Source: a virus. From it: a stretch of 64,000 nt of DNA. Position 1 is the first letter of the stretch, and every line of letters begins with the position of its first letter. Below the pieces are notes generated by a model, which saw nothing but the letters and a program-made list of their open reading frames with translations, searched no databases and was not told the DNA's origin. This document shows positions 1 to 64,000 of this stretch, one piece after another. The stretch spans positions 32,001-96,000 of IMG/VR virus record IMGVR_UViG_3300008108_000057. One strand, 5' to 3'. The position numbers were made by a program, and so were the translations under genes.

Positions 1-1820
1 ATTACACCCCAAAATCTACGATTGCACCAGCCGCAACTATCAATTTGACATCGTATGGTGTTACGACAAGTTTATTGACTCTTCCAAAGTTTACGCAGTT
101 TATCTCAGAAGCAATTGATGGTGTCAACTATATTTTTGTAAATGATGATTCATATACAGTTTCGGTTGTTTCAGGTGAAGCAAACTTTACTGATGTGACA
201 TTAAAACAAGGAACTCCTGTAGACTATTCTTTTGTTGTTGACACCACATCAAATCCTGAATTGCTATTTGAAATTCCAGATGAAACGATAGATACAACAA
301 CATTAAAAGTTACAGTAGAAGATTCCGGAACAAACTCATTTAGCACAATATATACGCAGGCAAGTGATGTATTATTACTAGACGGAACAAGCACAGTATA
401 TTTCCTACAAGAAGGATTGAACGGAAATTATGAAATATACTTTGGTGATAATATCATAGGTAAGAAGTTAATTGATGGAAATATTGTTCGTCTAAGTTAT
501 CTTTCAACCAACGGAACCGCAGCCGCTGGTGCTAATAGTTTCATTTTGCTTGATTCTCTCACAGGGTTTTCTAATACTTCTATATTTTCAATTACACCAG
601 CAACAAATGGTGGAGAAAAAGAAAGTATTGATTCTATCAAGTTTCAAGCACCAAAGTCATACGCTGCACAAAATCGTGCAGTATCAAAAAATGATTATAT
701 CACATTAATTCAACAGAATCAATTAGGATATGCTTTTGATGCTGTTAATGTTTGGGGAGGACAAGAAAATGATCCTCCTGTATATGGACAAGTATTTGTG
801 TCAATTAAGCCTGTCGGTGCGTTTACATTTACCGATACGCAAAAAGAAAGAATTATAAAGGATGTAATTGAGCCAATTTCTATTTTAACTGTCGATCCTG
901 TTTTGGTTGACCCAGATTATACTTATTTAAATATAACAGCAAATGCTCTTTATGATCCAAGAAAAACAAACTTAACAGCAGCACAAATTAAAGATAAAAT
1001 AAAAACTGCAATAGTAAGTGTAACCAACGATACACTAGATACTTTCAACTCAACATTCTTAGCTACTGATGTAAATGATGCGATTAAATCTTCAGATCCT
1101 TCTATCATAACAAATGAGTTGTCGCTAAGAGTTCAGAAAAAGTTTTATCCTACACTAACAGTTCCTACAAGTTATAAATTGTTTTTTGGCACAAAACTTC
1201 AAAAAGGAATGTTCCAAAGTGGGGTAACAAGTTTTCCAGCAATGGATTTTAGAGATCCAGAAAATGTTTCAAACATATTGAATAACGTTTATGTTGAAGA
1301 AACTCCATCTTCTACTGGTGGTGTTGAATCTATCTCTATTTTAAATCCTGGTATTAATTATCAAAGAGCACCTAAAGTTACTATCAATGGTGATGGTTCT
1401 GGAGCAACAGCAATTTCAGAAATTAATCCTAACGGTACAATCAAGACAATACGCATAACTGCAAAAGGAAATAATTACACTAGTGCTACTGTAGTTATAA
1501 CTCCTACTGAAGGAGACACCACAGGAGCTTTAGGTGTTGGTGTAGCAAATATTGAAGGAAGATATGGTACATTACAAACATACTATTATAACTCAAACGG
1601 CGTAAAGGTTATAATAGGAACAGTAGGAACTATTGACTATGAAACAGGAATAATAGATTTAAATGCATTTGCTCCTATTGGTGTGACAAATGATTTAGGA
1701 CAACTCACCATCAGTGCTACTCCAGTTTCTACAATTATTTCATCATCATATAATAGAATAATCACGGTGGATCCTTTTGATCCAAATGCTATTACCGTAA
1801 ATTTAACAGCTAAGTCATAA
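1..1820 (+). CDS. Baseplate wedge protein, T4 gp6-like (5' partial; reading frame open from position 3)
   Basis: Frame open upstream of the track start (YTPKS...); motifs YEIYFGD, ESIDSIKFQAP..YAAQNRAVS..DY, VWGGQENDPPVYGQVF; first of the baseplate genes. Confidence 0.88.
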   Translation, partial: YTPKSTIAPAATINLTSYGVTTSLLTLPKFTQFISEAIDGVNYIFVNDDSYTVSVVSGEANFTDVTLKQGTPVDYSFVVDTTSNPELLFEIPDETIDTTTLKVTVEDSGTNSFSTIYTQASDVLLLDGTSTVYFLQEGLNGNYEIYFGDNIIGKKLIDGNIVRLSYLSTNGTAAAGANSFILLDSLTGFSNTSIFSITPATNGGEKESIDSIKFQAPKSYAAQNRAVSKNDYITLIQQNQLGYAFDAVNVWGGQENDPPVYGQVFVSIKPVGAFTFTDTQKERIIKDVIEPISILTVDPVLVDPDYTYLNITANALYDPRKTNLTAAQIKDKIKTAIVSVTNDTLDTFNSTFLATDVNDAIKSSDPSIITNELSLRVQKKFYPTLTVPTSYKLFFGTKLQKGMFQSGVTSFPAMDFRDPENVSNILNNVYVEETPSSTGGVESISILNPGINYQRAPKVTINGDGSGATAISEINPNGTIKTIRITAKGNNYTSATVVITPTEGDTTGALGVGVANIEGRYGTLQTYYYNSNGVKVIIGTVGTIDYETGIIDLNAFAPIGVTNDLGQLTISATPVSTIISSSYNRIITVDPFDPNAITVNLTAKS

Positions 1821-1822
1821 TA

Positions 1823-4654
1823 ATGGCAACAGATAAAAAGACCTCGATATTAATACCATCGCAGCTCCCTGAGTTCATCAGGGACAATCCTGACTATTCT
1901 AAATTTGTTGAGTTTCTTAAAGCATACTATGAATGGATGGAACAGAACGGTCAAGCTTTGGATCGTTCAAAAAATCTATTGAGCTATAAAGATGTTGATG
2001 AAACGACAAATGAATTTATTGATTATTTTGTTAATGATTTTCTTCCGTATTTTCCAGAAGATGCATTAATAGACAAAAGAAAAGCAATAAAAATTGCTCG
2101 TCAATTATATAAAGCAAAAGGAACACCAGCATCGTATAGTTTTCTATTCAGAGTTCTCTATGATTCTGATTTTGAATATTTCAATACATATGATTCTGTT
2201 CTTAAAGCATCTGATGGTGCTTGGTATGTTGCGAAAAGTGTTCGTTTAGCTTCTGATGATCCAAACTTTCTTGGCACAAAAAATCTTAGATTATTTGGTG
2301 AAACATCAAAAACAATCGCTACAATTGAAAATGCTGTACTAGCAAATACAAGAACAGAAATTTATATATCAAATATCTCCAGACTCTTTCAGTCAGGAGA
2401 GTTTGCAAAAATTGTTGATGCGTTCAATCAACCAGTATTGTTTAATGGTGAAGTGCTTCGTGCTAAAATCATTGGACAAATTGGTCAAATAAGAATCAAT
2501 CCAAATTTTAGAGGACAGTTATATAAAGTTGGAGATCCTGTTGTTTTTGTTGGTGGATTAAATTCAAATACTGGAATCGGAGCAACAGCAACAGTTGGTT
2601 CTGTAACACTAGGAGCAATACAAAGAATTAGTGTACTAGATGGTGGATATGGTTATAATGCAAATGGTAATACAGACATCATTTTAACAAATGCTGAAGG
2701 AGCAGCAGCAGAACCAGCAGGATTTGATCCTGCACAAAAAACTTTAGCTAATGTACGTTTAATTATTCCTACTAGCATTACTTTTTCTGCTAATGTACCT
2801 ATAGGAAACGCAGTATATTCATTCATCAGCGTAAATTCTACTGCTAATGCTAATACAACTATAGCAAATGCATTTTCAAACACAGTATCATTTTTAGCTT
2901 ATCCTATAAGTTCTGTTTCTGTTCTAAATGGTGGTGGAGGAATTAGTGCAGAAAATCAAATTGGTGTAGCAGCTATATCAACATACCCAACAAACTATAC
3001 TTCTGCACCTGGAAATTTAGGTGCATTAGGAATATTAGGTCCTATACAAATAGCACATGGTGGCACGGGTTATGTTATCAATGATGTTATTACCATTACA
3101 GGAGGTTCTGGTTATGGTGCATTTGCAAATGTAACCAACGTAGCTGCAAATGGACAAATTACTTCAGTAGATTATGTTTCTGCTGACGGTAACTATCCTT
3201 ATGGTGGAATGGGTTATAGTCTTGAAGCGTTACCTACACTTAACGTGGTATCAACTGGAGGAACTAGTGCTAACTTGTATGTTGATGGTATTTTAGGTAG
3301 AGGAGCTGATTTCGGATTAACAACTGATCGTATTGGAGCAATCACTACAATCAATACGATTAATCCAGGAGAAGATTATGTTTCTGCACCATCACTTTCT
3401 TTAAGAGTGCAAGACATTATCGTTTCAAATGTAGATTTAAATCTAATAGTTCAAACAGGAAATACAATTTTTCAAGGAGCTAATATAAACGTTGCAACTT
3501 ATGTTGCTCGTATTGATTCTTTTAGCATACTTGAACCTAATTTAAATGAAGAACTATCAAAATTTAGAGTTAGAGTATATAATTATAGCACAACACCAAA
3601 TCCTGCTTTACAATTAAAAATATCAAATCAGGACATGGTCTTAAATATTGATAATAATAATTATCCAGCAAATTATTTCTTTGCTGGAAGTCCTCAATTT
3701 ACAAGTGGAATTAGAACGTATGGTGATGGAACAGCAAAAGCAGATGCTTCATTCCTAAATGGATTAACATTCAGTCAAGGACAATACCTAGATACTAGAG
3801 GTCAGCCAAGTGCATTTAGTATTCTACAAGATGAAGATCATAATCAATTTACGTATCAAATCACTGTAGAAAAAGAAATAGCGAAATACAGAGAAACTTT
3901 ACTTAACTTGCTTCACCCGTCTGGAACTAAACTTCGTGGAAGATATGCACTCAAGTCTAATAACGAACTTGATTTGGATACAACTACATCAGCGTTCCAA
4001 GCAAAAACTTTATATTTCTACACACAAGTAGCGGCCGCTAATGCTGCAATCAGAACAGATTTTGCAAATTTAAGCAGTAATACAATTAGCTTCTATAATT
4101 TGGGTAGCGGAGTCAACATTGCAGACTTCATTTTTGCAAACAGCACGATATCATTGTCACCAACAAATGGACCAAATGTTCACTCTGAAATTACTTCAAT
4201 TAATCCAGCAACGAACACCATTACCATAGCAGCAAATACGTGGTTGACATTCCCAAATGTAGCGAATATTTCTGCGGTTTCTTCATGCACCACAATAAAT
4301 ATAGTATCACTAACTGGCACTTACAATATCATTAATAATGGTATTTACAGCAATACTGCGTATCCTTTAAAAGACATTGTATATGTAGGAGATCAGGTAA
4401 GAGTAAACGGTGCCATAAGAACAGTTTCATCTATAAACTACGAAACTGGTAATATTGTTCTTTCTTCTGCGGTCACAGCAAACGCTGGTGCAAATCTAAG
4501 TGTGTTGAGAACTTTCTCTGCTGGTGGAACTCTTGGAAATCAAGGCCAAGTAGTTATCTATGGACCAATAGGAGTACAATATAATCCAGAACTCATTACT
4601 GAATCTGGACAAACAATTACAACGGAAGACGATAGAATCATCTTATTAGGATAA
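1823..4654 (+). CDS. Baseplate wedge protein, gp7-like
   Basis: N-terminal SQLPEFIR..Y.KFVEFLKAYYEWME, LYKAKGT..S..FLFRVLY and LLHPSG motifs; lies between gp6 and gp8. Confidence 0.75.
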   Translation: MATDKKTSILIPSQLPEFIRDNPDYSKFVEFLKAYYEWMEQNGQALDRSKNLLSYKDVDETTNEFIDYFVNDFLPYFPEDALIDKRKAIKIARQLYKAKGTPASYSFLFRVLYDSDFEYFNTYDSVLKASDGAWYVAKSVRLASDDPNFLGTKNLRLFGETSKTIATIENAVLANTRTEIYISNISRLFQSGEFAKIVDAFNQPVLFNGEVLRAKIIGQIGQIRINPNFRGQLYKVGDPVVFVGGLNSNTGIGATATVGSVTLGAIQRISVLDGGYGYNANGNTDIILTNAEGAAAEPAGFDPAQKTLANVRLIIPTSITFSANVPIGNAVYSFISVNSTANANTTIANAFSNTVSFLAYPISSVSVLNGGGGISAENQIGVAAISTYPTNYTSAPGNLGALGILGPIQIAHGGTGYVINDVITITGGSGYGAFANVTNVAANGQITSVDYVSADGNYPYGGMGYSLEALPTLNVVSTGGTSANLYVDGILGRGADFGLTTDRIGAITTINTINPGEDYVSAPSLSLRVQDIIVSNVDLNLIVQTGNTIFQGANINVATYVARIDSFSILEPNLNEELSKFRVRVYNYSTTPNPALQLKISNQDMVLNIDNNNYPANYFFAGSPQFTSGIRTYGDGTAKADASFLNGLTFSQGQYLDTRGQPSAFSILQDEDHNQFTYQITVEKEIAKYRETLLNLLHPSGTKLRGRYALKSNNELDLDTTTSAFQAKTLYFYTQVAAANAAIRTDFANLSSNTISFYNLGSGVNIADFIFANSTISLSPTNGPNVHSEITSINPATNTITIAANTWLTFPNVANISAVSSCTTINIVSLTGTYNIINNGIYSNTAYPLKDIVYVGDQVRVNGAIRTVSSINYETGNIVLSSAVTANAGANLSVLRTFSAGGTLGNQGQVVIYGPIGVQYNPELITESGQTITTEDDRIILLG

Positions 4655-4657
4655 AAC

Positions 4658-6412
4658 ATGTCAACAGTAAAAATTTCGCAGCTACCAAATATTCCTGGTG
4701 GGTTAAATGCAAATACTTCAAACAGTCTATTTCTTGGGGTAGATATTCCCACAGGAATCACTGGTAAATTTACTGCAACTCAACTAGCAGATAGACTTTA
4801 TGCAAATAACATTCTAAACGTTGGAGATAATCCTATTGTTCTTCCTGATGTTGTTGCACAGTTTGCAGGAGATTCTGAAGCATATCTACAAGTTAATCTA
4901 TTGAATAGTGTAGCAAATGGTTCAGCAGATTATGTTGCAACTGCCGATGTTGGTACAGATACTACCCATTACATAGATTTAGGTATCAATAACTCAAATT
5001 ATGGTACAAGTGCATTAGATGGATATTTGGTAGTTGCTGGTGACGGAACAGGTGATCCTGGTGGTAATCTGATGCTTGGTTCTATTACATCAGGTAAACA
5101 AATTGAGTTTATTATTGGTGGATTTGAACAAGCTAACGTTGTTGCAAGAATGATTGATGATACTGGTTTTAGATTGGTGAAAAAACCTATCATTTTTGCT
5201 GACGGAACATCTCAAAATACCGCAGCAGCATCAGCAAGCTTTTCACAAGAAGCTTTTGCTACAGCAAATGTAGCAGCAGCAAATACAGTTGCCATCAATA
5301 CACTAGCAACAGCAGCGTACGGTAGAGCAAATACTGCTTCAGGTAATACTGTGGCGTTGCAAGCACAAATGTCCACAACGAATACCAATATTGCTTCAGT
5401 AAATACATTTGCTCAAGCGGCATTCAGCAAAGCAAACAATGCATTAGCAAACACCTCAGGAACATTTGCTGGAGATTTAACTGTCACTGGAAATGTTACA
5501 GTTCTAGGAACAACAAGTTCTACAGGTCCCATCACAACAGGTAATCTAATTGTAAGTGGTACTTCAACACTTACAGGCAACGTGTCAATGATTGCAAACA
5601 CCTACATGACGGGTGCTGTAACTGTCAACAGCACCATGGTTCTTGCAAACAGCAACTTTAGTGCAACAGAGGCTGCCTTTAGAATTACAGCAGCAGGAAG
5701 TTCACAAATTCCAACGCAGTCCGGTACAATGATGCAAATAACCGGTAAAGCAAACACGCCTACTAGAATACTTGTTGATTCTTTTGGTACTTCAAATGCA
5801 GCATATTCTATCATTGCTGGTAGAAGTGCCAGGGGTACGGTAAATGCGCCAACACCAACACAGAACAATGATATTCTGTTGCGTATTGCTGGCAACTCCT
5901 ATGGTACTACAGGATATGCACCATTCGGTGCAGCAAGAATTGATTTTGTTGCTACCGAAAATCAAACAGATACCGCACGTGGTTCCAGAATTTTATTCTA
6001 CAATACTCCAAATGGTTCAAATGTTGTTAATCAAATCGCTTCATTTAATGCCGATTCTGTTTATTTCACTGGTACTGTAGCACCACAAAAAGGATTCATT
6101 TATACACCGACGATGTTACAAGGTGCTCAGACAGCCTTTACAATTGATTTTTCAACAACATCATTGATTAAAGCAGAATTGGTTGCGGATTTAACTATCA
6201 CACTTTCAAATTATGTTTATGGTAAAGTAGTTGAGGTTTGGTTAACCAATACTAGCGGTAATCAGAGAACAGTTACTCATGGTTGTACAGCACTAAATTC
6301 TACTATCAATTCTACAACATTTAATATGTCGGCAACCAGTTCTGCATACTTGAGGTACTTTAGTATTGATGGAGATCAGGCAAACACATTCGTATCAGTT
6401 CAACACGCTTAA
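4658..6412 (+). CDS. Baseplate-associated fibre/structural protein
   Basis: KISQLP N-terminus; Ala/Asn-rich stalk module shared with the 25282-28595 fibre; GDLTVTGNV beta repeats. Confidence 0.6.
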   Translation: MSTVKISQLPNIPGGLNANTSNSLFLGVDIPTGITGKFTATQLADRLYANNILNVGDNPIVLPDVVAQFAGDSEAYLQVNLLNSVANGSADYVATADVGTDTTHYIDLGINNSNYGTSALDGYLVVAGDGTGDPGGNLMLGSITSGKQIEFIIGGFEQANVVARMIDDTGFRLVKKPIIFADGTSQNTAAASASFSQEAFATANVAAANTVAINTLATAAYGRANTASGNTVALQAQMSTTNTNIASVNTFAQAAFSKANNALANTSGTFAGDLTVTGNVTVLGTTSSTGPITTGNLIVSGTSTLTGNVSMIANTYMTGAVTVNSTMVLANSNFSATEAAFRITAAGSSQIPTQSGTMMQITGKANTPTRILVDSFGTSNAAYSIIAGRSARGTVNAPTPTQNNDILLRIAGNSYGTTGYAPFGAARIDFVATENQTDTARGSRILFYNTPNGSNVVNQIASFNADSVYFTGTVAPQKGFIYTPTMLQGAQTAFTIDFSTTSLIKAELVADLTITLSNYVYGKVVEVWLTNTSGNQRTVTHGCTALNSTINSTTFNMSATSSAYLRYFSIDGDQANTFVSVQHA

Positions 6413-6422
6413 TAAATAGACC

Positions 6423-7805
6423 ATGGCAAATCAAAATATAATCACATACGGTGCAAGGCTAACAGGAGTCAGAGAGCAATACTATTCTCCTGTTTCTCAG
6501 ATACTTGCTACAGACACTTTTGTGGAAACTTTTTATTGCTTTTTAGCAAAAGTTGATCCTTGGCCCAATGAAAATGTTCCTCCTATACCAACTCAAGATC
6601 AAAAAAGTCTAAAGAAAATATATAAAAATATTTTTGTTGCTAAAAAAGTAGGAACGAATAATATTTCTCCAGTAGTTGAACGAATTGATTGGGTAGCAGG
6701 AGAAACATACGATTATTATCGTGATGATGTTGATATGCTTGAGATAGATCAAAATGGATTCTTAGTAAGAAAATTTTATATCAAGAATCGTTTTGATCAA
6801 GTATTTAAATGTCTTTGGAATAATAATGATGGTGTTGTTTCAGATGAACCTTACTTTCAACCAGGTACATACACATCAAACAATTTGTATCTAGGTACTG
6901 ACGGTTACAAGTGGAAATACATGTACACCGTTGATATTGGTGCAAAACTGAAGTTTATGGATACCGTTTGGATTCCTATTCCTATTGGTAGACCAGGACC
7001 AACATCATTATATTCTCCACCATGGCAAACAACTCCTGCAGGTTCGGGAAATATTGATGTGATTAATGTTCTTGATGGTGGTTCAGGATATAATCCAGCA
7101 AACAATCCAATCACAATAACAGTTACAGGTGATGGAACAGGTGCAACAGGAACAGCAACCGTAGTCAGTAATGTCATTACTAATATTGTGGTGACTAATC
7201 CTGGTGGTAATTACACTTATTCTAATGTAACCATAACTTCAAGTCAAGGTTCTGGTGCAGCAGCTATAGCTCCTGTTTCCCCTATATCAGGACATGGAAC
7301 AGATCCAATATCAGAGTTAGGATGTTCCCGTGTAATGTTTACTATAGAATTTGATGGAAATGAAAATGGATTAATTCCTACAGATATAGATTTTCGTCAA
7401 ATTGGACTTGTAGTAAATCCATATTCACAAGGAAGTTATCCTGATGTTGCAAATTCCGAAATATTCAAAACAACCACTGATTTAGTTTTGGTAAGTGGAC
7501 TTGGAACATATCTAGCCGATGAAACTGTATATCAAGGATCTAGCTTATCAACAGCAACATTTACTGCAACAGTTTTAAGTTTTGATGATGCAACCGGTGT
7601 GCTTAGGTTGATAAATACAGTAGGAACACCAGTACCTAACTCTACAATTTTTGGAAATACGTCTGGTACCGCAAGAACAACTTTAACAATAAGTAATCCA
7701 GATTATGATATTTTTTCAGGACACATAATTTTTGTTGAGAATAGAAGCTCAATTCAAAGAAGTGTCGATGGAATAGAACAATTACGATTTGTATTAGGAT
7801 ATTAA
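6423..7805 (+). CDS. Baseplate wedge protein, gp8-like
   Basis: RIDW..G..YDYY, VFKCLWNN, DGYKWKYMYT, GHG.DP..ELG, DFRQIGL and terminal ENR..IQR..DG.EQ motifs. Confidence 0.85.
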   Translation: MANQNIITYGARLTGVREQYYSPVSQILATDTFVETFYCFLAKVDPWPNENVPPIPTQDQKSLKKIYKNIFVAKKVGTNNISPVVERIDWVAGETYDYYRDDVDMLEIDQNGFLVRKFYIKNRFDQVFKCLWNNNDGVVSDEPYFQPGTYTSNNLYLGTDGYKWKYMYTVDIGAKLKFMDTVWIPIPIGRPGPTSLYSPPWQTTPAGSGNIDVINVLDGGSGYNPANNPITITVTGDGTGATGTATVVSNVITNIVVTNPGGNYTYSNVTITSSQGSGAAAIAPVSPISGHGTDPISELGCSRVMFTIEFDGNENGLIPTDIDFRQIGLVVNPYSQGSYPDVANSEIFKTTTDLVLVSGLGTYLADETVYQGSSLSTATFTATVLSFDDATGVLRLINTVGTPVPNSTIFGNTSGTARTTLTISNPDYDIFSGHIIFVENRSSIQRSVDGIEQLRFVLGY

Positions 7806-7814
7806 GGAAAAAAA

Positions 7815-10800
7815 ATGGCCCTAAATTTTAATGTTGACCCATATTATGATGATTTTGATCCATCAAAGAATTTTCATAGAATACTTTTCAAACCAGGATA
7901 TGCTGTACAAGCAAGAGAACTAACACAATCTCAAACTATTCTGCAAAATCAAATTAGTAATTTTGCTGATGCCATTTTTAGTCAAAATACTCCAGTCTCT
8001 GGTGGAAGAGTTTCACTTAACTTTGCAGCTATAGGAAATATTGGAGCTTATTACGTAAAGCTACAAACTCAATTTTCTGGTGTTGAAATTGACGTTAATA
8101 ATTTTCTAAACAAAGATATTCAAGATGTAAATGGAATTGTTCAAGCAAGAGTTATTGCTGTAGCAGAAGGAACTTTAATTGATCCTCCTACTCTTGTTGT
8201 AACCTACTATACTGGAGCTAAATTTAAGGACGCATCTACAATTATTTGTACCGATGGATCAAATTTTTCTGCCACTACTATAGGCACAAATACATCGGCT
8301 GAAACATGCACAGGTGCATCTTCAACAGTATCAATTTCAGAGGGTATTTTTTACATCATTAATGGTTATAACACTTCAAATGTTCAGAACCCAGATGGAA
8401 CATATAACAGATATTCAATTGGTAATTTTGTAAGTGTTTTACCTCAGACAATTATTCTTGACAAGTATGCTAGTAATCCAAGTGGTCGTGTAGGACTTTC
8501 AATTACAGAAACAATTGTAGATTATATTGATGATACTTCACTTTTAGATCCTGCTGTAGGAGCATCAAATTATCAAGCACCTGGTGCAGACAGATATAAA
8601 ATTTCATTGGAATTAGTTGTATTACCTCTCACACCAGGAAATGATGATCAATTTATTGAACTTGTCAGACTTGAAAATGGTAAAATTCTAAAACAAGTTG
8701 ACGGAACAGTATATTCAGTTATTAATGATTATATTTCAAAACGCACATACGAAACAGATGGTGATTTCATCGTTAATGAGTTTAGTTTTACACCAACTGC
8801 AAATACTGTAAATCCGGATCTTTATGATTTAAAAATTAGTAAAGGATTAGCATATATTCGTGGGTACAGAGTAGAAAATCAGTCAGACATAACATTCTCT
8901 ACCCCTAGAGCAAGATCAAATAACATTATTAATAACAATCAAGTTTATGTTGATTATGGTTCTTATGTGTTAGCAAATAATGTTTCTGGTACCTTTGATA
9001 TTACTACAATGCCAAAGATTGATTTGCATTGTGTAGCAAATTCAAATATTGTTTCAACAAACTCAGTAACATATTCTGCTACTTTAATTGGTTCTGCATT
9101 CTTAAGAAATATTGATTATGAAAGTAGTGTATCAGATTCAGATACATCGTCATATTCATACAAAATGTATATTACTGATGTAAGTGCAAATACTTTAAGT
9201 GGTACAGCATTAGCAGCAGGGTCATCCCCAACAACAATTCAATTTAATGACACTAATGGAAAATTCTCTGCTGTAGCAAACGCATATTTTGGTGTTAAAA
9301 TTTCCGCATTAACTTCTGGTTATACTGATGTTAGAGAAATTGTATCGTATGATGGAACAACAAAAACAGCAACGGTCGATTCACCATTCACATTAAATCC
9401 TACAAATTCTACTCAATTTAATTTACTGTTTTCAACAACAGATATTGAGTCTTTGATTAATGTGCCAAATGGTCCTGCAACACCTACCGTTAGAACTGCA
9501 TCGGCTAACATACCGAATGCAGGAAAATTTAACGGATTGTTTACTGGTGATACAATATTATATAATCCTACTCAAGCGGAACTGCTGTTCACTGTTGGTT
9601 ATCCATACGTATCAAATATTTCTGATAGTAGCTATATTTCACAAAAAGTTTTCAGATCAAAATCTTTCACCAGCTCAGGTGGAAATTTTGTAATGACTCT
9701 ATCGCTTCCTGTTAATACTGCAAATATCAAATTTATTGGAACAGGAACATTATCGTCAGATGCCATTAAACAAAACTTTACTGTAGTTAATAAGGCAAAT
9801 AATAGACAAATTCTAGATTTTGTATCTGCTGGAAATACTGTTGTTATTTCTTCCGACCAAAAAACAGCAACATTCACAACACCTGTTTATGGTACAACAA
9901 CAGTAGATGTTATTGCTGGAGTTTCTGTAGGAAATGCTGATAACTCAACGTTAGTCTTAAAGGCAAAAAATCTTGTAGTAGGAAATACTCAGATAGTGAG
10001 TTATGCTGGTCCTACAGCGATTGTTGATGCTAATACCTATCTTGATCTGACAAATGGACAAATTTATATTAAAGAATCTGCGGTAGGAAAAACAACATCA
10101 TTATATGTTTCTGATGTTAAGAAAATTAGAAAAATTATTAGTACAAAATCGTCAGTAACAGTACCAACAACATCAATGTTGTCTGATTCTTCATATGATG
10201 TAACTAGTTTGTTCTTGCTAGACAATGGACAAAGAGATAACTATTATGATTTTTCTGCTGTTAGATTGAAACCTGGAGCTTCTAGACCACTAGGAAATCT
10301 ATTGGTTATTTTTGATTACTATGCACATACTGGAGGAGATGGATACTTTGATGTAAATTCTTATCTAACCCCAATATCTTCTTCACCAGATCAATATAGA
10401 GAAATTGGTCAATATACAAGTAAAGCGGGTATCAACTACAGACTTACTGACAGTTTAGATTTTAGACCAGTTAGACAGGCACCATCTGGTAGTGTTTCTT
10501 CGGTTCCATTTACTTTGGAATATACTGGGAATCCATCTGCACCAGACGATAGTGGTATCTTAATTCCTCAAAACCTAAGTTACTTTACACATGATTATGC
10601 ATACTACTTAGGAAGAAAAGATAAACTTGTCATAACAAAAGATAATACAATTGATATTATTCTAGGAACACCTTCTGTTAATCCTACATTCCCGGCTGAA
10701 CCTGACGGAGCACTATTGCTTGCAAAGATGACTCTTGATCCATATACAGGTTATATTCCAGGTGAAGATTCGACAACACAACAGACAAATTATAGTATAG

Positions 10801-13800
10801 AAAGAGTACAACATAAAAATTGGATCAAACGAGATATTACTGATTTACAGGATCGTGTTAACAATCTCGAATACTATACTGCATTAAGTTTGCTCGAACA
10901 AAATGCACAGTCACTACAAATTCCAGATTCAAATGGTTTGAACAGATTTAAGAATGGTATTCTTGTAGATGACTTTTCTTCATATGCAACAGCAGATACA
11001 CGACTATCTGAAGGATTTAATGCTAAAATTGATATTGCGAAGAAACAATTGACACCTAGAAGTATTGTAGATAATTTAGCACTAAAAAATCCTATAGTTC
11101 TAAATTCATTGGGAACAATAAAACAGACAAATTCGTTTTATGTTCATACTATTGCCGGTAGTACAAATATATACACTCTACCCTACACAACCAAATTTAT
11201 TACTGGACAAACACTAGCAAGTAGCGTAGTATCTGTAAATCCATTTGGTGTTATCAGAAATGAAGGATCTATGCAATTATGTCCTCCTATGGATAATTGG
11301 GTAGATAATCAACAAGCACCTGATATTCTAGTAGTGGATCCAAGACTACAATTATTTCAAGCTAGTGGAACAAATCTCATTCAAAATGCTGGTAACTGGC
11401 AAACAATTCCAGGAACAACAAGCCAAACTCTTGCTGGTACTTCCACAGCCGTAACCACTACTGGAAACATACAAACAACTACGACAACACAAACATTTAA
11501 TGTATTTGGTAATCAAATACAAAATGTTATTAATTCGGGATATTCTGCAATTAATTCAACTATTGGATTAAACAATGGTTATATAACAAATATTGGGATA
11601 CTTGGATACATTCGTCCACAAAGAGTCCGCTTTAGAGCATCAGGATTACTAGCTAATGCTAAATTAAAAGCATTCTTTGATGGAGTAGATGTATCTAATG
11701 ACATTGTAAGTCCTAACATTATTAGAGTAGATAATGTATCTGGAGTTTTCAGAGAAGATGATATTGTAGGTTTCGAGATAGCTAATGTGTTTTATCCTGT
11801 AGGAAGAGTGTTGGGAGTAACACAGGTACCAGGAGCATCAACATCTTATAATTTGGCTATATTTGATATTGATGGTGCACCAGAATACCTAGCGGCAGCT
11901 ACGCTAAGAAATGCTAGATTCGATGAAAATGGAGTTTATGTTTCAGGATCTACTACCGCTAGTGGACAACTATCATCTGGAGTTTCACCACTAAACGTGT
12001 CTGGAACAATTAGAGGTCCTGCAGGATCACTTATTACAAATGCAAATACAAATGCGAACTTAATTTTTAGATCCACAAAGACTGATGCTACTTGGGGCGA
12101 CTTCTTAAAAATAAATGGTATGTGGGCAACTGGTAATAATATTACCGCATATCGTAGTTGGGATGCAACATATACTTTCACAGCAAACACTGGTGGTAAC
12201 TATGTTATAGCTGCTAGTTCTTGGAGAGACACTACAGCACCATTTGTGAATAGAACAGCAACAATTACTATTGACGGAACTGTTCAAATAAGTGCTACTG
12301 AATTGTATAATGCGACTCCAACGGGAACTGTCAGTAAGACAATCTCGTTGACACCTGGAAATCACACAATAAGAATAACAGCAAATGGTTCTGGTACACC
12401 ACTTGCCACAGTAGCAACTCAATCTGGCCTTGCATGTATTATAACAGAACCAGTAGGAACACCAGGAAGAAACATTGTATTCAATGCTTTATATCCACCT
12501 TCAGTAGATTATCCAAGCGGAACTCAAATAATCTTGCCTCTAGGAGGAGCATACTTTGATGGATTTACAAGAGTTTCTTTGGCCGCAGGAGCAAGTGAAC
12601 AAGATGATTTTTATATTGGTTCAACTATAACCATAACTACAAAATATCTGTACACTTATCTGTCTGATGGTAGCACACTACAAATTCCTGTTCCATTTAC
12701 ATCTGGAGGCGCAGGAGATGGAGGAATTACTGTAGGAAGCAGAACTTATGTTGGACCTGATGGAAGAACTGGATATGTTCTACAAAGCATAGAAACATAC
12801 ACCGCAAATATCATAGATTATGATGGTCAATTAAGAATTGCGACTTTAGATACACCAGTCAATCTATCATTAGGAGATAATCAATTATTTGGAAACATTA
12901 ATTCCACATACAGTATTAAAGGTAACCTTGTTAGTTTAGAAGAAGCAATTATAGATGGCACTACAGTACCAACTTTCTCTAGTGATGCTCAAGGTAATGT
13001 AACTGGTTTATTTGAGATTCGTCCAAATAGATTCAGAACTGGTGAAAGACTCTTTAGACTTGATAACAGAACTATATCTAATGATCCTCTAACTGCTACA
13101 TGTTATGCAGAAGCAACATTTACTGCCTCTGGATTATCATCTTCTAGACAAAAATTAGAATTTGCTCCGTCAGTTGATGCTGGTGGTAAAACTTTTATAC
13201 AAACCAATCAGAGAAGTGGTGCTTTCATAGGTACTGCGACACAAACAACTGTCACTCAGCAAGTAATAGCAGAACAAGGATTTAGAGGTTGTTGTTTCAT
13301 TGCTGGAACAAAGATTACCATGGCTGATGGTTCTATCAAAAATATTGAAGATGTTCAAATCGGTGATGAGTTGATTGGTAAAGATGGTTCTGTTAATACA
13401 GTGCTTGAGTATGTCAGACCTGTATTGGGAGAAAGAACACTAATCTCTCTAAATGATAGCACTCCTTTCATAACCAATGATCATCCAGTCTACATGAAAG
13501 ATGGCACATGGAAATCTTTTGATCCAGTTGCGACAAAATTAAAGTATAAAAAACTTTCTGACTGGAACATAGGTAAGTTGGAAGTTGGTGATGTCATTGA
13601 AACTGTAGACGGTGTAGGATTTAAAATTGAAACTATGTCTGAACATTCTGACAGAGATGATCTTCAAGTTTATAACTTCTCATTAAATGGAAACCACACC
13701 TATATTGCTAATAATCTAGTTGTTCACAACAAGTGTTTTGTTGCTGGTACTGAAGTTCTTATGAAGGACAACACTTGGAAGAATATAGAAGATGTAGAGT

Positions 13801-16800
13801 TGAATGATGTATTAATTGGTGAAAGTGGATCAGAAAACAGAGTAAGAGAATTCCATAGACCAACTCTAGGACTTATGGATCATATATTACCTCATAAACT
13901 GAGATTAGCATCAATTAACAATTCTGATTTTTCTGTATCTGAAGATCACATGATTAAAACAACTTCAGGTTGGAGAACACCGACAGTAGAGATGTGTAAG
14001 ATTCTACATGCCAAGACTTTAGAGATTGAGAATATTGACATTACTCAATTACAACTTGGCGACGATATCATATGCTCCGATGGCTCGCTACTAAGAGTTG
14101 AAAGCATTGAATTTAAAGAAGATGCTCCAGAAATACAATTGTATAACTTTAGATTGTACGGAAACAAAACATACCATGTACGTATGAAAGGTAGTGATAA
14201 GTTTATCTTAGTGCATAACAAGTGCTTTACTTCAGGCACAGAAGTCCTCATGAAGGACAACACTTGGAAGAACATTGAAGATGTTGAAATAAATGATGTA
14301 TTAATTGGTGAAAACGGATCTGAAAATAGAGTAAGAGAATTCCACAGACCAACTCTGGGACTCAATGATCACATCTTACCACATAAACTAAGACTGGCAT
14401 CAATTAATGAATCAAACTTCTCTGTCTCAGAAGATCATATGATCAAAACAACCTCTGGTTGGAGAACACCTACAGTAGAAATGTGTAAGATTCTTCATGC
14501 TAAGACTCTAAAAGGAGACAACATTGATATTTCTCAACTGCAAATTGGTGATGAAATTATATGTTCTGATGGCTCACTACTAAAAGTAGAAACTATTGAA
14601 TTTAAAGAAGATGTTCCAGAACTGCAACTCTACAATTTCAAACTATATGGAAACAAAACATACCATGTACGTATGAAAGGTGCAGAGAAGTTCATGCTAG
14701 TGCATAACAAGTGCTTTACTTCAGGCACAGAAGTATTGATGCATGATGGCTCTTGGAAAAATATTGAAGAAGTCGAACTTGGAGATATACTACTTGGTGA
14801 AGATGGTGCTGAAAATATGGTTAAAGAGTTTCATAGACCTGTACTAGGACTCAATGATCACATCTTACCACATAATCTAAGACTGGCATCTATTAATAAC
14901 TCAGAGTTTTCCGTGTCTGAAGATCACATGATCAAAACAACTTCAGGTTGGAGAACACCTACAGTAGAAATGTGTAAGATTCTACACGCTGAAACCTTGA
15001 AGAATGAAAATATAGACATTACTCAATTACAGCTTGGAGATGAAATCATATGCTCTGATGGCTCATTGTTAACAGTAGACAGCATTGAATTCAAAGAAGA
15101 TGCTCCGGATCTACAACTTTATAACTTCAAACTACATGGAAACAAAACATATCATGTACGTTTGAAAGGTAGTGACAAGTTTATCTTAGTACACAATAAA
15201 GATCCTCTTGCTCAAACGTTCGCTGTTCCTAAAGACAATTATCCAAATGGAGCATTCTTACGTTCAGTTAAGTTGTTCTTCCAATCAAAACCAACTGGAC
15301 CTAATGCTCCTGATGTTGAAGTGTATGTTGTTGGAACGACAAATGGTTACCCTAATGGAAAAAATTTAGATTATTCTGTAGCTAGAGTGAAGGCTCAAGA
15401 TATTAAAATTTCAAATAATCCACATTGGCTTGATCCAGAAACAGCAACGGAATTCGTATTTCCTGCTCCTGTTTACATTCAAAATAGTATTTTTTATGCC
15501 TTTGTTGTATTTTCGCATAGTCCTGACTACACAGTATACTTTGGACAACAAAACGCTGTTGCCGTGCCTTCTACAACAAAAGCATTGCCAACCGATCCTA
15601 ATCCTGCTAACCCAGGGAAAATTGGAGCAACTCCATATGTTGGTGGATTATTCGAATCCCAAAACGCTGTCACCTGGCAAGTTGATCAAACTAAACAAAT
15701 GATGTTTGTAATTGATCAATGTGTATTCACCACATCAGACTCAAAAACTTTGGAATTCTCTTTACCTTCTGGTTTACCATTTAGAGCAATTGATGTTCTC
15801 AACGATATTGTTCATACAACCAGTCCGGCTAGCATCAATAATACTTATGGTAACTTTGCACAAAAGGTACCAGTTATGCGTTCTGATGCAGTAAACGTCA
15901 CTACAACAGATTTTATTCCAACAGGAGCAGTAATTAAGTACACCGCAAGTGCAACATTAAATGATGGTGCAAATACTGTTGTTGGACAGTTCCCTGTGTT
16001 CCCAGGAAGACTTGGATCACCAACATATGATGATGTTGATTATGATGATGGAAGAGGACCAAGAGCGTTGCTTAGAGATGCAAATAACTCATTTAGACTT
16101 TTTGCAACCATGGCAACAGCAGATTCTAACACATCTCCAATTATCGCAGATGATGGTGTAAGTCTGTATAACATTAGATATGTGATTAACAATCTTGAAC
16201 TGTCTAACAGCATGATTGAAATTGTAGATGGAGGAACAGGGTATCATCCAGCAAACGTAGTTGCTACTGTAAGTCCACCTGATATTGGTAGTGATGCTGC
16301 AACATGTGGAGTTGTTCTAACTTCAAATGTAATTACCAATGTGTATTTGACAACCTTTGGTTCTGGGTATGTTAAAACTCCTACAATCACAATTACTGGA
16401 GCGAATACAACTCCTGCTACCGTTCTTATTCGTGGAGAGACTTCATCTGGTGGAGGTAATTTAACAACCGCAAGATACTTGACAAAAGTAGTAAAATTAA
16501 CTCCAGACAATGAATCTGGTGATTTAAGAGTATTCTATACAGCATACAAACCTCTAGGAACAGAAATCTATGTGTATTATAAGATTCTGAATTCGGACGA
16601 TACGGATGTAATTGATGATAAAGAATGGCAATTAATGACTCAGACAAGTACAATATCATATTCACTATCAAAACAAAATCTAATTGAATATGAATGTGCT
16701 CCTGGTGTCAATAATTTAGCAGATAACTTTATTTCATATACAAAAGGAACCGAAACTTACAATTCATTTAATCAGTTCCAAATCAAGTTTGTTATGACAA

Positions 16801-16874
16801 CAGAAGATACAACAAATATACCTTTTGTGACTGACATACGAGCATTAGCTTTACCATCTGGAACAGGATTGTAA
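7815..16874 (+). CDS. Large virion structural protein (VrlC/DUF4815-like) with four tandem Hint domains
   Basis: PYYDDFD..KNFHRILFKPG.AVQARELTQ.Q, APGADRYKI, RFKNGILVDDF and DPLAQTF motifs; Hint domains at aa 1827-2461. Confidence 0.85.
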   Translation: MALNFNVDPYYDDFDPSKNFHRILFKPGYAVQARELTQSQTILQNQISNFADAIFSQNTPVSGGRVSLNFAAIGNIGAYYVKLQTQFSGVEIDVNNFLNKDIQDVNGIVQARVIAVAEGTLIDPPTLVVTYYTGAKFKDASTIICTDGSNFSATTIGTNTSAETCTGASSTVSISEGIFYIINGYNTSNVQNPDGTYNRYSIGNFVSVLPQTIILDKYASNPSGRVGLSITETIVDYIDDTSLLDPAVGASNYQAPGADRYKISLELVVLPLTPGNDDQFIELVRLENGKILKQVDGTVYSVINDYISKRTYETDGDFIVNEFSFTPTANTVNPDLYDLKISKGLAYIRGYRVENQSDITFSTPRARSNNIINNNQVYVDYGSYVLANNVSGTFDITTMPKIDLHCVANSNIVSTNSVTYSATLIGSAFLRNIDYESSVSDSDTSSYSYKMYITDVSANTLSGTALAAGSSPTTIQFNDTNGKFSAVANAYFGVKISALTSGYTDVREIVSYDGTTKTATVDSPFTLNPTNSTQFNLLFSTTDIESLINVPNGPATPTVRTASANIPNAGKFNGLFTGDTILYNPTQAELLFTVGYPYVSNISDSSYISQKVFRSKSFTSSGGNFVMTLSLPVNTANIKFIGTGTLSSDAIKQNFTVVNKANNRQILDFVSAGNTVVISSDQKTATFTTPVYGTTTVDVIAGVSVGNADNSTLVLKAKNLVVGNTQIVSYAGPTAIVDANTYLDLTNGQIYIKESAVGKTTSLYVSDVKKIRKIISTKSSVTVPTTSMLSDSSYDVTSLFLLDNGQRDNYYDFSAVRLKPGASRPLGNLLVIFDYYAHTGGDGYFDVNSYLTPISSSPDQYREIGQYTSKAGINYRLTDSLDFRPVRQAPSGSVSSVPFTLEYTGNPSAPDDSGILIPQNLSYFTHDYAYYLGRKDKLVITKDNTIDIILGTPSVNPTFPAEPDGALLLAKMTLDPYTGYIPGEDSTTQQTNYSIERVQHKNWIKRDITDLQDRVNNLEYYTALSLLEQNAQSLQIPDSNGLNRFKNGILVDDFSSYATADTRLSEGFNAKIDIAKKQLTPRSIVDNLALKNPIVLNSLGTIKQTNSFYVHTIAGSTNIYTLPYTTKFITGQTLASSVVSVNPFGVIRNEGSMQLCPPMDNWVDNQQAPDILVVDPRLQLFQASGTNLIQNAGNWQTIPGTTSQTLAGTSTAVTTTGNIQTTTTTQTFNVFGNQIQNVINSGYSAINSTIGLNNGYITNIGILGYIRPQRVRFRASGLLANAKLKAFFDGVDVSNDIVSPNIIRVDNVSGVFREDDIVGFEIANVFYPVGRVLGVTQVPGASTSYNLAIFDIDGAPEYLAAATLRNARFDENGVYVSGSTTASGQLSSGVSPLNVSGTIRGPAGSLITNANTNANLIFRSTKTDATWGDFLKINGMWATGNNITAYRSWDATYTFTANTGGNYVIAASSWRDTTAPFVNRTATITIDGTVQISATELYNATPTGTVSKTISLTPGNHTIRITANGSGTPLATVATQSGLACIITEPVGTPGRNIVFNALYPPSVDYPSGTQIILPLGGAYFDGFTRVSLAAGASEQDDFYIGSTITITTKYLYTYLSDGSTLQIPVPFTSGGAGDGGITVGSRTYVGPDGRTGYVLQSIETYTANIIDYDGQLRIATLDTPVNLSLGDNQLFGNINSTYSIKGNLVSLEEAIIDGTTVPTFSSDAQGNVTGLFEIRPNRFRTGERLFRLDNRTISNDPLTATCYAEATFTASGLSSSRQKLEFAPSVDAGGKTFIQTNQRSGAFIGTATQTTVTQQVIAEQGFRGCCFIAGTKITMADGSIKNIEDVQIGDELIGKDGSVNTVLEYVRPVLGERTLISLNDSTPFITNDHPVYMKDGTWKSFDPVATKLKYKKLSDWNIGKLEVGDVIETVDGVGFKIETMSEHSDRDDLQVYNFSLNGNHTYIANNLVVHNKCFVAGTEVLMKDNTWKNIEDVELNDVLIGESGSENRVREFHRPTLGLMDHILPHKLRLASINNSDFSVSEDHMIKTTSGWRTPTVEMCKILHAKTLEIENIDITQLQLGDDIICSDGSLLRVESIEFKEDAPEIQLYNFRLYGNKTYHVRMKGSDKFILVHNKCFTSGTEVLMKDNTWKNIEDVEINDVLIGENGSENRVREFHRPTLGLNDHILPHKLRLASINESNFSVSEDHMIKTTSGWRTPTVEMCKILHAKTLKGDNIDISQLQIGDEIICSDGSLLKVETIEFKEDVPELQLYNFKLYGNKTYHVRMKGAEKFMLVHNKCFTSGTEVLMHDGSWKNIEEVELGDILLGEDGAENMVKEFHRPVLGLNDHILPHNLRLASINNSEFSVSEDHMIKTTSGWRTPTVEMCKILHAETLKNENIDITQLQLGDEIICSDGSLLTVDSIEFKEDAPDLQLYNFKLHGNKTYHVRLKGSDKFILVHNKDPLAQTFAVPKDNYPNGAFLRSVKLFFQSKPTGPNAPDVEVYVVGTTNGYPNGKNLDYSVARVKAQDIKISNNPHWLDPETATEFVFPAPVYIQNSIFYAFVVFSHSPDYTVYFGQQNAVAVPSTTKALPTDPNPANPGKIGATPYVGGLFESQNAVTWQVDQTKQMMFVIDQCVFTTSDSKTLEFSLPSGLPFRAIDVLNDIVHTTSPASINNTYGNFAQKVPVMRSDAVNVTTTDFIPTGAVIKYTASATLNDGANTVVGQFPVFPGRLGSPTYDDVDYDDGRGPRALLRDANNSFRLFATMATADSNTSPIIADDGVSLYNIRYVINNLELSNSMIEIVDGGTGYHPANVVATVSPPDIGSDAATCGVVLTSNVITNVYLTTFGSGYVKTPTITITGANTTPATVLIRGETSSGGGNLTTARYLTKVVKLTPDNESGDLRVFYTAYKPLGTEIYVYYKILNSDDTDVIDDKEWQLMTQTSTISYSLSKQNLIEYECAPGVNNLADNFISYTKGTETYNSFNQFQIKFVMTTEDTTNIPFVTDIRALALPSGTGL
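13293..13730 (+). other. Hint domain 1 (intein-like/BIL-A/PT-HINT type, 146 aa, no endonuclease)
   Basis: CFIAGTKITMADG start, ITNDHP block B, VYNF...HTY.AN.LVVHN end; next residue is Lys. Confidence 0.9.
13734..14219 (+). other. Hint domain 2 (162 aa)
   Basis: CFVAGTEVLM...SEDH...LYNF...LVHN followed by Lys. Confidence 0.9.
14223..14708 (+). other. Hint domain 3 (162 aa)
   Basis: CFTSGTEVLM...SEDH...LYNF...LVHN followed by Lys; 489-nt period with neighbours. Confidence 0.9.
14712..15197 (+). other. Hint domain 4 (162 aa)
   Basis: CFTSGTEVLM...SEDH...LYNF...LVHN followed by K-DPLAQTF. Confidence 0.9.
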
Positions 16875-16875
16875 A

Positions 16876-17097
16876 ATGGCACTAGTTAAAGTTACTGGAT
16901 CAGAGTTTGTGAGAGACACTAATAATATGGCTCTCATAAACACGGATAATACTGCAAGAAATGAGTATTATGCTAAAATTCGTATGTTAAAGACACATAA
17001 AGATGAAATAAATACAGTTAAGGAAGAAATTGCTGGCATCAAAGAAGATATGAACGAAATAAAAGCTTTGATGTTAAAACTATTAGAAAAAGGCTAA
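16876..17097 (+). CDS. Small hypothetical virion-module protein with C-terminal coiled coil
   Basis: 73-aa ORF tightly packed between structural genes. Confidence 0.6.
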   Translation: MALVKVTGSEFVRDTNNMALINTDNTARNEYYAKIRMLKTHKDEINTVKEEIAGIKEDMNEIKALMLKLLEKG

Positions 17098-17098
17098 A

Positions 17099-19774
17099 AT
17101 GGCTAATACAGTTACTTTATTGAGCTATGCCAATACTTTTGGCGATTGGGTAGTTACTACAAATAAACTCATACAAGAAAATAATGATCTTGCTGCGAAC
17201 AATTATGTAAAATCAACAGGAACTTTATTTCTTAGTTCTCCCACTCTTGGTCTCCAAGTAGCAAACAATGCTGTTGTTCAAGGACAACTTCAAGTTTCTG
17301 GTATTGGTTCATCTGCCTATATTCAAAAAAATATTCAGGTTGATGGTTCAATCATAGGAGCATCAAACAATTACTTTATTGCAAATGATGCTAACACAAT
17401 ACTTAATATTACTCAGTCTGGTTCAGGACTTGTATTAAGAATTAATCCTCAACCAGGAGGAATGGGTACAGCAGGTGCAAACTCAACTGTAATTGATGGC
17501 AACGGTAACGTGTATATTGGTTCAGCATTTGCAGGACCATTCAAACTAAATGTTGCTAATGGTAATGTTAATTTCTCGAATAATCTAATAGTTGGTCGTA
17601 CTGTTAATTCGCCTATAATAGTAGGAGCAAATAATGTTATTGGTGATGTAGTATCAGGAAATACTAGAGTAATATCTCCTGTCGTTATAGGTACCACATC
17701 TGTCACAAGTAATTTTATTACAGCAAACACGCAGATTAATACACCTACGGTTGTAGCTTCAAGTAATGTTATTAGTAGTATAATATCAGCAAATACTAGA
17801 GTAATATCTCCTGTCGTTATAGGTACCACATCTGTCACTAGTAATTTAATTACAGCAAATGTATTAGCAACGACACCAGAATTAATAGTAACATCAAAGA
17901 TAGATGCAAACCAAGCATTTATATATGCTGATAGAACTGTTTCGAATACTGTAGTAGTTCAAGGAACTTTCTTCATTAATGGTGATACTGCATATAACTC
18001 ACCTACCTTTACAATTAATTCCGCAGAAATTATTGCTTCAAATGGAAGCTTTATTAATGCTAGAGGACCATTATCAAATGCTGAAATAAAATGGAATGAG
18101 ATTAATGATTGGTGGGAGCTTAAAGATGTAAATAATCCTATTAGCTATTCTAAAATACTAACAGCAAACTTAATTAGTGATTCCACCGTATTACCAAGTT
18201 CTAATAATATTGCAAGTTCTGTAACAGTAAATTACTTACAGAATGTGTCAAACACACAAAATGTTTGGATCAATAATACTAATACCTTTGCTTCTATGGG
18301 TGCATTTACTGCTAACCAAGCATGGGTAGGTGCTAATACTGCTAATGGTAACATAATAGCATTGCAGTCACAAATGTTTACTGTAAATGCTAATGTTACT
18401 GCTACCAATAGCCTAACTCAAGCAGCATTTAATAGAGCAAACAATGGTGTTTTCAATGGAACGACTGGTGCTGCTACTGGTTCTGTTGGAGTTATTTCAT
18501 TCAGCAGTAATAATGGTGTTACAATATACGGTTCATCAAACGTACTTAATATTAGCACATCACAAGATTTAAGAAGTACAGCAAGCCCAACATTCGATAG
18601 TTTAACTTTAACCAATCCACTTGCGATTTCACAAGGTGGTACTGGATCAACATCAGCAGCATCAGCACTTACTGCACTTCTTCCGACAGGAACAACTGCT
18701 GGATATATTCTGACTACTGGTGGTCCAGGAAGTTTCTATTGGGCAGCAGGTGGCGGAGGTGGTGGAGGTGGAACCACTCCAGGAACAACGATTAGCTCCT
18801 CTCGTCTATCATATATTGCAAATGGTGTAACCTCAGCATACACGACACCAACGTATATACCGGGAGCGGCTCAATTAAGAGTGTATTTTGATGGTGTTAG
18901 ACAGTTTGCCGCAGGCTATACAGAAACAAGTAACACTAGCGTTACGTTTACAACTCCTGTAACAAGTGGAATTAATATTCTTTTTGAAGTTGATGGATAT
19001 ATCAATAACCCATATTATGCGAACAATATTGCATACACAATTAATTCAGATATCTCACCGACAGCGAATAGTATTCAATTAGCCATTGATGGATTAACAT
19101 CTAAACTAACAACTTATTATGCTAACACGAATGGTGGAACTCAAACATTCACTAATGTTGTACTTGCACCAACACCTACAATTAATAGTCCTTCTGGTAA
19201 TACACAAATAGCTACAACTGCATTTGTCAATAATAAAGCAAACTCAGGTGTAACATTTACTGCAAGCATTACTGGTTCTGCTGGCTCTGTTGCTAATACA
19301 GGTATTGTAGGATTAATTACAAATGCACAATTAGCAGGACCCATCGGTATGACAGTAACCGATGACACATCAAGTTCAAGCACCAGTTATATTACATTTA
19401 CTCAACAAACTTCTGGTACAAGTTTCAGTTCTAATGTTTCAAGCACCAAATTGACGTTTGTTCCATCAACTGGAACATTGTCTGCTACTATAATGACAGC
19501 AACATCAGATAAAAATCTGAAAGAAAATATTGTAGGAATTTCTGATGCGTTGAATACTGTCATGCGATTGAAAGGTGTTGAGTATAACTGGAAAGATACT
19601 GGAGAAAAAGGTATGGGTCTAGTTGCTCAAGAGGTTGAAGAAATTCTTCCTTATCTTGTTTCAGAAAACGAAAATGGAAAATCAGTCATGTATCAAAATA
19701 TGATTGGATTGTTAGTTGAAGCTATCAAAGAATTAAAGCAAGAAATAAACACACTCAAAGGTGATAATAAATGA
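17099..19774 (+). CDS. Tail fibre protein with C-terminal intramolecular chaperone (peptidase S74)
   Basis: SDKNLKENI...GVEYNWK...GLVAQEVE..LP.LV...LLVEAIKEL; beta repeats and Gly linker. Confidence 0.8.
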   Translation: MANTVTLLSYANTFGDWVVTTNKLIQENNDLAANNYVKSTGTLFLSSPTLGLQVANNAVVQGQLQVSGIGSSAYIQKNIQVDGSIIGASNNYFIANDANTILNITQSGSGLVLRINPQPGGMGTAGANSTVIDGNGNVYIGSAFAGPFKLNVANGNVNFSNNLIVGRTVNSPIIVGANNVIGDVVSGNTRVISPVVIGTTSVTSNFITANTQINTPTVVASSNVISSIISANTRVISPVVIGTTSVTSNLITANVLATTPELIVTSKIDANQAFIYADRTVSNTVVVQGTFFINGDTAYNSPTFTINSAEIIASNGSFINARGPLSNAEIKWNEINDWWELKDVNNPISYSKILTANLISDSTVLPSSNNIASSVTVNYLQNVSNTQNVWINNTNTFASMGAFTANQAWVGANTANGNIIALQSQMFTVNANVTATNSLTQAAFNRANNGVFNGTTGAATGSVGVISFSSNNGVTIYGSSNVLNISTSQDLRSTASPTFDSLTLTNPLAISQGGTGSTSAASALTALLPTGTTAGYILTTGGPGSFYWAAGGGGGGGGTTPGTTISSSRLSYIANGVTSAYTTPTYIPGAAQLRVYFDGVRQFAAGYTETSNTSVTFTTPVTSGINILFEVDGYINNPYYANNIAYTINSDISPTANSIQLAIDGLTSKLTTYYANTNGGTQTFTNVVLAPTPTINSPSGNTQIATTAFVNNKANSGVTFTASITGSAGSVANTGIVGLITNAQLAGPIGMTVTDDTSSSSTSYITFTQQTSGTSFSSNVSSTKLTFVPSTGTLSATIMTATSDKNLKENIVGISDALNTVMRLKGVEYNWKDTGEKGMGLVAQEVEEILPYLVSENENGKSVMYQNMIGLLVEAIKELKQEINTLKGDNK
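17659..17838 (+). repeat. Exact 48-bp direct repeat (17659-17706 and 17791-17838) within the fibre gene
   Basis: aaatactagagtaatatctcctgtcgttataggtaccacatctgtcac occurs twice, 132 nt apart. Confidence 0.85.
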
Positions 19775-20790
19775 CAACGAAAGTAACAAGTTTAGTATTA
19801 GCTAATACTGCCGTTACACCTGGAACTTATGGTAGTACAACACAAATTCCTACATTTGCTGTAGACGGTCAAGGTAGAATTACTTCAGCAGCAAATGCTG
19901 CTATATTATTTGGTACTATGGCAACTCAAAATTCAAGTAATGTCAATATTACTGGTGGTTCGGTAACTGGTATTACTGATCTTGCTGTTGCGGATGGTGG
20001 TACTGGAGCATCTGACGCTGCAACAGCTAGAACTAATTTGGGTCTAGGTACTGTTGCGGTTGAAAATACTGTTCCTGTAGCCAAAGGTGGTACTGGTGCT
20101 ACTGATGCTGGAACAGCTAGAACTAATTTGGGTCTAGGTAGCGTTGCAGTTGAGAACACTGTTCCTGTAGCCAAAGGTGGTACAGGAGCTACTGATGCTG
20201 GAGGTGCGAGAAGCAACTTAGGCTTGGGTACTATGAGTACTCAAAATAGTACAGGAGTAAGTATCACAGGAGGTGCAATAGCATCACTTAGTACTTTTTC
20301 AACCAGTGGTTTCTCTGATGCAAACTTGTATGGATCGGTTTCGATATATGGTGGAACAACAGGAGAATATGAAACATTTGCGTCAACTACAAGTATGTTT
20401 TCTAGTAGTCCAGCGGCAGATGTGGATTTAGGTTCATACATACTCTCTAGTTCCTTTTCTTATACAGTGTTGAGAATCAAAACTCAGGGAATATATATTC
20501 CAAATGCTTTTAATCCGGTCAATCCACTCCCATCAAGACTTTATAAAGACTTTTCTGTTGGAATATGGTATAATCAAAGTACAGGTGTTTATACAGTAGA
20601 TTTTGGTACAAACCTAGTTGCTTTTAATAGCGATGGCACCAACTTTGCTGCGGGCGCCTGGAATTCTGGTAGAGCCGCTATAGTAGGTGCTGGAACAACT
20701 TCTCTTGTGTATAGATTTACAAATAGAGCATCACCAGCAGCAGATTCGTCAACTTATTTCTATACTTTATTCGAGATAACAAAATGGTAA
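19771..20790 (+). CDS. Tail fibre-like protein with 30-aa GGTGA.DA..ARTNLGLG repeats
   Basis: YGS..QIPTF.VD.QGRITSA motif; three tandem repeats; paralog of 21080-21805. Confidence 0.7.
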   Translation: MTTKVTSLVLANTAVTPGTYGSTTQIPTFAVDGQGRITSAANAAILFGTMATQNSSNVNITGGSVTGITDLAVADGGTGASDAATARTNLGLGTVAVENTVPVAKGGTGATDAGTARTNLGLGSVAVENTVPVAKGGTGATDAGGARSNLGLGTMSTQNSTGVSITGGAIASLSTFSTSGFSDANLYGSVSIYGGTTGEYETFASTTSMFSSSPAADVDLGSYILSSSFSYTVLRIKTQGIYIPNAFNPVNPLPSRLYKDFSVGIWYNQSTGVYTVDFGTNLVAFNSDGTNFAAGAWNSGRAAIVGAGTTSLVYRFTNRASPAADSSTYFYTLFEITKW

Positions 20791-21071
20791 ATAACAATAT
20801 TTTACAAGCAAACGGTATGTCAATATATCAGCATACCTATAAAAATTATCAATTACATATACTTGTTGATCATAACAGTAAATCAGTTCAGGTACAAATT
20901 ATAAATCCTCAGAACTCTGGCCATTGTGTGTTAAACAAGGTTGATATTGATGAACAAGTTGACTTAAATGATCAAGCATCTGCGATTGCAGCTATTGTAT
21001 CATGGAGTGAACTTGATGATAAAATTTTTAGGGCACAAAAAATCTTTGAAGATTGTCCTGTAGAAGAATAA
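20784..21071 (+). CDS. Hypothetical protein
   Basis: 95-aa ORF between two paralogous fibre genes. Confidence 0.5.
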   Translation: MVNNNILQANGMSIYQHTYKNYQLHILVDHNSKSVQVQIINPQNSGHCVLNKVDIDEQVDLNDQASAIAAIVSWSELDDKIFRAQKIFEDCPVEE

Positions 21072-21079
21072 ATTAAAAA

Positions 21080-21805
21080 ATGATAACAAGAGTTAGAAGT
21101 TCTACGTTAGCTAATACTGCGGTTACAGTAGGATCTTATGGTGGTGCGTCACAAATTCCTTCGTTTACTGTAGATCAACAAGGTAGAATTACTTCAGCAA
21201 CAAATAATGCTGTAGGCACCGTGCAGATTTCTGGTGGTGGTACTGGTGCTACTGATGCGCCGACAGCTAGAACCAATTTAGGCTTAGGTACTATAAGTAC
21301 CCAATCAGCAGCTTCAGTGAATATTACAGGTGGTAACATATCTGGTCTTGCTACTTTTCAGCTTGGTACAACCGCTGCCGGAAAATTATATCAAGACATG
21401 TTTAATGCCAGTTTTACTGAGGCAACAGCAACTCAAGATATTGATATATGGCCGTATTTAATCAATAGTTCTGCATCATATAACTTTGTAAGAGTAAAAG
21501 TTCATGGAGCATATTGGCCTACTAGTAATCCAGTAACTCCAGCTCAATCAAGACTTTATAAAGAATGGCTAGTTGGAATATGGTACAACGATAGCACAGG
21601 TCTTTATACAGTAGAAGGTGGTTCATTAACAGCTAGTTTCAATTCAGATGGTACTAACTTTCCTGCTGGTGTATTTAATGGAGGTAAAGCTTTTATAGCA
21701 GGTACTGGTACATCTTCTGTTGCAATTAGACTTGGAAATAGAACCTCACCAGCGGTAGGTTCGTTTGCTTATTTTAACGTTTTGCTAGAAGTGATGAGTT
21801 GGTAA
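21080..21805 (+). CDS. Tail fibre-like protein, paralog of 19771-20790
   Basis: Shared N-terminus and C-terminal SRLYK...VGIWYN.STG.YTV...FNSDGTNF.AG domain. Confidence 0.7.
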   Translation: MITRVRSSTLANTAVTVGSYGGASQIPSFTVDQQGRITSATNNAVGTVQISGGGTGATDAPTARTNLGLGTISTQSAASVNITGGNISGLATFQLGTTAAGKLYQDMFNASFTEATATQDIDIWPYLINSSASYNFVRVKVHGAYWPTSNPVTPAQSRLYKEWLVGIWYNDSTGLYTVEGGSLTASFNSDGTNFPAGVFNGGKAFIAGTGTSSVAIRLGNRTSPAVGSFAYFNVLLEVMSW

Positions 21806-21840
21806 TTATATTTTATAAATTAAAAACATAGAGGAAAAAT

Positions 21841-22188
21841 ATGCCTGCAGGTTATCAAGATTTATTTCTAGAACAAGGTACAACATTTACTACGCAGATG
21901 ACTCTTGCTGATGATACTGGTGCACCTTATAATCTTACAGGCTTTACAGTAAGAAGTCAAGCAAGAAATTCTTATTATTCGTCAAATGTAGCAATTAATT
22001 TTACTGCAACTGTATATAGTGCAAACTCTGGTGTTATTCAATTGTCTGCAAACTCGGCAACAACGTCAAATGTTTCCACTATGCAAAAACTAGTATATGA
22101 TGTAATTATTACTGAAACATCAACAGGATCAGTTACTAGAGTTCTTGAAGGTCAAATATTTGTTTCACCATCTGTAACAAGAAACTAA
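21841..22188 (+). CDS. Virion structural/fibre-adaptor protein
   Basis: L.LEQG.TF...NLTG.T.RSQ.R...VYDV.I......TRVLEG...VSPSVT pattern typical of small T4-like virion proteins. Confidence 0.6.
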   Translation: MPAGYQDLFLEQGTTFTTQMTLADDTGAPYNLTGFTVRSQARNSYYSSNVAINFTATVYSANSGVIQLSANSATTSNVSTMQKLVYDVIITETSTGSVTRVLEGQIFVSPSVTRN

Positions 22189-22189
22189 A

Positions 22190-22453
22190 ATGCCAAATGT
22201 AATTGTTAATCCCGTACAGCAGATTAGTGTTAGAGTTAATCAAGGAAACCAGCAAACGGTTTACAGCACGGCATCATTTGTTGGGGCGAGTGATGCTGCG
22301 GCTCAAGCGAATACCGCTTTAGCATTAGCTCAAGCAGCCTATAACACAGCAAATACTAAAGTAAGTAAGTCTGGTGATACAATGACAGGTAATCTCGTAT
22401 TTGCTAATTCAGCCACAATTAGTGCAGTTATTGACGGTGGCATATTTACATAA
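22190..22453 (+). CDS. Small fibre-associated protein
   Basis: VSKSGDTMTGNL motif; C-terminal IDGGIF. Confidence 0.55.
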   Translation: MPNVIVNPVQQISVRVNQGNQQTVYSTASFVGASDAAAQANTALALAQAAYNTANTKVSKSGDTMTGNLVFANSATISAVIDGGIFT

Positions 22454-22483
22454 ATAAAAAGATAACAATAATAAGGACGTAAC

Positions 22484-24658
22484 ATGGCCTCTAATACCGA
22501 AATTCTCATTAAACGCTCGTTCTCTACGGCATCTCCGGCGAACTTGGCGGCAGGTGAATTAGCCTATTCTTACACCTCTAATAATCTGTTTATCGGTACG
22601 GCAGATGGTACAAATGCATTACAGATTGGTGGATTTAAAAATTTCACTAATATCACTCCCGGAGAATACGGTTCCACCACAGCAATTCCAGTCCTGCGTA
22701 TCTCGGCAAATGGTTTAGTTACCAATGTAACTACCTCTGCAATTGCAAGTACGCTTAATATTTCTGGTGATACTGGAACTGATGGAATTAATCTACTTAC
22801 AGAAACTCTTGCCTTTGCTGGAGGAGACGGTTTAACATCAGCAGTCACAGCAAATACAGTAACGTTTAATGTAGATAATACTGTTTTCCGTGCAAATACT
22901 CCTATTGTTACACAGTACATTGATTCTAGCGTTCAAATCGCAGGGAACTTAACAGTTCTTGGCACAGAAACCGTCATCAATGTTGATACTATTAAAGTTG
23001 ATGACCCATTAATTCAACTTGCTGCAAACAATACTTCTGACGTAGTTGATATTGGTTTTATTGGTCACTACTATGATGGGGTACAGAGACATACTGGTTT
23101 CTATCGTCATGCACAAGACAAACAATACTATCTGTTCAATAACTATACGACAGAACCAACATCAAACGTTATTACGCCGTTCTCTGATAGCTTTGTACTA
23201 GCAACATTAAGAGCAAACTTAACTGCAAATACGTCTAACGTACTAAATGTTCTAACACTTCAGTCCGGCTCTCAGTTGTATGCAAATGGTTCTTCATATT
23301 TTGCAAATGCTCCATATTTCGATGCGGGAGCAATATTAGATGATAACCTAGTTATCAACTCAGCGAAGCGTTTACGACTAAAGAATAACGATAACTCCGC
23401 AATAGTTGATATTTACAACGATGGTGGTGCTAATACAAATCTTCTATATGTCAATAGTGATATAGAAACATCAAGAAATCTATATGTCGCCAATCGTATC
23501 TACGGCAATCTAAGTAATAACACTCTCTACTTAGTACCAAGTGCCAACTATGCACCCGAAGTAAACGATCAATACATTATTGTTGATCCAACAGCACCAA
23601 ATCACATACACCTTCGTGCTGGTGGTGCAATAGATTCTTCTAATGCTGAATTGTTCTTAGGTGGTGAAAATACTAATGTTCAAGTGAGTGATAATGCCAA
23701 AGAAACATATATTACTGCAAATTCTCATTATTGGACATTTAGCAATGATGCTAAACTAATATTACCTAACGGTGGTGAAATTTATGGTGTTACTGGAACT
23801 ATATTTGTTGACTCCATACAAACAACATTTAGTGGTAATACAACTGCTAACGGTACTGTAACAGTTGGTACGAATCTTTTTGTACCTAATTTACCAAATA
23901 GTGCAACAGCAAATCTAGTTTACTATGATGCTGCAAATGGAAGATTTAGCTATGCAAGCGATAATGCACTAACCCCAACATCGATTGCTAATGGTGCATT
24001 CTCACTATCAATTCAAAGTACAGATGGATTATTAGTACATAATGGTGCAGGGTTACAGTTAGCTAATGGTGCAATCATCAAAGATACTGCGGGTGACGCA
24101 GTTGCCTTTGGACAGAATGCTGGTACAATAACTCAAGGATTACAAGCAGTTGCAATTGGTGATTCTGCTGGTTATAATAATCAAGGTGCATATGGTGTTG
24201 CAATTGGTTATGGTGCTGGTAACGTTAATCAAGGTCAAACTGCTGTTGCTATTGGTATCAATGCCGGTATAACCAATCAAGGTGCTTATGGTATTGCGAT
24301 TGGTAATTCTTCTGGTGGGGGACAAGGACAATACGCTATTGCATTAGGTTATGATAGTGGAGGACAACAAGGTGCATCTTCTATTGCTATCGGTGAACAA
24401 GCTGCTAAAGGTAATACAAGTGCAGCCGGAATCAATTCTATCTCAATAGGTAAATTTGCTGGCTTTGAAACTGCTGCTGCTGGTAGTATTATTTTGAATG
24501 CTTCTGGATCAAATCTAAGTTCTACAGTAGCAGGATTCTTTGTTAATCCAGTTCGTTATACAGAAACACAAGATGCTACTTATGATGGACTTGCATTCTA
24601 TAATTCAAATACAAAAGAGATTCGTTACTCATATGTTCTCGATGGAGGCAGCTTCTAA
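22484..24658 (+). CDS. Tail fibre/adhesin with YadA-head-like repeats
   Basis: N-terminal IKRS...P.NL..GELAY motif; approx. 15-aa AVAIG..AG..NQG repeats near 24095-24480; ends LDGGSF. Confidence 0.7.
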   Translation: MASNTEILIKRSFSTASPANLAAGELAYSYTSNNLFIGTADGTNALQIGGFKNFTNITPGEYGSTTAIPVLRISANGLVTNVTTSAIASTLNISGDTGTDGINLLTETLAFAGGDGLTSAVTANTVTFNVDNTVFRANTPIVTQYIDSSVQIAGNLTVLGTETVINVDTIKVDDPLIQLAANNTSDVVDIGFIGHYYDGVQRHTGFYRHAQDKQYYLFNNYTTEPTSNVITPFSDSFVLATLRANLTANTSNVLNVLTLQSGSQLYANGSSYFANAPYFDAGAILDDNLVINSAKRLRLKNNDNSAIVDIYNDGGANTNLLYVNSDIETSRNLYVANRIYGNLSNNTLYLVPSANYAPEVNDQYIIVDPTAPNHIHLRAGGAIDSSNAELFLGGENTNVQVSDNAKETYITANSHYWTFSNDAKLILPNGGEIYGVTGTIFVDSIQTTFSGNTTANGTVTVGTNLFVPNLPNSATANLVYYDAANGRFSYASDNALTPTSIANGAFSLSIQSTDGLLVHNGAGLQLANGAIIKDTAGDAVAFGQNAGTITQGLQAVAIGDSAGYNNQGAYGVAIGYGAGNVNQGQTAVAIGINAGITNQGAYGIAIGNSSGGGQGQYAIALGYDSGGQQGASSIAIGEQAAKGNTSAAGINSISIGKFAGFETAAAGSIILNASGSNLSSTVAGFFVNPVRYTETQDATYDGLAFYNSNTKEIRYSYVLDGGSF

Positions 24659-24699
24659 ATACAATGATTATATAATTTTCTAAATGATAGGAGTTTGAA

Positions 24700-25278
24700 A
24701 TGAGTCAGGAAAAGTATATTGAATATTATGTGGATGTAATGTCTAAGACCTTGCAAGATAGCATCGTCAAAAGCATTTCTCTACAGGCAAATTTAAAATT
24801 AACTGAAAATATTATTAAGGAGTTGCAAACAAAAGTTGAAGAATTAACTATTTCTGTTGAATCTTCAAAAAAAGAATTAGAAAATACAAAAGCAGATAAA
24901 AATGCTAATGATAACACTAAAATTCAGCAACTTCAAAATGCAAATAATGAATTAAATAATACGATTAATAATTTAAAAAATCAAATAACTGATCTTTCAA
25001 TTATTAAGTCTGAGTATGAAAATGTAAAGCATCAGTTACAACATATTGATACATTTACAAATGAATTGAATAAGACCCGTGAAGAATTGACAAGTGTGCA
25101 TGGAAAATATGGTTCTGAAATTAAAGAACTAAATGACCAAATTGACTATTTAAAATTAACTCCTGCCAAAAGAAAAAAAATTGATGAGGCTAAGGCCGCA
25201 CAAACAGTAGTTGTTAGTGCAGAATTGGAAGAATTAGTAGTATCGGACGAAATCATCAAGGACGGCGGAAGTTTTTAA
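24700..25278 (+). CDS. Coiled-coil protein
   Basis: Heptad-rich; AGGAG RBS; ends KDGGSF. Confidence 0.65.
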   Translation: MSQEKYIEYYVDVMSKTLQDSIVKSISLQANLKLTENIIKELQTKVEELTISVESSKKELENTKADKNANDNTKIQQLQNANNELNNTINNLKNQITDLSIIKSEYENVKHQLQHIDTFTNELNKTREELTSVHGKYGSEIKELNDQIDYLKLTPAKRKKIDEAKAAQTVVVSAELEELVVSDEIIKDGGSF

Positions 25279-25281
25279 TAA

Positions 25282-26340
25282 ATGTCAAATACAACAATAC
25301 AGTTAAGAAAATCAGGACAAACAGGTAATACGCCAGCTAACCTAGCACATGGTGAGTTGGCGATTAACTATGCTGACGGTAAACTGTTCTATAAGAATGG
25401 TGTTGGTATTAAGTCAATTGAAAACCAAAAAACGTTTTCAACGATTAATGCTAACAACTCTCTTATCATTGCTACAACACCAACAGATATCTTAAATATT
25501 GTTCCAGGCAATAATGTTACGATATCAACAAATACAATTTCCAAGACAGTCACAATTAACTCTACTGCAACTGGTGGTGTAGAAGATACTGTTGCTAGAG
25601 AATTAGCACAAGGCGCATTTACTGCTGCAAATACCGCAGGGTCAAATACTGTATATCTACAAGCAGTTAACGATTCACAAAATACCAACATTACTGCGGT
25701 TAATACTTTTTCTAGCTCCGCATTTGATTCTGCAAATGCAGGAGTAAATCTAGCAACCGCTTCTTATGCTCAAGCCAATAATGCTTCAGGTAACACCGTA
25801 GCATTACAGGCACAGATGACAACAACTAACACTAACGTTACTAGTGTTAATACATTTGCACAGTCAGGATTTAACTCAGCAAATGCAGGAGTTACTCTAG
25901 CGGCAGCAGCATATAACCAAGCCAATACCGCATCAAGTAATACAGTATACTTACAATCAATCAATGATTTACAGAATACTAATATCACTTCTGTAAATAC
26001 TTTTACTGGTTCTGCATTTAACTCAGCAAACGCTGGAGTAGCATTAGCTACCTCCGCATATGGTAAAGCTAACGCTGAAGGTGAAATTAATAATACGCAG
26101 AATACTTGGATTGCAAATACTAATACTTTTGCACAAGCGGCATATAATTTTGCAAACACACGTTTCAGTTCATCTGGTGGTACAATTTCAGGCAACGTAA
26201 CAATTCAAAATGATTTGAGTGTTTTGGGTAATGTTAATTTTATCGGAAATGTTACTTCTGTAACTGTTACAGGTAACAGTGGTCAGTTTTTCGGTTATGC
26301 ATCAAATGGACTGCAAATCACGATGGTTATTCACAGATAA
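25282..26340 (+). CDS. Long tail fibre, N-terminal part (frame disrupted near 26310)
   Basis: QLRKS...P.NL.HGELAINYADGKLFYK start; 49-aa stalk repeats; fibre-like sequence continues in the -1 frame from 26310. Confidence 0.65.
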   Translation: MSNTTIQLRKSGQTGNTPANLAHGELAINYADGKLFYKNGVGIKSIENQKTFSTINANNSLIIATTPTDILNIVPGNNVTISTNTISKTVTINSTATGGVEDTVARELAQGAFTAANTAGSNTVYLQAVNDSQNTNITAVNTFSSSAFDSANAGVNLATASYAQANNASGNTVALQAQMTTTNTNVTSVNTFAQSGFNSANAGVTLAAAAYNQANTASSNTVYLQSINDLQNTNITSVNTFTGSAFNSANAGVALATSAYGKANAEGEINNTQNTWIANTNTFAQAAYNFANTRFSSSGGTISGNVTIQNDLSVLGNVNFIGNVTSVTVTGNSGQFFGYASNGLQITMVIHR

Positions 26341-28595
26341 ACATTCAAAATATTAATAGTGGACTTGATGCATCTAGTGATTTGGTTGCAACTGCTGATA
26401 ATGGTACTGAAGATGATACATATATTGCCGCAGGTATCGGTAGTAGTCAACATAGTGTTTCAGACTATACTTTGGTTGGACCAAACGATGGATACCTTTA
26501 TGTGTCAGGTAACACAACTACTGGTGGTGGTGATCTTGTAATAGGTACATTTTTACCCCAAAATGATGTAATAATTGCCGCAGGCGGCATGAATACAGAA
26601 AATGAACAGATGCGTATCATCGGTTCAAGCAACACAATTAGTATTCGTTCTAATGTAAATTCAAGTTTAGCTAAAAGTGTACTTCTAGGACCCATTGCAA
26701 ATCTTCATATCACTGGAGGAAGTACAGGTCAATTATTATCTACTGATGGTTCTGGAAATTTAAGTTTTATCAATTCTCCAGCAGACTTAGCTTCTGCTGC
26801 TTATGCTCAAGCTAATAATGCATCAAGTAATACTGTAGCTATACAGGCAGTTAATGATCTACAGAATACTAATATTACTTCAGTAAACACTTTTGCTGCA
26901 TCAGCATTTAATAGTGCTAATGCTGGAGTTACTCTAGCAACTGCTGCTTTTGAGGTAGCAAATACCGCAGCAGGTAATACTGTGGCTCTACAGTCACAGA
27001 TGACTACCACAAATACTAATATTACATCAGTAAACACATTTGCTGGTTCTGCTTTTAATTCTGCTAATGCAGGAGTAACTTTAGCAACGGCTGCCTTTGA
27101 AGCAGCAAACACCGCAGCAGGTAATACTGTTTACCTACAAACAGTTAATAACCTACAAAATACAAATATTACTGCTGTTAATACGTTTGCTCAAGCAGCT
27201 TATGATAAGGCGAATACTGGAGGTGGTGGAAGTGATACTGTAGCATTCGCTGCTTATGCTCAAGCTAATAATGCATCAAGTAATACTGTAGCCTTGCAAG
27301 CAGTTAATGATCTACAGAATACCAATATTACTTCAGTCAATACATTTACTCAGGCAGCATATAACTCAGCAAATGCAGGAGTAACTTTAGCAACGGCTGC
27401 CTTTGAAGCAGCAAACACCGCAGGATCAAATACTGTATACTTACAAGCAGTTAATGATCTACAGAATACCAATATTACTAGTGTTAATACCTTTGCTCAA
27501 GCAGGATTCAACAAAGCAAATGATGCAGTACAAACAGGGTTCACAACAATATCTGCAAATGCTGTTTCAATTACACCAGCAAATAATGCAGACACCTTAA
27601 CAATTAATCCTGGTACCAATATAACAATATCTGCATGTACCACTACAAAAACAATTACAATTAATTCGACAGCAAGTGGTGGTGGAGGTGGAAGTACAAC
27701 ATTAATATCTGACGTTAGGTCTTTTATTGCCAATAGTGGACAAACAGTATTTACTGTTCCTACATATGTTGTAGGAGAAAATAGAATTAGAGTATTTGTT
27801 AACGGTGTAAGACAAAATAATGTTGTCGATTATGCTGAAACTAATCCAACAACTATAACTTTAAATCCTGCGGCTGACGCAGGTGATAATGTTGTTTTTG
27901 AAGTTACTGCCTTTGATGGAGCATTAACTCCAAACCAAAACACTTGGATTAATAATACTGATACTTTTGCTAAAATGGCTGCCTTTACTGCCAATGCAGC
28001 ATATAATACAGCAAACACTCCACCAACTAGAGGAATAACAACAGACGCTAGTTATTATCCAGTTTTTGTTGACGCTAATAATTCTACCGCATTAGTTGAA
28101 TCACTTCATACCAACTTAAATTTAAATTATAATCCTTCCACTTCATTACTATTTGTATCTTCTGCTAACATATTATCTTTAGGTGTTGGAACAGCACCAT
28201 CTCCAACTGGTGGTGATATTCGTGCATCCAACAATATTACTGCATTCTTCTCTGATGAAAGATTGAAAATAAACATCAAACCTATTGATAATGCATTAGA
28301 AAAGATACAAGAAATTTCTGGTGTATACTATAATACAAATGAATTGGCTAGAACATACGGTTATACTGACACATCCGAACATGTCGGTGTTATAGCACAA
28401 CAAATTCAAAGTGTGTTACCACACGCTGTTAAGCCTGCTCCATTCGACACAGACTTTGATAAAAATGGAAATATATTTTCGAAATCTGGAGAAAATTATC
28501 TAACTGTACAGTATGAAAAATTAATTCCTCTCTTAATTCAAGCAATTAAAGAACAGCAAGAACAGATTGATGAGTTGAAACGAAATGCTAAATAA
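26310..28595 (+). CDS. Long tail fibre, C-terminal part with S74 chaperone domain (continuation of 25282 in the -1 frame)
   Basis: -1 frame reads TANHDGYSQINIQNINSGLDASSDLVATADNG, homologous to the 4658 protein; same 49-aa repeats; FSDERLK...GVIAQQ...YEKLIPLLIQAIKE. Confidence 0.7.
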   Translation, partial: TANHDGYSQINIQNINSGLDASSDLVATADNGTEDDTYIAAGIGSSQHSVSDYTLVGPNDGYLYVSGNTTTGGGDLVIGTFLPQNDVIIAAGGMNTENEQMRIIGSSNTISIRSNVNSSLAKSVLLGPIANLHITGGSTGQLLSTDGSGNLSFINSPADLASAAYAQANNASSNTVAIQAVNDLQNTNITSVNTFAASAFNSANAGVTLATAAFEVANTAAGNTVALQSQMTTTNTNITSVNTFAGSAFNSANAGVTLATAAFEAANTAAGNTVYLQTVNNLQNTNITAVNTFAQAAYDKANTGGGGSDTVAFAAYAQANNASSNTVALQAVNDLQNTNITSVNTFTQAAYNSANAGVTLATAAFEAANTAGSNTVYLQAVNDLQNTNITSVNTFAQAGFNKANDAVQTGFTTISANAVSITPANNADTLTINPGTNITISACTTTKTITINSTASGGGGGSTTLISDVRSFIANSGQTVFTVPTYVVGENRIRVFVNGVRQNNVVDYAETNPTTITLNPAADAGDNVVFEVTAFDGALTPNQNTWINNTDTFAKMAAFTANAAYNTANTPPTRGITTDASYYPVFVDANNSTALVESLHTNLNLNYNPSTSLLFVSSANILSLGVGTAPSPTGGDIRASNNITAFFSDERLKINIKPIDNALEKIQEISGVYYNTNELARTYGYTDTSEHVGVIAQQIQSVLPHAVKPAPFDTDFDKNGNIFSKSGENYLTVQYEKLIPLLIQAIKEQQEQIDELKRNAK

Positions 28596-28641
28596 TTTTT
28601 CAAATTGTCGGAATTTTTTTATGGTAGGATAAGGAGTACAA

Positions 28642-29601
28642 ATGCCAATCCCTGGCCCAGGTCAATCGTTACCAATAACTACAATTGCTACTGAGTTTGG
28701 TGGCACGGTACCGCATGAAATTAGTGAATATTATCGTGGGGGTGCTTTAGTACCTAATTCTCCCGGTACTGCTACTATTCCTACGAGCGGAACAATAGCA
28801 TATTCAGATTTTTATAATACTTCAGCTACAACAAGAGTTGCAATACCTTTAGTGATTTCAGCGTCAACCGACAACTATAATGTATATACGAGTCGTGGAC
28901 CAACTTATAATCCTGGTAATTCTGATATTACAGTCACAATAAATCCAGGAGTAACTGTAGGAAGCTCAAGCACTCCTGCTTATGCATTTTCGGTGCCTTC
29001 AGAATTTTCTCCTGCTGACACTATAACTGTCATCAATAATGGTCTAATTCAAGGTAAAGGAGGAGCTGGTGGTCGTGGTACTGGCTCAAGCTCAACGTCC
29101 TGTGCCGGTGCTGTTGGTGGTAATGCAATATTTGTTAATAGACCAACAGTTATTACTAATAATGGTACTGTTGCAGCTGGAGGTGGCGGAGGTGGCGGAG
29201 GAGGAGCGAACTTCGTTCCTAGACCGGCCAAGTCAGGAGGACCAAGATATGCACTTGGTGGTGGCGGTGGCGGAGGAGCAAGTGCACCACCATCAGCAGG
29301 TGGTCCTCTAGGTCCTGGCCCATTTCCAGGAACGTCAGCAACGGTAGGTGGTCCAGGTACCAGTCCTGCTGGTGGTACTGGTGGTACTGGAGGAACAAGT
29401 CTTCCAGGGGTTGCAATTGGAGGTGCAGGTGGAGCTGGTGGTGGTAGAGGTGCTGCCGGTACTGCTGGCACAAACCGAACGTATGCACCAAACCCAGCCT
29501 TAGGCCTCGGCGGCGCAGGAGGAGCGGCTGGAAATTATATCGTAGGTAATCCATTCGTAACTTGGCCAGTAACAGGTACCCGACAAGGTGGCGTAGCCTA
29601 A
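28642..29601 (+). CDS. Glycine-rich distal adhesin / receptor-binding protein (gp38-like architecture)
   Basis: Polyglycine motifs (GGGGGGGGG, GGAGG) alternating with loops; directly after the S74-bearing fibre; AAGGAG RBS. Confidence 0.65.
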   Translation: MPIPGPGQSLPITTIATEFGGTVPHEISEYYRGGALVPNSPGTATIPTSGTIAYSDFYNTSATTRVAIPLVISASTDNYNVYTSRGPTYNPGNSDITVTINPGVTVGSSSTPAYAFSVPSEFSPADTITVINNGLIQGKGGAGGRGTGSSSTSCAGAVGGNAIFVNRPTVITNNGTVAAGGGGGGGGGANFVPRPAKSGGPRYALGGGGGGGASAPPSAGGPLGPGPFPGTSATVGGPGTSPAGGTGGTGGTSLPGVAIGGAGGAGGGRGAAGTAGTNRTYAPNPALGLGGAGGAAGNYIVGNPFVTWPVTGTRQGGVA

Positions 29602-29618
29602 TAAAAAAAAGGATTTAT

Positions 29619-29960
29619 ATGAACACACTTTATATGAAAATACATCAATTTGAAGAACAGAGTCATTCTTTGATAGTATCATTTGCCTCAGATACGACAG
29701 AACATCAAGATCCGGATAAATATCCAGCATATGCTTATCAGCCGCTACATATGTGGCCAGGCGTAAATGACCCAGAAGAAATAAAAAAACGAATTGCAAT
29801 TTCTGGAATGTATCACGCCGAGCAGCAAGAGCGTGAAGAAAAATTTGTTGCAGATTCAGCAAAAATACAACAGTATAAAGACATGATTGGACAGGTATCT
29901 TCATATTCTATAGAAGATTTGGCACCAACTACTCCTCCCGAATTTGTTATAGAGGTGTGA
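29619..29960 (+). CDS. Hypothetical protein
   Basis: ATG at 29619 after AAGGA; the longer start in the ORF track overlaps the previous gene. Confidence 0.55.
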   Translation: MNTLYMKIHQFEEQSHSLIVSFASDTTEHQDPDKYPAYAYQPLHMWPGVNDPEEIKKRIAISGMYHAEQQEREEKFVADSAKIQQYKDMIGQVSSYSIEDLAPTTPPEFVIEV

Positions 29961-29961
29961 A

Positions 29962-30480
29962 ATGTTTAAATTCCCACCTAAGGTATTAAAGGCATTTGAT
30001 ATACTGGTAGTTAAAACTGAAGTTTTTTCTGGCGCCATATTAACTGTAGAGCCTATATTAGATGGTGTTTTCACAGTTGGATCCAGCTTTGATTATGTTT
30101 GGATGATAAGTAAAGGACGCCTGGTATGTACAGAGACAACTACGGGTGAAGTTGTTGAATTGAGAAAAGGTGAATCTACTCTAACAAAATCTTTTTCAAA
30201 AGGAGAGTGGAGAATGCAGGTTATGGAAGATACAGAAAGTCTATGTGTTAGTCCTTTTTTGAATGAATCAACGTCACAGATAACAGACAAAGTTGCTCCT
30301 TTTGCTATACTTTCTGGACAAAATAAAGCCATATCAAAAGATTCAAAGTTATTTTTAGGATCAGGTTCTTTGCAGATTGATGATCGTACTTTTAATTCTC
30401 CTGCACAAATTCGTTTTTCTAAAGGAAATAAGATAGTTCATGCAAATGAAGATTCTTTTGGGTTTTTTATTTTAACATAA
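29962..30480 (+). CDS. Hypothetical protein
   Basis: 172-aa ORF, tightly packed. Confidence 0.55.
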   Translation: MFKFPPKVLKAFDILVVKTEVFSGAILTVEPILDGVFTVGSSFDYVWMISKGRLVCTETTTGEVVELRKGESTLTKSFSKGEWRMQVMEDTESLCVSPFLNESTSQITDKVAPFAILSGQNKAISKDSKLFLGSGSLQIDDRTFNSPAQIRFSKGNKIVHANEDSFGFFILT

Positions 30481-30517
30481 ATATAATAATCTAGAGAACT
30501 CCAACTATAATAAAAAA

Positions 30518-31297
30518 ATGGCCCAAATAACTAACAGACAAGAATTTAAAGACTATTGCCTTCGTCGTTTAGGGTTTCCTGTAATTGATATTAATATCGA
30601 TGACGAGCAGATAGAGGACAGAATTGACGATGCCATGCAATACTGGCAAGACTATCATTTCGACGGCCTACAAAAAGTCTACTATATCAAAGCAGTAACA
30701 CAACAAGATATCAATCAGCGTTATATTGATATGCGTCCATCTGTCACAAAAGATGCATCAAACAATTCTTTAAATATTGTTGGTGTAACTAGAATCTTTC
30801 CTATTCAAGACTCTCAGGCAACAATCAATATGTTTGACCTGCGTTATCAGTTACGTTTAAATGAATTGTATGACTTCACTTCAGCATCTTATATCAATTA
30901 CACATTGACAATGCAACATCTGCGTTCACTGGAAATATTATTTACTGGTGAAGTACCTATTCGTTTTCAGAGACATATGCATAAATTGTTTATTGATTGG
31001 GCATGGGGTGCTTCTGAGGCTCCTGTTGGTACTATAGTTGTTGCTGAGTGTTATGCATTAATTAATCCAGATGTTTATCATGCTGTCTGGGATGATCGTT
31101 GGCTCAAACGATATGCTACAGCACTCATCAAACGCAATTGGGGAGACAACCTCAAAAAGTTTCAAGGCGTTCAATTGTTAGGTGGTGTTACACTAAACGG
31201 TGACAAAATCTACGAAGATGCAGTTGACGAAATCAAACAACTGGAACAAGAAATGGAAAGCAATTACGGCGCACCGCTAGAGTGGTTCATGAACTAA
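30518..31297 (+). CDS. Neck protein gp13
   Basis: YCLRRLG.PVI.IN....QIEDRIDDA.Q...DYHFDG; WLKRYATALIK..WG.NL.KF.G..L.GGVTLNG. Confidence 0.92.
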   Translation: MAQITNRQEFKDYCLRRLGFPVIDINIDDEQIEDRIDDAMQYWQDYHFDGLQKVYYIKAVTQQDINQRYIDMRPSVTKDASNNSLNIVGVTRIFPIQDSQATINMFDLRYQLRLNELYDFTSASYINYTLTMQHLRSLEILFTGEVPIRFQRHMHKLFIDWAWGASEAPVGTIVVAECYALINPDVYHAVWDDRWLKRYATALIKRNWGDNLKKFQGVQLLGGVTLNGDKIYEDAVDEIKQLEQEMESNYGAPLEWFMN

Positions 31298-31298
31298 G

Positions 31299-32186
31299 AT
31301 GCCAACTAACCATTATTTTAATAACTATAATGCCAAATACACTGAACAACGTTTAGTGGAAGATTTGATTGTTGAATCCATAAAAATAATGGGTGTGACT
31401 TGTTATTATATTCCGACCACTTACAATAATCCAACAGATTTTATATATGGTGAAGATCCTCTGAAAAAGTTTACAACAGCATATCCTATTGAGTTATATC
31501 CAAAAGATGTTATGGATTATAAAGGAGATAAAGATTTCTTTAGTAAGTTTGGTCTTGAGATTAGAAACCATATAACTGTAGTAATGTCAAAAAGAAGTTT
31601 CTCTCAAAGAGTTCCTGTAGATCCTGATTATGGTAGACCAAAAGACGGAGACTTAATTTATATTCCTCCTCTTAATGGTGTAGGTGAACTATATGAGATT
31701 AAGTTCGTTAATCAAGATATGGACATGGCTATGCTTGGTCGTAGAGTTCCATATTTTTATGAATTAGAATTGGAGAAATTCAAGTATTCACATGAAACAA
31801 TTGATACTGGTATACCTGATATTGATATCGTTCAACAAAAAGATGCTTACGCACAAAGATTTACGTTAACTGGAGTTTCAGGTGTTTTTGCTATAGGAGA
31901 AACTATTTTTATTAGTCCAGATATTACTTTAGCAAATGCAACTACAACAGGTATCATTGCAGCTTATGATTCTGCAACTGCAAACTTAGATATTAATACA
32001 ATAGCAGGAACATTCTCTGTTGGTAATTTGGCTAGAGGAGCAACATCAAATGCAAGAGGAACTATTGCATCTACCAACATATATGAACATGCAGAGTATT
32101 ATGCAGACTATGACAATAAAATAATCAATGCTGAAGGAACTTCAATTATTGATTTTTCAGAAACTAATCCATTTGGTAATATATAA
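31299..32186 (+). CDS. Neck protein gp14
   Basis: EQRLVEDLIVESIKI.G, FSKFGLEI, RP..GDLIY, DFSE.NPFG. Confidence 0.92.
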   Translation: MPTNHYFNNYNAKYTEQRLVEDLIVESIKIMGVTCYYIPTTYNNPTDFIYGEDPLKKFTTAYPIELYPKDVMDYKGDKDFFSKFGLEIRNHITVVMSKRSFSQRVPVDPDYGRPKDGDLIYIPPLNGVGELYEIKFVNQDMDMAMLGRRVPYFYELELEKFKYSHETIDTGIPDIDIVQQKDAYAQRFTLTGVSGVFAIGETIFISPDITLANATTTGIIAAYDSATANLDINTIAGTFSVGNLARGATSNARGTIASTNIYEHAEYYADYDNKIINAEGTSIIDFSETNPFGNI

Positions 32187-33190
32187 TGTCGGCAACATAT
32201 CACAGAATCATTCGTAAACTTGTAGTTGGTTTTGGTAGTTTGTTTGACAACATTACCTTAACTCGTTACAAAACAGATGGCACCGAAGATAGAAAAATCA
32301 AGGTGCCTATTATCTATGCACCAAAAGAAAAGTATGCTGCTCGTTTACTAGGCGATCCAGATTTAAATAAAAAAGTTCAAATCACATTACCTAGAATGTC
32401 TTTTGATTTGATAAGCATGGAATATGACGCATCAAGAAAACAAATAACAAATTTAAAGACTACAGCAGCATCAGGAAATCCTAACGTAAAACTTGCACAA
32501 TATACTCCTGTGCCTTATAACTTTGATTTTTCATTATACATCTATGTCAGAAATATAGAAGATGGTACTCAAATAATAGAACACATATTGCCATTTTTTA
32601 CTCCTGAGTATACAATAAAACTAAATCTTATTCCTACGATGGGAGTAACAAAAGAAGTACCAATTAATTTAAATTCAGTAAATTACGACATTGAGTATGA
32701 AGGATTGCAAGACTCTGATGCTAGGGTAGTTATTTGGACTTTAAATTTTACAGTAAAAGCTTTTGTATATGGAGCAATATCTCAAGCAAAGATAATCAAA
32801 GATTCTTTTGTAAACATATTAGATTTAGATTCATCTGTCAATAATGGAAAAGTTACTTTTAATATGAGTCCTTCCGGTTTTGGAACATACAAGGAAGGAG
32901 AAACAGTTTATCAAGGATATTCATTAGATACAGCTAGTGCTACTGGTACAGTTGTATACTATAGTAATACCACAGATCAAATGGTAATTACAGATATAAA
33001 TGGTGGGTTTAAAGCAAATACAGAAATTATAGGACTAGATTCTTTTGCAGAATATACTCTATTATCAGTTGAAGGTGTAAATGCAAATAATAAGATGGTA
33101 ACAATTAATTCTTATGTGAACCCAGCAAATGCTACCATTAACTCAGCATATACTATTGTGACAACAGTGACGGAGTACAACAGTGACTAA
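32186..33190 (+). CDS. Tail sheath stabiliser/terminator gp15
   Basis: FG.LFDNI, VPI.Y.PKEK, LPRMSF, PVPYN..F.L, QI.E.ILPFF.P. Confidence 0.92.
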   Translation: MSATYHRIIRKLVVGFGSLFDNITLTRYKTDGTEDRKIKVPIIYAPKEKYAARLLGDPDLNKKVQITLPRMSFDLISMEYDASRKQITNLKTTAASGNPNVKLAQYTPVPYNFDFSLYIYVRNIEDGTQIIEHILPFFTPEYTIKLNLIPTMGVTKEVPINLNSVNYDIEYEGLQDSDARVVIWTLNFTVKAFVYGAISQAKIIKDSFVNILDLDSSVNNGKVTFNMSPSGFGTYKEGETVYQGYSLDTASATGTVVYYSNTTDQMVITDINGGFKANTEIIGLDSFAEYTLLSVEGVNANNKMVTINSYVNPANATINSAYTIVTTVTEYNSD

Positions 33191-33611
33191 ATTTGAAAAA
33201 AATATGAGTGATATCTTTGAAGTAGAGCCAAAACAAATTGCTAGTACAGATATTATAGTTAAAGAAGAAAGACCTGTCGTTCAAGTTGATTCTAAGTTAG
33301 AAGATGATCTAGAAAAAGATTATAATAAAGTCCGTCAGAACTATGAAGAAATTATCAACAAAGGAGTTGATGCCATAGATTCTATTCTTGAGATAGCCAG
33401 AGAATCTGAGCATCCAAGAGCATTTGAAGTTGCAGCTACCATGATTAAGAACGTAGCAGATGCAAACGAAAAGTTAATTATGTTACAGAAACAGATGCGT
33501 GAAATACAAAGAGCATCAGGAAAAGAACCACAAACAAGCACTAAAATAGATAAAGCCATATTCGTTGGTAGTACAGCAGATTTAAATAAAATGTTAAAAG
33601 GTAAGGAATGA
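33183..33611 (+). CDS. Terminase small subunit gp16
   Basis: DY..VR.N, A.ESEHPRAFEV, FVGST.DL.K. Confidence 0.9.
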   Translation: MTKFEKNMSDIFEVEPKQIASTDIIVKEERPVVQVDSKLEDDLEKDYNKVRQNYEEIINKGVDAIDSILEIARESEHPRAFEVAATMIKNVADANEKLIMLQKQMREIQRASGKEPQTSTKIDKAIFVGSTADLNKMLKGKE

Positions 33612-34249
33612 AATACTTCAAACATTTAAGAGAAGAAGTTCAAGAAAGAAAAGATACAAAATCAAAGACACTTCATGCATTTGATATGGATGAAGTATTG
33701 TTTCATCACGATCATTCTAAACTAAAAGTTCATGTTAAAGATCAGCACGGTAAAAGAGTTCAGTCTTTGACTAACACAGAATATAATGACCATAAGTTGA
33801 AACATGGTCACAGTTATGACTATAGTGATTTTAAATCACACAAAGTGTTTCAGAAGTCTGCTCATCCTATTCATAAGATGATTAATAAACTGAAGGCGAT
33901 ACACAAGAATAATAAAAATGTTGAGATTGTAACTGCAAGATCAGATATGGATGACAAGCATGGTTTTATGAAAACACTAAAGCATCACGGTATTGATCCT
34001 CACCACATTCACGTTCGTCGTGCTGGTAATGTTGGTGCACCTTCTCCAGCAGAAGCAAAACATAAAGTCATTGGTGATTTAGTTAAGAAGCATGGTTATA
34101 AGAAAGTTCATTTGTATGATGATTCTCATGCCAATCTGAAACACTTCAAAAAACTAAAAGATGATCATCCTGATGTTGAGTTTCATGCACACCATGTTAG
34201 TCATGATCCAGAAACAGGACATGTGAAAGTAACTACAACAAAAGCATAA
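33608..34249 (+). CDS. His-rich HAD-superfamily phosphatase-like protein, possible internal head protein
   Basis: HAD motifs AFDMDEVL, IVTAR and LYDD...NL; about 31 of 213 residues are His; MKYFKHLREE N-terminus. Confidence 0.65.
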   Translation: MKYFKHLREEVQERKDTKSKTLHAFDMDEVLFHHDHSKLKVHVKDQHGKRVQSLTNTEYNDHKLKHGHSYDYSDFKSHKVFQKSAHPIHKMINKLKAIHKNNKNVEIVTARSDMDDKHGFMKTLKHHGIDPHHIHVRRAGNVGAPSPAEAKHKVIGDLVKKHGYKKVHLYDDSHANLKHFKKLKDDHPDVEFHAHHVSHDPETGHVKVTTTKA

Positions 34250-34251
34250 GA

Positions 34252-34650
34252 ATGAAAAAGTTTAAAGAGTATATAAATGAAGCCGAAGAGGAGCACACAT
34301 CCGAATGGATGTCAAGTTCTGACTTAGGTAAACATATACCAAAAACAGCACATAAGCAAATTCATAAAAGCAAAGAACATGGAATATTAATGAACCATGA
34401 TCTTGCACATGGTGGTTCTGGACACTTGCGATATAGAGTTAAAACTAAATCGTATGATGGTTTTAAAGTAAAGAAAGTTCAAGTTGCATCAAGTAAAAAA
34501 GATAAAGATGGATTTACGCATCATGCCACATTTGGTTTAGCAGCAAAAAGTGCATATCCACATGATCATATGAAAACTCATCCAGAAAGAAAAGTTACTG
34601 TTCCTTGGTATATGAAAGATGATGAAATTAAAAAAACAACTGGAAGATAA
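34252..34650 (+). CDS. His/Lys-rich hypothetical protein, possible internal head protein
   Basis: MKKFKEYINE N-terminus resembles the T4 capsid-targeting sequence. Confidence 0.55.
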   Translation: MKKFKEYINEAEEEHTSEWMSSSDLGKHIPKTAHKQIHKSKEHGILMNHDLAHGGSGHLRYRVKTKSYDGFKVKKVQVASSKKDKDGFTHHATFGLAAKSAYPHDHMKTHPERKVTVPWYMKDDEIKKTTGR

Positions 34651-36344
34651 TGTCTATTAATAAAGATTCGTATCGTGATAATCCTCTGCTCAAAAGAGCA
34701 GGAGTAAAAATTGAATATACTCAGGAGCAAATAGAAGAATACGTCAAGTGTTCTAAAGATCCTATTTACTTTGCGGAAAAATATATTCAAATCGTCAACG
34801 TTGACGAAGGTTTGATGCCGTTTAGAATGTGGGATTTTCAACGTGATATGATTCGTACATATCATGAGAATCGTTTCTCTATTACCAAGTGTCCTCGTCA
34901 GGTTGGTAAAACTACTACTACGGTTGCATATCTACTCTGGCTTTCTATCTTTCAAGATACACAAAATATTGCTGTTCTTGCCAACAAAGGACAATTAGCT
35001 AGAGATATTCTTTCAAAATATCAACTAGCATACGAAAACTTACCTATGTGGTTACAGCAAGGTGTCATCACATGGAATAAAGGTTCTGTTGAACTTGAAA
35101 ATGGATCAAAAGTTATTGCTGCTGCTACTTCATCATCAGCAGTTCGTGGTGGATCTTTCAATGTAGTATTCTTAGATGAATTCGCATTCGTTCCTTCAAA
35201 TATAGCACACGAATTCTTCAATTCAGTCTATCCTGTTATCTCGTCTGGTAAATCTACAAAGATCATTATTGTATCTACTCCGAATGGTATGAACTTGTTC
35301 TACAAGTTATGGATGGATGCAAAGGACAAAAAGAACAACTATAAAACATTTGAGATTCATTGGTCACAAGTTCCAGGTAGAGATGAAGCATGGCGTGAAG
35401 AAACTATTCGTAACACTTCTGAACGTCAGTTCCAACAAGAATTTGAAACTGAATTCTTAGGTTCAACAAACACACTTATTTCTGGTTCAAAACTACAACA
35501 ACTTGTTTATATTGAGCCTGTAGAAAGAAAACGAATAGCCAAAGAAGAAATACTTGATATCTACGAGCAGCCTGTTATAGGTGATGGAGAAATTACAAAA
35601 GATCATGTGTATGCTATTTGTGTGGATGTAGCAGAAGGCAAGCATATGGATTTATCTGCATTGTCAGTCATAGACATATCTGAGACACCATATAGGCAAG
35701 TAGCTAAATATGCCAGCTCTTTTATTTCTCCGGTTCTGTTTCCCACTATCATATATAATACTGCCAAATATTACAACAATGCATATGTATTGATAGAGAT
35801 TAATAATACTCCACAGATTGCAGAGATTTTACATGGTGAAATGGAATATGAAAACGTGCTGAAGGTTCAAACAGGAAATAAAAAAGCACAACAAATTTCA
35901 GCAGGATTTGGTAGAGGAGTTCAACTTGGGGTCAAGATGAGTACCCAAGTAAAAAGAATTGGTTGTACTAACTTAAAAACACTCATTGAAACAGACAAAC
36001 TAATAGTAAAAGATTTTGATACCATTTCAGAGTTTACCTCATTCATTTCAGATGGAGTAACGTGGAGAGCAGAAGAAGGTAAAACTGATGATATGGTTAT
36101 GTCATTAGTAATGTTCGCATGGATGACAACTCAGAAGTATTTCAAAGATGTTGTTAACCACGACTTGAGGAAACAACTACAGTTAGAAAAATTAAGTCAG
36201 ACAGACGAAGAAACATCTCCTGCCGCCTTACTCATAAATGATGGATTAGATGTTCCATTTCTTGTTGAGGGTGGAGATGTTTGGGTTACAGGGAACCAAG
36301 GTGAAGTCTATGCTGAATACTTTAGAGAAATAATGAGAAACTGA
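34650..36344 (+). CDS. Terminase large subunit gp17
   Basis: PRQVGKTTT Walker A, FLDEFAF Walker B, STPNG, VDVAEG nuclease motif, DD.VMSL. Confidence 0.97.
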   Translation: MSINKDSYRDNPLLKRAGVKIEYTQEQIEEYVKCSKDPIYFAEKYIQIVNVDEGLMPFRMWDFQRDMIRTYHENRFSITKCPRQVGKTTTTVAYLLWLSIFQDTQNIAVLANKGQLARDILSKYQLAYENLPMWLQQGVITWNKGSVELENGSKVIAAATSSSAVRGGSFNVVFLDEFAFVPSNIAHEFFNSVYPVISSGKSTKIIIVSTPNGMNLFYKLWMDAKDKKNNYKTFEIHWSQVPGRDEAWREETIRNTSERQFQQEFETEFLGSTNTLISGSKLQQLVYIEPVERKRIAKEEILDIYEQPVIGDGEITKDHVYAICVDVAEGKHMDLSALSVIDISETPYRQVAKYASSFISPVLFPTIIYNTAKYYNNAYVLIEINNTPQIAEILHGEMEYENVLKVQTGNKKAQQISAGFGRGVQLGVKMSTQVKRIGCTNLKTLIETDKLIVKDFDTISEFTSFISDGVTWRAEEGKTDDMVMSLVMFAWMTTQKYFKDVVNHDLRKQLQLEKLSQTDEETSPAALLINDGLDVPFLVEGGDVWVTGNQGEVYAEYFREIMRN

Positions 36345-36409
36345 TATATTCTAAATAAAGAGTATAGTTTTATATACCTGCCAAATTCATATATAATAAG
36401 GAGAAAAAG

Positions 36410-38011
36410 ATGGCAATTCAGTTATCTCCAGGAGTAAGCGTTACCGAAGTTGATTTAACAACTGTCGTTCCTTCGGTTTCCACATCAACTGGTGCATTTG
36501 TTGGAAATTTCGAATGGGGTCCAGCAAGTGTCAGAGTTACAGTAGATAGTGAGAACACTTTGGCTAGTGTTTTCGGTACCCCAAATTCCAATACATATAC
36601 CTCATTCTTTACCGCAGCAAGCTTTTTAGCATATTCAAATGATCTGCGTGTAGTTCGTGCAATTAGCACCGACACAAGAACTGCTACAGCAAATTCTTCA
36701 GCATCAGTTCAGATTGCGAACGAAGATGTTTATGAAACAGAGTATCTACAAGGAAGCAATGCAAATGCGTATGGTGCTTTTGCATCAAGATATGCTGGCG
36801 CAGCAGGAAATGCAATTCAAGTAAACGTTTACGATAATGCATCAGCCGCTACATTTGCAAATACTAACATTACTTCAGGTGGTGTTTCAAGAGCATGGTC
36901 AAGTGTTGTTAATGGTGCACCAGGAACTTCAACTTATGTAAGCACTGCTGGTGGAGCTAATGATGAATTCCATGTTGTTGTCACAGACAGCACTGGAGCA
37001 ATCACTGGTACAAAAGGAAGTGTTCTTGAAGTATTCCCATATGTTTCAAAAGCAATTGATGCAGTAGATGGAAATAATCAAACAACCTATTGGAAAAATG
37101 TAATCTTTACAAATTCAAACTTCATCTATGGTATGGATGCTGTTGATTATGCTAATACAAATGCAACATGGGGTGATACAGCAGCAAATACTACATTTGC
37201 AAGAACAGCAGCAGTAAATACTACATTAAATCTATCTGGTGGCATAACAGCAGCACTAACAGATGGTGATATTAATGTTATTTCTCCAAGATATTCTGAT
37301 GTTGTAAACCAATCTGGTGGAGAAACTGATAATATTAAAAATTGGTTGGAAACATTAGCTCGTTCAAGCTCTTATACTGTTACAGATTCCGGATGGAAAT
37401 ACATGTACGACAAGTATAATGGTGTGTACCGCTATGTTCCACTAAATGGTGACATTGCAGGATTATGTGCATTTACAGATCAAGTTCGTGATCCATGGTT
37501 CTCACCAGCAGGATTCAATCGTGGTGCAATTAAGAATGCTGTTAAGCTGTCTTGGAATCCAAATCAAACACAAAGAGATATTCTATATCCTTTAGGTGTT
37601 AACCCAGTGGTTACCTTCCCTGGACAAGGAACAGTTCTCTATGGTGACAAAACATTGCAATCTAAACCATCAGCATTTGATAGAATCAATGTTCGTCGTC
37701 TATTCATTACTCTTGAGAAAGCAATTTCTAGAGCAGCAAAGTTCTCGTTGTTTGAATTTAACGATGACTTTACAAGAGCCCAATTTGTAGCACTTGTTGC
37801 TCCATTCCTGCGTGATGTACAAGGTCGTCGTGGTATCTATGACTTCCGTGTTGTTTGCGATACAACAAACAACACACCACAAGTTATTGATAACAATCAA
37901 TTTGTTGGAGATATTTACATCAAGCCTGCTCGTTCTATCAACTTTATCAGACTTAACTTTATTGCAGTTGGAACAGGAGTTCAGTTCACAGAAGTTACTG
38001 GTGCTATCTAA
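36410..38011 (+). CDS. Tail sheath protein gp18 (apparently with an internal in-frame deletion)
   Basis: SPGV...EVDLT, DSGWKYMYDKYN, PWFSPAG.NRG, FDRINVRRLF, IKPARSINFI.LNF; only 533 aa. Confidence 0.92.
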   Translation: MAIQLSPGVSVTEVDLTTVVPSVSTSTGAFVGNFEWGPASVRVTVDSENTLASVFGTPNSNTYTSFFTAASFLAYSNDLRVVRAISTDTRTATANSSASVQIANEDVYETEYLQGSNANAYGAFASRYAGAAGNAIQVNVYDNASAATFANTNITSGGVSRAWSSVVNGAPGTSTYVSTAGGANDEFHVVVTDSTGAITGTKGSVLEVFPYVSKAIDAVDGNNQTTYWKNVIFTNSNFIYGMDAVDYANTNATWGDTAANTTFARTAAVNTTLNLSGGITAALTDGDINVISPRYSDVVNQSGGETDNIKNWLETLARSSSYTVTDSGWKYMYDKYNGVYRYVPLNGDIAGLCAFTDQVRDPWFSPAGFNRGAIKNAVKLSWNPNQTQRDILYPLGVNPVVTFPGQGTVLYGDKTLQSKPSAFDRINVRRLFITLEKAISRAAKFSLFEFNDDFTRAQFVALVAPFLRDVQGRRGIYDFRVVCDTTNNTPQVIDNNQFVGDIYIKPARSINFIRLNFIAVGTGVQFTEVTGAI

Positions 38012-38036
38012 TAAATAAAAGAACAAGGAGAAAAGA

Positions 38037-38579
38037 ATGGCTTTTAATGTATCAGAGTTCAGAGCAAATATGATTGGGGACGGTGCCCGTCCTAATCTAT
38101 TTTCTGTGACATTAATCTTTCCAACAATAGCAGCAAATGGTGCCGCAGCAGGATCTAGAGCAACATTTATGGCTAAGTCTGCACAACTGCCTGGCTCTAC
38201 TGTGGGAACTGTTCCTGTATTTTATTTTGGTCGTGAATTGAAGTTTGCAGGAAACAGAACATTCCCAGATTGGACACTAACTATCATCAATGATGAAGAT
38301 TTCTCAATCAGAAATTCTTTAGAATCATGGATGAATGCAATCAACAGTCATGCAGGAAACGTTCGTAATGCACAAGCGTCAAATCCAGCAGGTTATACTG
38401 TTGATGCTGAAGTTACACAATATGGAAAAACAGGCAATATTCTTAAGAAGTATACATTTGTTGGATTGTTCCCAGTAGATGTAGCTCCAATTGATTTAGA
38501 TTGGGGATCAAACGATACGATTGAAGAATATACTGCTACTTTTGCATATCAGTGGTGGCAAGCAGATACAACAACTTAA
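38037..38579 (+). CDS. Tail tube protein gp19
   Basis: GARPNLF.V, GRELK.AG.RTF..WT.TI.NDEDF, FP.....I.LDW...D.IEE. Confidence 0.95.
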   Translation: MAFNVSEFRANMIGDGARPNLFSVTLIFPTIAANGAAAGSRATFMAKSAQLPGSTVGTVPVFYFGRELKFAGNRTFPDWTLTIINDEDFSIRNSLESWMNAINSHAGNVRNAQASNPAGYTVDAEVTQYGKTGNILKKYTFVGLFPVDVAPIDLDWGSNDTIEEYTATFAYQWWQADTTT

Positions 38580-38592
38580 TTTGATTTATAAT

Positions 38593-38611
38593 GGAGAGCC
38601 TCTGGCTCTCC
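38593..38611 (+). other. Intergenic GC-rich hairpin after gp19
   Basis: GGAGAGCC-tct-GGCTCTCC perfect 8-bp stem; no clear U-tract. Confidence 0.45.
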
Positions 38612-38649
38612 TCATGTTATTTTGATTTTATAATGCAAGGAGAAACATT

Positions 38650-40386
38650 TTGGCGCTAAACCTATTTGGCTTTACCATATCAAGACAGAAGGCTGAAGAA
38701 GATTCGTTAGTTCAGCAATCATTCGCTCCACCGAGTAGCGATGATGGCGCATTGACGATTACTTCTGCGGCCTATTATGGTACATATGTTGATTTAGATG
38801 GTACTGCAAAAAATGAAGTAGAACTAATTTCTCGATATAGAGAAATGGCTATGCAACCGGAGATTGAATCTGCTATTGATGACATTATCAATGAGTCTAT
38901 TGTACAAGACGATGATGGTAGGAATGTCAAGTTAATTATGGATGCGTTAAAGCAACCGGAGAAAATTAAAAAAGCAATATTGGAAGAATTTAATACTGTC
39001 TTGAGACTACTGAATTATAGTAACATGGCTCAAGATATTTTCAGAAGATATTATATTGATGGTAGATTATTCTATCATATTATTATTGATAGAGAAAATC
39101 CTATTGGTGGTATCAAAGAATTACGTTATATTGACCCAAGAAAAATACGCAAGGTTCGTGAATTAAGAAAAAAGAAAGATGAGAGAACTGGCGTAGAAAT
39201 CATGGCTGTCATTAATGAATATTACATTTATAACGACAAAGCAATTACTGGTACTCAGTCAAACTATGGACCAGTAGGCACAAGAATTACAAAAGACTCC
39301 ATCGTCAATATTAATTCAGGTTTGATGGATTCTCGTAGAGCAGTTGTTCTCTCATACTTACACAAGGCAATTAAGCCTTTGAATCAGTTGCGTATGATTG
39401 AAGATGCAACTGTCATCTATCGTATTTCAAGAGCACCAGAACGTAGAATTTTCTACATTGATGTAGGTAACTTACCAAAACTTAAAGCAGAACAATATCT
39501 GCGTGATATCATGGTCAAGTACAAGAATAAACTTGTTTATGATGCCAATACAGGTGAAGTTCGTGATGACCGTAAGTTCCTATCAATGATGGAAGATTTC
39601 TGGTTACCTCGTAGAGAAGGTGGCAAAGGAACAGAGATCACCACATTACCTGGTGGTCAAAACCTTGGTGAACTAGAAGATGTAAAATATTTTGAAAAGA
39701 AATTATATAAATCACTCAATGTGCCAATTTCTAGATTAGAATCATCTTCCGGTTTCACTATCGGACGTTCATCTGAAATTACCAGAGATGAATTAAAGTT
39801 TGCAAAGTTCATTGATAGACTGCGTAACAAGTTTGCTGAATTATTTGATCAAGTATTGAGAATACAATGTGTTCTAAAAGGTATCTGTACTGATGCTGAA
39901 TTTACAGAATTCAAAGAACACATGTATTATGACTTCATCAAAGATAATAATTTCTCAGAACTTAAAGAAGCAGAATTGATGGCAAACAGATTAAGTCTTT
40001 TGCAACAAGTTGATCCTTATACTGGAACTTATTATTCAATGGGTTGGATTCGTAGAAATGTTCTACGCATGGATGATGAAGAAATCAAACTCATTGATAG
40101 AGAAATTGATGACGAAAAGAAAGCTGGTTTTGAAGTGCCGACTGAAGTGCAAAATGCTGTCACACAACAAAAGATGATGACTGACATCCAAATGGATGCA
40201 CAATCACAACAGATGGCACAACAGCAAGATATGGCAGCACAACAAAATAATACCCAAGAGCCAGAACAAACTTCTGCTGCTGATACACAAAAGTCTCAAC
40301 AGAGAAAACCTAAAGCGGTTAATTCATCTGCCGATTTAAGTTTATCTGAAGATTCAATAGTAAGAAGATTGACAAGAATATTATAA
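38650..40386 (+). CDS. Portal vertex protein gp20
   Basis: TTG start after AAGGAG; YRISRAPERRIFYIDVGNLPK.KAEQY, EDFWLPRREGGKGTEITTLPGG. Confidence 0.97.
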   Translation: MALNLFGFTISRQKAEEDSLVQQSFAPPSSDDGALTITSAAYYGTYVDLDGTAKNEVELISRYREMAMQPEIESAIDDIINESIVQDDDGRNVKLIMDALKQPEKIKKAILEEFNTVLRLLNYSNMAQDIFRRYYIDGRLFYHIIIDRENPIGGIKELRYIDPRKIRKVRELRKKKDERTGVEIMAVINEYYIYNDKAITGTQSNYGPVGTRITKDSIVNINSGLMDSRRAVVLSYLHKAIKPLNQLRMIEDATVIYRISRAPERRIFYIDVGNLPKLKAEQYLRDIMVKYKNKLVYDANTGEVRDDRKFLSMMEDFWLPRREGGKGTEITTLPGGQNLGELEDVKYFEKKLYKSLNVPISRLESSSGFTIGRSSEITRDELKFAKFIDRLRNKFAELFDQVLRIQCVLKGICTDAEFTEFKEHMYYDFIKDNNFSELKEAELMANRLSLLQQVDPYTGTYYSMGWIRRNVLRMDDEEIKLIDREIDDEKKAGFEVPTEVQNAVTQQKMMTDIQMDAQSQQMAQQQDMAAQQNNTQEPEQTSAADTQKSQQRKPKAVNSSADLSLSEDSIVRRLTRIL

Positions 40387-40389
40387 ATA
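40382..40389 (+). promoter_or_regulatory. T4-type late promoter
   Basis: TATAAATA upstream of prohead core genes; gp55 is encoded in the window. Confidence 0.7.
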
Positions 40390-40421
40390 ATGTTTGTTCA
40401 TTTTTTAAATAAAGGAAGATC

Positions 40422-40619
40422 ATGAATACCAGAGCAATTATAGATTATGCAATTCAAGATGACGCCGCAGCAATGCGTGATGCTCTTTATGCTGAAATTC
40501 AAGACAGAGTACATTCACATATTGAAATGAAGAAGCAAGAGATTGCACACGGACTAGTTACACAAGAGGAAGATTCTGAAGCTTCTGTTGAAACAGAAGA
40601 AGGAATTACAGAAGAATGA
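40422..40619 (+). CDS. Prohead core protein (gp67-like position)
   Basis: Small acidic ORF directly after the portal gene. Confidence 0.5.
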   Translation: MNTRAIIDYAIQDDAAAMRDALYAEIQDRVHSHIEMKKQEIAHGLVTQEEDSEASVETEEGITEE

Positions 40620-41107
40620 AATCACTAAAAGATTTTATTGCGAGAGATAAGCTAGAAGAAGATATTGATGGCATGCCTGGTGTGTTTACATCAAAGCCAT
40701 CAGATCCTCCACAGATTCTTATTATGCGTAGAAAATCTATTCGTGAATTTCCAAATGGACAACGTGTTGCCTTATATCAGGTTGATAAGTTAAATAGGTA
40801 TATTACTATACCATATCAGGTCAAACAATGGGCAAACGAAGAAACAGAATTACAATTAGAGCCAATAGAAGAAAATGTAATGCATCATTTGAAGAACATT
40901 ATTGACAATAGTCAAGCTAAGCCAGTCAAATTTAAAGATGGTTCTTCAATGAAAGTTGATGTACAAACAGCAAATGCTATTTTAAAAGTACATGGTGCAG
41001 TAAACGACGAGAACAAAGAAAAGATTTCTCAAATGGCTCATAAGAGTAAAAACCATTTTAAAAAAGTAGCAGATTTTGCATGGAAACATGTAACTTATAA
41101 AAGTTAA
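40616..41107 (+). CDS. Prohead core/internal protein
   Basis: MKSLKDFI..EE N-terminus; lies between gp20 and gp21. Confidence 0.5.
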   Translation: MKSLKDFIARDKLEEDIDGMPGVFTSKPSDPPQILIMRRKSIREFPNGQRVALYQVDKLNRYITIPYQVKQWANEETELQLEPIEENVMHHLKNIIDNSQAKPVKFKDGSSMKVDVQTANAILKVHGAVNDENKEKISQMAHKSKNHFKKVADFAWKHVTYKS

Positions 41108-41117
41108 GGATTAAGAA

Positions 41118-41666
41118 ATGGCTAACGCATTTTCATATCAAGTTCTAAAAGATGATACACAATCAGCAGTTATTAAACTAACTGGTCTTTTTGATGGATC
41201 TGGACAAGAAGAAAACATTGCTAGAATTCAAGCAAACACACTATATGGTGCATTAGATGCAAATAATGTTCCATTAAGAAGTGGATTAAGTGTAAGTAAT
41301 ACTGCTAAGCCATATTATGGTTTAACTATTAATCGTTGCTGGTATGATACAGACACGGGATCAGGATCAGTAGAATTGTATTGGAGAGCAAACAATAGCC
41401 CTCAAGCAGAGCCAGATTCTGGTGTGCCGATTTTATTCATGCAAGGTAATGGAGAGTATGATGGTGCAGGGAACTGGATTACTATTAGAAATCCTAGTGT
41501 AAATGCCAACACAAACGGTGATATCAGTATTCACACCCGTGGGCAAGTCGCAAATGCAAGTTATACAATCATTCTAGAACTGCGTAAAGATAATGCATAT
41601 TATCAGCGTGGTCAGTTTAATGATCCTGCTGCATTTAACTACCCACCATATAGCATCACTCCATAA
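41118..41666 (+). CDS. Hypothetical head-module protein
   Basis: 182-aa ORF with RBS, just before gp21. Confidence 0.55.
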   Translation: MANAFSYQVLKDDTQSAVIKLTGLFDGSGQEENIARIQANTLYGALDANNVPLRSGLSVSNTAKPYYGLTINRCWYDTDTGSGSVELYWRANNSPQAEPDSGVPILFMQGNGEYDGAGNWITIRNPSVNANTNGDISIHTRGQVANASYTIILELRKDNAYYQRGQFNDPAAFNYPPYSITP

Positions 41667-41678
41667 TAGGAAAGAAAT

Positions 41679-42323
41679 ATGAAACTTATCAAAGAAGTTT
41701 TTGAAACTGTTGAATATCTCACAGAAGAAGCAGACGGACAAAAACAATTATACATTCAAGGGCCATTTCTTGTCTCAGAAAAGAAAAACAAAAATGGTCG
41801 CCTGTATGAATTCAATACGATGAAAAAAGAAGTTCATCGTTATACAGAAGATTATATCAATAAAAATCGTGCTTATGGAGAACTGGGACATCCAGATTCT
41901 CCCACAATCAACTTAGACCGTGTTGCTATTCTTATCAAAGGATTGCATGAAGATGGTACTCAGTGGATTGGTAAAGCAAAAGTGTTGGACACACCAATGG
42001 GTAACATTGCTAGAAAACTTATTGAAGGTGGAGGATGTGTAGGTGTTTCCTCTAGAGGTATGGGTTCTCTAAAAAATGTAAACGGTGTTAATGTGGTTCA
42101 ACCAGACTTTTATCTTGCCACAGCGGCTGATATTGTAGCAGATCCTTCCGCACCTGGAGCTTTTGTTCAAGGTATTATGGAAGGCAAGGAATGGATGTTA
42201 GTAGAGGGCGTATGGACAGAGGTAGATCAAACTCATGCTATTCAGCAAATCAAACAAGCGAGTAGAAAAGAGATTGAACAAGTAAGTCTACGCATATTTG
42301 AAAACTTCATAAAAAAACTTTAA
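41679..42323 (+). CDS. Prohead protease gp21
   Basis: N.NGR.Y, RAYGELGHP, GVSSRGMGSL, DIVADPSAP.AFV.GIMEGKEW. Confidence 0.96.
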   Translation: MKLIKEVFETVEYLTEEADGQKQLYIQGPFLVSEKKNKNGRLYEFNTMKKEVHRYTEDYINKNRAYGELGHPDSPTINLDRVAILIKGLHEDGTQWIGKAKVLDTPMGNIARKLIEGGGCVGVSSRGMGSLKNVNGVNVVQPDFYLATAADIVADPSAPGAFVQGIMEGKEWMLVEGVWTEVDQTHAIQQIKQASRKEIEQVSLRIFENFIKKL

Positions 42324-42324
42324 T

Positions 42325-42332
42325 TATAAATA
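42325..42332 (+). promoter_or_regulatory. T4-type late promoter for gp22/gp23
   Basis: TATAAATA. Confidence 0.75.
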
Positions 42333-42363
42333 TCCAATATAGAAAAACAAGGAGATTTCTAAA

Positions 42364-43512
42364 ATGCCTAAATTTAATCTTTCTGAAGCCGCTAAGGAAA
42401 TTTTAGACGCATCTATTGCATCTAAAAGAGGTGGTCAAGATCAACCTTCAAAGCTACCATCAAGCATTGCTTATGGTACACAAGATGTAGGTTCAATCGG
42501 TGACGATCCAGAAAAAACAGATGAGACACTACCTGATTATACAAAAGGAGTTCCTACAGCAACTCCTCCAGGTGCAACTCCTCCTGTTGGTTCAGAGCCT
42601 ATGAAGAAGTTATCAGGTCAACCACAAGAAACAATGGGTCGTGGTGATCTAAGAACAATTCAGCAATCAGATGCTACAGACATGGCTAACATCCGTGATC
42701 GTATCGCTGGTAAATTGGCACCACAAACAATGTCAATGAATCCAGGTGCTACATTCCAATCATATCACGAAAGCATTGATATGACTGATGATGTTGCTGC
42801 TCTGCTAGAAGGTGAGAACCTATCTGAAGAATTCAGAAACAAAGCAACAACTATTTTTGAAGCTGCTGTTCTATCAAGAGTAGAAACTATTGTTGAAGCA
42901 ATGGAAACTAATCTGACAGAAGAATTCCAAGTTGCTGTTGAGCAAATCAAGGAAGACTTAGCAGAAAAGCTAGATGAATATCTAAACTATATGGTTGAAG
43001 AATGGATGCAACAAAATGAACTCGCAATTGAAAGAGGCCTACGTGCCGAAATCGTTGAAGAATTCATGGGCAAACTACGCAATCTATTCGTAGAATCATA
43101 CATTGATATTCCAGAAGAAAAAGTTGATGCAGTAGAAGAACTAGTTGGTCGTGTTGAAGAACTGGAAGACTCTCTAAACGAAGAAATTCAAAAGAATGTT
43201 GAGTTCAAAAAAGCGATTAACGAACACAAAAAAATTGAGGCTATCCACGCAGCATGTGAAGGCCTTACTCAGACTCAAGTAGAAAAAGTCAAAGCACTTG
43301 CAGAAAGTCTTGAATTTACTACTGAAGAAGATTTTGGAGAAAAACTAGAGACAATCAAGGAATCATATTTTCCAAGTCAAGTTAAAGCTGCCGAATCGTC
43401 TGACCTGAACGAAGAAATTCAAATTGATGACGAAGATAAAAAAGGTAACAAATCTTCAGATCCAATGATGAATGCTTACGCTCAAGCTATCACTAAAACT
43501 TTGGCAAAATAA
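42364..43512 (+). CDS. Prohead scaffold protein gp22
   Basis: LSEEF..KA.TIFEAAV, YL.Y.VEEWM..N.LAIE.GL, KL.TIKESYF. Confidence 0.93.
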   Translation: MPKFNLSEAAKEILDASIASKRGGQDQPSKLPSSIAYGTQDVGSIGDDPEKTDETLPDYTKGVPTATPPGATPPVGSEPMKKLSGQPQETMGRGDLRTIQQSDATDMANIRDRIAGKLAPQTMSMNPGATFQSYHESIDMTDDVAALLEGENLSEEFRNKATTIFEAAVLSRVETIVEAMETNLTEEFQVAVEQIKEDLAEKLDEYLNYMVEEWMQQNELAIERGLRAEIVEEFMGKLRNLFVESYIDIPEEKVDAVEELVGRVEELEDSLNEEIQKNVEFKKAINEHKKIEAIHAACEGLTQTQVEKVKALAESLEFTTEEDFGEKLETIKESYFPSQVKAAESSDLNEEIQIDDEDKKGNKSSDPMMNAYAQAITKTLAK

Positions 43513-43543
43513 ATAAAAAACCAATAACAAAAAGGAGACTTAG

Positions 43544-44866
43544 ATGTATCTTTCCGAACAACTAAAACAAAAATGGGCTCCTGTTCTGGAACATCCAGAA
43601 CTAGATGCAATTAAGGACCCATATAAGAAGGCTGTTACAGCCATGGTTCTTGAGAACCAACAACAAGCTATGCAACAAGACGCTGGTTTGTTAAACGAAG
43701 CAATTCCAGGTCCTACTAACGTTACAGGTGGTGTTCAGAACTTTGACCCAATCCTGATCTCTTTAGTTCGTCGTGCATTGCCTAACCTGATTGCATATGA
43801 TGTTGCTGGCGTTCAGCCAATGACAGGTCCTACAGGACTGATCTTTGCAATGAGAGCAAGATATGCTAACCAAAATGGTTCAGAAGCTTTCTACAACGAA
43901 GCTAACACAATCTTCTCTGGTACTAGCTCACAAAACAACCCATACGGTTTTGCAGGTACTCCAGCAACTGACGTTGGCACTAACCCTGTTGCAAGTCTAG
44001 CAGCTAATGCTTACACAACTGGTATTGCACTGCCAACTGCTACTGCTGAATTCTTGGGTTCAGACAGTAATGCTGTATTCCAGCAAATGGCATTTAGCAT
44101 TGAGAAAGTTTCCGTAACTGCTCAATCACGTGCCCTGAAAGCTGAATACTCACTAGAACTAGCACAAGACTTGAAAGCAATTCATGGTCTGGATGCTGAG
44201 ACAGAACTAAGCAACATTCTGTCAACAGAAATTCTAGCTGAGATCAACCGTGAAGTTATTCGTACAATCTACACCACTGCTGTTGCTGGTGCTCAGTATG
44301 GTACAACAACTGCTGGTTACTTTGACTTAGACACAGACTCAAATGGCCGTTGGTCAGTTGAGCGTTTCAAAGGTCTAATTTTCCAAATTGAGCGTGATGC
44401 AAACGTTATTGCAAAGCAGACTCGTAGAGGAAAAGGTAACGTTCTGATCGTTTCTTCAGACGTTGCTTCAGCTATGGCTATGGCTGGTGTTCTACAATAC
44501 ACACCTGCTCTACAAGCTGATCTGCAAGTAGATGACACAGGCAATACCTTTGCTGGTATGCTACATGGACGTATCAAAGTGTACATCGATCCATACTTCG
44601 GTGGATACACAAGCAACCAAGAACTAGTAACAGTTGGATATAAGGGTTCTTCTCCTTATGACGCTGGTCTGTTCTACTGCCCATACGTTCCTCTACAAAT
44701 GGTTCGTGCTGTTGACCAGTATACATTCCAACCAAAAATTGGATTCAAGACTCGTTACGGTATGGTAGCTAACCCATTTGCTGAAGGTATCGTAAAAGGC
44801 AATGGTAATCTAGATGCTCGTAGCAATGTATACTACAGAATCTTCGGTGTTAAGAATCTGATGTAA
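43544..44866 (+). CDS. Major capsid protein gp23
   Basis: KWAPVL, FDPILISLVRR..PNLIAYD..GVQPMTGPTGLIFAMR, SRALKAEYS.ELAQDLKAIHGLDAE.EL, FQPKIGFKTRYG. Confidence 0.98.
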   Translation: MYLSEQLKQKWAPVLEHPELDAIKDPYKKAVTAMVLENQQQAMQQDAGLLNEAIPGPTNVTGGVQNFDPILISLVRRALPNLIAYDVAGVQPMTGPTGLIFAMRARYANQNGSEAFYNEANTIFSGTSSQNNPYGFAGTPATDVGTNPVASLAANAYTTGIALPTATAEFLGSDSNAVFQQMAFSIEKVSVTAQSRALKAEYSLELAQDLKAIHGLDAETELSNILSTEILAEINREVIRTIYTTAVAGAQYGTTTAGYFDLDTDSNGRWSVERFKGLIFQIERDANVIAKQTRRGKGNVLIVSSDVASAMAMAGVLQYTPALQADLQVDDTGNTFAGMLHGRIKVYIDPYFGGYTSNQELVTVGYKGSSPYDAGLFYCPYVPLQMVRAVDQYTFQPKIGFKTRYGMVANPFAEGIVKGNGNLDARSNVYYRIFGVKNLM

Positions 44867-44895
44867 TTGATGAAGTCACCATAGAGTGACGTTTA

Positions 44896-44926
44896 AGAGA
44901 GGCTCCCAAAAGGAGCCTCTTTTTTT
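44896..44926 (+). terminator. Intrinsic terminator after gp23
   Basis: AGAGGCTCC-caaaa-GGAGCCTCT followed by a T-run. Confidence 0.9.
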
Positions 44927-44927
44927 A

Positions 44928-44935
44928 TATAAATA
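44928..44935 (+). promoter_or_regulatory. T4-type late promoter for gp3
   Basis: TATAAATA immediately after the terminator. Confidence 0.75.
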
Positions 44936-44952
44936 CTCCATAAGGAGATCAC

Positions 44953-45483
44953 ATGCCACAATTAGTACCTCAACCACAGAATACAAATTTCTTACAGTCT
45001 ACAAAATTTGTATTGACTTTTCCTAGAATAAGCAATACACAATTTTTCTGTCAAGAAGTTAATTTGCCTGGCGTTTCTACATCAGAAATACCACAGACAA
45101 CTCCATTTGTTGATCTATACAGACCTGGTGATAAACTAGTATATGAGCCATTGAATGTGACATTTATTGTCAATGAAGATATGTCCTCATGGTTAGAAAT
45201 TCATGATTGGTTGAGAGGAATGACATTCCCTACAAACTTTGAAGAATACCAAAATCTAAAGAATCTATCTCCAATAGCATACTACGCACCAAAACCACAA
45301 TACTCAGATGGTATGTTGAATATACTGAGTGGATTGAACAACAAAAAAATAACTGTACAATTCACTGATATTTTTCCAACGTCATTATCTGCAATTCAAT
45401 TTAACGCTACTGATACCGACACTCCAACTATTACTGCCACGGCGAACTTCAGATATTCTTGGTATGATATAAGTAAAGCTTGA
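44953..45483 (+). CDS. Tail tube terminator/completion protein gp3
   Basis: N.L....F.......FFCQ.VNLPG, PGDKL.Y..L.VTFIV.ED...W.EI..W, FPTSLS...F. Confidence 0.88.
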   Translation: MPQLVPQPQNTNFLQSTKFVLTFPRISNTQFFCQEVNLPGVSTSEIPQTTPFVDLYRPGDKLVYEPLNVTFIVNEDMSSWLEIHDWLRGMTFPTNFEEYQNLKNLSPIAYYAPKPQYSDGMLNILSGLNNKKITVQFTDIFPTSLSAIQFNATDTDTPTITATANFRYSWYDISKA

Positions 45484-45509
45484 CAATAATTAATTGGTTA
45501 TGATATAAT
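45480..45509 (+). promoter_or_regulatory. Sigma70-type promoter upstream of uvsY
   Basis: TTGACA-18-TATAAT with extended TG. Confidence 0.7.
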
Positions 45510-45541
45510 CAAAGTTGGTTAACTTTTATAGTTTTTTTATT

Positions 45542-45979
45542 ATGGAAAACTTAGAACAAGTATTGAAATATTGGGAAACTGATTCTGTAGTGGATGAAAC
45601 AGAGCCATCTAGAGAGATCATTCGCATTCCAAATCTTCACAGCAAATATCTAAACATTATGACTAAGCATAGAATTGCTGTCAAGAAAGCTACATTTGAT
45701 TACCACAGAATGAAGAAAGTCAAGTGGGAATACTACACAGGTAAGATGGATGAAGATGAACTAAAAGAATACGGTTGGGAACCGTTTCGGTTTACCCTCA
45801 AATCTGATGTGTCTACATACTTAGAGAGTGACGGTGATTTAATTAAACTTTTAGAGAAGAAGGTATATCATGAAGAAGTCGTTGAAGTCTGTACTGCTAT
45901 TCTTAAAGAATTAGCAAACAGAACATGGCAGCTTCGTGAACACATGACACATGAGCGATTCATCCAAGGAGCAAGATAA
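45542..45979 (+). CDS. uvsY: Recombination mediator UvsY
   Basis: W..DS..D, IP.LHSKYL, WEYY.GK, YLE.D.DL; synteny gp3-uvsY-uvsW. Confidence 0.88.
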   Translation: MENLEQVLKYWETDSVVDETEPSREIIRIPNLHSKYLNIMTKHRIAVKKATFDYHRMKKVKWEYYTGKMDEDELKEYGWEPFRFTLKSDVSTYLESDGDLIKLLEKKVYHEEVVEVCTAILKELANRTWQLREHMTHERFIQGAR

Positions 45980-47480
45980 CTTAGTTATCACAAAAAAGAA
46001 TGAAGTATATGCACACATAGAATGTGAAAAACATTTAGCTAAAGAGCTATCTGAATATTTCACATTCTTTGTACCTGGTTATCAATTCACGCCAGCATTC
46101 AGAAATAGAATCTGGGATGGTAAGATAAGATTATTTGATCAAAGAAATAATAATATCTATCTAGGTCTTTTACCATACATAGAACAATTCGCTAGTGAAA
46201 GACAATACGATATTGAGTATGGTGATCCAAGACCAGATTTAACAGACGATTTTTCAATATATCTTGCTAATAAATTTGTAGAAGAACTAAATCTACATTC
46301 TCAAAGAAAACAAATACAAGTTCGTGATTATCAGCTAGAAGCTTTTGTTCATGGTATGCGTCATAGGAGAGCATTATTATTGTCTCCTACAGCATCAGGC
46401 AAGTCCCTCATCATATATCTATTTGTACGTCAATTCCTTGAATACAAAGGCTACAAAGGGTTAATTATAGTCCCGACTACATCACTAGTAGAACAATTAT
46501 ATACTGATTTTGTAGACTATTCTACAGAAAATGCATTTGATGTAGAAGCTAACGTGCATAGAGTATATCAAGGTAAAGATAAAGTATCAGAGAAGAATCT
46601 GATTATTTCTACATGGCAATCTCTGTACAAATTACCTAAAGAGTATTTTGAACAGTTTGATTATATTATTGGTGATGAAGCTCATTTATTCAAAGCTCAG
46701 TCTTTGACTACCATAATGACTTCCTGCACTAATACAAAATACCGTATTGGTTTGACTGGTACATTAGATGGTACAAAGACACACAAACTAGTTTTAGAAG
46801 GTCTATTTGGGCCTGTAGAAAAAGTTACTACAACAAAGAAGCTAATTGAAAATGAACAATTAGCAGAATTCAATATCAAGTGTCTAATACTCAAGCATTC
46901 TGAAGAAACGGCAAAAGAATTAAAGAAAAAAGAATATAAAGACGAAATAGAATATTTAATTGGTTGTGAAGCTAGAAACAAATTCATTAAAAATCTAGCA
47001 TTATCACTCGGTAATAATACATTAATCTTGTATCAATATGTTGACAAGCACGGCCAATTGTTATATGATTGGATTGCCAATGCCAAGAATATAGGCAATA
47101 GAAAAGTATTCTTTATTCACGGTGGCGTTGATGCAGAAGAACGAGAACAAGTTAGACGAATTATGGAGGAAGAAAAAGATGCAATTATTGTGGCTTCTTT
47201 TGGTACTTTTAGTACCGGTATTAATATACGCAATTTACATAACATTATCTTTGCGTCTCCCTCCAAATCTAGAATTAGAAATTTACAATCAATCGGCAGA
47301 GGACTTCGAAAAGGAGCAGGAAAAGAAAAAGCAGTCCTCTTTGATATTGCCGATGACCTTCGAGTCGGCAAACACATGAACTTTACTTTGAGGCATTTCG
47401 TGGAAAGAACAAAGATATATAATGATGAAGGATTCCCTTATAAACTCTATAAAATAGGACTCAAGAATGGAACAAATTAA
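45951..47480 (+). CDS. uvsW: DNA helicase UvsW
   Basis: WDGKIRLF, RDYQ, SPTASGKS, DEAH, GLTGT, LQSIGRGLR. Confidence 0.95.
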   Translation: MSDSSKEQDNLVITKKNEVYAHIECEKHLAKELSEYFTFFVPGYQFTPAFRNRIWDGKIRLFDQRNNNIYLGLLPYIEQFASERQYDIEYGDPRPDLTDDFSIYLANKFVEELNLHSQRKQIQVRDYQLEAFVHGMRHRRALLLSPTASGKSLIIYLFVRQFLEYKGYKGLIIVPTTSLVEQLYTDFVDYSTENAFDVEANVHRVYQGKDKVSEKNLIISTWQSLYKLPKEYFEQFDYIIGDEAHLFKAQSLTTIMTSCTNTKYRIGLTGTLDGTKTHKLVLEGLFGPVEKVTTTKKLIENEQLAEFNIKCLILKHSEETAKELKKKEYKDEIEYLIGCEARNKFIKNLALSLGNNTLILYQYVDKHGQLLYDWIANAKNIGNRKVFFIHGGVDAEEREQVRRIMEEEKDAIIVASFGTFSTGINIRNLHNIIFASPSKSRIRNLQSIGRGLRKGAGKEKAVLFDIADDLRVGKHMNFTLRHFVERTKIYNDEGFPYKLYKIGLKNGTN

Positions 47481-47844
47481 AATAGTCCGTCTTAAAACTG
47501 GAGTTGATATTATAGGCACTATCATTGAGCAAAATTACTCAACGTACATTAAAGATGCTATGATCATAGAAATACACGATGATCTTCGTAATCAAAAACA
47601 AGTCTTAACCCTTGCTAATTGGGCTCCTTCTTCAATCATAAAAAACAATGAATGTGTTATTGGAGACAATGATATTTTAACCAAGTTTGATCCTACAGAT
47701 ACTTTTGTGGAACATTACATTGGTACTTTGAAAACTATCTCTGCTTTAGCTAAAGCTAAGAAAGACGCAGATGAACTTAATGATGATGAAATAACTAATT
47801 TGATTGAAGCAATGGAAGAGAAAGAATATCATACCTTACAGTAA
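47467..47844 (+). CDS. Hypothetical protein (uvsW-gp55 interval)
   Basis: IVRLKTG.DIIG N-terminus; typical position. Confidence 0.6.
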   Translation: MEQIKIVRLKTGVDIIGTIIEQNYSTYIKDAMIIEIHDDLRNQKQVLTLANWAPSSIIKNNECVIGDNDILTKFDPTDTFVEHYIGTLKTISALAKAKKDADELNDDEITNLIEAMEEKEYHTLQ

Positions 47845-47879
47845 TTAATCCTTTTATTAGCATCATTCTGGACATACTC

Positions 47880-47908
47880 AGTATAACGGTGTGTCAAGAC
47901 CTTGTCAA
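47880..47908 (-). promoter_or_regulatory. Minus-strand sigma70-type promoter (antisense to uvsW region)
   Basis: Reverse complement reads TTGACA-17-TATACT. Confidence 0.55.
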
Positions 47909-47928
47909 CACTTTTTTATGGTAAACTT

Positions 47929-48459
47929 ATGAGTAAACAGAAACACTACGTCAACAATGAGGATTTTCTCAAAGCACTTGTCCAGTACAAAAAAGACTGT
48001 AAACAAGCGATTAAACACAAAGAACCAAAACCAAAAGTACCTGAATATATTGGTGAATGCTTTATGAAGATTGCCGAAGGGTTATCTCATAAACCAAACT
48101 TTATCAACTATCCACATCGTGATGAGATGATTGGTGATGGTATAGAAAACTGTTTAATGTATTTTGAAAACTTTAATCCAGAAAAATCTAAAAATCCATT
48201 TGCTTACTTTACGCAGATAATTTATTTTGCTTTTCTTCGTCGTATCCAAAAAGAAAAGAAACAATTATACATCAAGTATAAAGCTACACAGCAAGTTGGT
48301 GTTTTGGATGAATATGAAATGTTAGAGTTTGAAGATGGAACTACCAAACAATTTGAACTCTACGATAATATTTCCGAATTCATTGAAAACTTTGAAGAAG
48401 GCAAGCGGAAGAAAAAAGAGGCAAACAAGCCTAAAGGTATTGAAAACTTTTTGGAATAG
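47929..48459 (+). CDS. Late transcription sigma factor gp55
   Basis: HYVNN..FL, YIGECF.KIA.GLS.KPNF.NY....MI.DGIENC, NPFAYFTQI...AFLRRI.KEKKQ. Confidence 0.96.
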   Translation: MSKQKHYVNNEDFLKALVQYKKDCKQAIKHKEPKPKVPEYIGECFMKIAEGLSHKPNFINYPHRDEMIGDGIENCLMYFENFNPEKSKNPFAYFTQIIYFAFLRRIQKEKKQLYIKYKATQQVGVLDEYEMLEFEDGTTKQFELYDNISEFIENFEEGKRKKKEANKPKGIENFLE

Positions 48460-48497
48460 TGATATAATTAAAGTTGGATTATTATAGGACACAATAA

Positions 48498-49571
48498 ATG
48501 TCAAAAGTGGCGATAATTACTGATCAGCATTTTGGTGCTAGAAATGACGCTCTTGTTTTTTTGGACTTCTATGAGAAGTTCTACAAAGAAACATTCTTTC
48601 CAACTTTAAGAAAAGAAGGTATACGGCAAGTATTGATTCTTGGTGATACTTTTGATAGAAGAAAGTATATAAACTTCTATAGTCTCAAAAGAGCCAAAGA
48701 GATGTTCTTTGATATTCTCCACGAAGAAGGTTTTGAAGTATACATGTTGGCAGGAAATCATGATACATACTTCAAGAATACAAATGAAGTAAACTCTGTA
48801 GATTTGTTATTGCAAGAATATGGTAATATTCATGTGATAGACTCACCAGAACACATATATGTTGGCTCTCATCTAATCTGTATGATACCATGGATATGTG
48901 TAGATAATTATGACGAATGTCTGAGTTTTATCAAAGAATCAACATCTGATATTTGTATGGGTCATTTTGAAATTGCAGGATTTTCAATGTACAAAGGAAT
49001 GCCATCAGATGAAGGACTTGATAGGAATATTTTCAGAAAATTCGAATTTACTTTCAGTGGGCATTATCACCATAAATCTTCTGCTGATGGGATTTACTAT
49101 CTTGGTAACCCGTATGAGCTTACCTGGCAAGACTACAACGATTCTCGTGGTTTTCACATTTTTGATCTTGATACTAGACAGCTTGATTTTGTTCAGAACC
49201 CTAACGTAATGTTTCATAAAGTTGTCTATGATGATAAGAATAAAGAGATTAAAGAATTATCTAATCATAATATGACACCATATACAAGTAAATATGTTAA
49301 GGTGGTTGTCTTGAATAAAACTAATCCATATTTGTTTGATGTGTTCATCAACAACTTATACCAATCAAATCCTGCCGATATTACCATCGTTGAAGATTTC
49401 ACAGACTTGACAGAAGGCGTAAGTGATGATATAATTGACCAGGCAGAAGATACTCTTACCATTTTAAACAATTATGTGGATGCTATCCAAGAAGATAATC
49501 TGGACAACAATAAACTGAAATCTATTCTCAAAGAACTTTACCTAGAAGCTATAAACACAGAAAAAGTATGA
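48498..49571 (+). CDS. Recombination nuclease gp47 (Mre11/SbcD-like)
   Basis: TDQHFG, LGDTFD, GNHD, GHFE, SGHYH metallophosphoesterase motifs. Confidence 0.95.
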   Translation: MSKVAIITDQHFGARNDALVFLDFYEKFYKETFFPTLRKEGIRQVLILGDTFDRRKYINFYSLKRAKEMFFDILHEEGFEVYMLAGNHDTYFKNTNEVNSVDLLLQEYGNIHVIDSPEHIYVGSHLICMIPWICVDNYDECLSFIKESTSDICMGHFEIAGFSMYKGMPSDEGLDRNIFRKFEFTFSGHYHHKSSADGIYYLGNPYELTWQDYNDSRGFHIFDLDTRQLDFVQNPNVMFHKVVYDDKNKEIKELSNHNMTPYTSKYVKVVVLNKTNPYLFDVFINNLYQSNPADITIVEDFTDLTEGVSDDIIDQAEDTLTILNNYVDAIQEDNLDNNKLKSILKELYLEAINTEKV

Positions 49572-51283
49572 TTATATTTGAAAAGGTTAGATGGAAAAAC
49601 TTTCTGTCTACTGGAAACTGGTTTACTGAAATTGACCTAAAAAGATCGCCAAACACACTTATTATAGGTTCAAATGGATCAGGAAAGTCAACCATTCTTG
49701 ATGCATTGACTTTTGGTTTGTTTGGTAAACCTTTTCGTAAAATCAACAAACCTCAACTACCAAATTCTATCAATGAAAAAGAATGTGTGGTAGAAATAGA
49801 GTTTTCTGTAGGTAAAAAAGCATATAAGATTATTCGTGGTATCAAGCCTAATGTGTTTGAAATCTACATTGACGGTAAACTACTGAATCAGGATGCAGCA
49901 GCTAAAGACTATCAAGAAGTGTTAGAAAAGAACATTCTCAAATTAAACTTTAAGTCTTTCACACAGATTGTTATTCTCGGCTCTGCATCTTTTACTCCTT
50001 TCATGCAACTATCAGCAGCAGACCGTAGAGGTATTATTGAGGACTTACTTGACATTCAAATTTTTTCTTCTATGAACTCTTTGGTAAAAGAAAAGATGGG
50101 TGAGATCAAAGATAAAAGTGTTCAATTGAAATATGATTTGGATCTGACAGCAGAGAAAATAGAACTACAGAAACAAAACATTGAAGAACACAAGAAACAC
50201 AATGATGCTGAGATCGAAAAGAAAAAACAAGAAATCATTGTAAGCGAAACACAAATAGGTCATTTACAGATTGATATTGAATTAATTCAGAAACACATCA
50301 ATGTACTAAATTCAAAAATCCTAAATAAAGATGTAGTAGAGACAAAAAGAACTAAACTTTCAAATCTTGAAAATCAGTTATCAAATAATTTAAGAAAACT
50401 GGATAAAGAAGTTCAGTTCTACGAAGATAACCACGACTGTCCTACTTGCAAACAGACAATTACACAAGAATGGAAAGAAAAACAAATACTAGAAAAGCAG
50501 GTTAAAAAAGGAGATATATCAGTAGCACTAACTGATATTGAGAAAAAGATTGCAGATGCAAACAATATTATAAACAAAATGTTGGAAGTTTCGAAACACA
50601 TTAGTGAACATAATTCAGAGGTGATAAAACATAATGCGTCAATTACAGCAATCAACAAATACGTGGCTAAACTTAATGCAGAAATTACGGAACTCTCAAA
50701 CAAAAAAGACAACCTTGAGGATGAGAACGCAAAGCTTAAAGAGTTACGAGAACAACTTGCCGGCCTTGTTAAAAAACAAAAAGAACTAGCAGACGAGAAA
50801 CAGTATTATGAATTTGCTGGAACATTGTTGAAAGATACTGGTATCAAAACAAAGATTATCAAACAATATCTTCCAATTATGAATAAGTTAATTAACAAGT
50901 ATCTGACAGCAATGGATTCGTTTATTAACTTTAATCTGAATGAAAATTTTGAAGAAACAATCAAATCTCGCCATAGAGATGATTTTAGTTATCATAATTT
51001 CTCTGAAGGTGAAAAGATGCGAATTGACTTAGCTATTCTGTTCACATGGAGACAGATTGCAAAGTTGAAGAATAGTGTCAACACCAATCTGCTGATATTA
51101 GATGAAGTGTTTGATTCTAGCCTAGATACTGTAGGTACTGATGAGTTTTTGAAGTTGATGTATGACGTTGGACAAGATACCAACGTATTTGTTATATCGC
51201 ATAAAGGTGATCAGTTATTTGATAAATTTAGAAGCGTGATTCGTTTCGAGAAGAAAAACAATTTTTCGAGGATAGCAAAATGA
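49568..51283 (+). CDS. Recombination ATPase gp46 (Rad50/SbcC-like)
   Basis: GSNGSGKST Walker A, CPTC zinc hook, FSEGEKMRIDLA signature, LILDEVFD. Confidence 0.96.
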   Translation: MIIFEKVRWKNFLSTGNWFTEIDLKRSPNTLIIGSNGSGKSTILDALTFGLFGKPFRKINKPQLPNSINEKECVVEIEFSVGKKAYKIIRGIKPNVFEIYIDGKLLNQDAAAKDYQEVLEKNILKLNFKSFTQIVILGSASFTPFMQLSAADRRGIIEDLLDIQIFSSMNSLVKEKMGEIKDKSVQLKYDLDLTAEKIELQKQNIEEHKKHNDAEIEKKKQEIIVSETQIGHLQIDIELIQKHINVLNSKILNKDVVETKRTKLSNLENQLSNNLRKLDKEVQFYEDNHDCPTCKQTITQEWKEKQILEKQVKKGDISVALTDIEKKIADANNIINKMLEVSKHISEHNSEVIKHNASITAINKYVAKLNAEITELSNKKDNLEDENAKLKELREQLAGLVKKQKELADEKQYYEFAGTLLKDTGIKTKIIKQYLPIMNKLINKYLTAMDSFINFNLNENFEETIKSRHRDDFSYHNFSEGEKMRIDLAILFTWRQIAKLKNSVNTNLLILDEVFDSSLDTVGTDEFLKLMYDVGQDTNVFVISHKGDQLFDKFRSVIRFEKKNNFSRIAK

Positions 51284-51894
51284 GTGATATTATTAGAATT
51301 AGCACAGATGATCCATCTGGCACAAAAGTACAACAGGTTAAAGTATTAGAACTTGTACCAGAAAAATTTTCTATTCTAGATGAAGTAATGCCTGAATTTG
51401 ATTTCAGTAATCCACCTACTGATCCAGTATTTCTCGCATCACAATTGGTAGAAACTTGCATTTATCATAAAGGTCTTGGTCTATCTGCAAATCAATGTGG
51501 ATTAAGATATAGAGTATTTGTGATGGGTGCAGGTAATGATTATGTTGCACATTTCAATCCAAAAATTGTTAGTGTGTCTGAAGAAAAAGCACATATGGAA
51601 GAAGGATGCTTATCTTATCCATTGTTGTTCATTCACATTACTAGACCAGAAAGTATTACTGTAGAATATCAAGACTTCAATGGTGAAAAAAAGACAGCAA
51701 CATATTCGGGTATAACTGCTAGATGTTTTCAACATGAACTTGACCACATGAATGGTGTTCGTTATACGAGTAAAGCAAAACCATTAGCACTACAAACAGC
51801 TAAGAAGAAAAAAGACAAACTAATTCACCGTTATAGGAAAGCAAATGAAAGATTGGCAGCACGGGTACGAACTGGATTACCTCAAATCGGTTGA
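51280..51894 (+). CDS. def: Peptide deformylase
   Basis: GLGLSANQ, EGCLS and QHELDH motifs. Confidence 0.93.
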   Translation: MSDIIRISTDDPSGTKVQQVKVLELVPEKFSILDEVMPEFDFSNPPTDPVFLASQLVETCIYHKGLGLSANQCGLRYRVFVMGAGNDYVAHFNPKIVSVSEEKAHMEEGCLSYPLLFIHITRPESITVEYQDFNGEKKTATYSGITARCFQHELDHMNGVRYTSKAKPLALQTAKKKKDKLIHRYRKANERLAARVRTGLPQIG

Positions 51895-52948
51895 ATCTCT
51901 TTACGCAGCATACAACAAGTTTGCAGATTCACCTTTTGCTGAATACAAGAAAAATAACATAGCAGAAGATTTACACAAAGGACATTTGCACATACATGCA
52001 GATGGCTCTTACGTTCAAACTAAAGTAAGTAAATCTTCTCCTATTACTATGTACCAAAACATAACGATTGGAACCAAAACACCAGGTGATTGTGTTATTA
52101 CCAAGCTTCGTGGTACTGACGATTACATTGAAGATGTTTGTAAACAAGCAGAAGGTAATACTTGGTTATATGTTTGGGCTGAAGATAAAACTACCAGAAT
52201 GATTGCACAAAACTACTTTGATTATGTCGGTAGTAAAATTACAACATTTGGAGAAATCTATGGTATCTATTTTAAACAAGGACTAATACCAACAACATTT
52301 CCATTTGTTGACCCAGTAGAAAAGATTGCCATAAAACAGTTGCGTGTTCCTGTTAATTCTGATATTATAGAAAAAATTGCAGCTAGGTTGGAAAACCTAA
52401 ATATTAAATTCCAAAATCATTATAGCAACTACAACAAGAAAAAATCTTGGTCTGCAATATCTCTGCGTGGCTATACACCAGATATTATGCGTATTGAAAA
52501 ACCAGTTGAGATGAGTAAGAAATGGAAAGAGGAACACAAAGATGAAGAATTTTACTTACAAGATACATTCCTTCGCCAGGAGTTTCCAGAAGTTGAGAAA
52601 CTCCTTAGTTTCTTGGGCGATGCGGAATTACATCGTATTAGATTTATGCGCCTTACTCCTGGCGGTGGTGAGCTTACCCGCCATACAGACCAAGTGGATC
52701 CAGATTCTGGTCTTAATATCAATAATTTGTCTAGGTTGCATTTCCCTATCAGAACTAATTCAAAAGTTAAATTCGGGGTCTGGGAACCAACAGGAAATAA
52801 AAAAGAAGTAAACATGAGAGTTGGTGAGTGTTGGGTACTTGATACGAGAAAACCACACACGGTCATCAACGAAGGCGATGAAGATAGAATACATCTAGTT
52901 GTTGATGTAGTGACAGACAAAAATCTTAAAGAGACAATATTATCATGA
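51845..52948 (+). CDS. Two-domain protein: uncharacterised (possibly GNAT-like) N-domain plus AspH-like 2OG-Fe(II) hydroxylase
   Basis: C-domain RIRFMRL.PGG...RHTD...RLHFPI.TN...GECW.LD..KPHTV.N.G..DRIHLVVD (HxD...H, Arg). Confidence 0.75.
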   Translation: MKDWQHGYELDYLKSVESLYAAYNKFADSPFAEYKKNNIAEDLHKGHLHIHADGSYVQTKVSKSSPITMYQNITIGTKTPGDCVITKLRGTDDYIEDVCKQAEGNTWLYVWAEDKTTRMIAQNYFDYVGSKITTFGEIYGIYFKQGLIPTTFPFVDPVEKIAIKQLRVPVNSDIIEKIAARLENLNIKFQNHYSNYNKKKSWSAISLRGYTPDIMRIEKPVEMSKKWKEEHKDEEFYLQDTFLRQEFPEVEKLLSFLGDAELHRIRFMRLTPGGGELTRHTDQVDPDSGLNINNLSRLHFPIRTNSKVKFGVWEPTGNKKEVNMRVGECWVLDTRKPHTVINEGDEDRIHLVVDVVTDKNLKETILS

Positions 52949-54516
52949 AATGGTTTTATGAAAAAAATCGTGAACTATTAGATTCATCAGTCAATAAATA
53001 CTTTGAAGAAGTTCTTTGGATGTCCAAAGACGAATTTCGTCAATGGGTAATTGACCTTCGTAGGACTGTTGTAGATTTGTGGGATAATCATAATCTTCCG
53101 CCAAGAGTTGGCTATGATGAACAAGAAATCATAGAACAATTCAATCAGATGCATTCTTTCCCTGTACATAAGTTTGAAGTAATTGATGAATTGACAGGCG
53201 AAAAAGATGTAATTAGAAACACAAGTGTAGTAGGTAATGCCGTCAATCAATGGTTTCCTACCATGATGAAAACTCGTATTAACTATACGAAAAAAGATGA
53301 TGGTAAATCAATTTACGATTTTTTTGCAAAGGATGAATTACTTGGAACTTTTATCACATACGCTACCCGTCATTTTAAACGTGATTCTTTTTACCATTAT
53401 TCTTCTGTTGCTAAATCGAACCAGCTTGAGTGTTATGGATATCTTCCTGTATCCGATGACGCTGTTATATGGATTACTGAATTCGAGAAGGAGTTTAGGA
53501 AGCAAGAAAAATGGGACTATTGGCTCCAACCAAAAGACATAGACAAAGAGTATACTGGTTACAATGAAGAATTAAAAAATCAAAAATATCTCATTATACA
53601 TAAAGATGATATAGAGAAATTAGATATACCAGAAAAATGTAAAACTAATGTTGATTATAGCAAATCAGAACATTATCAAATTCGTCCATATGAGTTTAAA
53701 CAAAAATTATTTCCAGTTGGACTAAAAGCTTTTCGTGTTTCATTCTGTCAGTATGCTGTAAATTTTCCACCACTAACAGCAAAGTACCTATATGAAAAAT
53801 TTACTCAGCACTTGGTTGGACAACCTACTATCCGCATTTATGATCCTTCTAGTGGTTGGTCTGGGAGGCTTCTCGGTGCTATGTCTGTTCGGGATGACCG
53901 TCATATTCTTTATATTGGGACTGATCCTAACACTGATCATAACACCACTTCTAATCGTACAAAATATCATGAAGTCGCTGATTTCTATCGTAAGAATGTT
54001 AACAAAGGCGGACTCTGGGCAGATGAACACTCCCATACAGAAACAGAAATCTATCAACTAGGATCAGAGGTTATAAGAGATGATCCAAACTTCCAAAAGC
54101 ATAAAGGTAAACTGGATTTGGTCTTTACATCACCACCTTACTTTGCTAAGGAAGCATATTCAGAAGATCCAACACAATCATATAAAAAGTTTGGGCAATA
54201 TCAAGAATGGCGAGAAGGTTTTTTACGACCCACACTTGAAACCGCTGTTGAATGGTTACAGTCTGACCGTTATCTTTTGTGGAATATTGCCGATGCTGTT
54301 TTTGGAGGTGATATGTTACCTCTTGAAGAAGATAGCAGAAAAATTCTAGAAGAACTTGGTATGGTATATAAAGGCAAACTTAAAATGTCTTTAGCTCAAA
54401 TGCCAGGCGGCAATAGAGTTGATACCGAGACTGGTTTACCAAAAGCAAAGAACTTCTGCAAAGTAAATGGTATGTGGTTAAAATACGAACCGGTATTCGT
54501 TTTCTATAAACCTTAA
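52945..54516 (+). CDS. Amino (N4-C or N6-A) DNA methyltransferase-like protein
   Basis: SAM-binding YDPSSGWSGRLLG and catalytic DLVFTSPPYF..E.Y motifs. Confidence 0.8.
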   Translation: MKWFYEKNRELLDSSVNKYFEEVLWMSKDEFRQWVIDLRRTVVDLWDNHNLPPRVGYDEQEIIEQFNQMHSFPVHKFEVIDELTGEKDVIRNTSVVGNAVNQWFPTMMKTRINYTKKDDGKSIYDFFAKDELLGTFITYATRHFKRDSFYHYSSVAKSNQLECYGYLPVSDDAVIWITEFEKEFRKQEKWDYWLQPKDIDKEYTGYNEELKNQKYLIIHKDDIEKLDIPEKCKTNVDYSKSEHYQIRPYEFKQKLFPVGLKAFRVSFCQYAVNFPPLTAKYLYEKFTQHLVGQPTIRIYDPSSGWSGRLLGAMSVRDDRHILYIGTDPNTDHNTTSNRTKYHEVADFYRKNVNKGGLWADEHSHTETEIYQLGSEVIRDDPNFQKHKGKLDLVFTSPPYFAKEAYSEDPTQSYKKFGQYQEWREGFLRPTLETAVEWLQSDRYLLWNIADAVFGGDMLPLEEDSRKILEELGMVYKGKLKMSLAQMPGGNRVDTETGLPKAKNFCKVNGMWLKYEPVFVFYKP

Positions 54517-54533
54517 GTTTACCACTAAAATTC

Positions 54534-54562
54534 TTGACACACACACTACATAATGATATGAT
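54534..54562 (+). promoter_or_regulatory. Sigma70-type promoter
   Basis: TTGACA-17-TATGAT with extended TG. Confidence 0.7.
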
Positions 54563-54627
54563 GTGAAAACTTGCTGATCACGCAAGGCTTTTTTTAACTT
54601 TGTTATTTTTTATTAGGAGATCATGAT

Positions 54628-54900
54628 ATGGCACAAAAGCTATCAGCCAAACAACGTATGTTGAACGCTCTCAAGCAAACTGAAGGCTACAATACTTTCA
54701 CAGTAGCACAAGCACAACGCCGCTTTGGTGTGCAAAATGTTTCTCAGCGTATTGAAGAACTACGCAAGGAAGGTTATTGCATCTATACCAACACAAAAAC
54801 ACTTGACGATGGCAGCAAAGTCAAGTACTACAAAATGGGTACACCTACTCGTAAACTCGTTCAAGCAGCACTCAAAGGTGGATTTAGCTTTGCTAACTAA
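54628..54900 (+). CDS. Small helix-turn-helix DNA-binding protein
   Basis: FT..QA..RFGV.N...RI.ELR..GY.I winged-HTH-like pattern; own promoter, RBS and terminator. Confidence 0.65.
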   Translation: MAQKLSAKQRMLNALKQTEGYNTFTVAQAQRRFGVQNVSQRIEELRKEGYCIYTNTKTLDDGSKVKYYKMGTPTRKLVQAALKGGFSFAN

Positions 54901-54916
54901 TCCCCTATAAAGAAAG

Positions 54917-54949
54917 AAGGAGACTACCAAAAGTAGGTCTCCTTTTTTT
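54917..54949 (+). terminator. Intrinsic terminator
   Basis: AAGGAGACTAC-caaaa-GTAGGTCTCCTT followed by a T-run. Confidence 0.8.
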
Positions 54950-54966
54950 ACACCCATGAGGATAAA

Positions 54967-55863
54967 ATGGAAATTTCAATTAAAACAGAAGAACTAAGAA
55001 AGAAAAGCATATTCATTGCCACACCTATGTATGGTGGTATGAATCATGGAATGTATATGAAAGCATGTCTAGATTTGCAAGGCATGTGTATGCAATATGG
55101 TGTTGCTACTAAGTTTTCATTTCTATTTAATGAATCTTTGATTACAAGAGCAAGAAACTATCTTGTTGATGAATTTCTAAGTCGTTCAGATTGCACACAT
55201 CTACTATTTCTAGACTCAGATATTAATTTTGACCCTAGAGATGTTATTGCATTATTAGCTTTGGATAAAGATGTTATTGGTGGTCCATATCCAAAAAAAG
55301 CTATCAAATGGAAAAACATTAGGACTGGAATGCAAAAACATCCAGAAATGGAACCACAGCAATTAGAAAAACTTGCTGGTGATTTTGTTTTTAATCCTGT
55401 CAAAGGAACAGCACAGTTTAGTGTTACAGAACCACTTGAAGTTATGGAAATTGGTACTGGCTTCATGATGGTGAAACGTGAAGTGTTTGCAAAATTTGCA
55501 GATGCGTATCCACATCTTAATTACAAACCAGATCATGTGGGTCAAGCACACTTTGACGGTTCACGAATGATTCATGCATACTTTGATACTGTAATTGATA
55601 AGGGGTATACATTTGAAGATGCTCATCAATTACTACAGAGAGCAGCAAAAGGAGAAGATGTAGAATCAGAAGCAAAAAAACTTCTAGATAAAGAAAAAGA
55701 GGCATCACATCGTTACTTGTCTGAAGATTACATGTTCTGTCAATGGTGGAGAAACATCGGCGGCAAAATCTATCTATGTCCATGGATGAAAACATCTCAC
55801 ATTGGAACTTATCACTTCCATGGTGATATGCCAGCAATTGCAAACTTTGTTGGAGAAATGTAA
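54967..55863 (+). CDS. GT-A fold glycosyltransferase-like protein
   Basis: IATPMYGG, ESLITRARN, LLFLDSD (DxD), IGTGFMM..R.VF, LSEDY.FC, HIG. Confidence 0.75.
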   Translation: MEISIKTEELRKKSIFIATPMYGGMNHGMYMKACLDLQGMCMQYGVATKFSFLFNESLITRARNYLVDEFLSRSDCTHLLFLDSDINFDPRDVIALLALDKDVIGGPYPKKAIKWKNIRTGMQKHPEMEPQQLEKLAGDFVFNPVKGTAQFSVTEPLEVMEIGTGFMMVKREVFAKFADAYPHLNYKPDHVGQAHFDGSRMIHAYFDTVIDKGYTFEDAHQLLQRAAKGEDVESEAKKLLDKEKEASHRYLSEDYMFCQWWRNIGGKIYLCPWMKTSHIGTYHFHGDMPAIANFVGEM

Positions 55864-56177
55864 TGGGAGAAGGTCGTAAGTTTGATGGAGGTAAACTGGA
55901 GTTTGGTTTACTTCCACCTTTAGCTTTAGAAGAAACCGTAAAGGTTCTTACTTTTGGTGCTCAGAAGTATGAACGAGATAATTGGAAAAAAGTACCTGAT
56001 TCTAAACGCAGATACTTTGATGCAATGGAACGTCATATCTGGGCATGGAAAAAAGGTGAACAACTTGATCCTGAGTCTGGCATACATCACTTGGCACATG
56101 CTATGTGCTGCTTGATGTTTCTGTATGAACATGATATAATGTATTCTGTTGAACTTGATAATGAGGAAACAAAATGA
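55863..56177 (+). CDS. dATP/dGTP diphosphohydrolase-domain protein (DUF5664-like)
   Basis: G.K.D.GK....LLP, VLTFGA.KY...NW, RH..AW..GE..DPESG..HLAHA.C..MFL. Confidence 0.82.
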   Translation: MGEGRKFDGGKLEFGLLPPLALEETVKVLTFGAQKYERDNWKKVPDSKRRYFDAMERHIWAWKKGEQLDPESGIHHLAHAMCCLMFLYEHDIMYSVELDNEETK

Positions 56178-56854
56178 AACTTTCAAATGAAACAATGACA
56201 ATCTTGAAGAACTTTTCTGGCATCAATGCTGGAATTTTATTCAAAAAAGGAAAAACACTCTCCACAGTATCTTCATCTAAAACAGTTTTAGCACAAGCTA
56301 CTCTGCAAGAAGATTTGCCACAAGAGTTTGCTGTTTATGATTTAAATAATTTCCTTTCAGTTCTTTCCTTAGGTAAAGAGAATCCAGAAATTGAATTTGA
56401 TGATAAACACATTATAATCAAATCACTTGGTGGTAGAAGCACAATTAAGTACAGATTTTCAGACAAAAGTATGATTGTAACACCACCCGATAAGCCAGTC
56501 GTTATGCCATCTGAAGATATTTCTTTCACACTCAATGAATCTGACTATGATTGGATTACGAGAACTGCAAACGTACTTCAGTCACCAAACGTTGCTATTG
56601 AAGGAAAGAATGGTAAATTGAAAATTACTGCATTTGATGCAAAAAATGATGCTGCAAATGTGAACTCTGTTGACATTGGTGAAACAGAAAAGGAATTCAT
56701 GTCTGTATTTAAAACCGAGAATCTGAAAATGATTCCTGGAAGTTATGATGTAACGATTTCTTCCAAAGGTATCGCACATTTTAAAAATAAAAAAGATTCC
56801 ATACAATATTGGATAGCAACAGAGAAAGATTCATCAACTTGGACTAAAGGATAA
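56174..56854 (+). CDS. Sliding clamp gp45
   Basis: MKLS..T..ILKNFS.IN, FAVYDLN.FL, ENLKMIPG.Y.V.IS, YWIA.E. Confidence 0.95.
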   Translation: MKLSNETMTILKNFSGINAGILFKKGKTLSTVSSSKTVLAQATLQEDLPQEFAVYDLNNFLSVLSLGKENPEIEFDDKHIIIKSLGGRSTIKYRFSDKSMIVTPPDKPVVMPSEDISFTLNESDYDWITRTANVLQSPNVAIEGKNGKLKITAFDAKNDAANVNSVDIGETEKEFMSVFKTENLKMIPGSYDVTISSKGIAHFKNKKDSIQYWIATEKDSSTWTKG

Positions 56855-56856
56855 TT

Positions 56857-57129
56857 ATGAATAGCAAAATGCTTTTAACTTTTACAGAAATCCTGTCAGG
56901 AGAACCGATAGCTATTAATCCAAATAAGGTTATTTCTGTTTTTACCATAAAACAAAGTGAAGATGTAGAAGAACAACAGTATGTAGGAGAAACTATTATA
57001 GTTTTGGAAGGTAGTAACGTTATTGTTGCAGAACCGTATGATGAAGTTGTAGGTAGACTGAATGGTGAATTGAATAATATGATATCATTTTATGATAGAC
57101 AAAACAGAATTTTTACTGCTAACGTATAA
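56857..57129 (+). CDS. FlbD/SwrD-like small protein
   Basis: L.FT...GEPI.INP..V.....T.I.L....V.V.E..DEVV..L pattern. Confidence 0.45.
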   Translation: MNSKMLLTFTEILSGEPIAINPNKVISVFTIKQSEDVEEQQYVGETIIVLEGSNVIVAEPYDEVVGRLNGELNNMISFYDRQNRIFTANV

Positions 57130-57161
57130 TTTGTTTTGTAATTTTATTATGGAGATTGTGA

Positions 57162-58097
57162 ATGAACGACCAAATACTTTGGGTAGAGAAATATCGCCCT
57201 CGTAAAGTAGAAGATTGTATTCTTCATGAAAGTCTGAAGAAAACTTTTCAAGAGTATGTTGATAGAAAGGAGATCCCAAATCTCCTTCTATCTGGTTCAG
57301 CTGGTGTAGGTAAGACTACAATTGCAAGAGCTTTGTGTGACGAAGTAGGTTGTGATTATATCATCATCAATGGTTCTGACGAATCGGGTATCGATGTTCT
57401 CAGAAACAAAATTAAAAACTATGCTTCATCAGTCAGTCTTACTGGTGGAAGAAAAGTCATCATCATTGATGAAGCAGACTATCTAAATCCAAACTCAACT
57501 CAACCAGCCTTACGTGGTGCGATTGAAGAATTTGCATCTAATTGCTCCTTTATCTTTACCTGCAACTACAAGAATCGCATTATTGATCCGATTCATTCTC
57601 GTTGTGCCGTTATTGACTTCAAGACGAATGGTAGCAAAGCTAAACTAGCTACACAATTCATGAAGCGGGTTGAATGGATTCTAGGTGAAGAAAATATCAC
57701 TTACGATAAAGAAGTTGTTGCCGCAGTTATCACAAAACACTTTCCGGATAATCGTCGTATTCTAAATGAGTTGCAACGATACTCTGCATCAGGAACTATT
57801 GATAAAGGTATTCTATCATCCGTATCTGATATTCAAACAAAAGAACTTATTGTTGCTCTCAAAGAGAAAGACTTTGCTGCTGCTCGTAAGTGGGTAACAA
57901 ACAATCTAGACAATGATCCTGCTCGTATCTATCGTAAACTATACGATAACATGTATGATTATTTGCAGTCTAGTTCTATACCTCCCACCGTATTAGTTTT
58001 GGCTAAGTATCAATATCAAGCAGCCTTTGTCGCAGATCAAGAAATTAATCTGATGGCATGTCTAACTGAAATGATGGTTGAATGTGAATTCTCATGA
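57162..58097 (+). CDS. Clamp loader large subunit gp44
   Basis: LWVEKYRP, GSAGVGKTT, IIDEAD, SRC. Confidence 0.96.
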   Translation: MNDQILWVEKYRPRKVEDCILHESLKKTFQEYVDRKEIPNLLLSGSAGVGKTTIARALCDEVGCDYIIINGSDESGIDVLRNKIKNYASSVSLTGGRKVIIIDEADYLNPNSTQPALRGAIEEFASNCSFIFTCNYKNRIIDPIHSRCAVIDFKTNGSKAKLATQFMKRVEWILGEENITYDKEVVAAVITKHFPDNRRILNELQRYSASGTIDKGILSSVSDIQTKELIVALKEKDFAAARKWVTNNLDNDPARIYRKLYDNMYDYLQSSSIPPTVLVLAKYQYQAAFVADQEINLMACLTEMMVECEFS

Positions 58098-58504
58098 CTA
58101 GAACAAAAAAACTGAAAAATCCTTGGAATCAATTACTAAAAAATGTAATAGGAACTCAAAACTTTAATGCTTGGCATCAAGCAAGAGGAAGTAATCGTCC
58201 AGTTAAAAAAATAGAAATAACAGAACAAGATATAATGAATATTTTTGAGAAACAAAAAGGATTAAGTAAGTGGTTGAACATACCTATTGATCCAATGGAT
58301 GTGTTTAAAAAACATTATCCTTTAGCACCTAGCATAGATAGAATAGATAATAATTTAGGATACACTCCAGAAAATATATGTATAGCAACTAGATTTGAAA
58401 ATTATGGATTTAATAAGTGTTCAGACTCTACTAGACAAGAATGTATAATCAAATTGAGAAATTATACGATATCGAGTAATTTGACGGAGTTCTTCAATGG
58501 CTGA
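58094..58504 (+). CDS. Putative HNH-type (homing) endonuclease
   Basis: PSIDRIDN..GY...NI.......N motif; inserted between gp44 and gp62. Confidence 0.6.
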   Translation: MTRTKKLKNPWNQLLKNVIGTQNFNAWHQARGSNRPVKKIEITEQDIMNIFEKQKGLSKWLNIPIDPMDVFKKHYPLAPSIDRIDNNLGYTPENICIATRFENYGFNKCSDSTRQECIIKLRNYTISSNLTEFFNG

Positions 58505-58886
58505 CATATTTAAAGAAGTTGTTCCATCAATCCTTCAGACTAAGAAAGATGTTCTCTTAGAGGAAAACGATGAAAAAGACTATAACCCATTTATCGTAAA
58601 CCGTGCTTTGTCCTATCATCTTGACTGTGTTCCTTATGTCAATCAGATGAATATTCATAATTTTTTAGATAAAAAGCTACAATATCACTATCTTCTAAAT
58701 ACTATCAGACCTATGAAACGGAAGTTTCAACCGTGGCAGAAGTCAGATGAAGATAAGAATCTTGCTTGTGTGAAAGAGTATTTTGGGTATTCTAACAGCA
58801 AAGCCAAAGAGGCTCTCCGGATCTTATCTGATGAACAAATCGCTTATATAAAAACAAAAACAGATAAAGGCGGAGTGAGGAAATAA
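58497..58886 (+). CDS. Clamp loader small subunit gp62
   Basis: Y.PFIVNR.LS...D, LQY.YLLN.IR..KR...W.K, VKEYFGYS..KA..AL.IL. Confidence 0.93.
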   Translation: MADIFKEVVPSILQTKKDVLLEENDEKDYNPFIVNRALSYHLDCVPYVNQMNIHNFLDKKLQYHYLLNTIRPMKRKFQPWQKSDEDKNLACVKEYFGYSNSKAKEALRILSDEQIAYIKTKTDKGGVRK

Positions 58887-59290
58887 TGATTCGTATAGAA
58901 GATATGGTTGAAGTGACGCTAAATGAGAAAGATGATTTCTTGAAGATTCGTGAAACATTGACTCGTATTGGTGTTGCATCCAAAAAAGAAAAGCTGCTCT
59001 ATCAGTCTTGCCACATACTACACAAACAAGGAAAGTACTATATTGTACATTTCAAAGAATTGTTTGCGTTAGATGGTAAGCCTACGGATATTACGGAGAA
59101 TGATTTGGCACGTAGGAATACGATTGCTTTGCTACTAGAAGATTGGGGACTCCTAAAACTAGTAGATTCTAAGAAAGCAGAGGACCTACAAGTCAGTCTA
59201 TCGCAAATCAAGATTATTGGTTTCCGTGAGAAAGATGATTGGCAACTTGTACCAAAATACAATATTGGCAAGAAAGCAAAAAAAGATTGA
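58886..59290 (+). CDS. regA: Translational repressor RegA
   Basis: DDFLKIRETLTRIG, LYQSCHILHKQG.YYIVHFKELF.LDG, W.LVPKY.IG. Confidence 0.96.
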   Translation: MIRIEDMVEVTLNEKDDFLKIRETLTRIGVASKKEKLLYQSCHILHKQGKYYIVHFKELFALDGKPTDITENDLARRNTIALLLEDWGLLKLVDSKKAEDLQVSLSQIKIIGFREKDDWQLVPKYNIGKKAKKD

Positions 59291-59317
59291 CAGAGAATCC
59301 TTAGTGTGATATAAATA
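59287..59317 (+). promoter_or_regulatory. Overlapping sigma70 and T4 late promoter for hsp20
   Basis: TTGACA(59287)-17-TATAAA(59310), where the -10 box is also the late box TATAAATA. Confidence 0.7.
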
Positions 59318-59319
59318 TG

Positions 59320-59376
59320 ACTGTAGATGCCTTCGGGGTCTACAGTTTATTAACTCGCTTAACTAAGGAGACTTAC
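59320..59376 (+). promoter_or_regulatory. ROSE-like RNA thermometer in the hsp20 5'UTR
   Basis: 5' hairpin with C(UUCG)G loop (59320-59346); 3' hairpin CUC-G-CUU/AAGGAG (59354-59370) sequesters the SD with a bulged G in a UCGCU motif. Confidence 0.7.
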
Positions 59377-59823
59377 ATGACTCTTACCTCACTTTTCCCT
59401 TCCCGTTCCGTTTATGAGCCATTCACTGTTGGTTTTGACAAGCTATTTGACCAACTACAAGATACTGCAAACAATATCGCAAAGAATGCTCCAAACTGGC
59501 CACCATACAATATTAAAAAAGTAAAAGACAATAAGTACGTCATTGAAATGGCAGTTGCTGGCTTTGCTAAATCTGATATTGAAGTTACCGTAGAAGGTAA
59601 CAAGTTGGTGATTAAAGGCGAATCAAACGACAATGAAGCGGAAAACTATATCTTCAAAGGAATTGCAAATCGTGCATTCCAGCGTACCTTTACTATTGCC
59701 GACAAGGTAGAGATTAAAGATGCTGAAATGGTTAACGGAATGCTAAGAGTTTGGTTAGAAAACCTATACCAAACACAAGAAACCGTTAAGAAAATTGCAA
59801 TTAAAGAAGCCGATTCCAAGTAA
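59377..59823 (+). CDS. Small heat-shock protein (Hsp20/IbpA family)
   Basis: GFD.LF, PPYNI, IEMAVAGF, GIA.RAF.R.F, A...NGML; ATG at 59377 after AAGGAG. Confidence 0.93.
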   Translation: MTLTSLFPSRSVYEPFTVGFDKLFDQLQDTANNIAKNAPNWPPYNIKKVKDNKYVIEMAVAGFAKSDIEVTVEGNKLVIKGESNDNEAENYIFKGIANRAFQRTFTIADKVEIKDAEMVNGMLRVWLENLYQTQETVKKIAIKEADSK

Positions 59824-59857
59824 TTGGTAATAATGGTGGGGTGCAATGCCCCACCTC

Positions 59858-59886
59858 TTGACATTTGAGTTTGCCTGTGATATACT
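59858..59886 (+). promoter_or_regulatory. Sigma70-type promoter, preceded by GC hairpin 59835-59855
   Basis: TTGACA-17-TATACT with extended TG. Confidence 0.7.
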
Positions 59887-59895
59887 ACATACACT

Positions 59896-60096
59896 ATGAA
59901 AAAACCTTATCAAAAACCCAAAGAAATCTTACAGAAGGTTCGTAACCGACTTCATATTGATGAGGTCTATTACACCTATTCTCATTGGCCTATAAAGGAC
60001 ATAGACGGTATTGCATTTCTTCCTATCATCAAGGAAGTATCTGAACACCCTAAAGTTTTTTATATGCGTAAAGACAACCTGGAGTATGTCAAATGA
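59896..60096 (+). CDS. Hypothetical protein
   Basis: 66-aa ORF after promoter; 4-nt overlap with the next gene. Confidence 0.5.
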   Translation: MKKPYQKPKEILQKVRNRLHIDEVYYTYSHWPIKDIDGIAFLPIIKEVSEHPKVFYMRKDNLEYVK

Positions 60097-60308
60097 TTCT
60101 GAATAAATTATCACAAGCAATGTACAGCCGTAGAATTTTTAACCCTACGAATAAAAAAGACCTAGCTGCATATGGTTATTTTATTCGTAATAGTAAGTGG
60201 GAAAACGGTTGTCCATTTTGGCTTGAATGGCCATATCAAAGTGTACCTGCTATGATTAAAGATAAAATTGTTCGTAATATGTTTGGTGCTGACGAAAGAC
60301 TAATATGA
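60093..60308 (+). CDS. Hypothetical protein
   Basis: 71-aa ORF, W...CPF.LEWPY motif; ATGA overlap with the next gene. Confidence 0.55.
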   Translation: MILNKLSQAMYSRRIFNPTNKKDLAAYGYFIRNSKWENGCPFWLEWPYQSVPAMIKDKIVRNMFGADERLI

Positions 60309-60577
60309 AAAAATATTTGGTTGAAACTGTGAGTATTTTCCGTCATCGGTATGTTGTTGAAGCCAAAGAAGAAGAACATGCATGTGATGAAGTCGTTTGT
60401 GAACGTGATAATTTAAAAGAATTTTCACAATATCATATTGATGAAAATATCACTTCCGTTCGTGAAATAGATGATGCAGAATATTTGAAGGTCTTTGATA
60501 AAGATAATGAGTATCTCAAAGATTGGGAAGAAGAACGGAAGTTCTCATTTGTCAACAAAATAGATTACAAAGACTAA
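60305..60577 (+). CDS. Hypothetical protein
   Basis: 90-aa ORF, YLVETVS.FR.RYVVEA pattern. Confidence 0.6.
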   Translation: MKKYLVETVSIFRHRYVVEAKEEEHACDEVVCERDNLKEFSQYHIDENITSVREIDDAEYLKVFDKDNEYLKDWEEERKFSFVNKIDYKD

Positions 60578-60652
60578 CTGGCTGTAGTACAATGGATAGT
60601 ACAGTGGCCTTCTAAGCCTCTGATCCAGGTTCGATTCCTGGCAGCCGGACCA
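60578..60652 (+). tRNA. tRNA-Arg(UCU)
   Basis: Cloverleaf; loop CT-TCT-AA; GGTTCGATTCC T arm; encoded CCA. Confidence 0.9.
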
Positions 60653-60656
60653 GTTC

Positions 60657-60733
60657 GGGCCGGAAGCTTAATTGGTATAAGCGTCCGACTCATAATCGGG
60701 GGATAGAGAGTTCGAATCTCTCCCGGCCCACCA
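60657..60733 (+). tRNA. tRNA with CAU anticodon, probably Ile2 (lysidine type)
   Basis: GGGCCGG/CCGGCCC acceptor; CCGACTCATAATCGG anticodon arm resembles ileX-type tRNAs; CCA. Confidence 0.85.
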
Positions 60734-60739
60734 AATAAT

Positions 60740-61186
60740 ATGAAAACAAAATATATTAGAGCATACATGGATGTAGCAAAACGATTTGCTGAATTGTCAT
60801 CAGCAAAGCGACTACATGTTGGAGCCATCATAGTCAAAGATGACAGAATTATCTCAATCGGCTATAATGGTATGCCACCTGGTTGGTCTAATATTTGTGA
60901 AGATGTTACAGAAGAAGGAACACTCAAAACCAAACCTGAAGTAATCCATGCAGAAGCCAATGCAATTGCAAAGTTAGCTAAAAGTACAGAATCTGGCAAA
61001 GATGCTACCATGTTTCTTACTCATGCACCATGTATTGATTGTGCCAAACAGATATTTACTGCTGGTATTCAGACGGTCTACTATGAGAAAGACTATAGAT
61101 CCAATGATGGTCTGAGATTCTTATCTTTATGTGGAGTAGAGGTAATTAAGTCCCCAGAGCCGTCAGACGGGTCGGAGAAGGGTTAA
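60740..61186 (+). CDS. dCMP deaminase
   Basis: VGA.IV, GYNG.P.G, HAE.NAI, PC..CAK. Confidence 0.92.
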   Translation: MKTKYIRAYMDVAKRFAELSSAKRLHVGAIIVKDDRIISIGYNGMPPGWSNICEDVTEEGTLKTKPEVIHAEANAIAKLAKSTESGKDATMFLTHAPCIDCAKQIFTAGIQTVYYEKDYRSNDGLRFLSLCGVEVIKSPEPSDGSEKG

Positions 61187-61228
61187 AAGATAAATATTGA
61201 TGCGTAGTGGGTATATAAAGGAAAACCC

Positions 61229-61738
61229 ATGCAATTCAAGATTGTCAAATGTCCAGATAAAGACTTCAAGCCTTTCGTGTCTGAGGCAGCCTCTTTCTTT
61301 GCCCAAGAACTCATCCCAAACACAAGAATACGGAATAACTGTAAAACCAAGATTGTCTTTACCAATAAGATTAAAGAATATGGTTATGCTAGTATTGCAG
61401 GTTTCAATACTAAAAAACAACCTAGAGAATTTCTTATAGAAATACATTCAGGTATCGGTGCAAGATTGATACTAGAAACACTTGCACATGAAATGGTACA
61501 TGTCAAACAATATATCATGAATGAAACTGATGATGTATTGTCTAGATGGAAGAATAAAAAGATAGACCAAAGTAAGGTTGATTATTGGAATCATCCTTGG
61601 GAAATTGATGCATATGGTAGAGAACCAGGGTTGTTATATAAATTTGTGGTACTGAATTGTCTTTGGCACATATTTGATGAATTTAAAAATCCTGATGATC
61701 CAATTATTTCAATTCCGATAAAATGGAAAGTTTCATAA
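61229..61738 (+). CDS. Zincin-like metallopeptidase
   Basis: TLAHEMVH.KQY (HExxH) and Y...PWEI.AY. Confidence 0.75.
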   Translation: MQFKIVKCPDKDFKPFVSEAASFFAQELIPNTRIRNNCKTKIVFTNKIKEYGYASIAGFNTKKQPREFLIEIHSGIGARLILETLAHEMVHVKQYIMNETDDVLSRWKNKKIDQSKVDYWNHPWEIDAYGREPGLLYKFVVLNCLWHIFDEFKNPDDPIISIPIKWKVS

Positions 61739-61756
61739 AAAACAACAAAAAAAGCA

Positions 61757-61785
61757 TTGACAATTCAAAAAGTTTACTATATAAT
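61757..61785 (+). promoter_or_regulatory. Consensus sigma70 promoter for the leader/tRNA operon
   Basis: Perfect TTGACA-17-TATAAT. Confidence 0.9.
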
Positions 61786-61818
61786 GTTAACATATTAAAT
61801 TTAGTTAGAAAGATTACA

Positions 61819-61914
61819 ATGTTGTCCATACGCAAACCCATTATAATTCAGCCAGAGTATCACACAAGTAATTGTGGAGATGCGTTATGGTTCGCCTTTG
61901 GGGTCCGTGTATAG
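61819..61914 (+). CDS. Putative attenuator leader peptide containing all 20 amino acids (MLSIRKPIIIQPEYHTSNCGDALWFAFGVRV)
   Basis: First ATG downstream of the predicted transcription start, weak AGAAAG SD; 31 codons, 29 distinct; 3' end overlaps the antiterminator strand. Confidence 0.75.
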   Translation: MLSIRKPIIIQPEYHTSNCGDALWFAFGVRV

Positions 61915-61945
61915 ACTAGAAATCTTAATCTAAACACAAGACCCC
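61900..61945 (+). promoter_or_regulatory. Putative antiterminator hairpin
   Basis: GGGGTC-C-GTGT-A-TAGA (61900-61915) pairs with TCTA-A-ACAC-AA-GACCCC (61929-61945), taking the 5' arm of the terminator. Confidence 0.75.
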
Positions 61946-61973
61946 TAGCGTAAAAACTAGGGGTTTTTTGTTT
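61938..61973 (+). terminator. Intrinsic terminator/attenuator upstream of the tRNA array
   Basis: ACCCCTAG-cgtaaaaa-CTAGGGGT followed by TTTTTGTTT, ending 5 nt before tRNA-Gln. Confidence 0.88.
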
Positions 61974-61978
61974 ACTGT

Positions 61979-62052
61979 TGGGATATAGTGTAACGGCAGC
62001 ACCGCAGACTTTGACTCTGTTAGTCTAGGTTCAAATCCTAGTATCCCTGCCA
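61979..62052 (+). tRNA. tRNA-Gln(UUG)
   Basis: GCAGA-CT-TTG-AC-TCTGT anticodon arm; T arm; CCA. Confidence 0.9.
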
Positions 62053-62059
62053 TGGTTAA

Positions 62060-62147
62060 GGAAGTGTGGATGAGTGGTTTAAATCAGCAGTCTTGAAAAC
62101 TGCCGACTGTAAAAGGTCCGTGAGTTCGAATCTCACCGCTTCCGCCA
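62060..62147 (+). tRNA. tRNA-Ser(UGA)
   Basis: GCAGT-CT-TGA-AA-ACTGC; long variable arm; GCCA end. Confidence 0.92.
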
Positions 62148-62160
62148 GATAGGAGAAGAA

Positions 62161-62304
62161 ATGGATATAGCAATCATACTATTAACAATATTAGGTTATT
62201 GGATAGGAATGGGTTTTACTGTGGCTGCTATGATGTTTTTGTTTTATAAGTTTGCTGTAATAGTAGGAGATATGGCTGAGAGGCTTAAGGCAGCGGTTTG
62301 CTAA
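62161..62304 (+). CDS. Small hydrophobic peptide (47 aa) overlapping tRNA-Ser(GCU)
   Basis: AGGAG SD; MDIAIILLTILGYWIGMGFTVAAMMFLFYKFAVIVGDMAERLKAAVC. Confidence 0.4.
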   Translation: MDIAIILLTILGYWIGMGFTVAAMMFLFYKFAVIVGDMAERLKAAVC

Positions 62305-62357
62305 ACCGTCGTATTGATTAAACAGTACCGTTGGTTCGAATCCAACTATCTCCACCA
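62266..62357 (+). tRNA. tRNA-Ser(GCU)
   Basis: GCGGT-TT-GCT-AA-ACCGT; long variable arm; ACCA end. Confidence 0.9.
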
Positions 62358-62389
62358 ATTAATGAACAAAAGGAAAGGAGTAATTATGA

Positions 62390-62458
62390 ATGGCTGCGAT
62401 AGTTATAGTTATCATTTTTTTGCTTCTTTATTTTGTGTTTAAGAATGACCTTCGGTAG
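62390..62458 (+). CDS. Small hydrophobic peptide (22 aa)
   Basis: AAGGAG SD; MAAIVIVIIFLLLYFVFKNDLR; stop lies inside the next tRNA. Confidence 0.3.
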   Translation: MAAIVIVIIFLLLYFVFKNDLR

Positions 62459-62538
62459 CTCACGGTAGAGCAGGATGCCTTATAAGCATTTGTCCAGATA
62501 AGACCCAGGATGTGGTTCGACTCCACACCGAAGGACCA
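62449..62538 (+). tRNA. tRNA with UAU anticodon (Ile) and an unusually long variable region
   Basis: CCTTCGG/CCGAAGG acceptor; GATGC-CT-TAT-AA-GCATT; approx. 20-nt variable region; TGTGG-TTCGACT-CCACA; ACCA. Confidence 0.8.
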
Positions 62539-62544
62539 GTTGAT

Positions 62545-62622
62545 GCAACGGTGGCAGAGTGGCCCAATGCAAAGGTCTGCAAAACCTTAAAACCGTCAGT
62601 TCGAATCTGACCCGTTGTTCCA
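62545..62622 (+). tRNA. tRNA-Cys(GCA)
   Basis: AAGGT-CT-GCA-AA-ACCTT; U73 discriminator; CCA. Confidence 0.9.
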
Positions 62623-62640
62623 GTTGCAAAAGTAGTAACA

Positions 62641-62690
62641 TGTTGTATTTGTACAACACGCTTGACAAAACGATTGAGCCAATGTACAAT
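62641..62690 (+). promoter_or_regulatory. Internal sigma70 promoter with upstream palindrome
   Basis: TGTTGTA-tttg-TACAACA (62641-62658), then TTGACA(62662)-17-TACAAT. Confidence 0.75.
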
Positions 62691-62707
62691 GATGTTTCTG
62701 TAGTTGA

Positions 62708-62723
62708 GTTTCTTTAACAATTT
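62708..62723 (+). promoter_or_regulatory. boxA-like Nus antitermination element
   Basis: GTTTCTTTAACAATTT versus rrn boxA TGCTCTTTAACAATTT; lies between promoter and tRNA-Glu. Confidence 0.6.
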
Positions 62724-62734
62724 GAAGTTTCTGT

Positions 62735-62809
62735 GGACCGTTCGTCTATCGGTTAGGACATTGCCCTTTCACGGCAGTAAGAGGAGTTCGATTCTCCTAC
62801 GGTCTACCA
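62735..62809 (+). tRNA. tRNA-Glu(UUC)
   Basis: TTGCC-CT-TTC-AC-GGCAG; T arm; CCA. Confidence 0.9.
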
Positions 62810-62849
62810 TATTAAAGTATATTCATAATAAGTATACTTCAATATGGTT

Positions 62850-63036
62850 TCCGGTTACTACTTTCCTGAAAGTAGCGTGTGGCGACGAGAATTGTCCCGG
62901 TGGCTATGGCACCGTTAGCGCCGTCGAAAGCAGACAACATAGCAGCGTGGACACTACGTAGCAAATCGCTGATTAGTGTTCGGACAGGGTAACAACTCAG
63001 TCTAGGGCTTGCGTGGAAAACAAGTAGCTAGACACC
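62850..63036 (+). ncRNA. Unidentified structured RNA within the tRNA array
   Basis: GC-enriched segment with several helices: CTACTTTC/GAAAGTAG, CGACG/CGTCG enclosing CGGTG/CACCG, GGACACTA/TAGTGTTC, GTCTAG/CTAGAC. Confidence 0.5.
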
Positions 63037-63092
63037 TTAATTTTTTTACAAAGGAGACCTGTCATGGATAGTGACAAGAGTGGTAAGATTAT

Positions 63093-63167
63093 GGGTGCGT
63101 AACTCAATGGCAGAGTAATCGGCTTTTAACCGATAAGTTGTGAGTTCGAGTCTCACCGCACCTACCA
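63093..63167 (+). tRNA. tRNA-Lys(UUU)
   Basis: ATCGG-CT-TTT-AA-CCGAT; CCA. Confidence 0.92.
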
Positions 63168-63201
63168 TATAAAAGTATTTTGTATCAGAATATTTTTATA
63201 T

Positions 63202-63278
63202 GGCACTTTAGTTCAGTTGGTTAGAACGCTGCCCTGTCACGGCAGAGGTCAGGGATTCGAGTTCCCTAAGTGTCGCCA
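63202..63278 (+). tRNA. tRNA-Asp(GUC)
   Basis: CTGCC-CT-GTC-AC-GGCAG; GCCA. Confidence 0.92.
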
Positions 63279-63285
63279 AATTTAT

Positions 63286-63360
63286 TCCGGTGTAGTTCAG
63301 TGGTAGAACGGTGGACTGTTAATCCATATGTCGTTGGTTCGATCCCAACCTCCGGAGCCA
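63286..63360 (+). tRNA. tRNA-Asn(GUU)
   Basis: GTGGA-CT-GTT-AA-TCCAT; GCCA. Confidence 0.92.
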
Positions 63361-63365
63361 ATTAT

Positions 63366-63450
63366 GGGTGTCGAGAAGCATTGGTGACTTCAGCAGACTG
63401 TAAATCTGTCGCCTTCGGCATACGGGGTTCGAATCCCTGGGCACCCACCA
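63366..63450 (+). tRNA. tRNA-Tyr(GUA)
   Basis: GCAGA-CT-GTA-AA-TCTGT; variable arm GCC-TTC-GGC; ACCA. Confidence 0.9.
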
Positions 63451-63530
63451 AATAAAAGTATCAAAGGCTATATACAGAATACATTATTCGTACTTGAATT
63501 ATTATCAAATTTTTTAGTGAAGGAATCCAA

Positions 63531-64000
63531 ATGAAAACTCGTGGATTAAATTATGGGGCCAGTGTTGGTCTTGAAGCATATGATATAGACTGGAACTCTA
63601 AAGAAGAAATTGATGAATTAGGTAGACTTTGTGCTAGTCAATGTATTGTTTTTGTCAATGAAAGAATACCTACTGAACAAGTATATAACATTATGACTCA
63701 ATGGGGCGACTCAAGCCGAGCCCTTATACATGAATATGTTATTCAACGTAAAATTTCAGGTAGACATTGGAGAGAGATATTACTTAATTTAGGATATATC
63801 GCTAAGGATGCAGGGAAGGACATCAGTCCGGCAGTATCTATGGTAAGTTATAAAAAGGATGATGATGGTCGTCCTCGAGGCATTTTCAGTAACGGTGAAT
63901 TAGATTGGCATAGTGACCAATGTGCATTTGATGATGCACAACGTATTATTGGTTTACAAAGTATAAGTGACACGGTAAACAGTCAAACAACATTTTTATG
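63531..64000 (+). CDS. TauD/TfdA-like 2OG-Fe(II) dioxygenase (3' partial)
   Basis: Manual translation MKTRGLNYGASVGLEAYDID...G.F.NGELDWHSD...QTTFL; HxD motif; AAGGA RBS; open to the window end. Confidence 0.7.
   Translation, partial: MKTRGLNYGASVGLEAYDIDWNSKEEIDELGRLCASQCIVFVNERIPTEQVYNIMTQWGDSSRALIHEYVIQRKISGRHWREILLNLGYIAKDAGKDISPAVSMVSYKKDDDGRPRGIFSNGELDWHSDQCAFDDAQRIIGLQSISDTVNSQTTFL

Follow-up and report, generated by a model that had tools for sequence, protein, structure and literature searches.

The closest described counterparts of the element reported here are the trp, his, leu, thr, and pheA attenuators of Escherichia coli and Salmonella. In these systems, a short leader ORF (trpL, hisL, leuL, thrL, or pheL) contains the first of four RNA regions that form alternative 1:2, 2:3, and 3:4 pairings. 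The 3:4 helix is an intrinsic terminator, and a ribosome near the stop codon blocks the 2:3 pairing. The classical rule is that the amino acids used in such a leader are those related to the product of the operon. The ilvGMEDA and ilvBN leaders (Ile, Leu, and Val) and the thr leader (Thr and Ile) sample several amino acids, which are again tied to the operon product. In pheST (via pheM) and in T-box systems, attenuation couples the state of decoding or charging to genes of the translation apparatus. The pheM leader is Phe rich and controls a synthetase, while the T-box binds uncharged tRNA directly and needs no ORF; to our knowledge, neither type is known to control tRNA genes. In the ermCL, bmrB, and toiL leaders, a ribosome stalled on a short ORF remodels the RNA and relieves termination, and leaderless Cys-rich attenuators occur in mycobacteria. 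These leaders, which regulate resistance or cysteine genes, answer drugs or a single amino acid, and we know of none with complete amino acid coverage or located before tRNA genes.

Regarding phages, the regulation of tRNA genes is, as far as we know, largely unknown. The reasons proposed for near-complete phage tRNA sets are compensation for codon usage, late supply after host shut-off, and escape from tRNA-cleaving defences. An earlier note, made from the sequence alone, described an all-20-amino-acid leader peptide before the tRNA array analyzed here and knew of no phage tRNA operon controlled in this way. A full-text literature search agreed with that statement: neither phages nor bacteria yielded a leader-peptide attenuator located before tRNA genes, and a leader covering all 20 amino acids was likewise not found.

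The present locus resembles the trp-type attenuators in its short leader ORF, with region 1 inside it, in its 1:2, 2:3, and 3:4 pairings, with 3:4 as an intrinsic terminator, and, as modeled below, in the blocking of 2:3 by a ribosome near the stop codon. Unlike those attenuators, it lacks codon runs dedicated to a single amino acid, is phage encoded, carries a conserved hairpin inside the ORF, and precedes tRNA genes instead of genes for biosynthetic enzymes. It also differs from the ilv and thr leaders, which sense two or three clustered amino acids, in spreading 18 to 20 kinds evenly over the leader. An all-amino-acid leader before a near-complete tRNA set nevertheless follows the classical relation between leader and product. 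An Rfam cmscan search of positions 60400 to 64000 (E<=1) returned only tRNAs and chance matches, none of them in 61757-61978, and the Trp_leader, His_leader, Leu_leader, Thr_leader, and T-box families gave no covariance-model match at the leader.

The element lies in a stretch of 64,000 nucleotides (hereafter, the window) from an uncultured lake phage (IMG/VR virus record of 163 kb; 98% complete according to CheckV; 36% G+C). RegA, Hsp20, dCMP deaminase, and other genes mark the phage as T4-like. The 25 tRNAs of the genome, which cover 19 amino acids (not Phe), all fall within approximately 9 kb, a region that begins shortly before the leader. The leader promoter lies downstream of a gene for a 169-amino-acid protein that ends at 61738. 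The features of the locus are as follows (window coordinates).

61757 to 61785, + strand: leader promoter, with TTGACA at 61757-61762, a 17-nt spacer, and TATAAT at 61780-61785 (12/12 match)
61807 to 61812, + strand: weak Shine-Dalgarno (SD)-like AGAAAG, 6 nt 5' of the ATG
61819 to 61914, + strand: leader ORF, from ATG at 61819 to TAG at 61912-61914 (31 codons plus TAG)
61823 to 61840, + strand: region 1 (codons 2-8), able to pair with region 2; predicted anti-antiterminator
61850 to 61892, + strand: central hairpin inside the leader ORF (codons 11-25)
61899 to 61920, + strand: region 2, the 5' strand of the putative antiterminator (last ORF codons, stop codon, and 6 nt past it)
61924 to 61946, + strand: region 3, the 3' strand of the putative antiterminator; its final 9 nt form the terminator's 5' arm
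61938 to 61973, + strand: predicted intrinsic terminator (regions 3:4), a stem-loop at 61938-61967 followed by a T-tract
61979 to 62622, + strand: tRNA-Gln(UUG), tRNA-Ser(UGA), tRNA-Ser(GCU), tRNA-Ile(UAU), and tRNA-Cys(GCA), with no promoter between them and the terminator
62662 to 62690, + strand: next promoter, TTGACA-17-TACAAT, preceded by a TGTTG..CAACA hairpin

The earlier note had reported a perfect TTGACA-17-TATAAT leader promoter, a second promoter at 62662, and a weak SD, and all three descriptions were accurate. The leader promoter was the sole 12/12 promoter match within 58000-64000, and transcription is predicted to start near 61792, i.e., 7 nt past the -10 box. The terminator stem has 11 pairs (5 of them G-C) and an 8-nt loop (-15.5 kcal/mol), with a T6 run at 61964-61969 and further T to 61973. 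The terminator was thus where the note had placed it; regarding its distance of 5 nt from tRNA-Gln, the gap is 9 nt after the T6 run and 5 nt only if the GTTT extension is counted.

As the same note had stated, translation of the leader ORF gave all 20 amino acids in 31 codons, including 16 different residues in a row (positions 10-25). Each amino acid occurs one to four times, 11 of the 20 kinds occur once, and no runs or clusters of codons for one amino acid were found in the ORF. This completeness exceeds chance. We calculated, as the note had suggested, how likely 31 codons are to include all 20 kinds; the probability came to ~9e-5 to 3e-4 for the composition of the genome and to 1.2e-3 for that of the ORF itself. 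Of the 32,502 stop-free 31-residue segments in the 64-kb window, 5 contained all 20 kinds, and all 5 were in the leader ORF.

Among 50,697 phage records searched by blastn and tblastn for a cultured relative, nothing was found other than matches to tRNA-Gln or remote relatives (<40%) of the upstream gene. For uncultured relatives, a search of IMG/VR and metagenome contigs with the upstream protein gave about 100 loci, in which that protein was 46-100% identical to the window's. A leader HMM found the unit in 18 distinct sequence variants from uncultured related T4-like phages. The unit was always 3' of the 169-amino-acid gene, with an extra gene of ~0.6-0.8 kb intervening in L019, L047, and L051, and it preceded tRNA-Gln (tRNA-Ser in L045) where contigs were long enough to show this. 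A search by nhmmer detected no second copy of the unit in the genome, and the rest of the array contained no further terminator cassette. The -10 region (CTATATAAT/ACT) and the terminator were kept in 18/18 units. On the basis of this comparison with related genomes, which the earlier note had proposed, the ORF, near-complete amino acid coverage, and the alternative pairing are all present in each of the 18 units.

The leader frame was open in all 18 units (31-46 codons), while the other frames contained 1-6 stops. In pairwise comparisons, 267 of 364 gap runs (73%) inside the ORF were multiples of 3 versus 65 of 453 (14%) downstream. Start signals were swapped rather than lost. The window's clade starts with ATG and a weak SD, L015 having AGGAAG at the SD site. 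Other SD sequences were AGGA (L019), GGAG (L046, L051, and L057), and AAGGAG (L054). The last four of these units (L046, L051, L054, and L057) combine a GTG or TTG start with GGAG or AAGGAG, and L040 combines GTG with the weak AGAAAG. In L020, L041, L042, L044, L047, and L050, the ATG lies at the predicted transcript start (~7 nt past the -10 box), so that these units are predicted to be leaderless, like the Cys-rich mycobacterial attenuators. An open frame, indels in multiples of 3, and replaced starts form a combination that is not expected of an incidental frame in a non-coding RNA. The leader ORF is therefore probably a real reading frame under coding constraint and putatively translated.

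The composition of the peptide was retained across this diversity. All 20 amino acids were present in 11 units, 19 in 6 units, and 18 in 1 unit (mean, 19.6), compared with means of 15.6 and 15.9 kinds in the other two frames of the same nucleotides and 16.4 in antisense. When residues were swapped within alignment columns among 15 non-redundant lineages, the null was 17.69 +/- 0.27 kinds versus 19.53 observed, and 0 of 20,000 permutations reached the observed value. With consensus residues fixed and the rest random, 15/15 lineages were above the null mean (P, 0.005 to 0.49); the Fisher combination of the 15 P values (~1e-5) is only approximate because the lineages are related. His, Cys, and Trp shift position between clades yet stay in the peptide: His is at position 5-7, at position 15, or after Trp; Trp is within the hairpin in L057; and Arg5/His15 in the window corresponds to His5/Arg15 in the L009 group (an R5H/H15R swap). 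The persistence of a near-complete set despite moving rare residues and sequence turnover indicates that selection acts on the amino acid composition of the leader. Retention of all 20 kinds in a fast-evolving peptide of 31-46 residues is unusual, and selection appears to be on composition, not on sequence.

The leader RNA (61792-61978) folded at -55.5 kcal/mol (z=-5.35 versus shuffled sequence). In the minimum-free-energy fold, region 1 (61823-61840) pairs with 61901-61916, the hairpin at 61850-61892 lies between them, and the terminator follows. The pairing of region 1 with the antiterminator strand (1:2 duplex, -17.3 kcal/mol) adds to the earlier description, which had 2:3 and 3:4. That description had the end of the ORF and its stop codon pairing with a strand on the terminator side, making the two hairpins mutually exclusive. 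Both points held: the 2:3 duplex (61899-61920/61924-61946) had an energy of -20.2 kcal/mol (P=0.007 versus shuffles) and shares 9 nt with the 5' arm of the terminator, and the exclusive helices are conserved and covary. Over the 18 units, the 2:3 duplex ranged from -13.5 to -24.4 kcal/mol (P<=0.04 each) and overlapped the terminator 5' arm by 8-22 nt, with region 2 always within the last 5-10 codons or at the stop.

The two strands of 2:3 differ widely among units but stay complementary (e.g., GGGGGTTTGTG/CACAAACCCCC, AGAGGTTA/TAACCTCT, GGGGTTTCT/AGAAACCCC, and GGGGTTAGTGGAA/TTTCACTAAACCTC). The core helix was 87.1% paired, with both sides changed in 6 of 10 pairs. Its covariation score, obtained on an alignment fitted to no structure, was 0.191; shuffles scored 0.135 (0/500), and slid partners scored 0.06-0.12. 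The 1:2 core helix was 80.8% paired over the 18 sequences, with both sides changed in 3 of 7 pairs; it was present in the minimum-free-energy fold of nearly all units and weak in L044 (-7.1). The best partner of region 2 in L041, L047, L050, and L054 was codons 8-23, i.e., deeper than codons 2-9. Compensatory changes were also found in the central hairpin (CACA/TGTG to CGCA/TGCG, and ACCA/TGGT in other clades), which may function as a spacer or a pause element. When given the raw MAFFT alignment, RNAalifold retrieved nothing beyond the core of the central hairpin and that of the terminator; the long-range helices were assessed by counts over named structures and by per-sequence duplexes. Across units, the predicted layout is usually that of trp, with four segments in 1:2, 2:3, and 3:4 pairings.

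We modeled the ribosome as a 29-nt footprint blocked at each A-site position. In transcripts ending before region 4, 2:3 was predicted with the ribosome at codons 2 to ~23 and was abolished once the footprint covered the last 6-10 codons, in 18/18 units in both cases. At full-length equilibrium, the window's clade kept the terminator whatever position was blocked (P, about 0.8-1.0), and loss of the terminator with an early-stalled ribosome was predicted only in L019, L040, L041, L042, L050, and L051 (6/18). Folding with the strand blocked, which the earlier note had suggested, thus gave the expected 2:3 switch before region 4 but no equilibrium switch in the window's clade. We rejected an equilibrium model for this clade; the model there is kinetic only, with 2:3 forming first and delaying 3:4. 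The terminator hairpin is the most stable element, which is also true of 3:4 in E. coli trp, and the same kinetic argument applies to that attenuator.

Without a ribosome, the full transcript was predicted to fold into 1:2 plus the terminator, with a terminator probability of 0.95, as in trp superattenuation. The proposal that the antiterminator would form with no translation at all is therefore doubtful, because codons 2-8 sequester the antiterminator strand; for an untranslated leader, termination would be the likelier outcome.

With moderate confidence, we interpret the leader as a ribosome-dependent, trp/his-type attenuator that determines how much transcription reads through into the first genes of the tRNA array. 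From the arrangement of its parts, we infer translation of the leader and the trigger, direction, and kinetics of the response as follows. The strong promoter would give rise to a leader of ~180 nt, and a ribosome would translate the 31-codon ORF. A fast ribosome would reach the last codons or the stop and cover region 2; the 3:4 terminator would then fold, and transcription would end 9 nt before tRNA-Gln. A ribosome delayed in approximately codons 2-23 would mask region 1 and leave region 2 free to pair with the emerging region 3, so that the terminator would be blocked and the polymerase would enter the tRNA genes. In relatives with longer ORFs, the fast ribosome would instead sit between regions 2 and 3. 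In L020, L022, L040, and L047, the stop is 20-30 nt past the core of region 2, so that a terminating ribosome would not cover this core. Since the leader samples all amino acids, the switch would respond when nearly any class of codon is decoded slowly, or would track the overall speed of elongation, and such a readout would fit a gene set supplying tRNAs for 19-20 amino acids. The attenuator reading of the earlier note is retained as far as the conserved frame, the covarying exclusive helices, the persistent coverage, and the 19-amino-acid tRNA set go, and it is doubtful for read-through without translation and too strong for gating of the whole array; starvation and tRNA-cleaving defences, which the note had named, are candidate triggers.

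An alternative that we regard as unlikely, though the best placed of those considered, is that the attenuator gauges mean elongation speed or ribosome availability and is no OR-gate for 20 separate shortages. It would respond, for example, to host shut-off, to ribosome-targeting toxins or antibiotics, or to low GTP or EF-Tu, and the even composition would have been selected so that no one amino acid dominates the signal. No amino acid occurs in runs and most occur once or twice, as this alternative would have it, and classical attenuators (trpL, hisL, and leuL) need several regulatory codons for a strong response. Rare codons, which make up 18-30% of the leader versus 8% genome-wide, would also slow transit generally, but they coincide with G+C-rich helices and may be a by-product of them. 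Under severe starvation, one hungry codon would be expected to stall the ribosome beyond the decision window of ~1-2 s.

The peptide sequence itself appears to be only weakly conserved. Silent-site divergence (pS) was lower in the leader than in the flanking gene (0.10 versus 0.37, 0.10 versus 0.62, and 0.14 versus 0.81), and dN/dS was 0.14-0.69 in the leader versus 0.06-0.17 in the neighbor gene. The conserved residues (EYRT, NC.D, SW, and G-V/F) sit on RNA stems, and the third codon positions there are frozen too, so the constraint would be on RNA structure plus an open frame. This counts against a peptide acting through its own sequence and bears on a second, improbable alternative, in which the unit is an independent small gene for a 31-46-amino-acid peptide or a leader RNA acting in trans, with a constitutive terminator that insulates the array; the tRNAs would then be expressed from their own promoters and by leak-through. 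The unit is indeed a complete cassette that includes a strong promoter and a terminator, most relatives have a separate promoter after the terminator, and a peptide consensus exists (..HKP...QP.EYRT..NC.D.SW..GVCV). There is also a precedent, in that trans-acting leader peptides and attenuator RNAs are described for Sinorhizobium trpL (PMC7298713, PMC6614838). Against this, the conserved peptide positions are those of the stems, with pS far below that of the neighbor gene and dN/dS reaching 0.69. The leader peptide matched no Pfam or PHROG family, and the 46-amino-acid L022 peptide as a query found no homologue. An independent gene would also leave unexplained both the covarying pairing of the ORF end with the terminator 5' arm and the complete set of amino acid kinds at shifting positions.

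That the unit is a non-coding structured RNA with an incidental frame, either a stable small RNA or a 5' leader freed by RNase P at tRNA-Gln, is very improbable: the strong fold, nucleotide conservation above that of the flanking gene, and the stable RNAs that T4 carries within its tRNA cluster would suit such an RNA (unclassified, given that no Rfam family matched), but the frame open in every unit, multiple-of-three indels only inside the ORF, start signals replaced by others (SD led or at +1), and amino acid diversity specific to the ORF frame do not.

Returning to the favored attenuator, its reach along the array would be limited. The promoter at 62662-62690 can drive tRNA-Glu and later genes independently, and only tRNA-Gln, -Ser, -Ser, -Ile, and -Cys precede it in the window. 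Later segments of the array have their own promoters in L121 as well (2134 and 5212). A hairpin and a sigma-70-type promoter (TTGACA or a near match) were present between the terminator and the first tRNA in 11 of 17 related units, namely those left after excluding the window's own clade and the truncated L046. With a promoter right after the terminator, the attenuator in those units would only add read-through from a near-consensus promoter to a basal tRNA supply. In the window's clade, leader read-through is the only route visible in the sequence to tRNA-Gln through tRNA-Cys. The phrase "gating the tRNA array" used in the earlier note therefore applies to these first five tRNAs and is too strong for the rest, given the promoters at 62662 and in the 11 related units.

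Whether a "decoding-capacity meter," i.e., a composition-selected leader whose transit time sets the transcription of tRNA genes, is present in T4-like phages that have complete tRNA sets seems to us an evenly balanced question. Such a meter would act as feedback, with translation of a single copy of each amino acid serving to test the tRNA supply. If this is true, the phage measures decoding performance and adjusts its tRNA supply, and the hypotheses proposed for phage tRNA sets become testable through a 180-nt element. Leader-peptide attenuation would then extend past amino acid and synthetase operons to tRNA genes, and its sensing would widen from single amino acids to a probe of all 20. 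The element is also small enough for use as a synthetic translation-stress reporter.

Two further codon analyses concern the leader. An enrichment of leader codons matched to phage anticodons was rejected, as nearly all codons are cognate, which is trivial with 25 tRNAs. An excess of distinct synonymous codons beyond amino acid diversity was likewise set aside; it was a weak trend (P, 0.004-0.7) that rare codons in stems explain.

The match between the leader and the tRNA repertoire is imperfect. Phe is present in the window's leader and the phage has no tRNA-Phe; both Phe codons are outside the predicted sensing window. L028, whose leader has Tyr, lacks tRNA-Tyr in the locus examined, which has tRNAs for 19 amino acids. 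In the L022 lineage, 26 tRNAs for all 20 amino acids lie 3' of the leader.

The leader ORF is missing after the gene for the 169-aa protein in two of the related loci of uncultured phages, as follows:
L052, 2010-2087: only a terminator-like hairpin and a promoter are retained
L021, 3501-3513: the sequence runs directly into tRNA-Gly
These loci are natural loss variants, usable as comparison material. In the window, an in-frame ATG at 61723, within the end of the 169-aa gene, would extend the leader frame to 63 codons (61723-61914, spanning the promoter). No Shine-Dalgarno site was found for this upstream ATG, and the extension is probably incidental.

Two kinds of hairpin accompany the promoters and tRNA genes. 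The first (TGTTG..[loop]..CAACA) recurs directly 5' of TTGACA-type promoters; it may serve in protein binding or in processing, linked to early promoters in this clade. The second is long and AT-rich and starts within the tRNA 3' end (CCATAT(A/T)AAAGTAT ... ATACTT..ATATGG); these hairpins may represent signals for processing, with the CCA end as part of them. Their locations are as follows:
Window 62637-62690: TGTTG..CAACA hairpin with its promoter
L019, L020, L022, L040 to L044, L047, L050, L051, and L054: TGTTG..CAACA hairpin right behind the leader terminator
L045 and L057: TGTTG..CAACA hairpin 5' of the leader promoter
Window 62800-62845 and 63165-63203: long AT-rich hairpins
L050, about 2350-2430: long AT-rich hairpin

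The spaces between tRNA genes in the window hold further elements:
62161-62304: small hydrophobic ORF (47 aa), overlapping the start of tRNA-Ser(GCU)
62390-62458: small hydrophobic ORF (22 aa)
62850-63036: G+C-rich segment of about 190 nt, between tRNA-Glu and tRNA-Lys
The 47-aa ORF has a strong Shine-Dalgarno site ahead of it, as does an ATG located just 5' of the 22-aa ORF, at 62387. The G+C-rich segment is apparently structured and had no Rfam match at an E value of ≤1; segments resembling it come after tRNA-Gln in L041, L042, and L044.

The 25 phage tRNAs serve 19 amino acids, with none for Phe, and are gathered in a single region. This region covers approximately 9 kb (window 60578-64000 and beyond; genome 92578-101356) and is interspersed with protein genes, including those for 2OG-oxygenase-like, PBP-like, and GroES-like proteins. 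A permuted tmRNA was called by ARAGORN outside the window (genome 14967-15356). At window 62449-62538 lies a tRNA-Ile of 90 nt whose anticodon is UAU and whose variable region is long; all array-bearing relatives keep it.

Follow-up and report, generated by a model that had tools for sequence, protein, structure and literature searches.

What is a 31-codon open reading frame that specifies all 20 amino acids doing at the head of a phage tRNA gene array? Why phages carry tRNA genes, and when these genes are used, is debated; proposals include the matching of codon usage and compensation for host tRNAs lost to degradation or cleavage in the infected cell. The frame considered here comes from a lake phage and lies in a 64 000 nt stretch of DNA (the window) that is part of a 163-kb IMG/VR virus record. 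Gene content, together with remote matches between a neighbouring protein and T4-like phages, is the basis for regarding this phage as T4-like. The reading favoured here, with a probability of roughly 60 %, is that the ORF serves as translated leader in a transcription attenuator of the ribosome-mediated (trp) type heading the tRNA array. Slow decoding of this leader by the ribosome would then probably let transcription enter the tRNA genes.

The features of the locus are collected in Table 1. Transcription is predicted to start near 61792, and a promoter of the same type as P1 precedes all 59 distinct homologous units described below, although its presence was required by the search. At the Shine–Dalgarno site the relatives have AGGAAG or AGGAAA, or else no 5' UTR whatever. 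The tRNA-Gln gene begins at 61979, 11 nt past the U run of the terminator. No promoter-like site was found between 61968 and 62661, and no T4 late or MotA box was found before 62662; the tRNA genes at 61979–62622 are therefore reachable only by read-through of the terminator. The conservation of these five genes in a place with no other promoter gives indirect support to the proposed regulation of read-through by translation of the leader.

Table 1. Positions, in window coordinates, of the leader, its regulatory elements and the first tRNA genes
Feature	Start	End	Strand	Description
Promoter P1	61757	61785	+	sigma-70; TTGACA, 17 nt spacer, TATAAT; 12/12 consensus matches
Shine–Dalgarno-like sequence	61807	61812	+	AGAAAG, purine-rich, 6 nt before ATG; from sequence and alignments
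Leader ORF	61819	61914	+	31 sense codons and TAG; 29 distinct codons; 20/20 amino acids
Segment 1	61824	61839	+	codons 2–7; pairs with segment 2 in the minimum-free-energy fold; conserved in homologues
Central hairpin P3	61850	61892	+	inside the loop closed by helix 1:2
Segment 2	61900	61916	+	codons 28–31, stop codon and 2 nt after it; partner is segment 1 or segment 3 (antiterminator)
Segment 3	61934	61949	+	5' arm of the terminator with ACAC extension upstream
Intrinsic terminator	61938	61973	+	helix 3:4 at 61938–61967; six U at 61964–61969; GUUU at 61970–61973; homologue stems with compensatory changes
First tRNA block	61979	62622	+	Gln-UUG, Ser-UGA, Ser-GCU, Ile-UAU, Cys-GCA; without a promoter of its own

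The phage genome contains 25 tRNA genes with 23 distinct anticodons for 19 amino acids, only Phe being missing. They span G000:C1:92578-101356, which corresponds to window position 60578 to past the window end. Three of the tRNAs have the anticodon CAU. The one at 60657 has a G1-C72 pair, and for this reason is not an initiator and is a candidate elongator Met or lysidine-Ile tRNA; the last one (window-equivalent position 69283) has a G1/A72 mismatch, which is typical of initiators. CCA ends are encoded in all five tRNA sequences inspected (the three CAU and two Ile tRNAs), and in the ARAGORN drawing of tRNA-Ile(UAU) at 62449–62538 the variable region is about 20 nt long, which is uncommon among Ile tRNAs. 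Small frames also lie among the first tRNA genes: one at 62161–62304 encodes 47 hydrophobic aa and runs into tRNA-Ser(GCU), while at 62387–62458 two overlapping frames for peptides of 18 and 22 aa stand behind a strong GGAG, the 22-aa peptide resembling a membrane helix. At 62637–62690, a small inverted repeat (62637–62662) directly abuts a near-consensus promoter (TTGACA, 17 nt, TACAAT) before tRNA-Glu. Most relatives have the same hairpin and promoter module about 30 nt past the leader terminator, before tRNA-Gln; in the window's clade five tRNA genes intervene between the terminator and the module. The gene upstream of the leader (61229–61738) encodes a 169-aa protein with an HExxH motif of SprT/WLM type. 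The SprT-like and WLM hits of this protein are weak; it matches PHROG 10499 (unknown function), and its place next to the leader, on the left, is conserved in many uncultured T4-like phages. Proteins of Caulobacter phage Cr30, T4-like cyanophages and others match it with only 29–39 % identity. No cultured close relative was found: BLAST of the leader, its neighbours and the commonest family variant against 50,697 phage records gave no DNA match.

The 31 residues of the leader peptide include all 20 amino acids. An earlier note on this DNA had drawn attention to its codons, and the inventory given there is correct: 29 of the 31 codons are distinct, all eight doubled residues (Leu, Ser, Arg, Pro, Gly, Ala, Phe and Val) switch codon, and only Ile reuses codons (ATA twice and ATT twice). 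The reported preference for G/C-ending codons, against the AT-rich bias of the phage genes, was also seen, with a GC3 of 0.45 in the leader and 0.244 in phage ORFs of at least 120 aa. Such codon diversity is rare, 29 or more distinct codons being present in 1 of 41,889 31-codon windows of these ORFs, and random controls gave P=0.006 for the leader's base composition and P=0.003 when base-pair positions were kept. None of the same 41,889 windows contained 20 kinds of amino acid. As phage genes are AT-biased, nulls based on composition and on structure were added, and these gave P=4e-4 for all-20 breadth in random open frames with the leader's base composition and P=5e-4 in random sequences that keep its base-pair positions; RNA structure was rejected as the cause of the breadth on the latter value. 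A scan of the 163-kb genome in all six frames found 31-residue stretches with 20 kinds at the leader and at one other locus only, and no six-frame ORF of 25–46 codons reached 20 kinds (0 of 704). The all-20 amino-acid content is a stronger fact than the codon counts.

The earlier note had read the codons as consistent with sensing at the isoacceptor level and as weighted to Ile, the doubled AUA fitting two candidate AUA-reading tRNAs nearby (CAU at 60657 and UAU at 62449). On this explanation synonymous codons would be chosen to maximise the number of tRNA species polled. The use of two codons for each of the eight doubled residues is as it would predict, as is the polling of the phage Ile isoacceptors UAU and GAU twice each; moreover, ATA makes up 45 % of leader Ile codons and 27 % of those in phage genes, and ATC is never used. 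However, 28 distinct codons out of 30 are not exceptional once the peptide is given (P=0.20 for uniform synonymous use and P=0.06 for phage codon usage), and codon diversity given the peptide across the family has a z of +0.55 for uniform use, rising to +1.5, in favour of the explanation, over the phage-usage expectation. The leader polls 20 of the 23 phage anticodons compared with a mean of 13.1 for phage-gene windows (P=2.4e-4), but redrawn synonymous codons poll 19.0 (P=0.37–0.41), so that the actual codon choice adds no polled anticodons, and three phage isoacceptors (Leu-UAG, Arg-UCU and Ser-UGA) are left unread. By a count from the codon list, phage tRNAs can read 77–80 % of leader codons (the 80 % figure allows inosine wobble for Arg-ACG) and 75 % of those in phage genes. 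Codons are repeated in many relatives. The weighting to Ile does not extend to the family, in which four Ile residues occur in only 2 of 48 leaders and the mean is 1.75 (5 %). Of the two AUA codons, likewise, just the one at codon 4 or 5 is a recurrent feature, present in 27 of 48 leaders; since this codon sits in paired segment 1 its recurrence is explained by RNA pairing. The second AUA lies in a hypervariable linker with a triple Ile that varies even among close relatives; both this AUA and the Ile excess are confined to the window's clade. The diversity of codons is a by-product, with no separate isoacceptor-level design, and the high GC3 and codon variety are attributed to amino-acid breadth and RNA constraints overriding the AT-rich codon bias. 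A sensor working at the level of isoacceptors is thus considered very doubtful.

Homologues of the leader were sought with the 169-aa neighbour protein, with two distant homologues of that protein and with a degenerate DNA pattern. Fetched loci were scanned for a promoter, an ORF of 25–60 codons and a terminator, ignoring peptide composition, and three DNA-pattern hits (L027, L028 and L035) were dropped as chance matches within unrelated sequence. The resulting family, which comes entirely from uncultured T4-like phages, comprised 59 distinct units; their 48 distinct peptides (25–46 aa) fall into 13 clusters at 55 % identity. The unit was found only at the head of tRNA arrays. In units with at least 200 nt of downstream DNA, a tRNA gene was located 5–120 nt past the terminator in all except U07 in L096, and the first tRNA was mostly Gln-UUG, otherwise Ser-UGA or Trp-CCA. 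Clades with a gap of about 90–100 nt carry a small hairpin and a second consensus promoter, which is absent in at least seven lineages, the window's among them. Four leader peptides searched against Pfam and PHROG gave no match. An Rfam scan of 60400–64000, with E up to 1, found nothing in 61750–61978 besides tRNAs and, elsewhere, only three sub-threshold matches on or beside tRNA genes.

The RNA from 61792 to 61973 folds at -54.9 kcal/mol (z=-6.0), and this fold comprises helix 1:2, with hairpin P3 in its loop, and the terminator. The segments can form three mutually competing duplexes, helix 1:2 (61824–61839 with 61900–61916), helix 2:3 (61900–61910 with 61934–61945) and the terminator helix 3:4, with energies of -17.3, -18.4 and -21.3 kcal/mol, respectively. 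When the RNA is truncated before the 3' arm of the terminator, the predicted fold switches to helix 2:3, which blocks the terminator. Modelled masking by a ribosome alters the predicted fold: helix 2:3 is predicted in the nascent RNA unless the ribosomal A site is at codon 24 or later.

This competition was found throughout the family. In all 48 leaders the best upstream partner of the terminator 5' arm was the 3' strand of helix 1:2, a result that includes clusters sharing 7–16 identical residues with the window's peptide. The free energy of this pairing was -13 to -24 kcal/mol, with z of -2 to -7, in 47 of the 48; for the exception, U17, the automatic pick of segment 3 gave -7 and a z of 0.2. 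The sequences of segments 1 to 4 change together between lineages. In the alignment of the 48 sequences the terminated fold was 86.5 % paired, compared with 35–50 % for controls with slid partners, and its covariation score of 0.204 (0.145 in shuffles) was reached by none of 500 shuffles. Helix 2:3 was 88.1 % paired (28–68 % in slid controls) and had double changes in 6 of its 11 pairs as against 2.4 in shuffles, its covariation again being reached by 0 of 500. For the two parts of helix 1:2, 79 % and 86 % of cells were paired; two of nine pairs change on both sides, and the variable pairs mostly remain compatible with pairing. Compensatory changes were present in seven of the nine pairs nearest the loop of P3, for example CAC/TGT to CGC/TGC. 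The alignments establish the anatomy of the element, its conservation and its covariation, and all 48 leaders are predicted to form trp-type competing helices 1:2, 2:3 and 3:4. A different internal helix put forward in the earlier note (61826–61834 with 61881–61890) can be drawn for the window but is not conserved. It was 67 % paired over the 48 homologues, a level equalled in 222 of 500 shuffles, its central pairs hold in only 24 % of homologues, and its bases belong to other, conserved helices. A further pairing was seen outside the ORF, in which the 5' UTR including AGAAAG (61806–61816) can pair with the stretch just after the stop codon (61920–61931); in the commonest relatives a U run and AGAA of the 5' UTR pair with a conserved post-stop UUCU and A run. 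As a consequence, the finished, terminated RNA may hide its own ribosome-binding site.

Evidence for translation comes from the manner in which the leaders vary. Segments 1 and 2 are separated by one of five distances (63, 66, 69, 72 and 78 nt), all multiples of 3, while the spacing between the stop codon and segment 3 has eight values representing all three residue classes, so that changes in length respect the reading frame within the ORF but not outside it. Both ATG and GTG serve as start codons in units whose 5' UTR measures 19–40 nt, and the predicted leaderless forms, in which the start codon lies 6–9 nt after the -10 box, have ATG in 20 of 20 cases. No in-frame stop was found among the 48 diverged leaders. 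Nucleotide conservation tracks RNA pairing and lacks codon-position periodicity: mean column entropy was 0.70 in paired and 1.22 in unpaired ORF columns, with no difference between first, second and third codon positions. Past segment 1 the linker residues are hypervariable, and the C-terminal tails are free in length and sequence. With conservation following pairing, no codon periodicity and a free linker and tails, it is the frame that is selected and not the peptide sequence.

Two explanations without a regulatory switch are affected by these results. One is that a small phage protein is encoded here by an ordinary gene, which has a promoter and a terminator of its own and merely adjoins the tRNA genes; a frame conserved in all 48 homologues and the separate tRNA promoter of most relatives would then be expected. 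Such a gene is improbable given that third positions show no excess variability, that linker residues and C-terminal tails change as freely as described and that no protein family is matched. Furthermore, it leaves the covarying 1:2, 2:3 and 3:4 pairing without a role and does not account for a unit that occurs only at tRNA-array heads and is the sole transcription route into them in at least seven lineages. The other is that the product is a small, structured and non-coding RNA, about 180 nt long, whose open frame is fortuitous. The very stable fold and the conservation that follows pairing agree with this, and RNA of balanced composition does yield high codon diversity, antisense tRNA frames reaching 30–31 distinct codons. 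An incidental frame, however, would not confine in-frame length changes to the ORF, keep ATG or GTG at the homologous start (ATG in every predicted leaderless form) and remain free of stops in 48 diverged sequences, nor would it readily contain all 20 amino acids, the structure-preserving null being the one that gave 5e-4. No Rfam family was matched either, and a purely non-coding RNA is considered highly improbable.

The stop codon itself is unevenly distributed, TAG being used by 13 of 48 leaders and by 11 of 158 long ORFs in the window's genome. In one relative (L237:10536, record G004) the leader ends in TAG and the 28-tRNA array includes an ARAGORN tRNA with the anticodon CUA (labelled Pyl); an amber suppressor could take the ribosome beyond the leader stop codon.

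Amino-acid breadth is a property of the family and not of the window alone. Homologous leaders contain 17–20 kinds of amino acid, mostly 19–20, in 25–46 residues, and none of the amino acids occurs in fewer than 88 % of leaders (Trp and Tyr reach 100 %, Cys and His 96 %). All 13 clusters were above the expectation from uniform amino-acid frequencies (P=0.002 to 0.26 each). Inheritance with random replacement was simulated from a 20-kind ancestor, with diverged positions replaced from the family's own flat composition. All 12 other clusters exceeded the simulated mean, by 1.6–3.6 kinds, with a Fisher P of 3e-7 that is optimistic because a star phylogeny was assumed; the clusters being homologous, combined P values for breadth overstate their independence. 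Residues present in single copy move, the sole His being encoded by codon 15 of the window's leader but by codon 5 in most relatives, and Cys and Gln occupy different positions in one cluster. The proposal of the earlier note that selection acts on breadth and not on peptide function is borne out by the Fisher test and by the conservation that follows pairing. This establishes selection for an open frame and for breadth without constraint on the peptide sequence, and the sequence comparisons thereby identify the ORF as a putative translated attenuator leader under selection for these two properties. Selection on peptide composition, as opposed to peptide sequence, is clearly exemplified by this leader.

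Leaders that lack amino acids whose tRNAs are also lacking from the array are suggestive only, and are noted as a lead. Leaders of 19 kinds are found in two relatives whose 28 tRNAs cover all 20 amino acids. The leader of a relative with six ARAGORN-called tRNAs (Trp, Pro, Asn, Thr, Met and Gly) is the shortest, with 25 aa and 17 kinds, and about half of its residues are the amino acids of these six. In L083, Ile and Lys are absent from leader and array alike (hypergeometric P of about 0.2 in a hand calculation, most contigs being fragments), and in two fragmentary contigs the agreement between leader and array was mixed.

A trp-type attenuator would operate as follows. Transcription would begin at the consensus promoter, and segment 2 would pair with either segment 1 or segment 3, pairing with the latter blocking the terminator. 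A ribosome abreast of RNA polymerase, at about the last eight codons (from codon ~24 on), would cover segment 2; the terminator would form and termination would release a structured RNA about 180 nt long. Where the tails of relatives are longer, the ribosome would stand between segments 2 and 3, and the terminator would also form. A ribosome delayed at any earlier codon would allow helix 2:3 to form, and the polymerase would continue into tRNA-Gln and the genes behind it. Since every amino acid is present once or twice, shortage of almost any charged tRNA should slow the leader, which would in effect measure overall decoding capacity and feed back on a tRNA set covering 19 of the 20 amino acids. 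Read-through, like termination and the transcript ends, is a prediction in this scheme. We infer that read-through is regulated, as well as the direction and size of the response, the behaviour of the untranslated RNA and the supply of tRNA as the signal.

Several observations count against attenuation or limit it. Most relatives have a strong second promoter about 30 nt past the terminator, and read-through there can therefore only add to tRNA transcription. There is no run of any single codon, so one scarce tRNA may elicit a weak response. On the simplest trp logic a stall acts only if it masks segment 1 (about codons 1–13), which counts against an attenuator of this kind; all-20 breadth over the whole ORF would then need ribosome queuing or a timing model. 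Finally, at equilibrium the modelled nascent RNA favours helix 2:3 even without a ribosome, and the untranslated state could thus read through rather than terminate.

The same anatomy would also serve a translated attenuator with a signal other than tRNA, either general ribosome–polymerase coupling, as in pyrBI and pyrE, or ligand-triggered arrest by the nascent peptide, as in TnaC. A motif around Gln-Pro-Glu-Tyr-Arg-Thr and a later Trp are widely kept, and known arrest peptides typically have Trp, Pro and acidic residues. The conserved residues, however, are encoded by the two strands of hairpin P3 and show no codon periodicity, distant members lose the motif while retaining the switch and the breadth, and an arrest peptide leaves the retention of all 20 amino acids unexplained; this alternative is considered unlikely. 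More specifically than attenuation as such, the leader may be a pan-tRNA sensor of decoding capacity, in which selection maintains every amino acid and a shortage of almost any charged tRNA delays the ribosome and switches on transcription of the phage's near-complete tRNA set. This proposal is tentative, at somewhat below even odds. Starvation, a poorly matched host or host anticodon nucleases could each bring about such a shortage. If the proposal is true, phage tRNA arrays are an inducible, self-regulating supply and not a constitutive one.

Comparison with known systems places the element closest to leader-peptide attenuators, with which it shares four structural hallmarks and from which it departs in its flat codon content and its phage tRNA targets. 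The shared hallmarks are a promoter-proximal ORF with a start signal, an intrinsic terminator, the antiterminator 2:3 and an anti-antiterminator 1:2 that overlaps the translated region. The enterobacterial examples (trpL, hisL, leuL, thrL, pheL, the multivalent ilvGMEDA and ilvBN, and pheST) likewise have a short translated ORF near the promoter and four segments that form exclusive 1:2, 2:3 and 3:4 helices, of which 3:4 is an intrinsic terminator. In these, as in the predicted folds here, the position of the ribosome decides which helix forms. The energies of the trp leader helices form a ladder comparable to that of the 1:2, 2:3 and 3:4 helices of the phage. Enterobacterial leaders contain runs of codons for one or a few amino acids and control biosynthetic or synthetase genes, whereas enrichment in the codons of sensed amino acids was not found in the phage leader, which has a flat composition without codon runs, has every amino acid about once or twice and precedes tRNA genes. 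Also unlike the enterobacterial attenuators, segment 2 of the phage lies inside the ORF and adjoins the stop codon, and some members of the phage family are predicted to be leaderless mRNAs.

In pyrBI and pyrE of E. coli the outcome likewise hangs on the distance between ribosome and polymerase on an ORF of mixed composition before a terminator. There, however, a close ribosome prevents termination and the signal is UTP-dependent pausing of the polymerase, while here a close ribosome is predicted to promote termination. T-box riboswitches are also leaders with a terminator and an antiterminator that report tRNA charging, the function inferred here, but they are untranslated and bind one specific tRNA through a specifier codon, whereas the phage leader is translated; no match to a T-box covariance model was found in 61750–61978 (Rfam, E up to 1). 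A full-text literature search found no published description of such control of phage tRNA genes. If an attenuator does stand before the array, the phage measures decoding performance and adjusts its tRNA supply, which would extend leader-peptide attenuation to tRNA genes, and from one amino acid to all.
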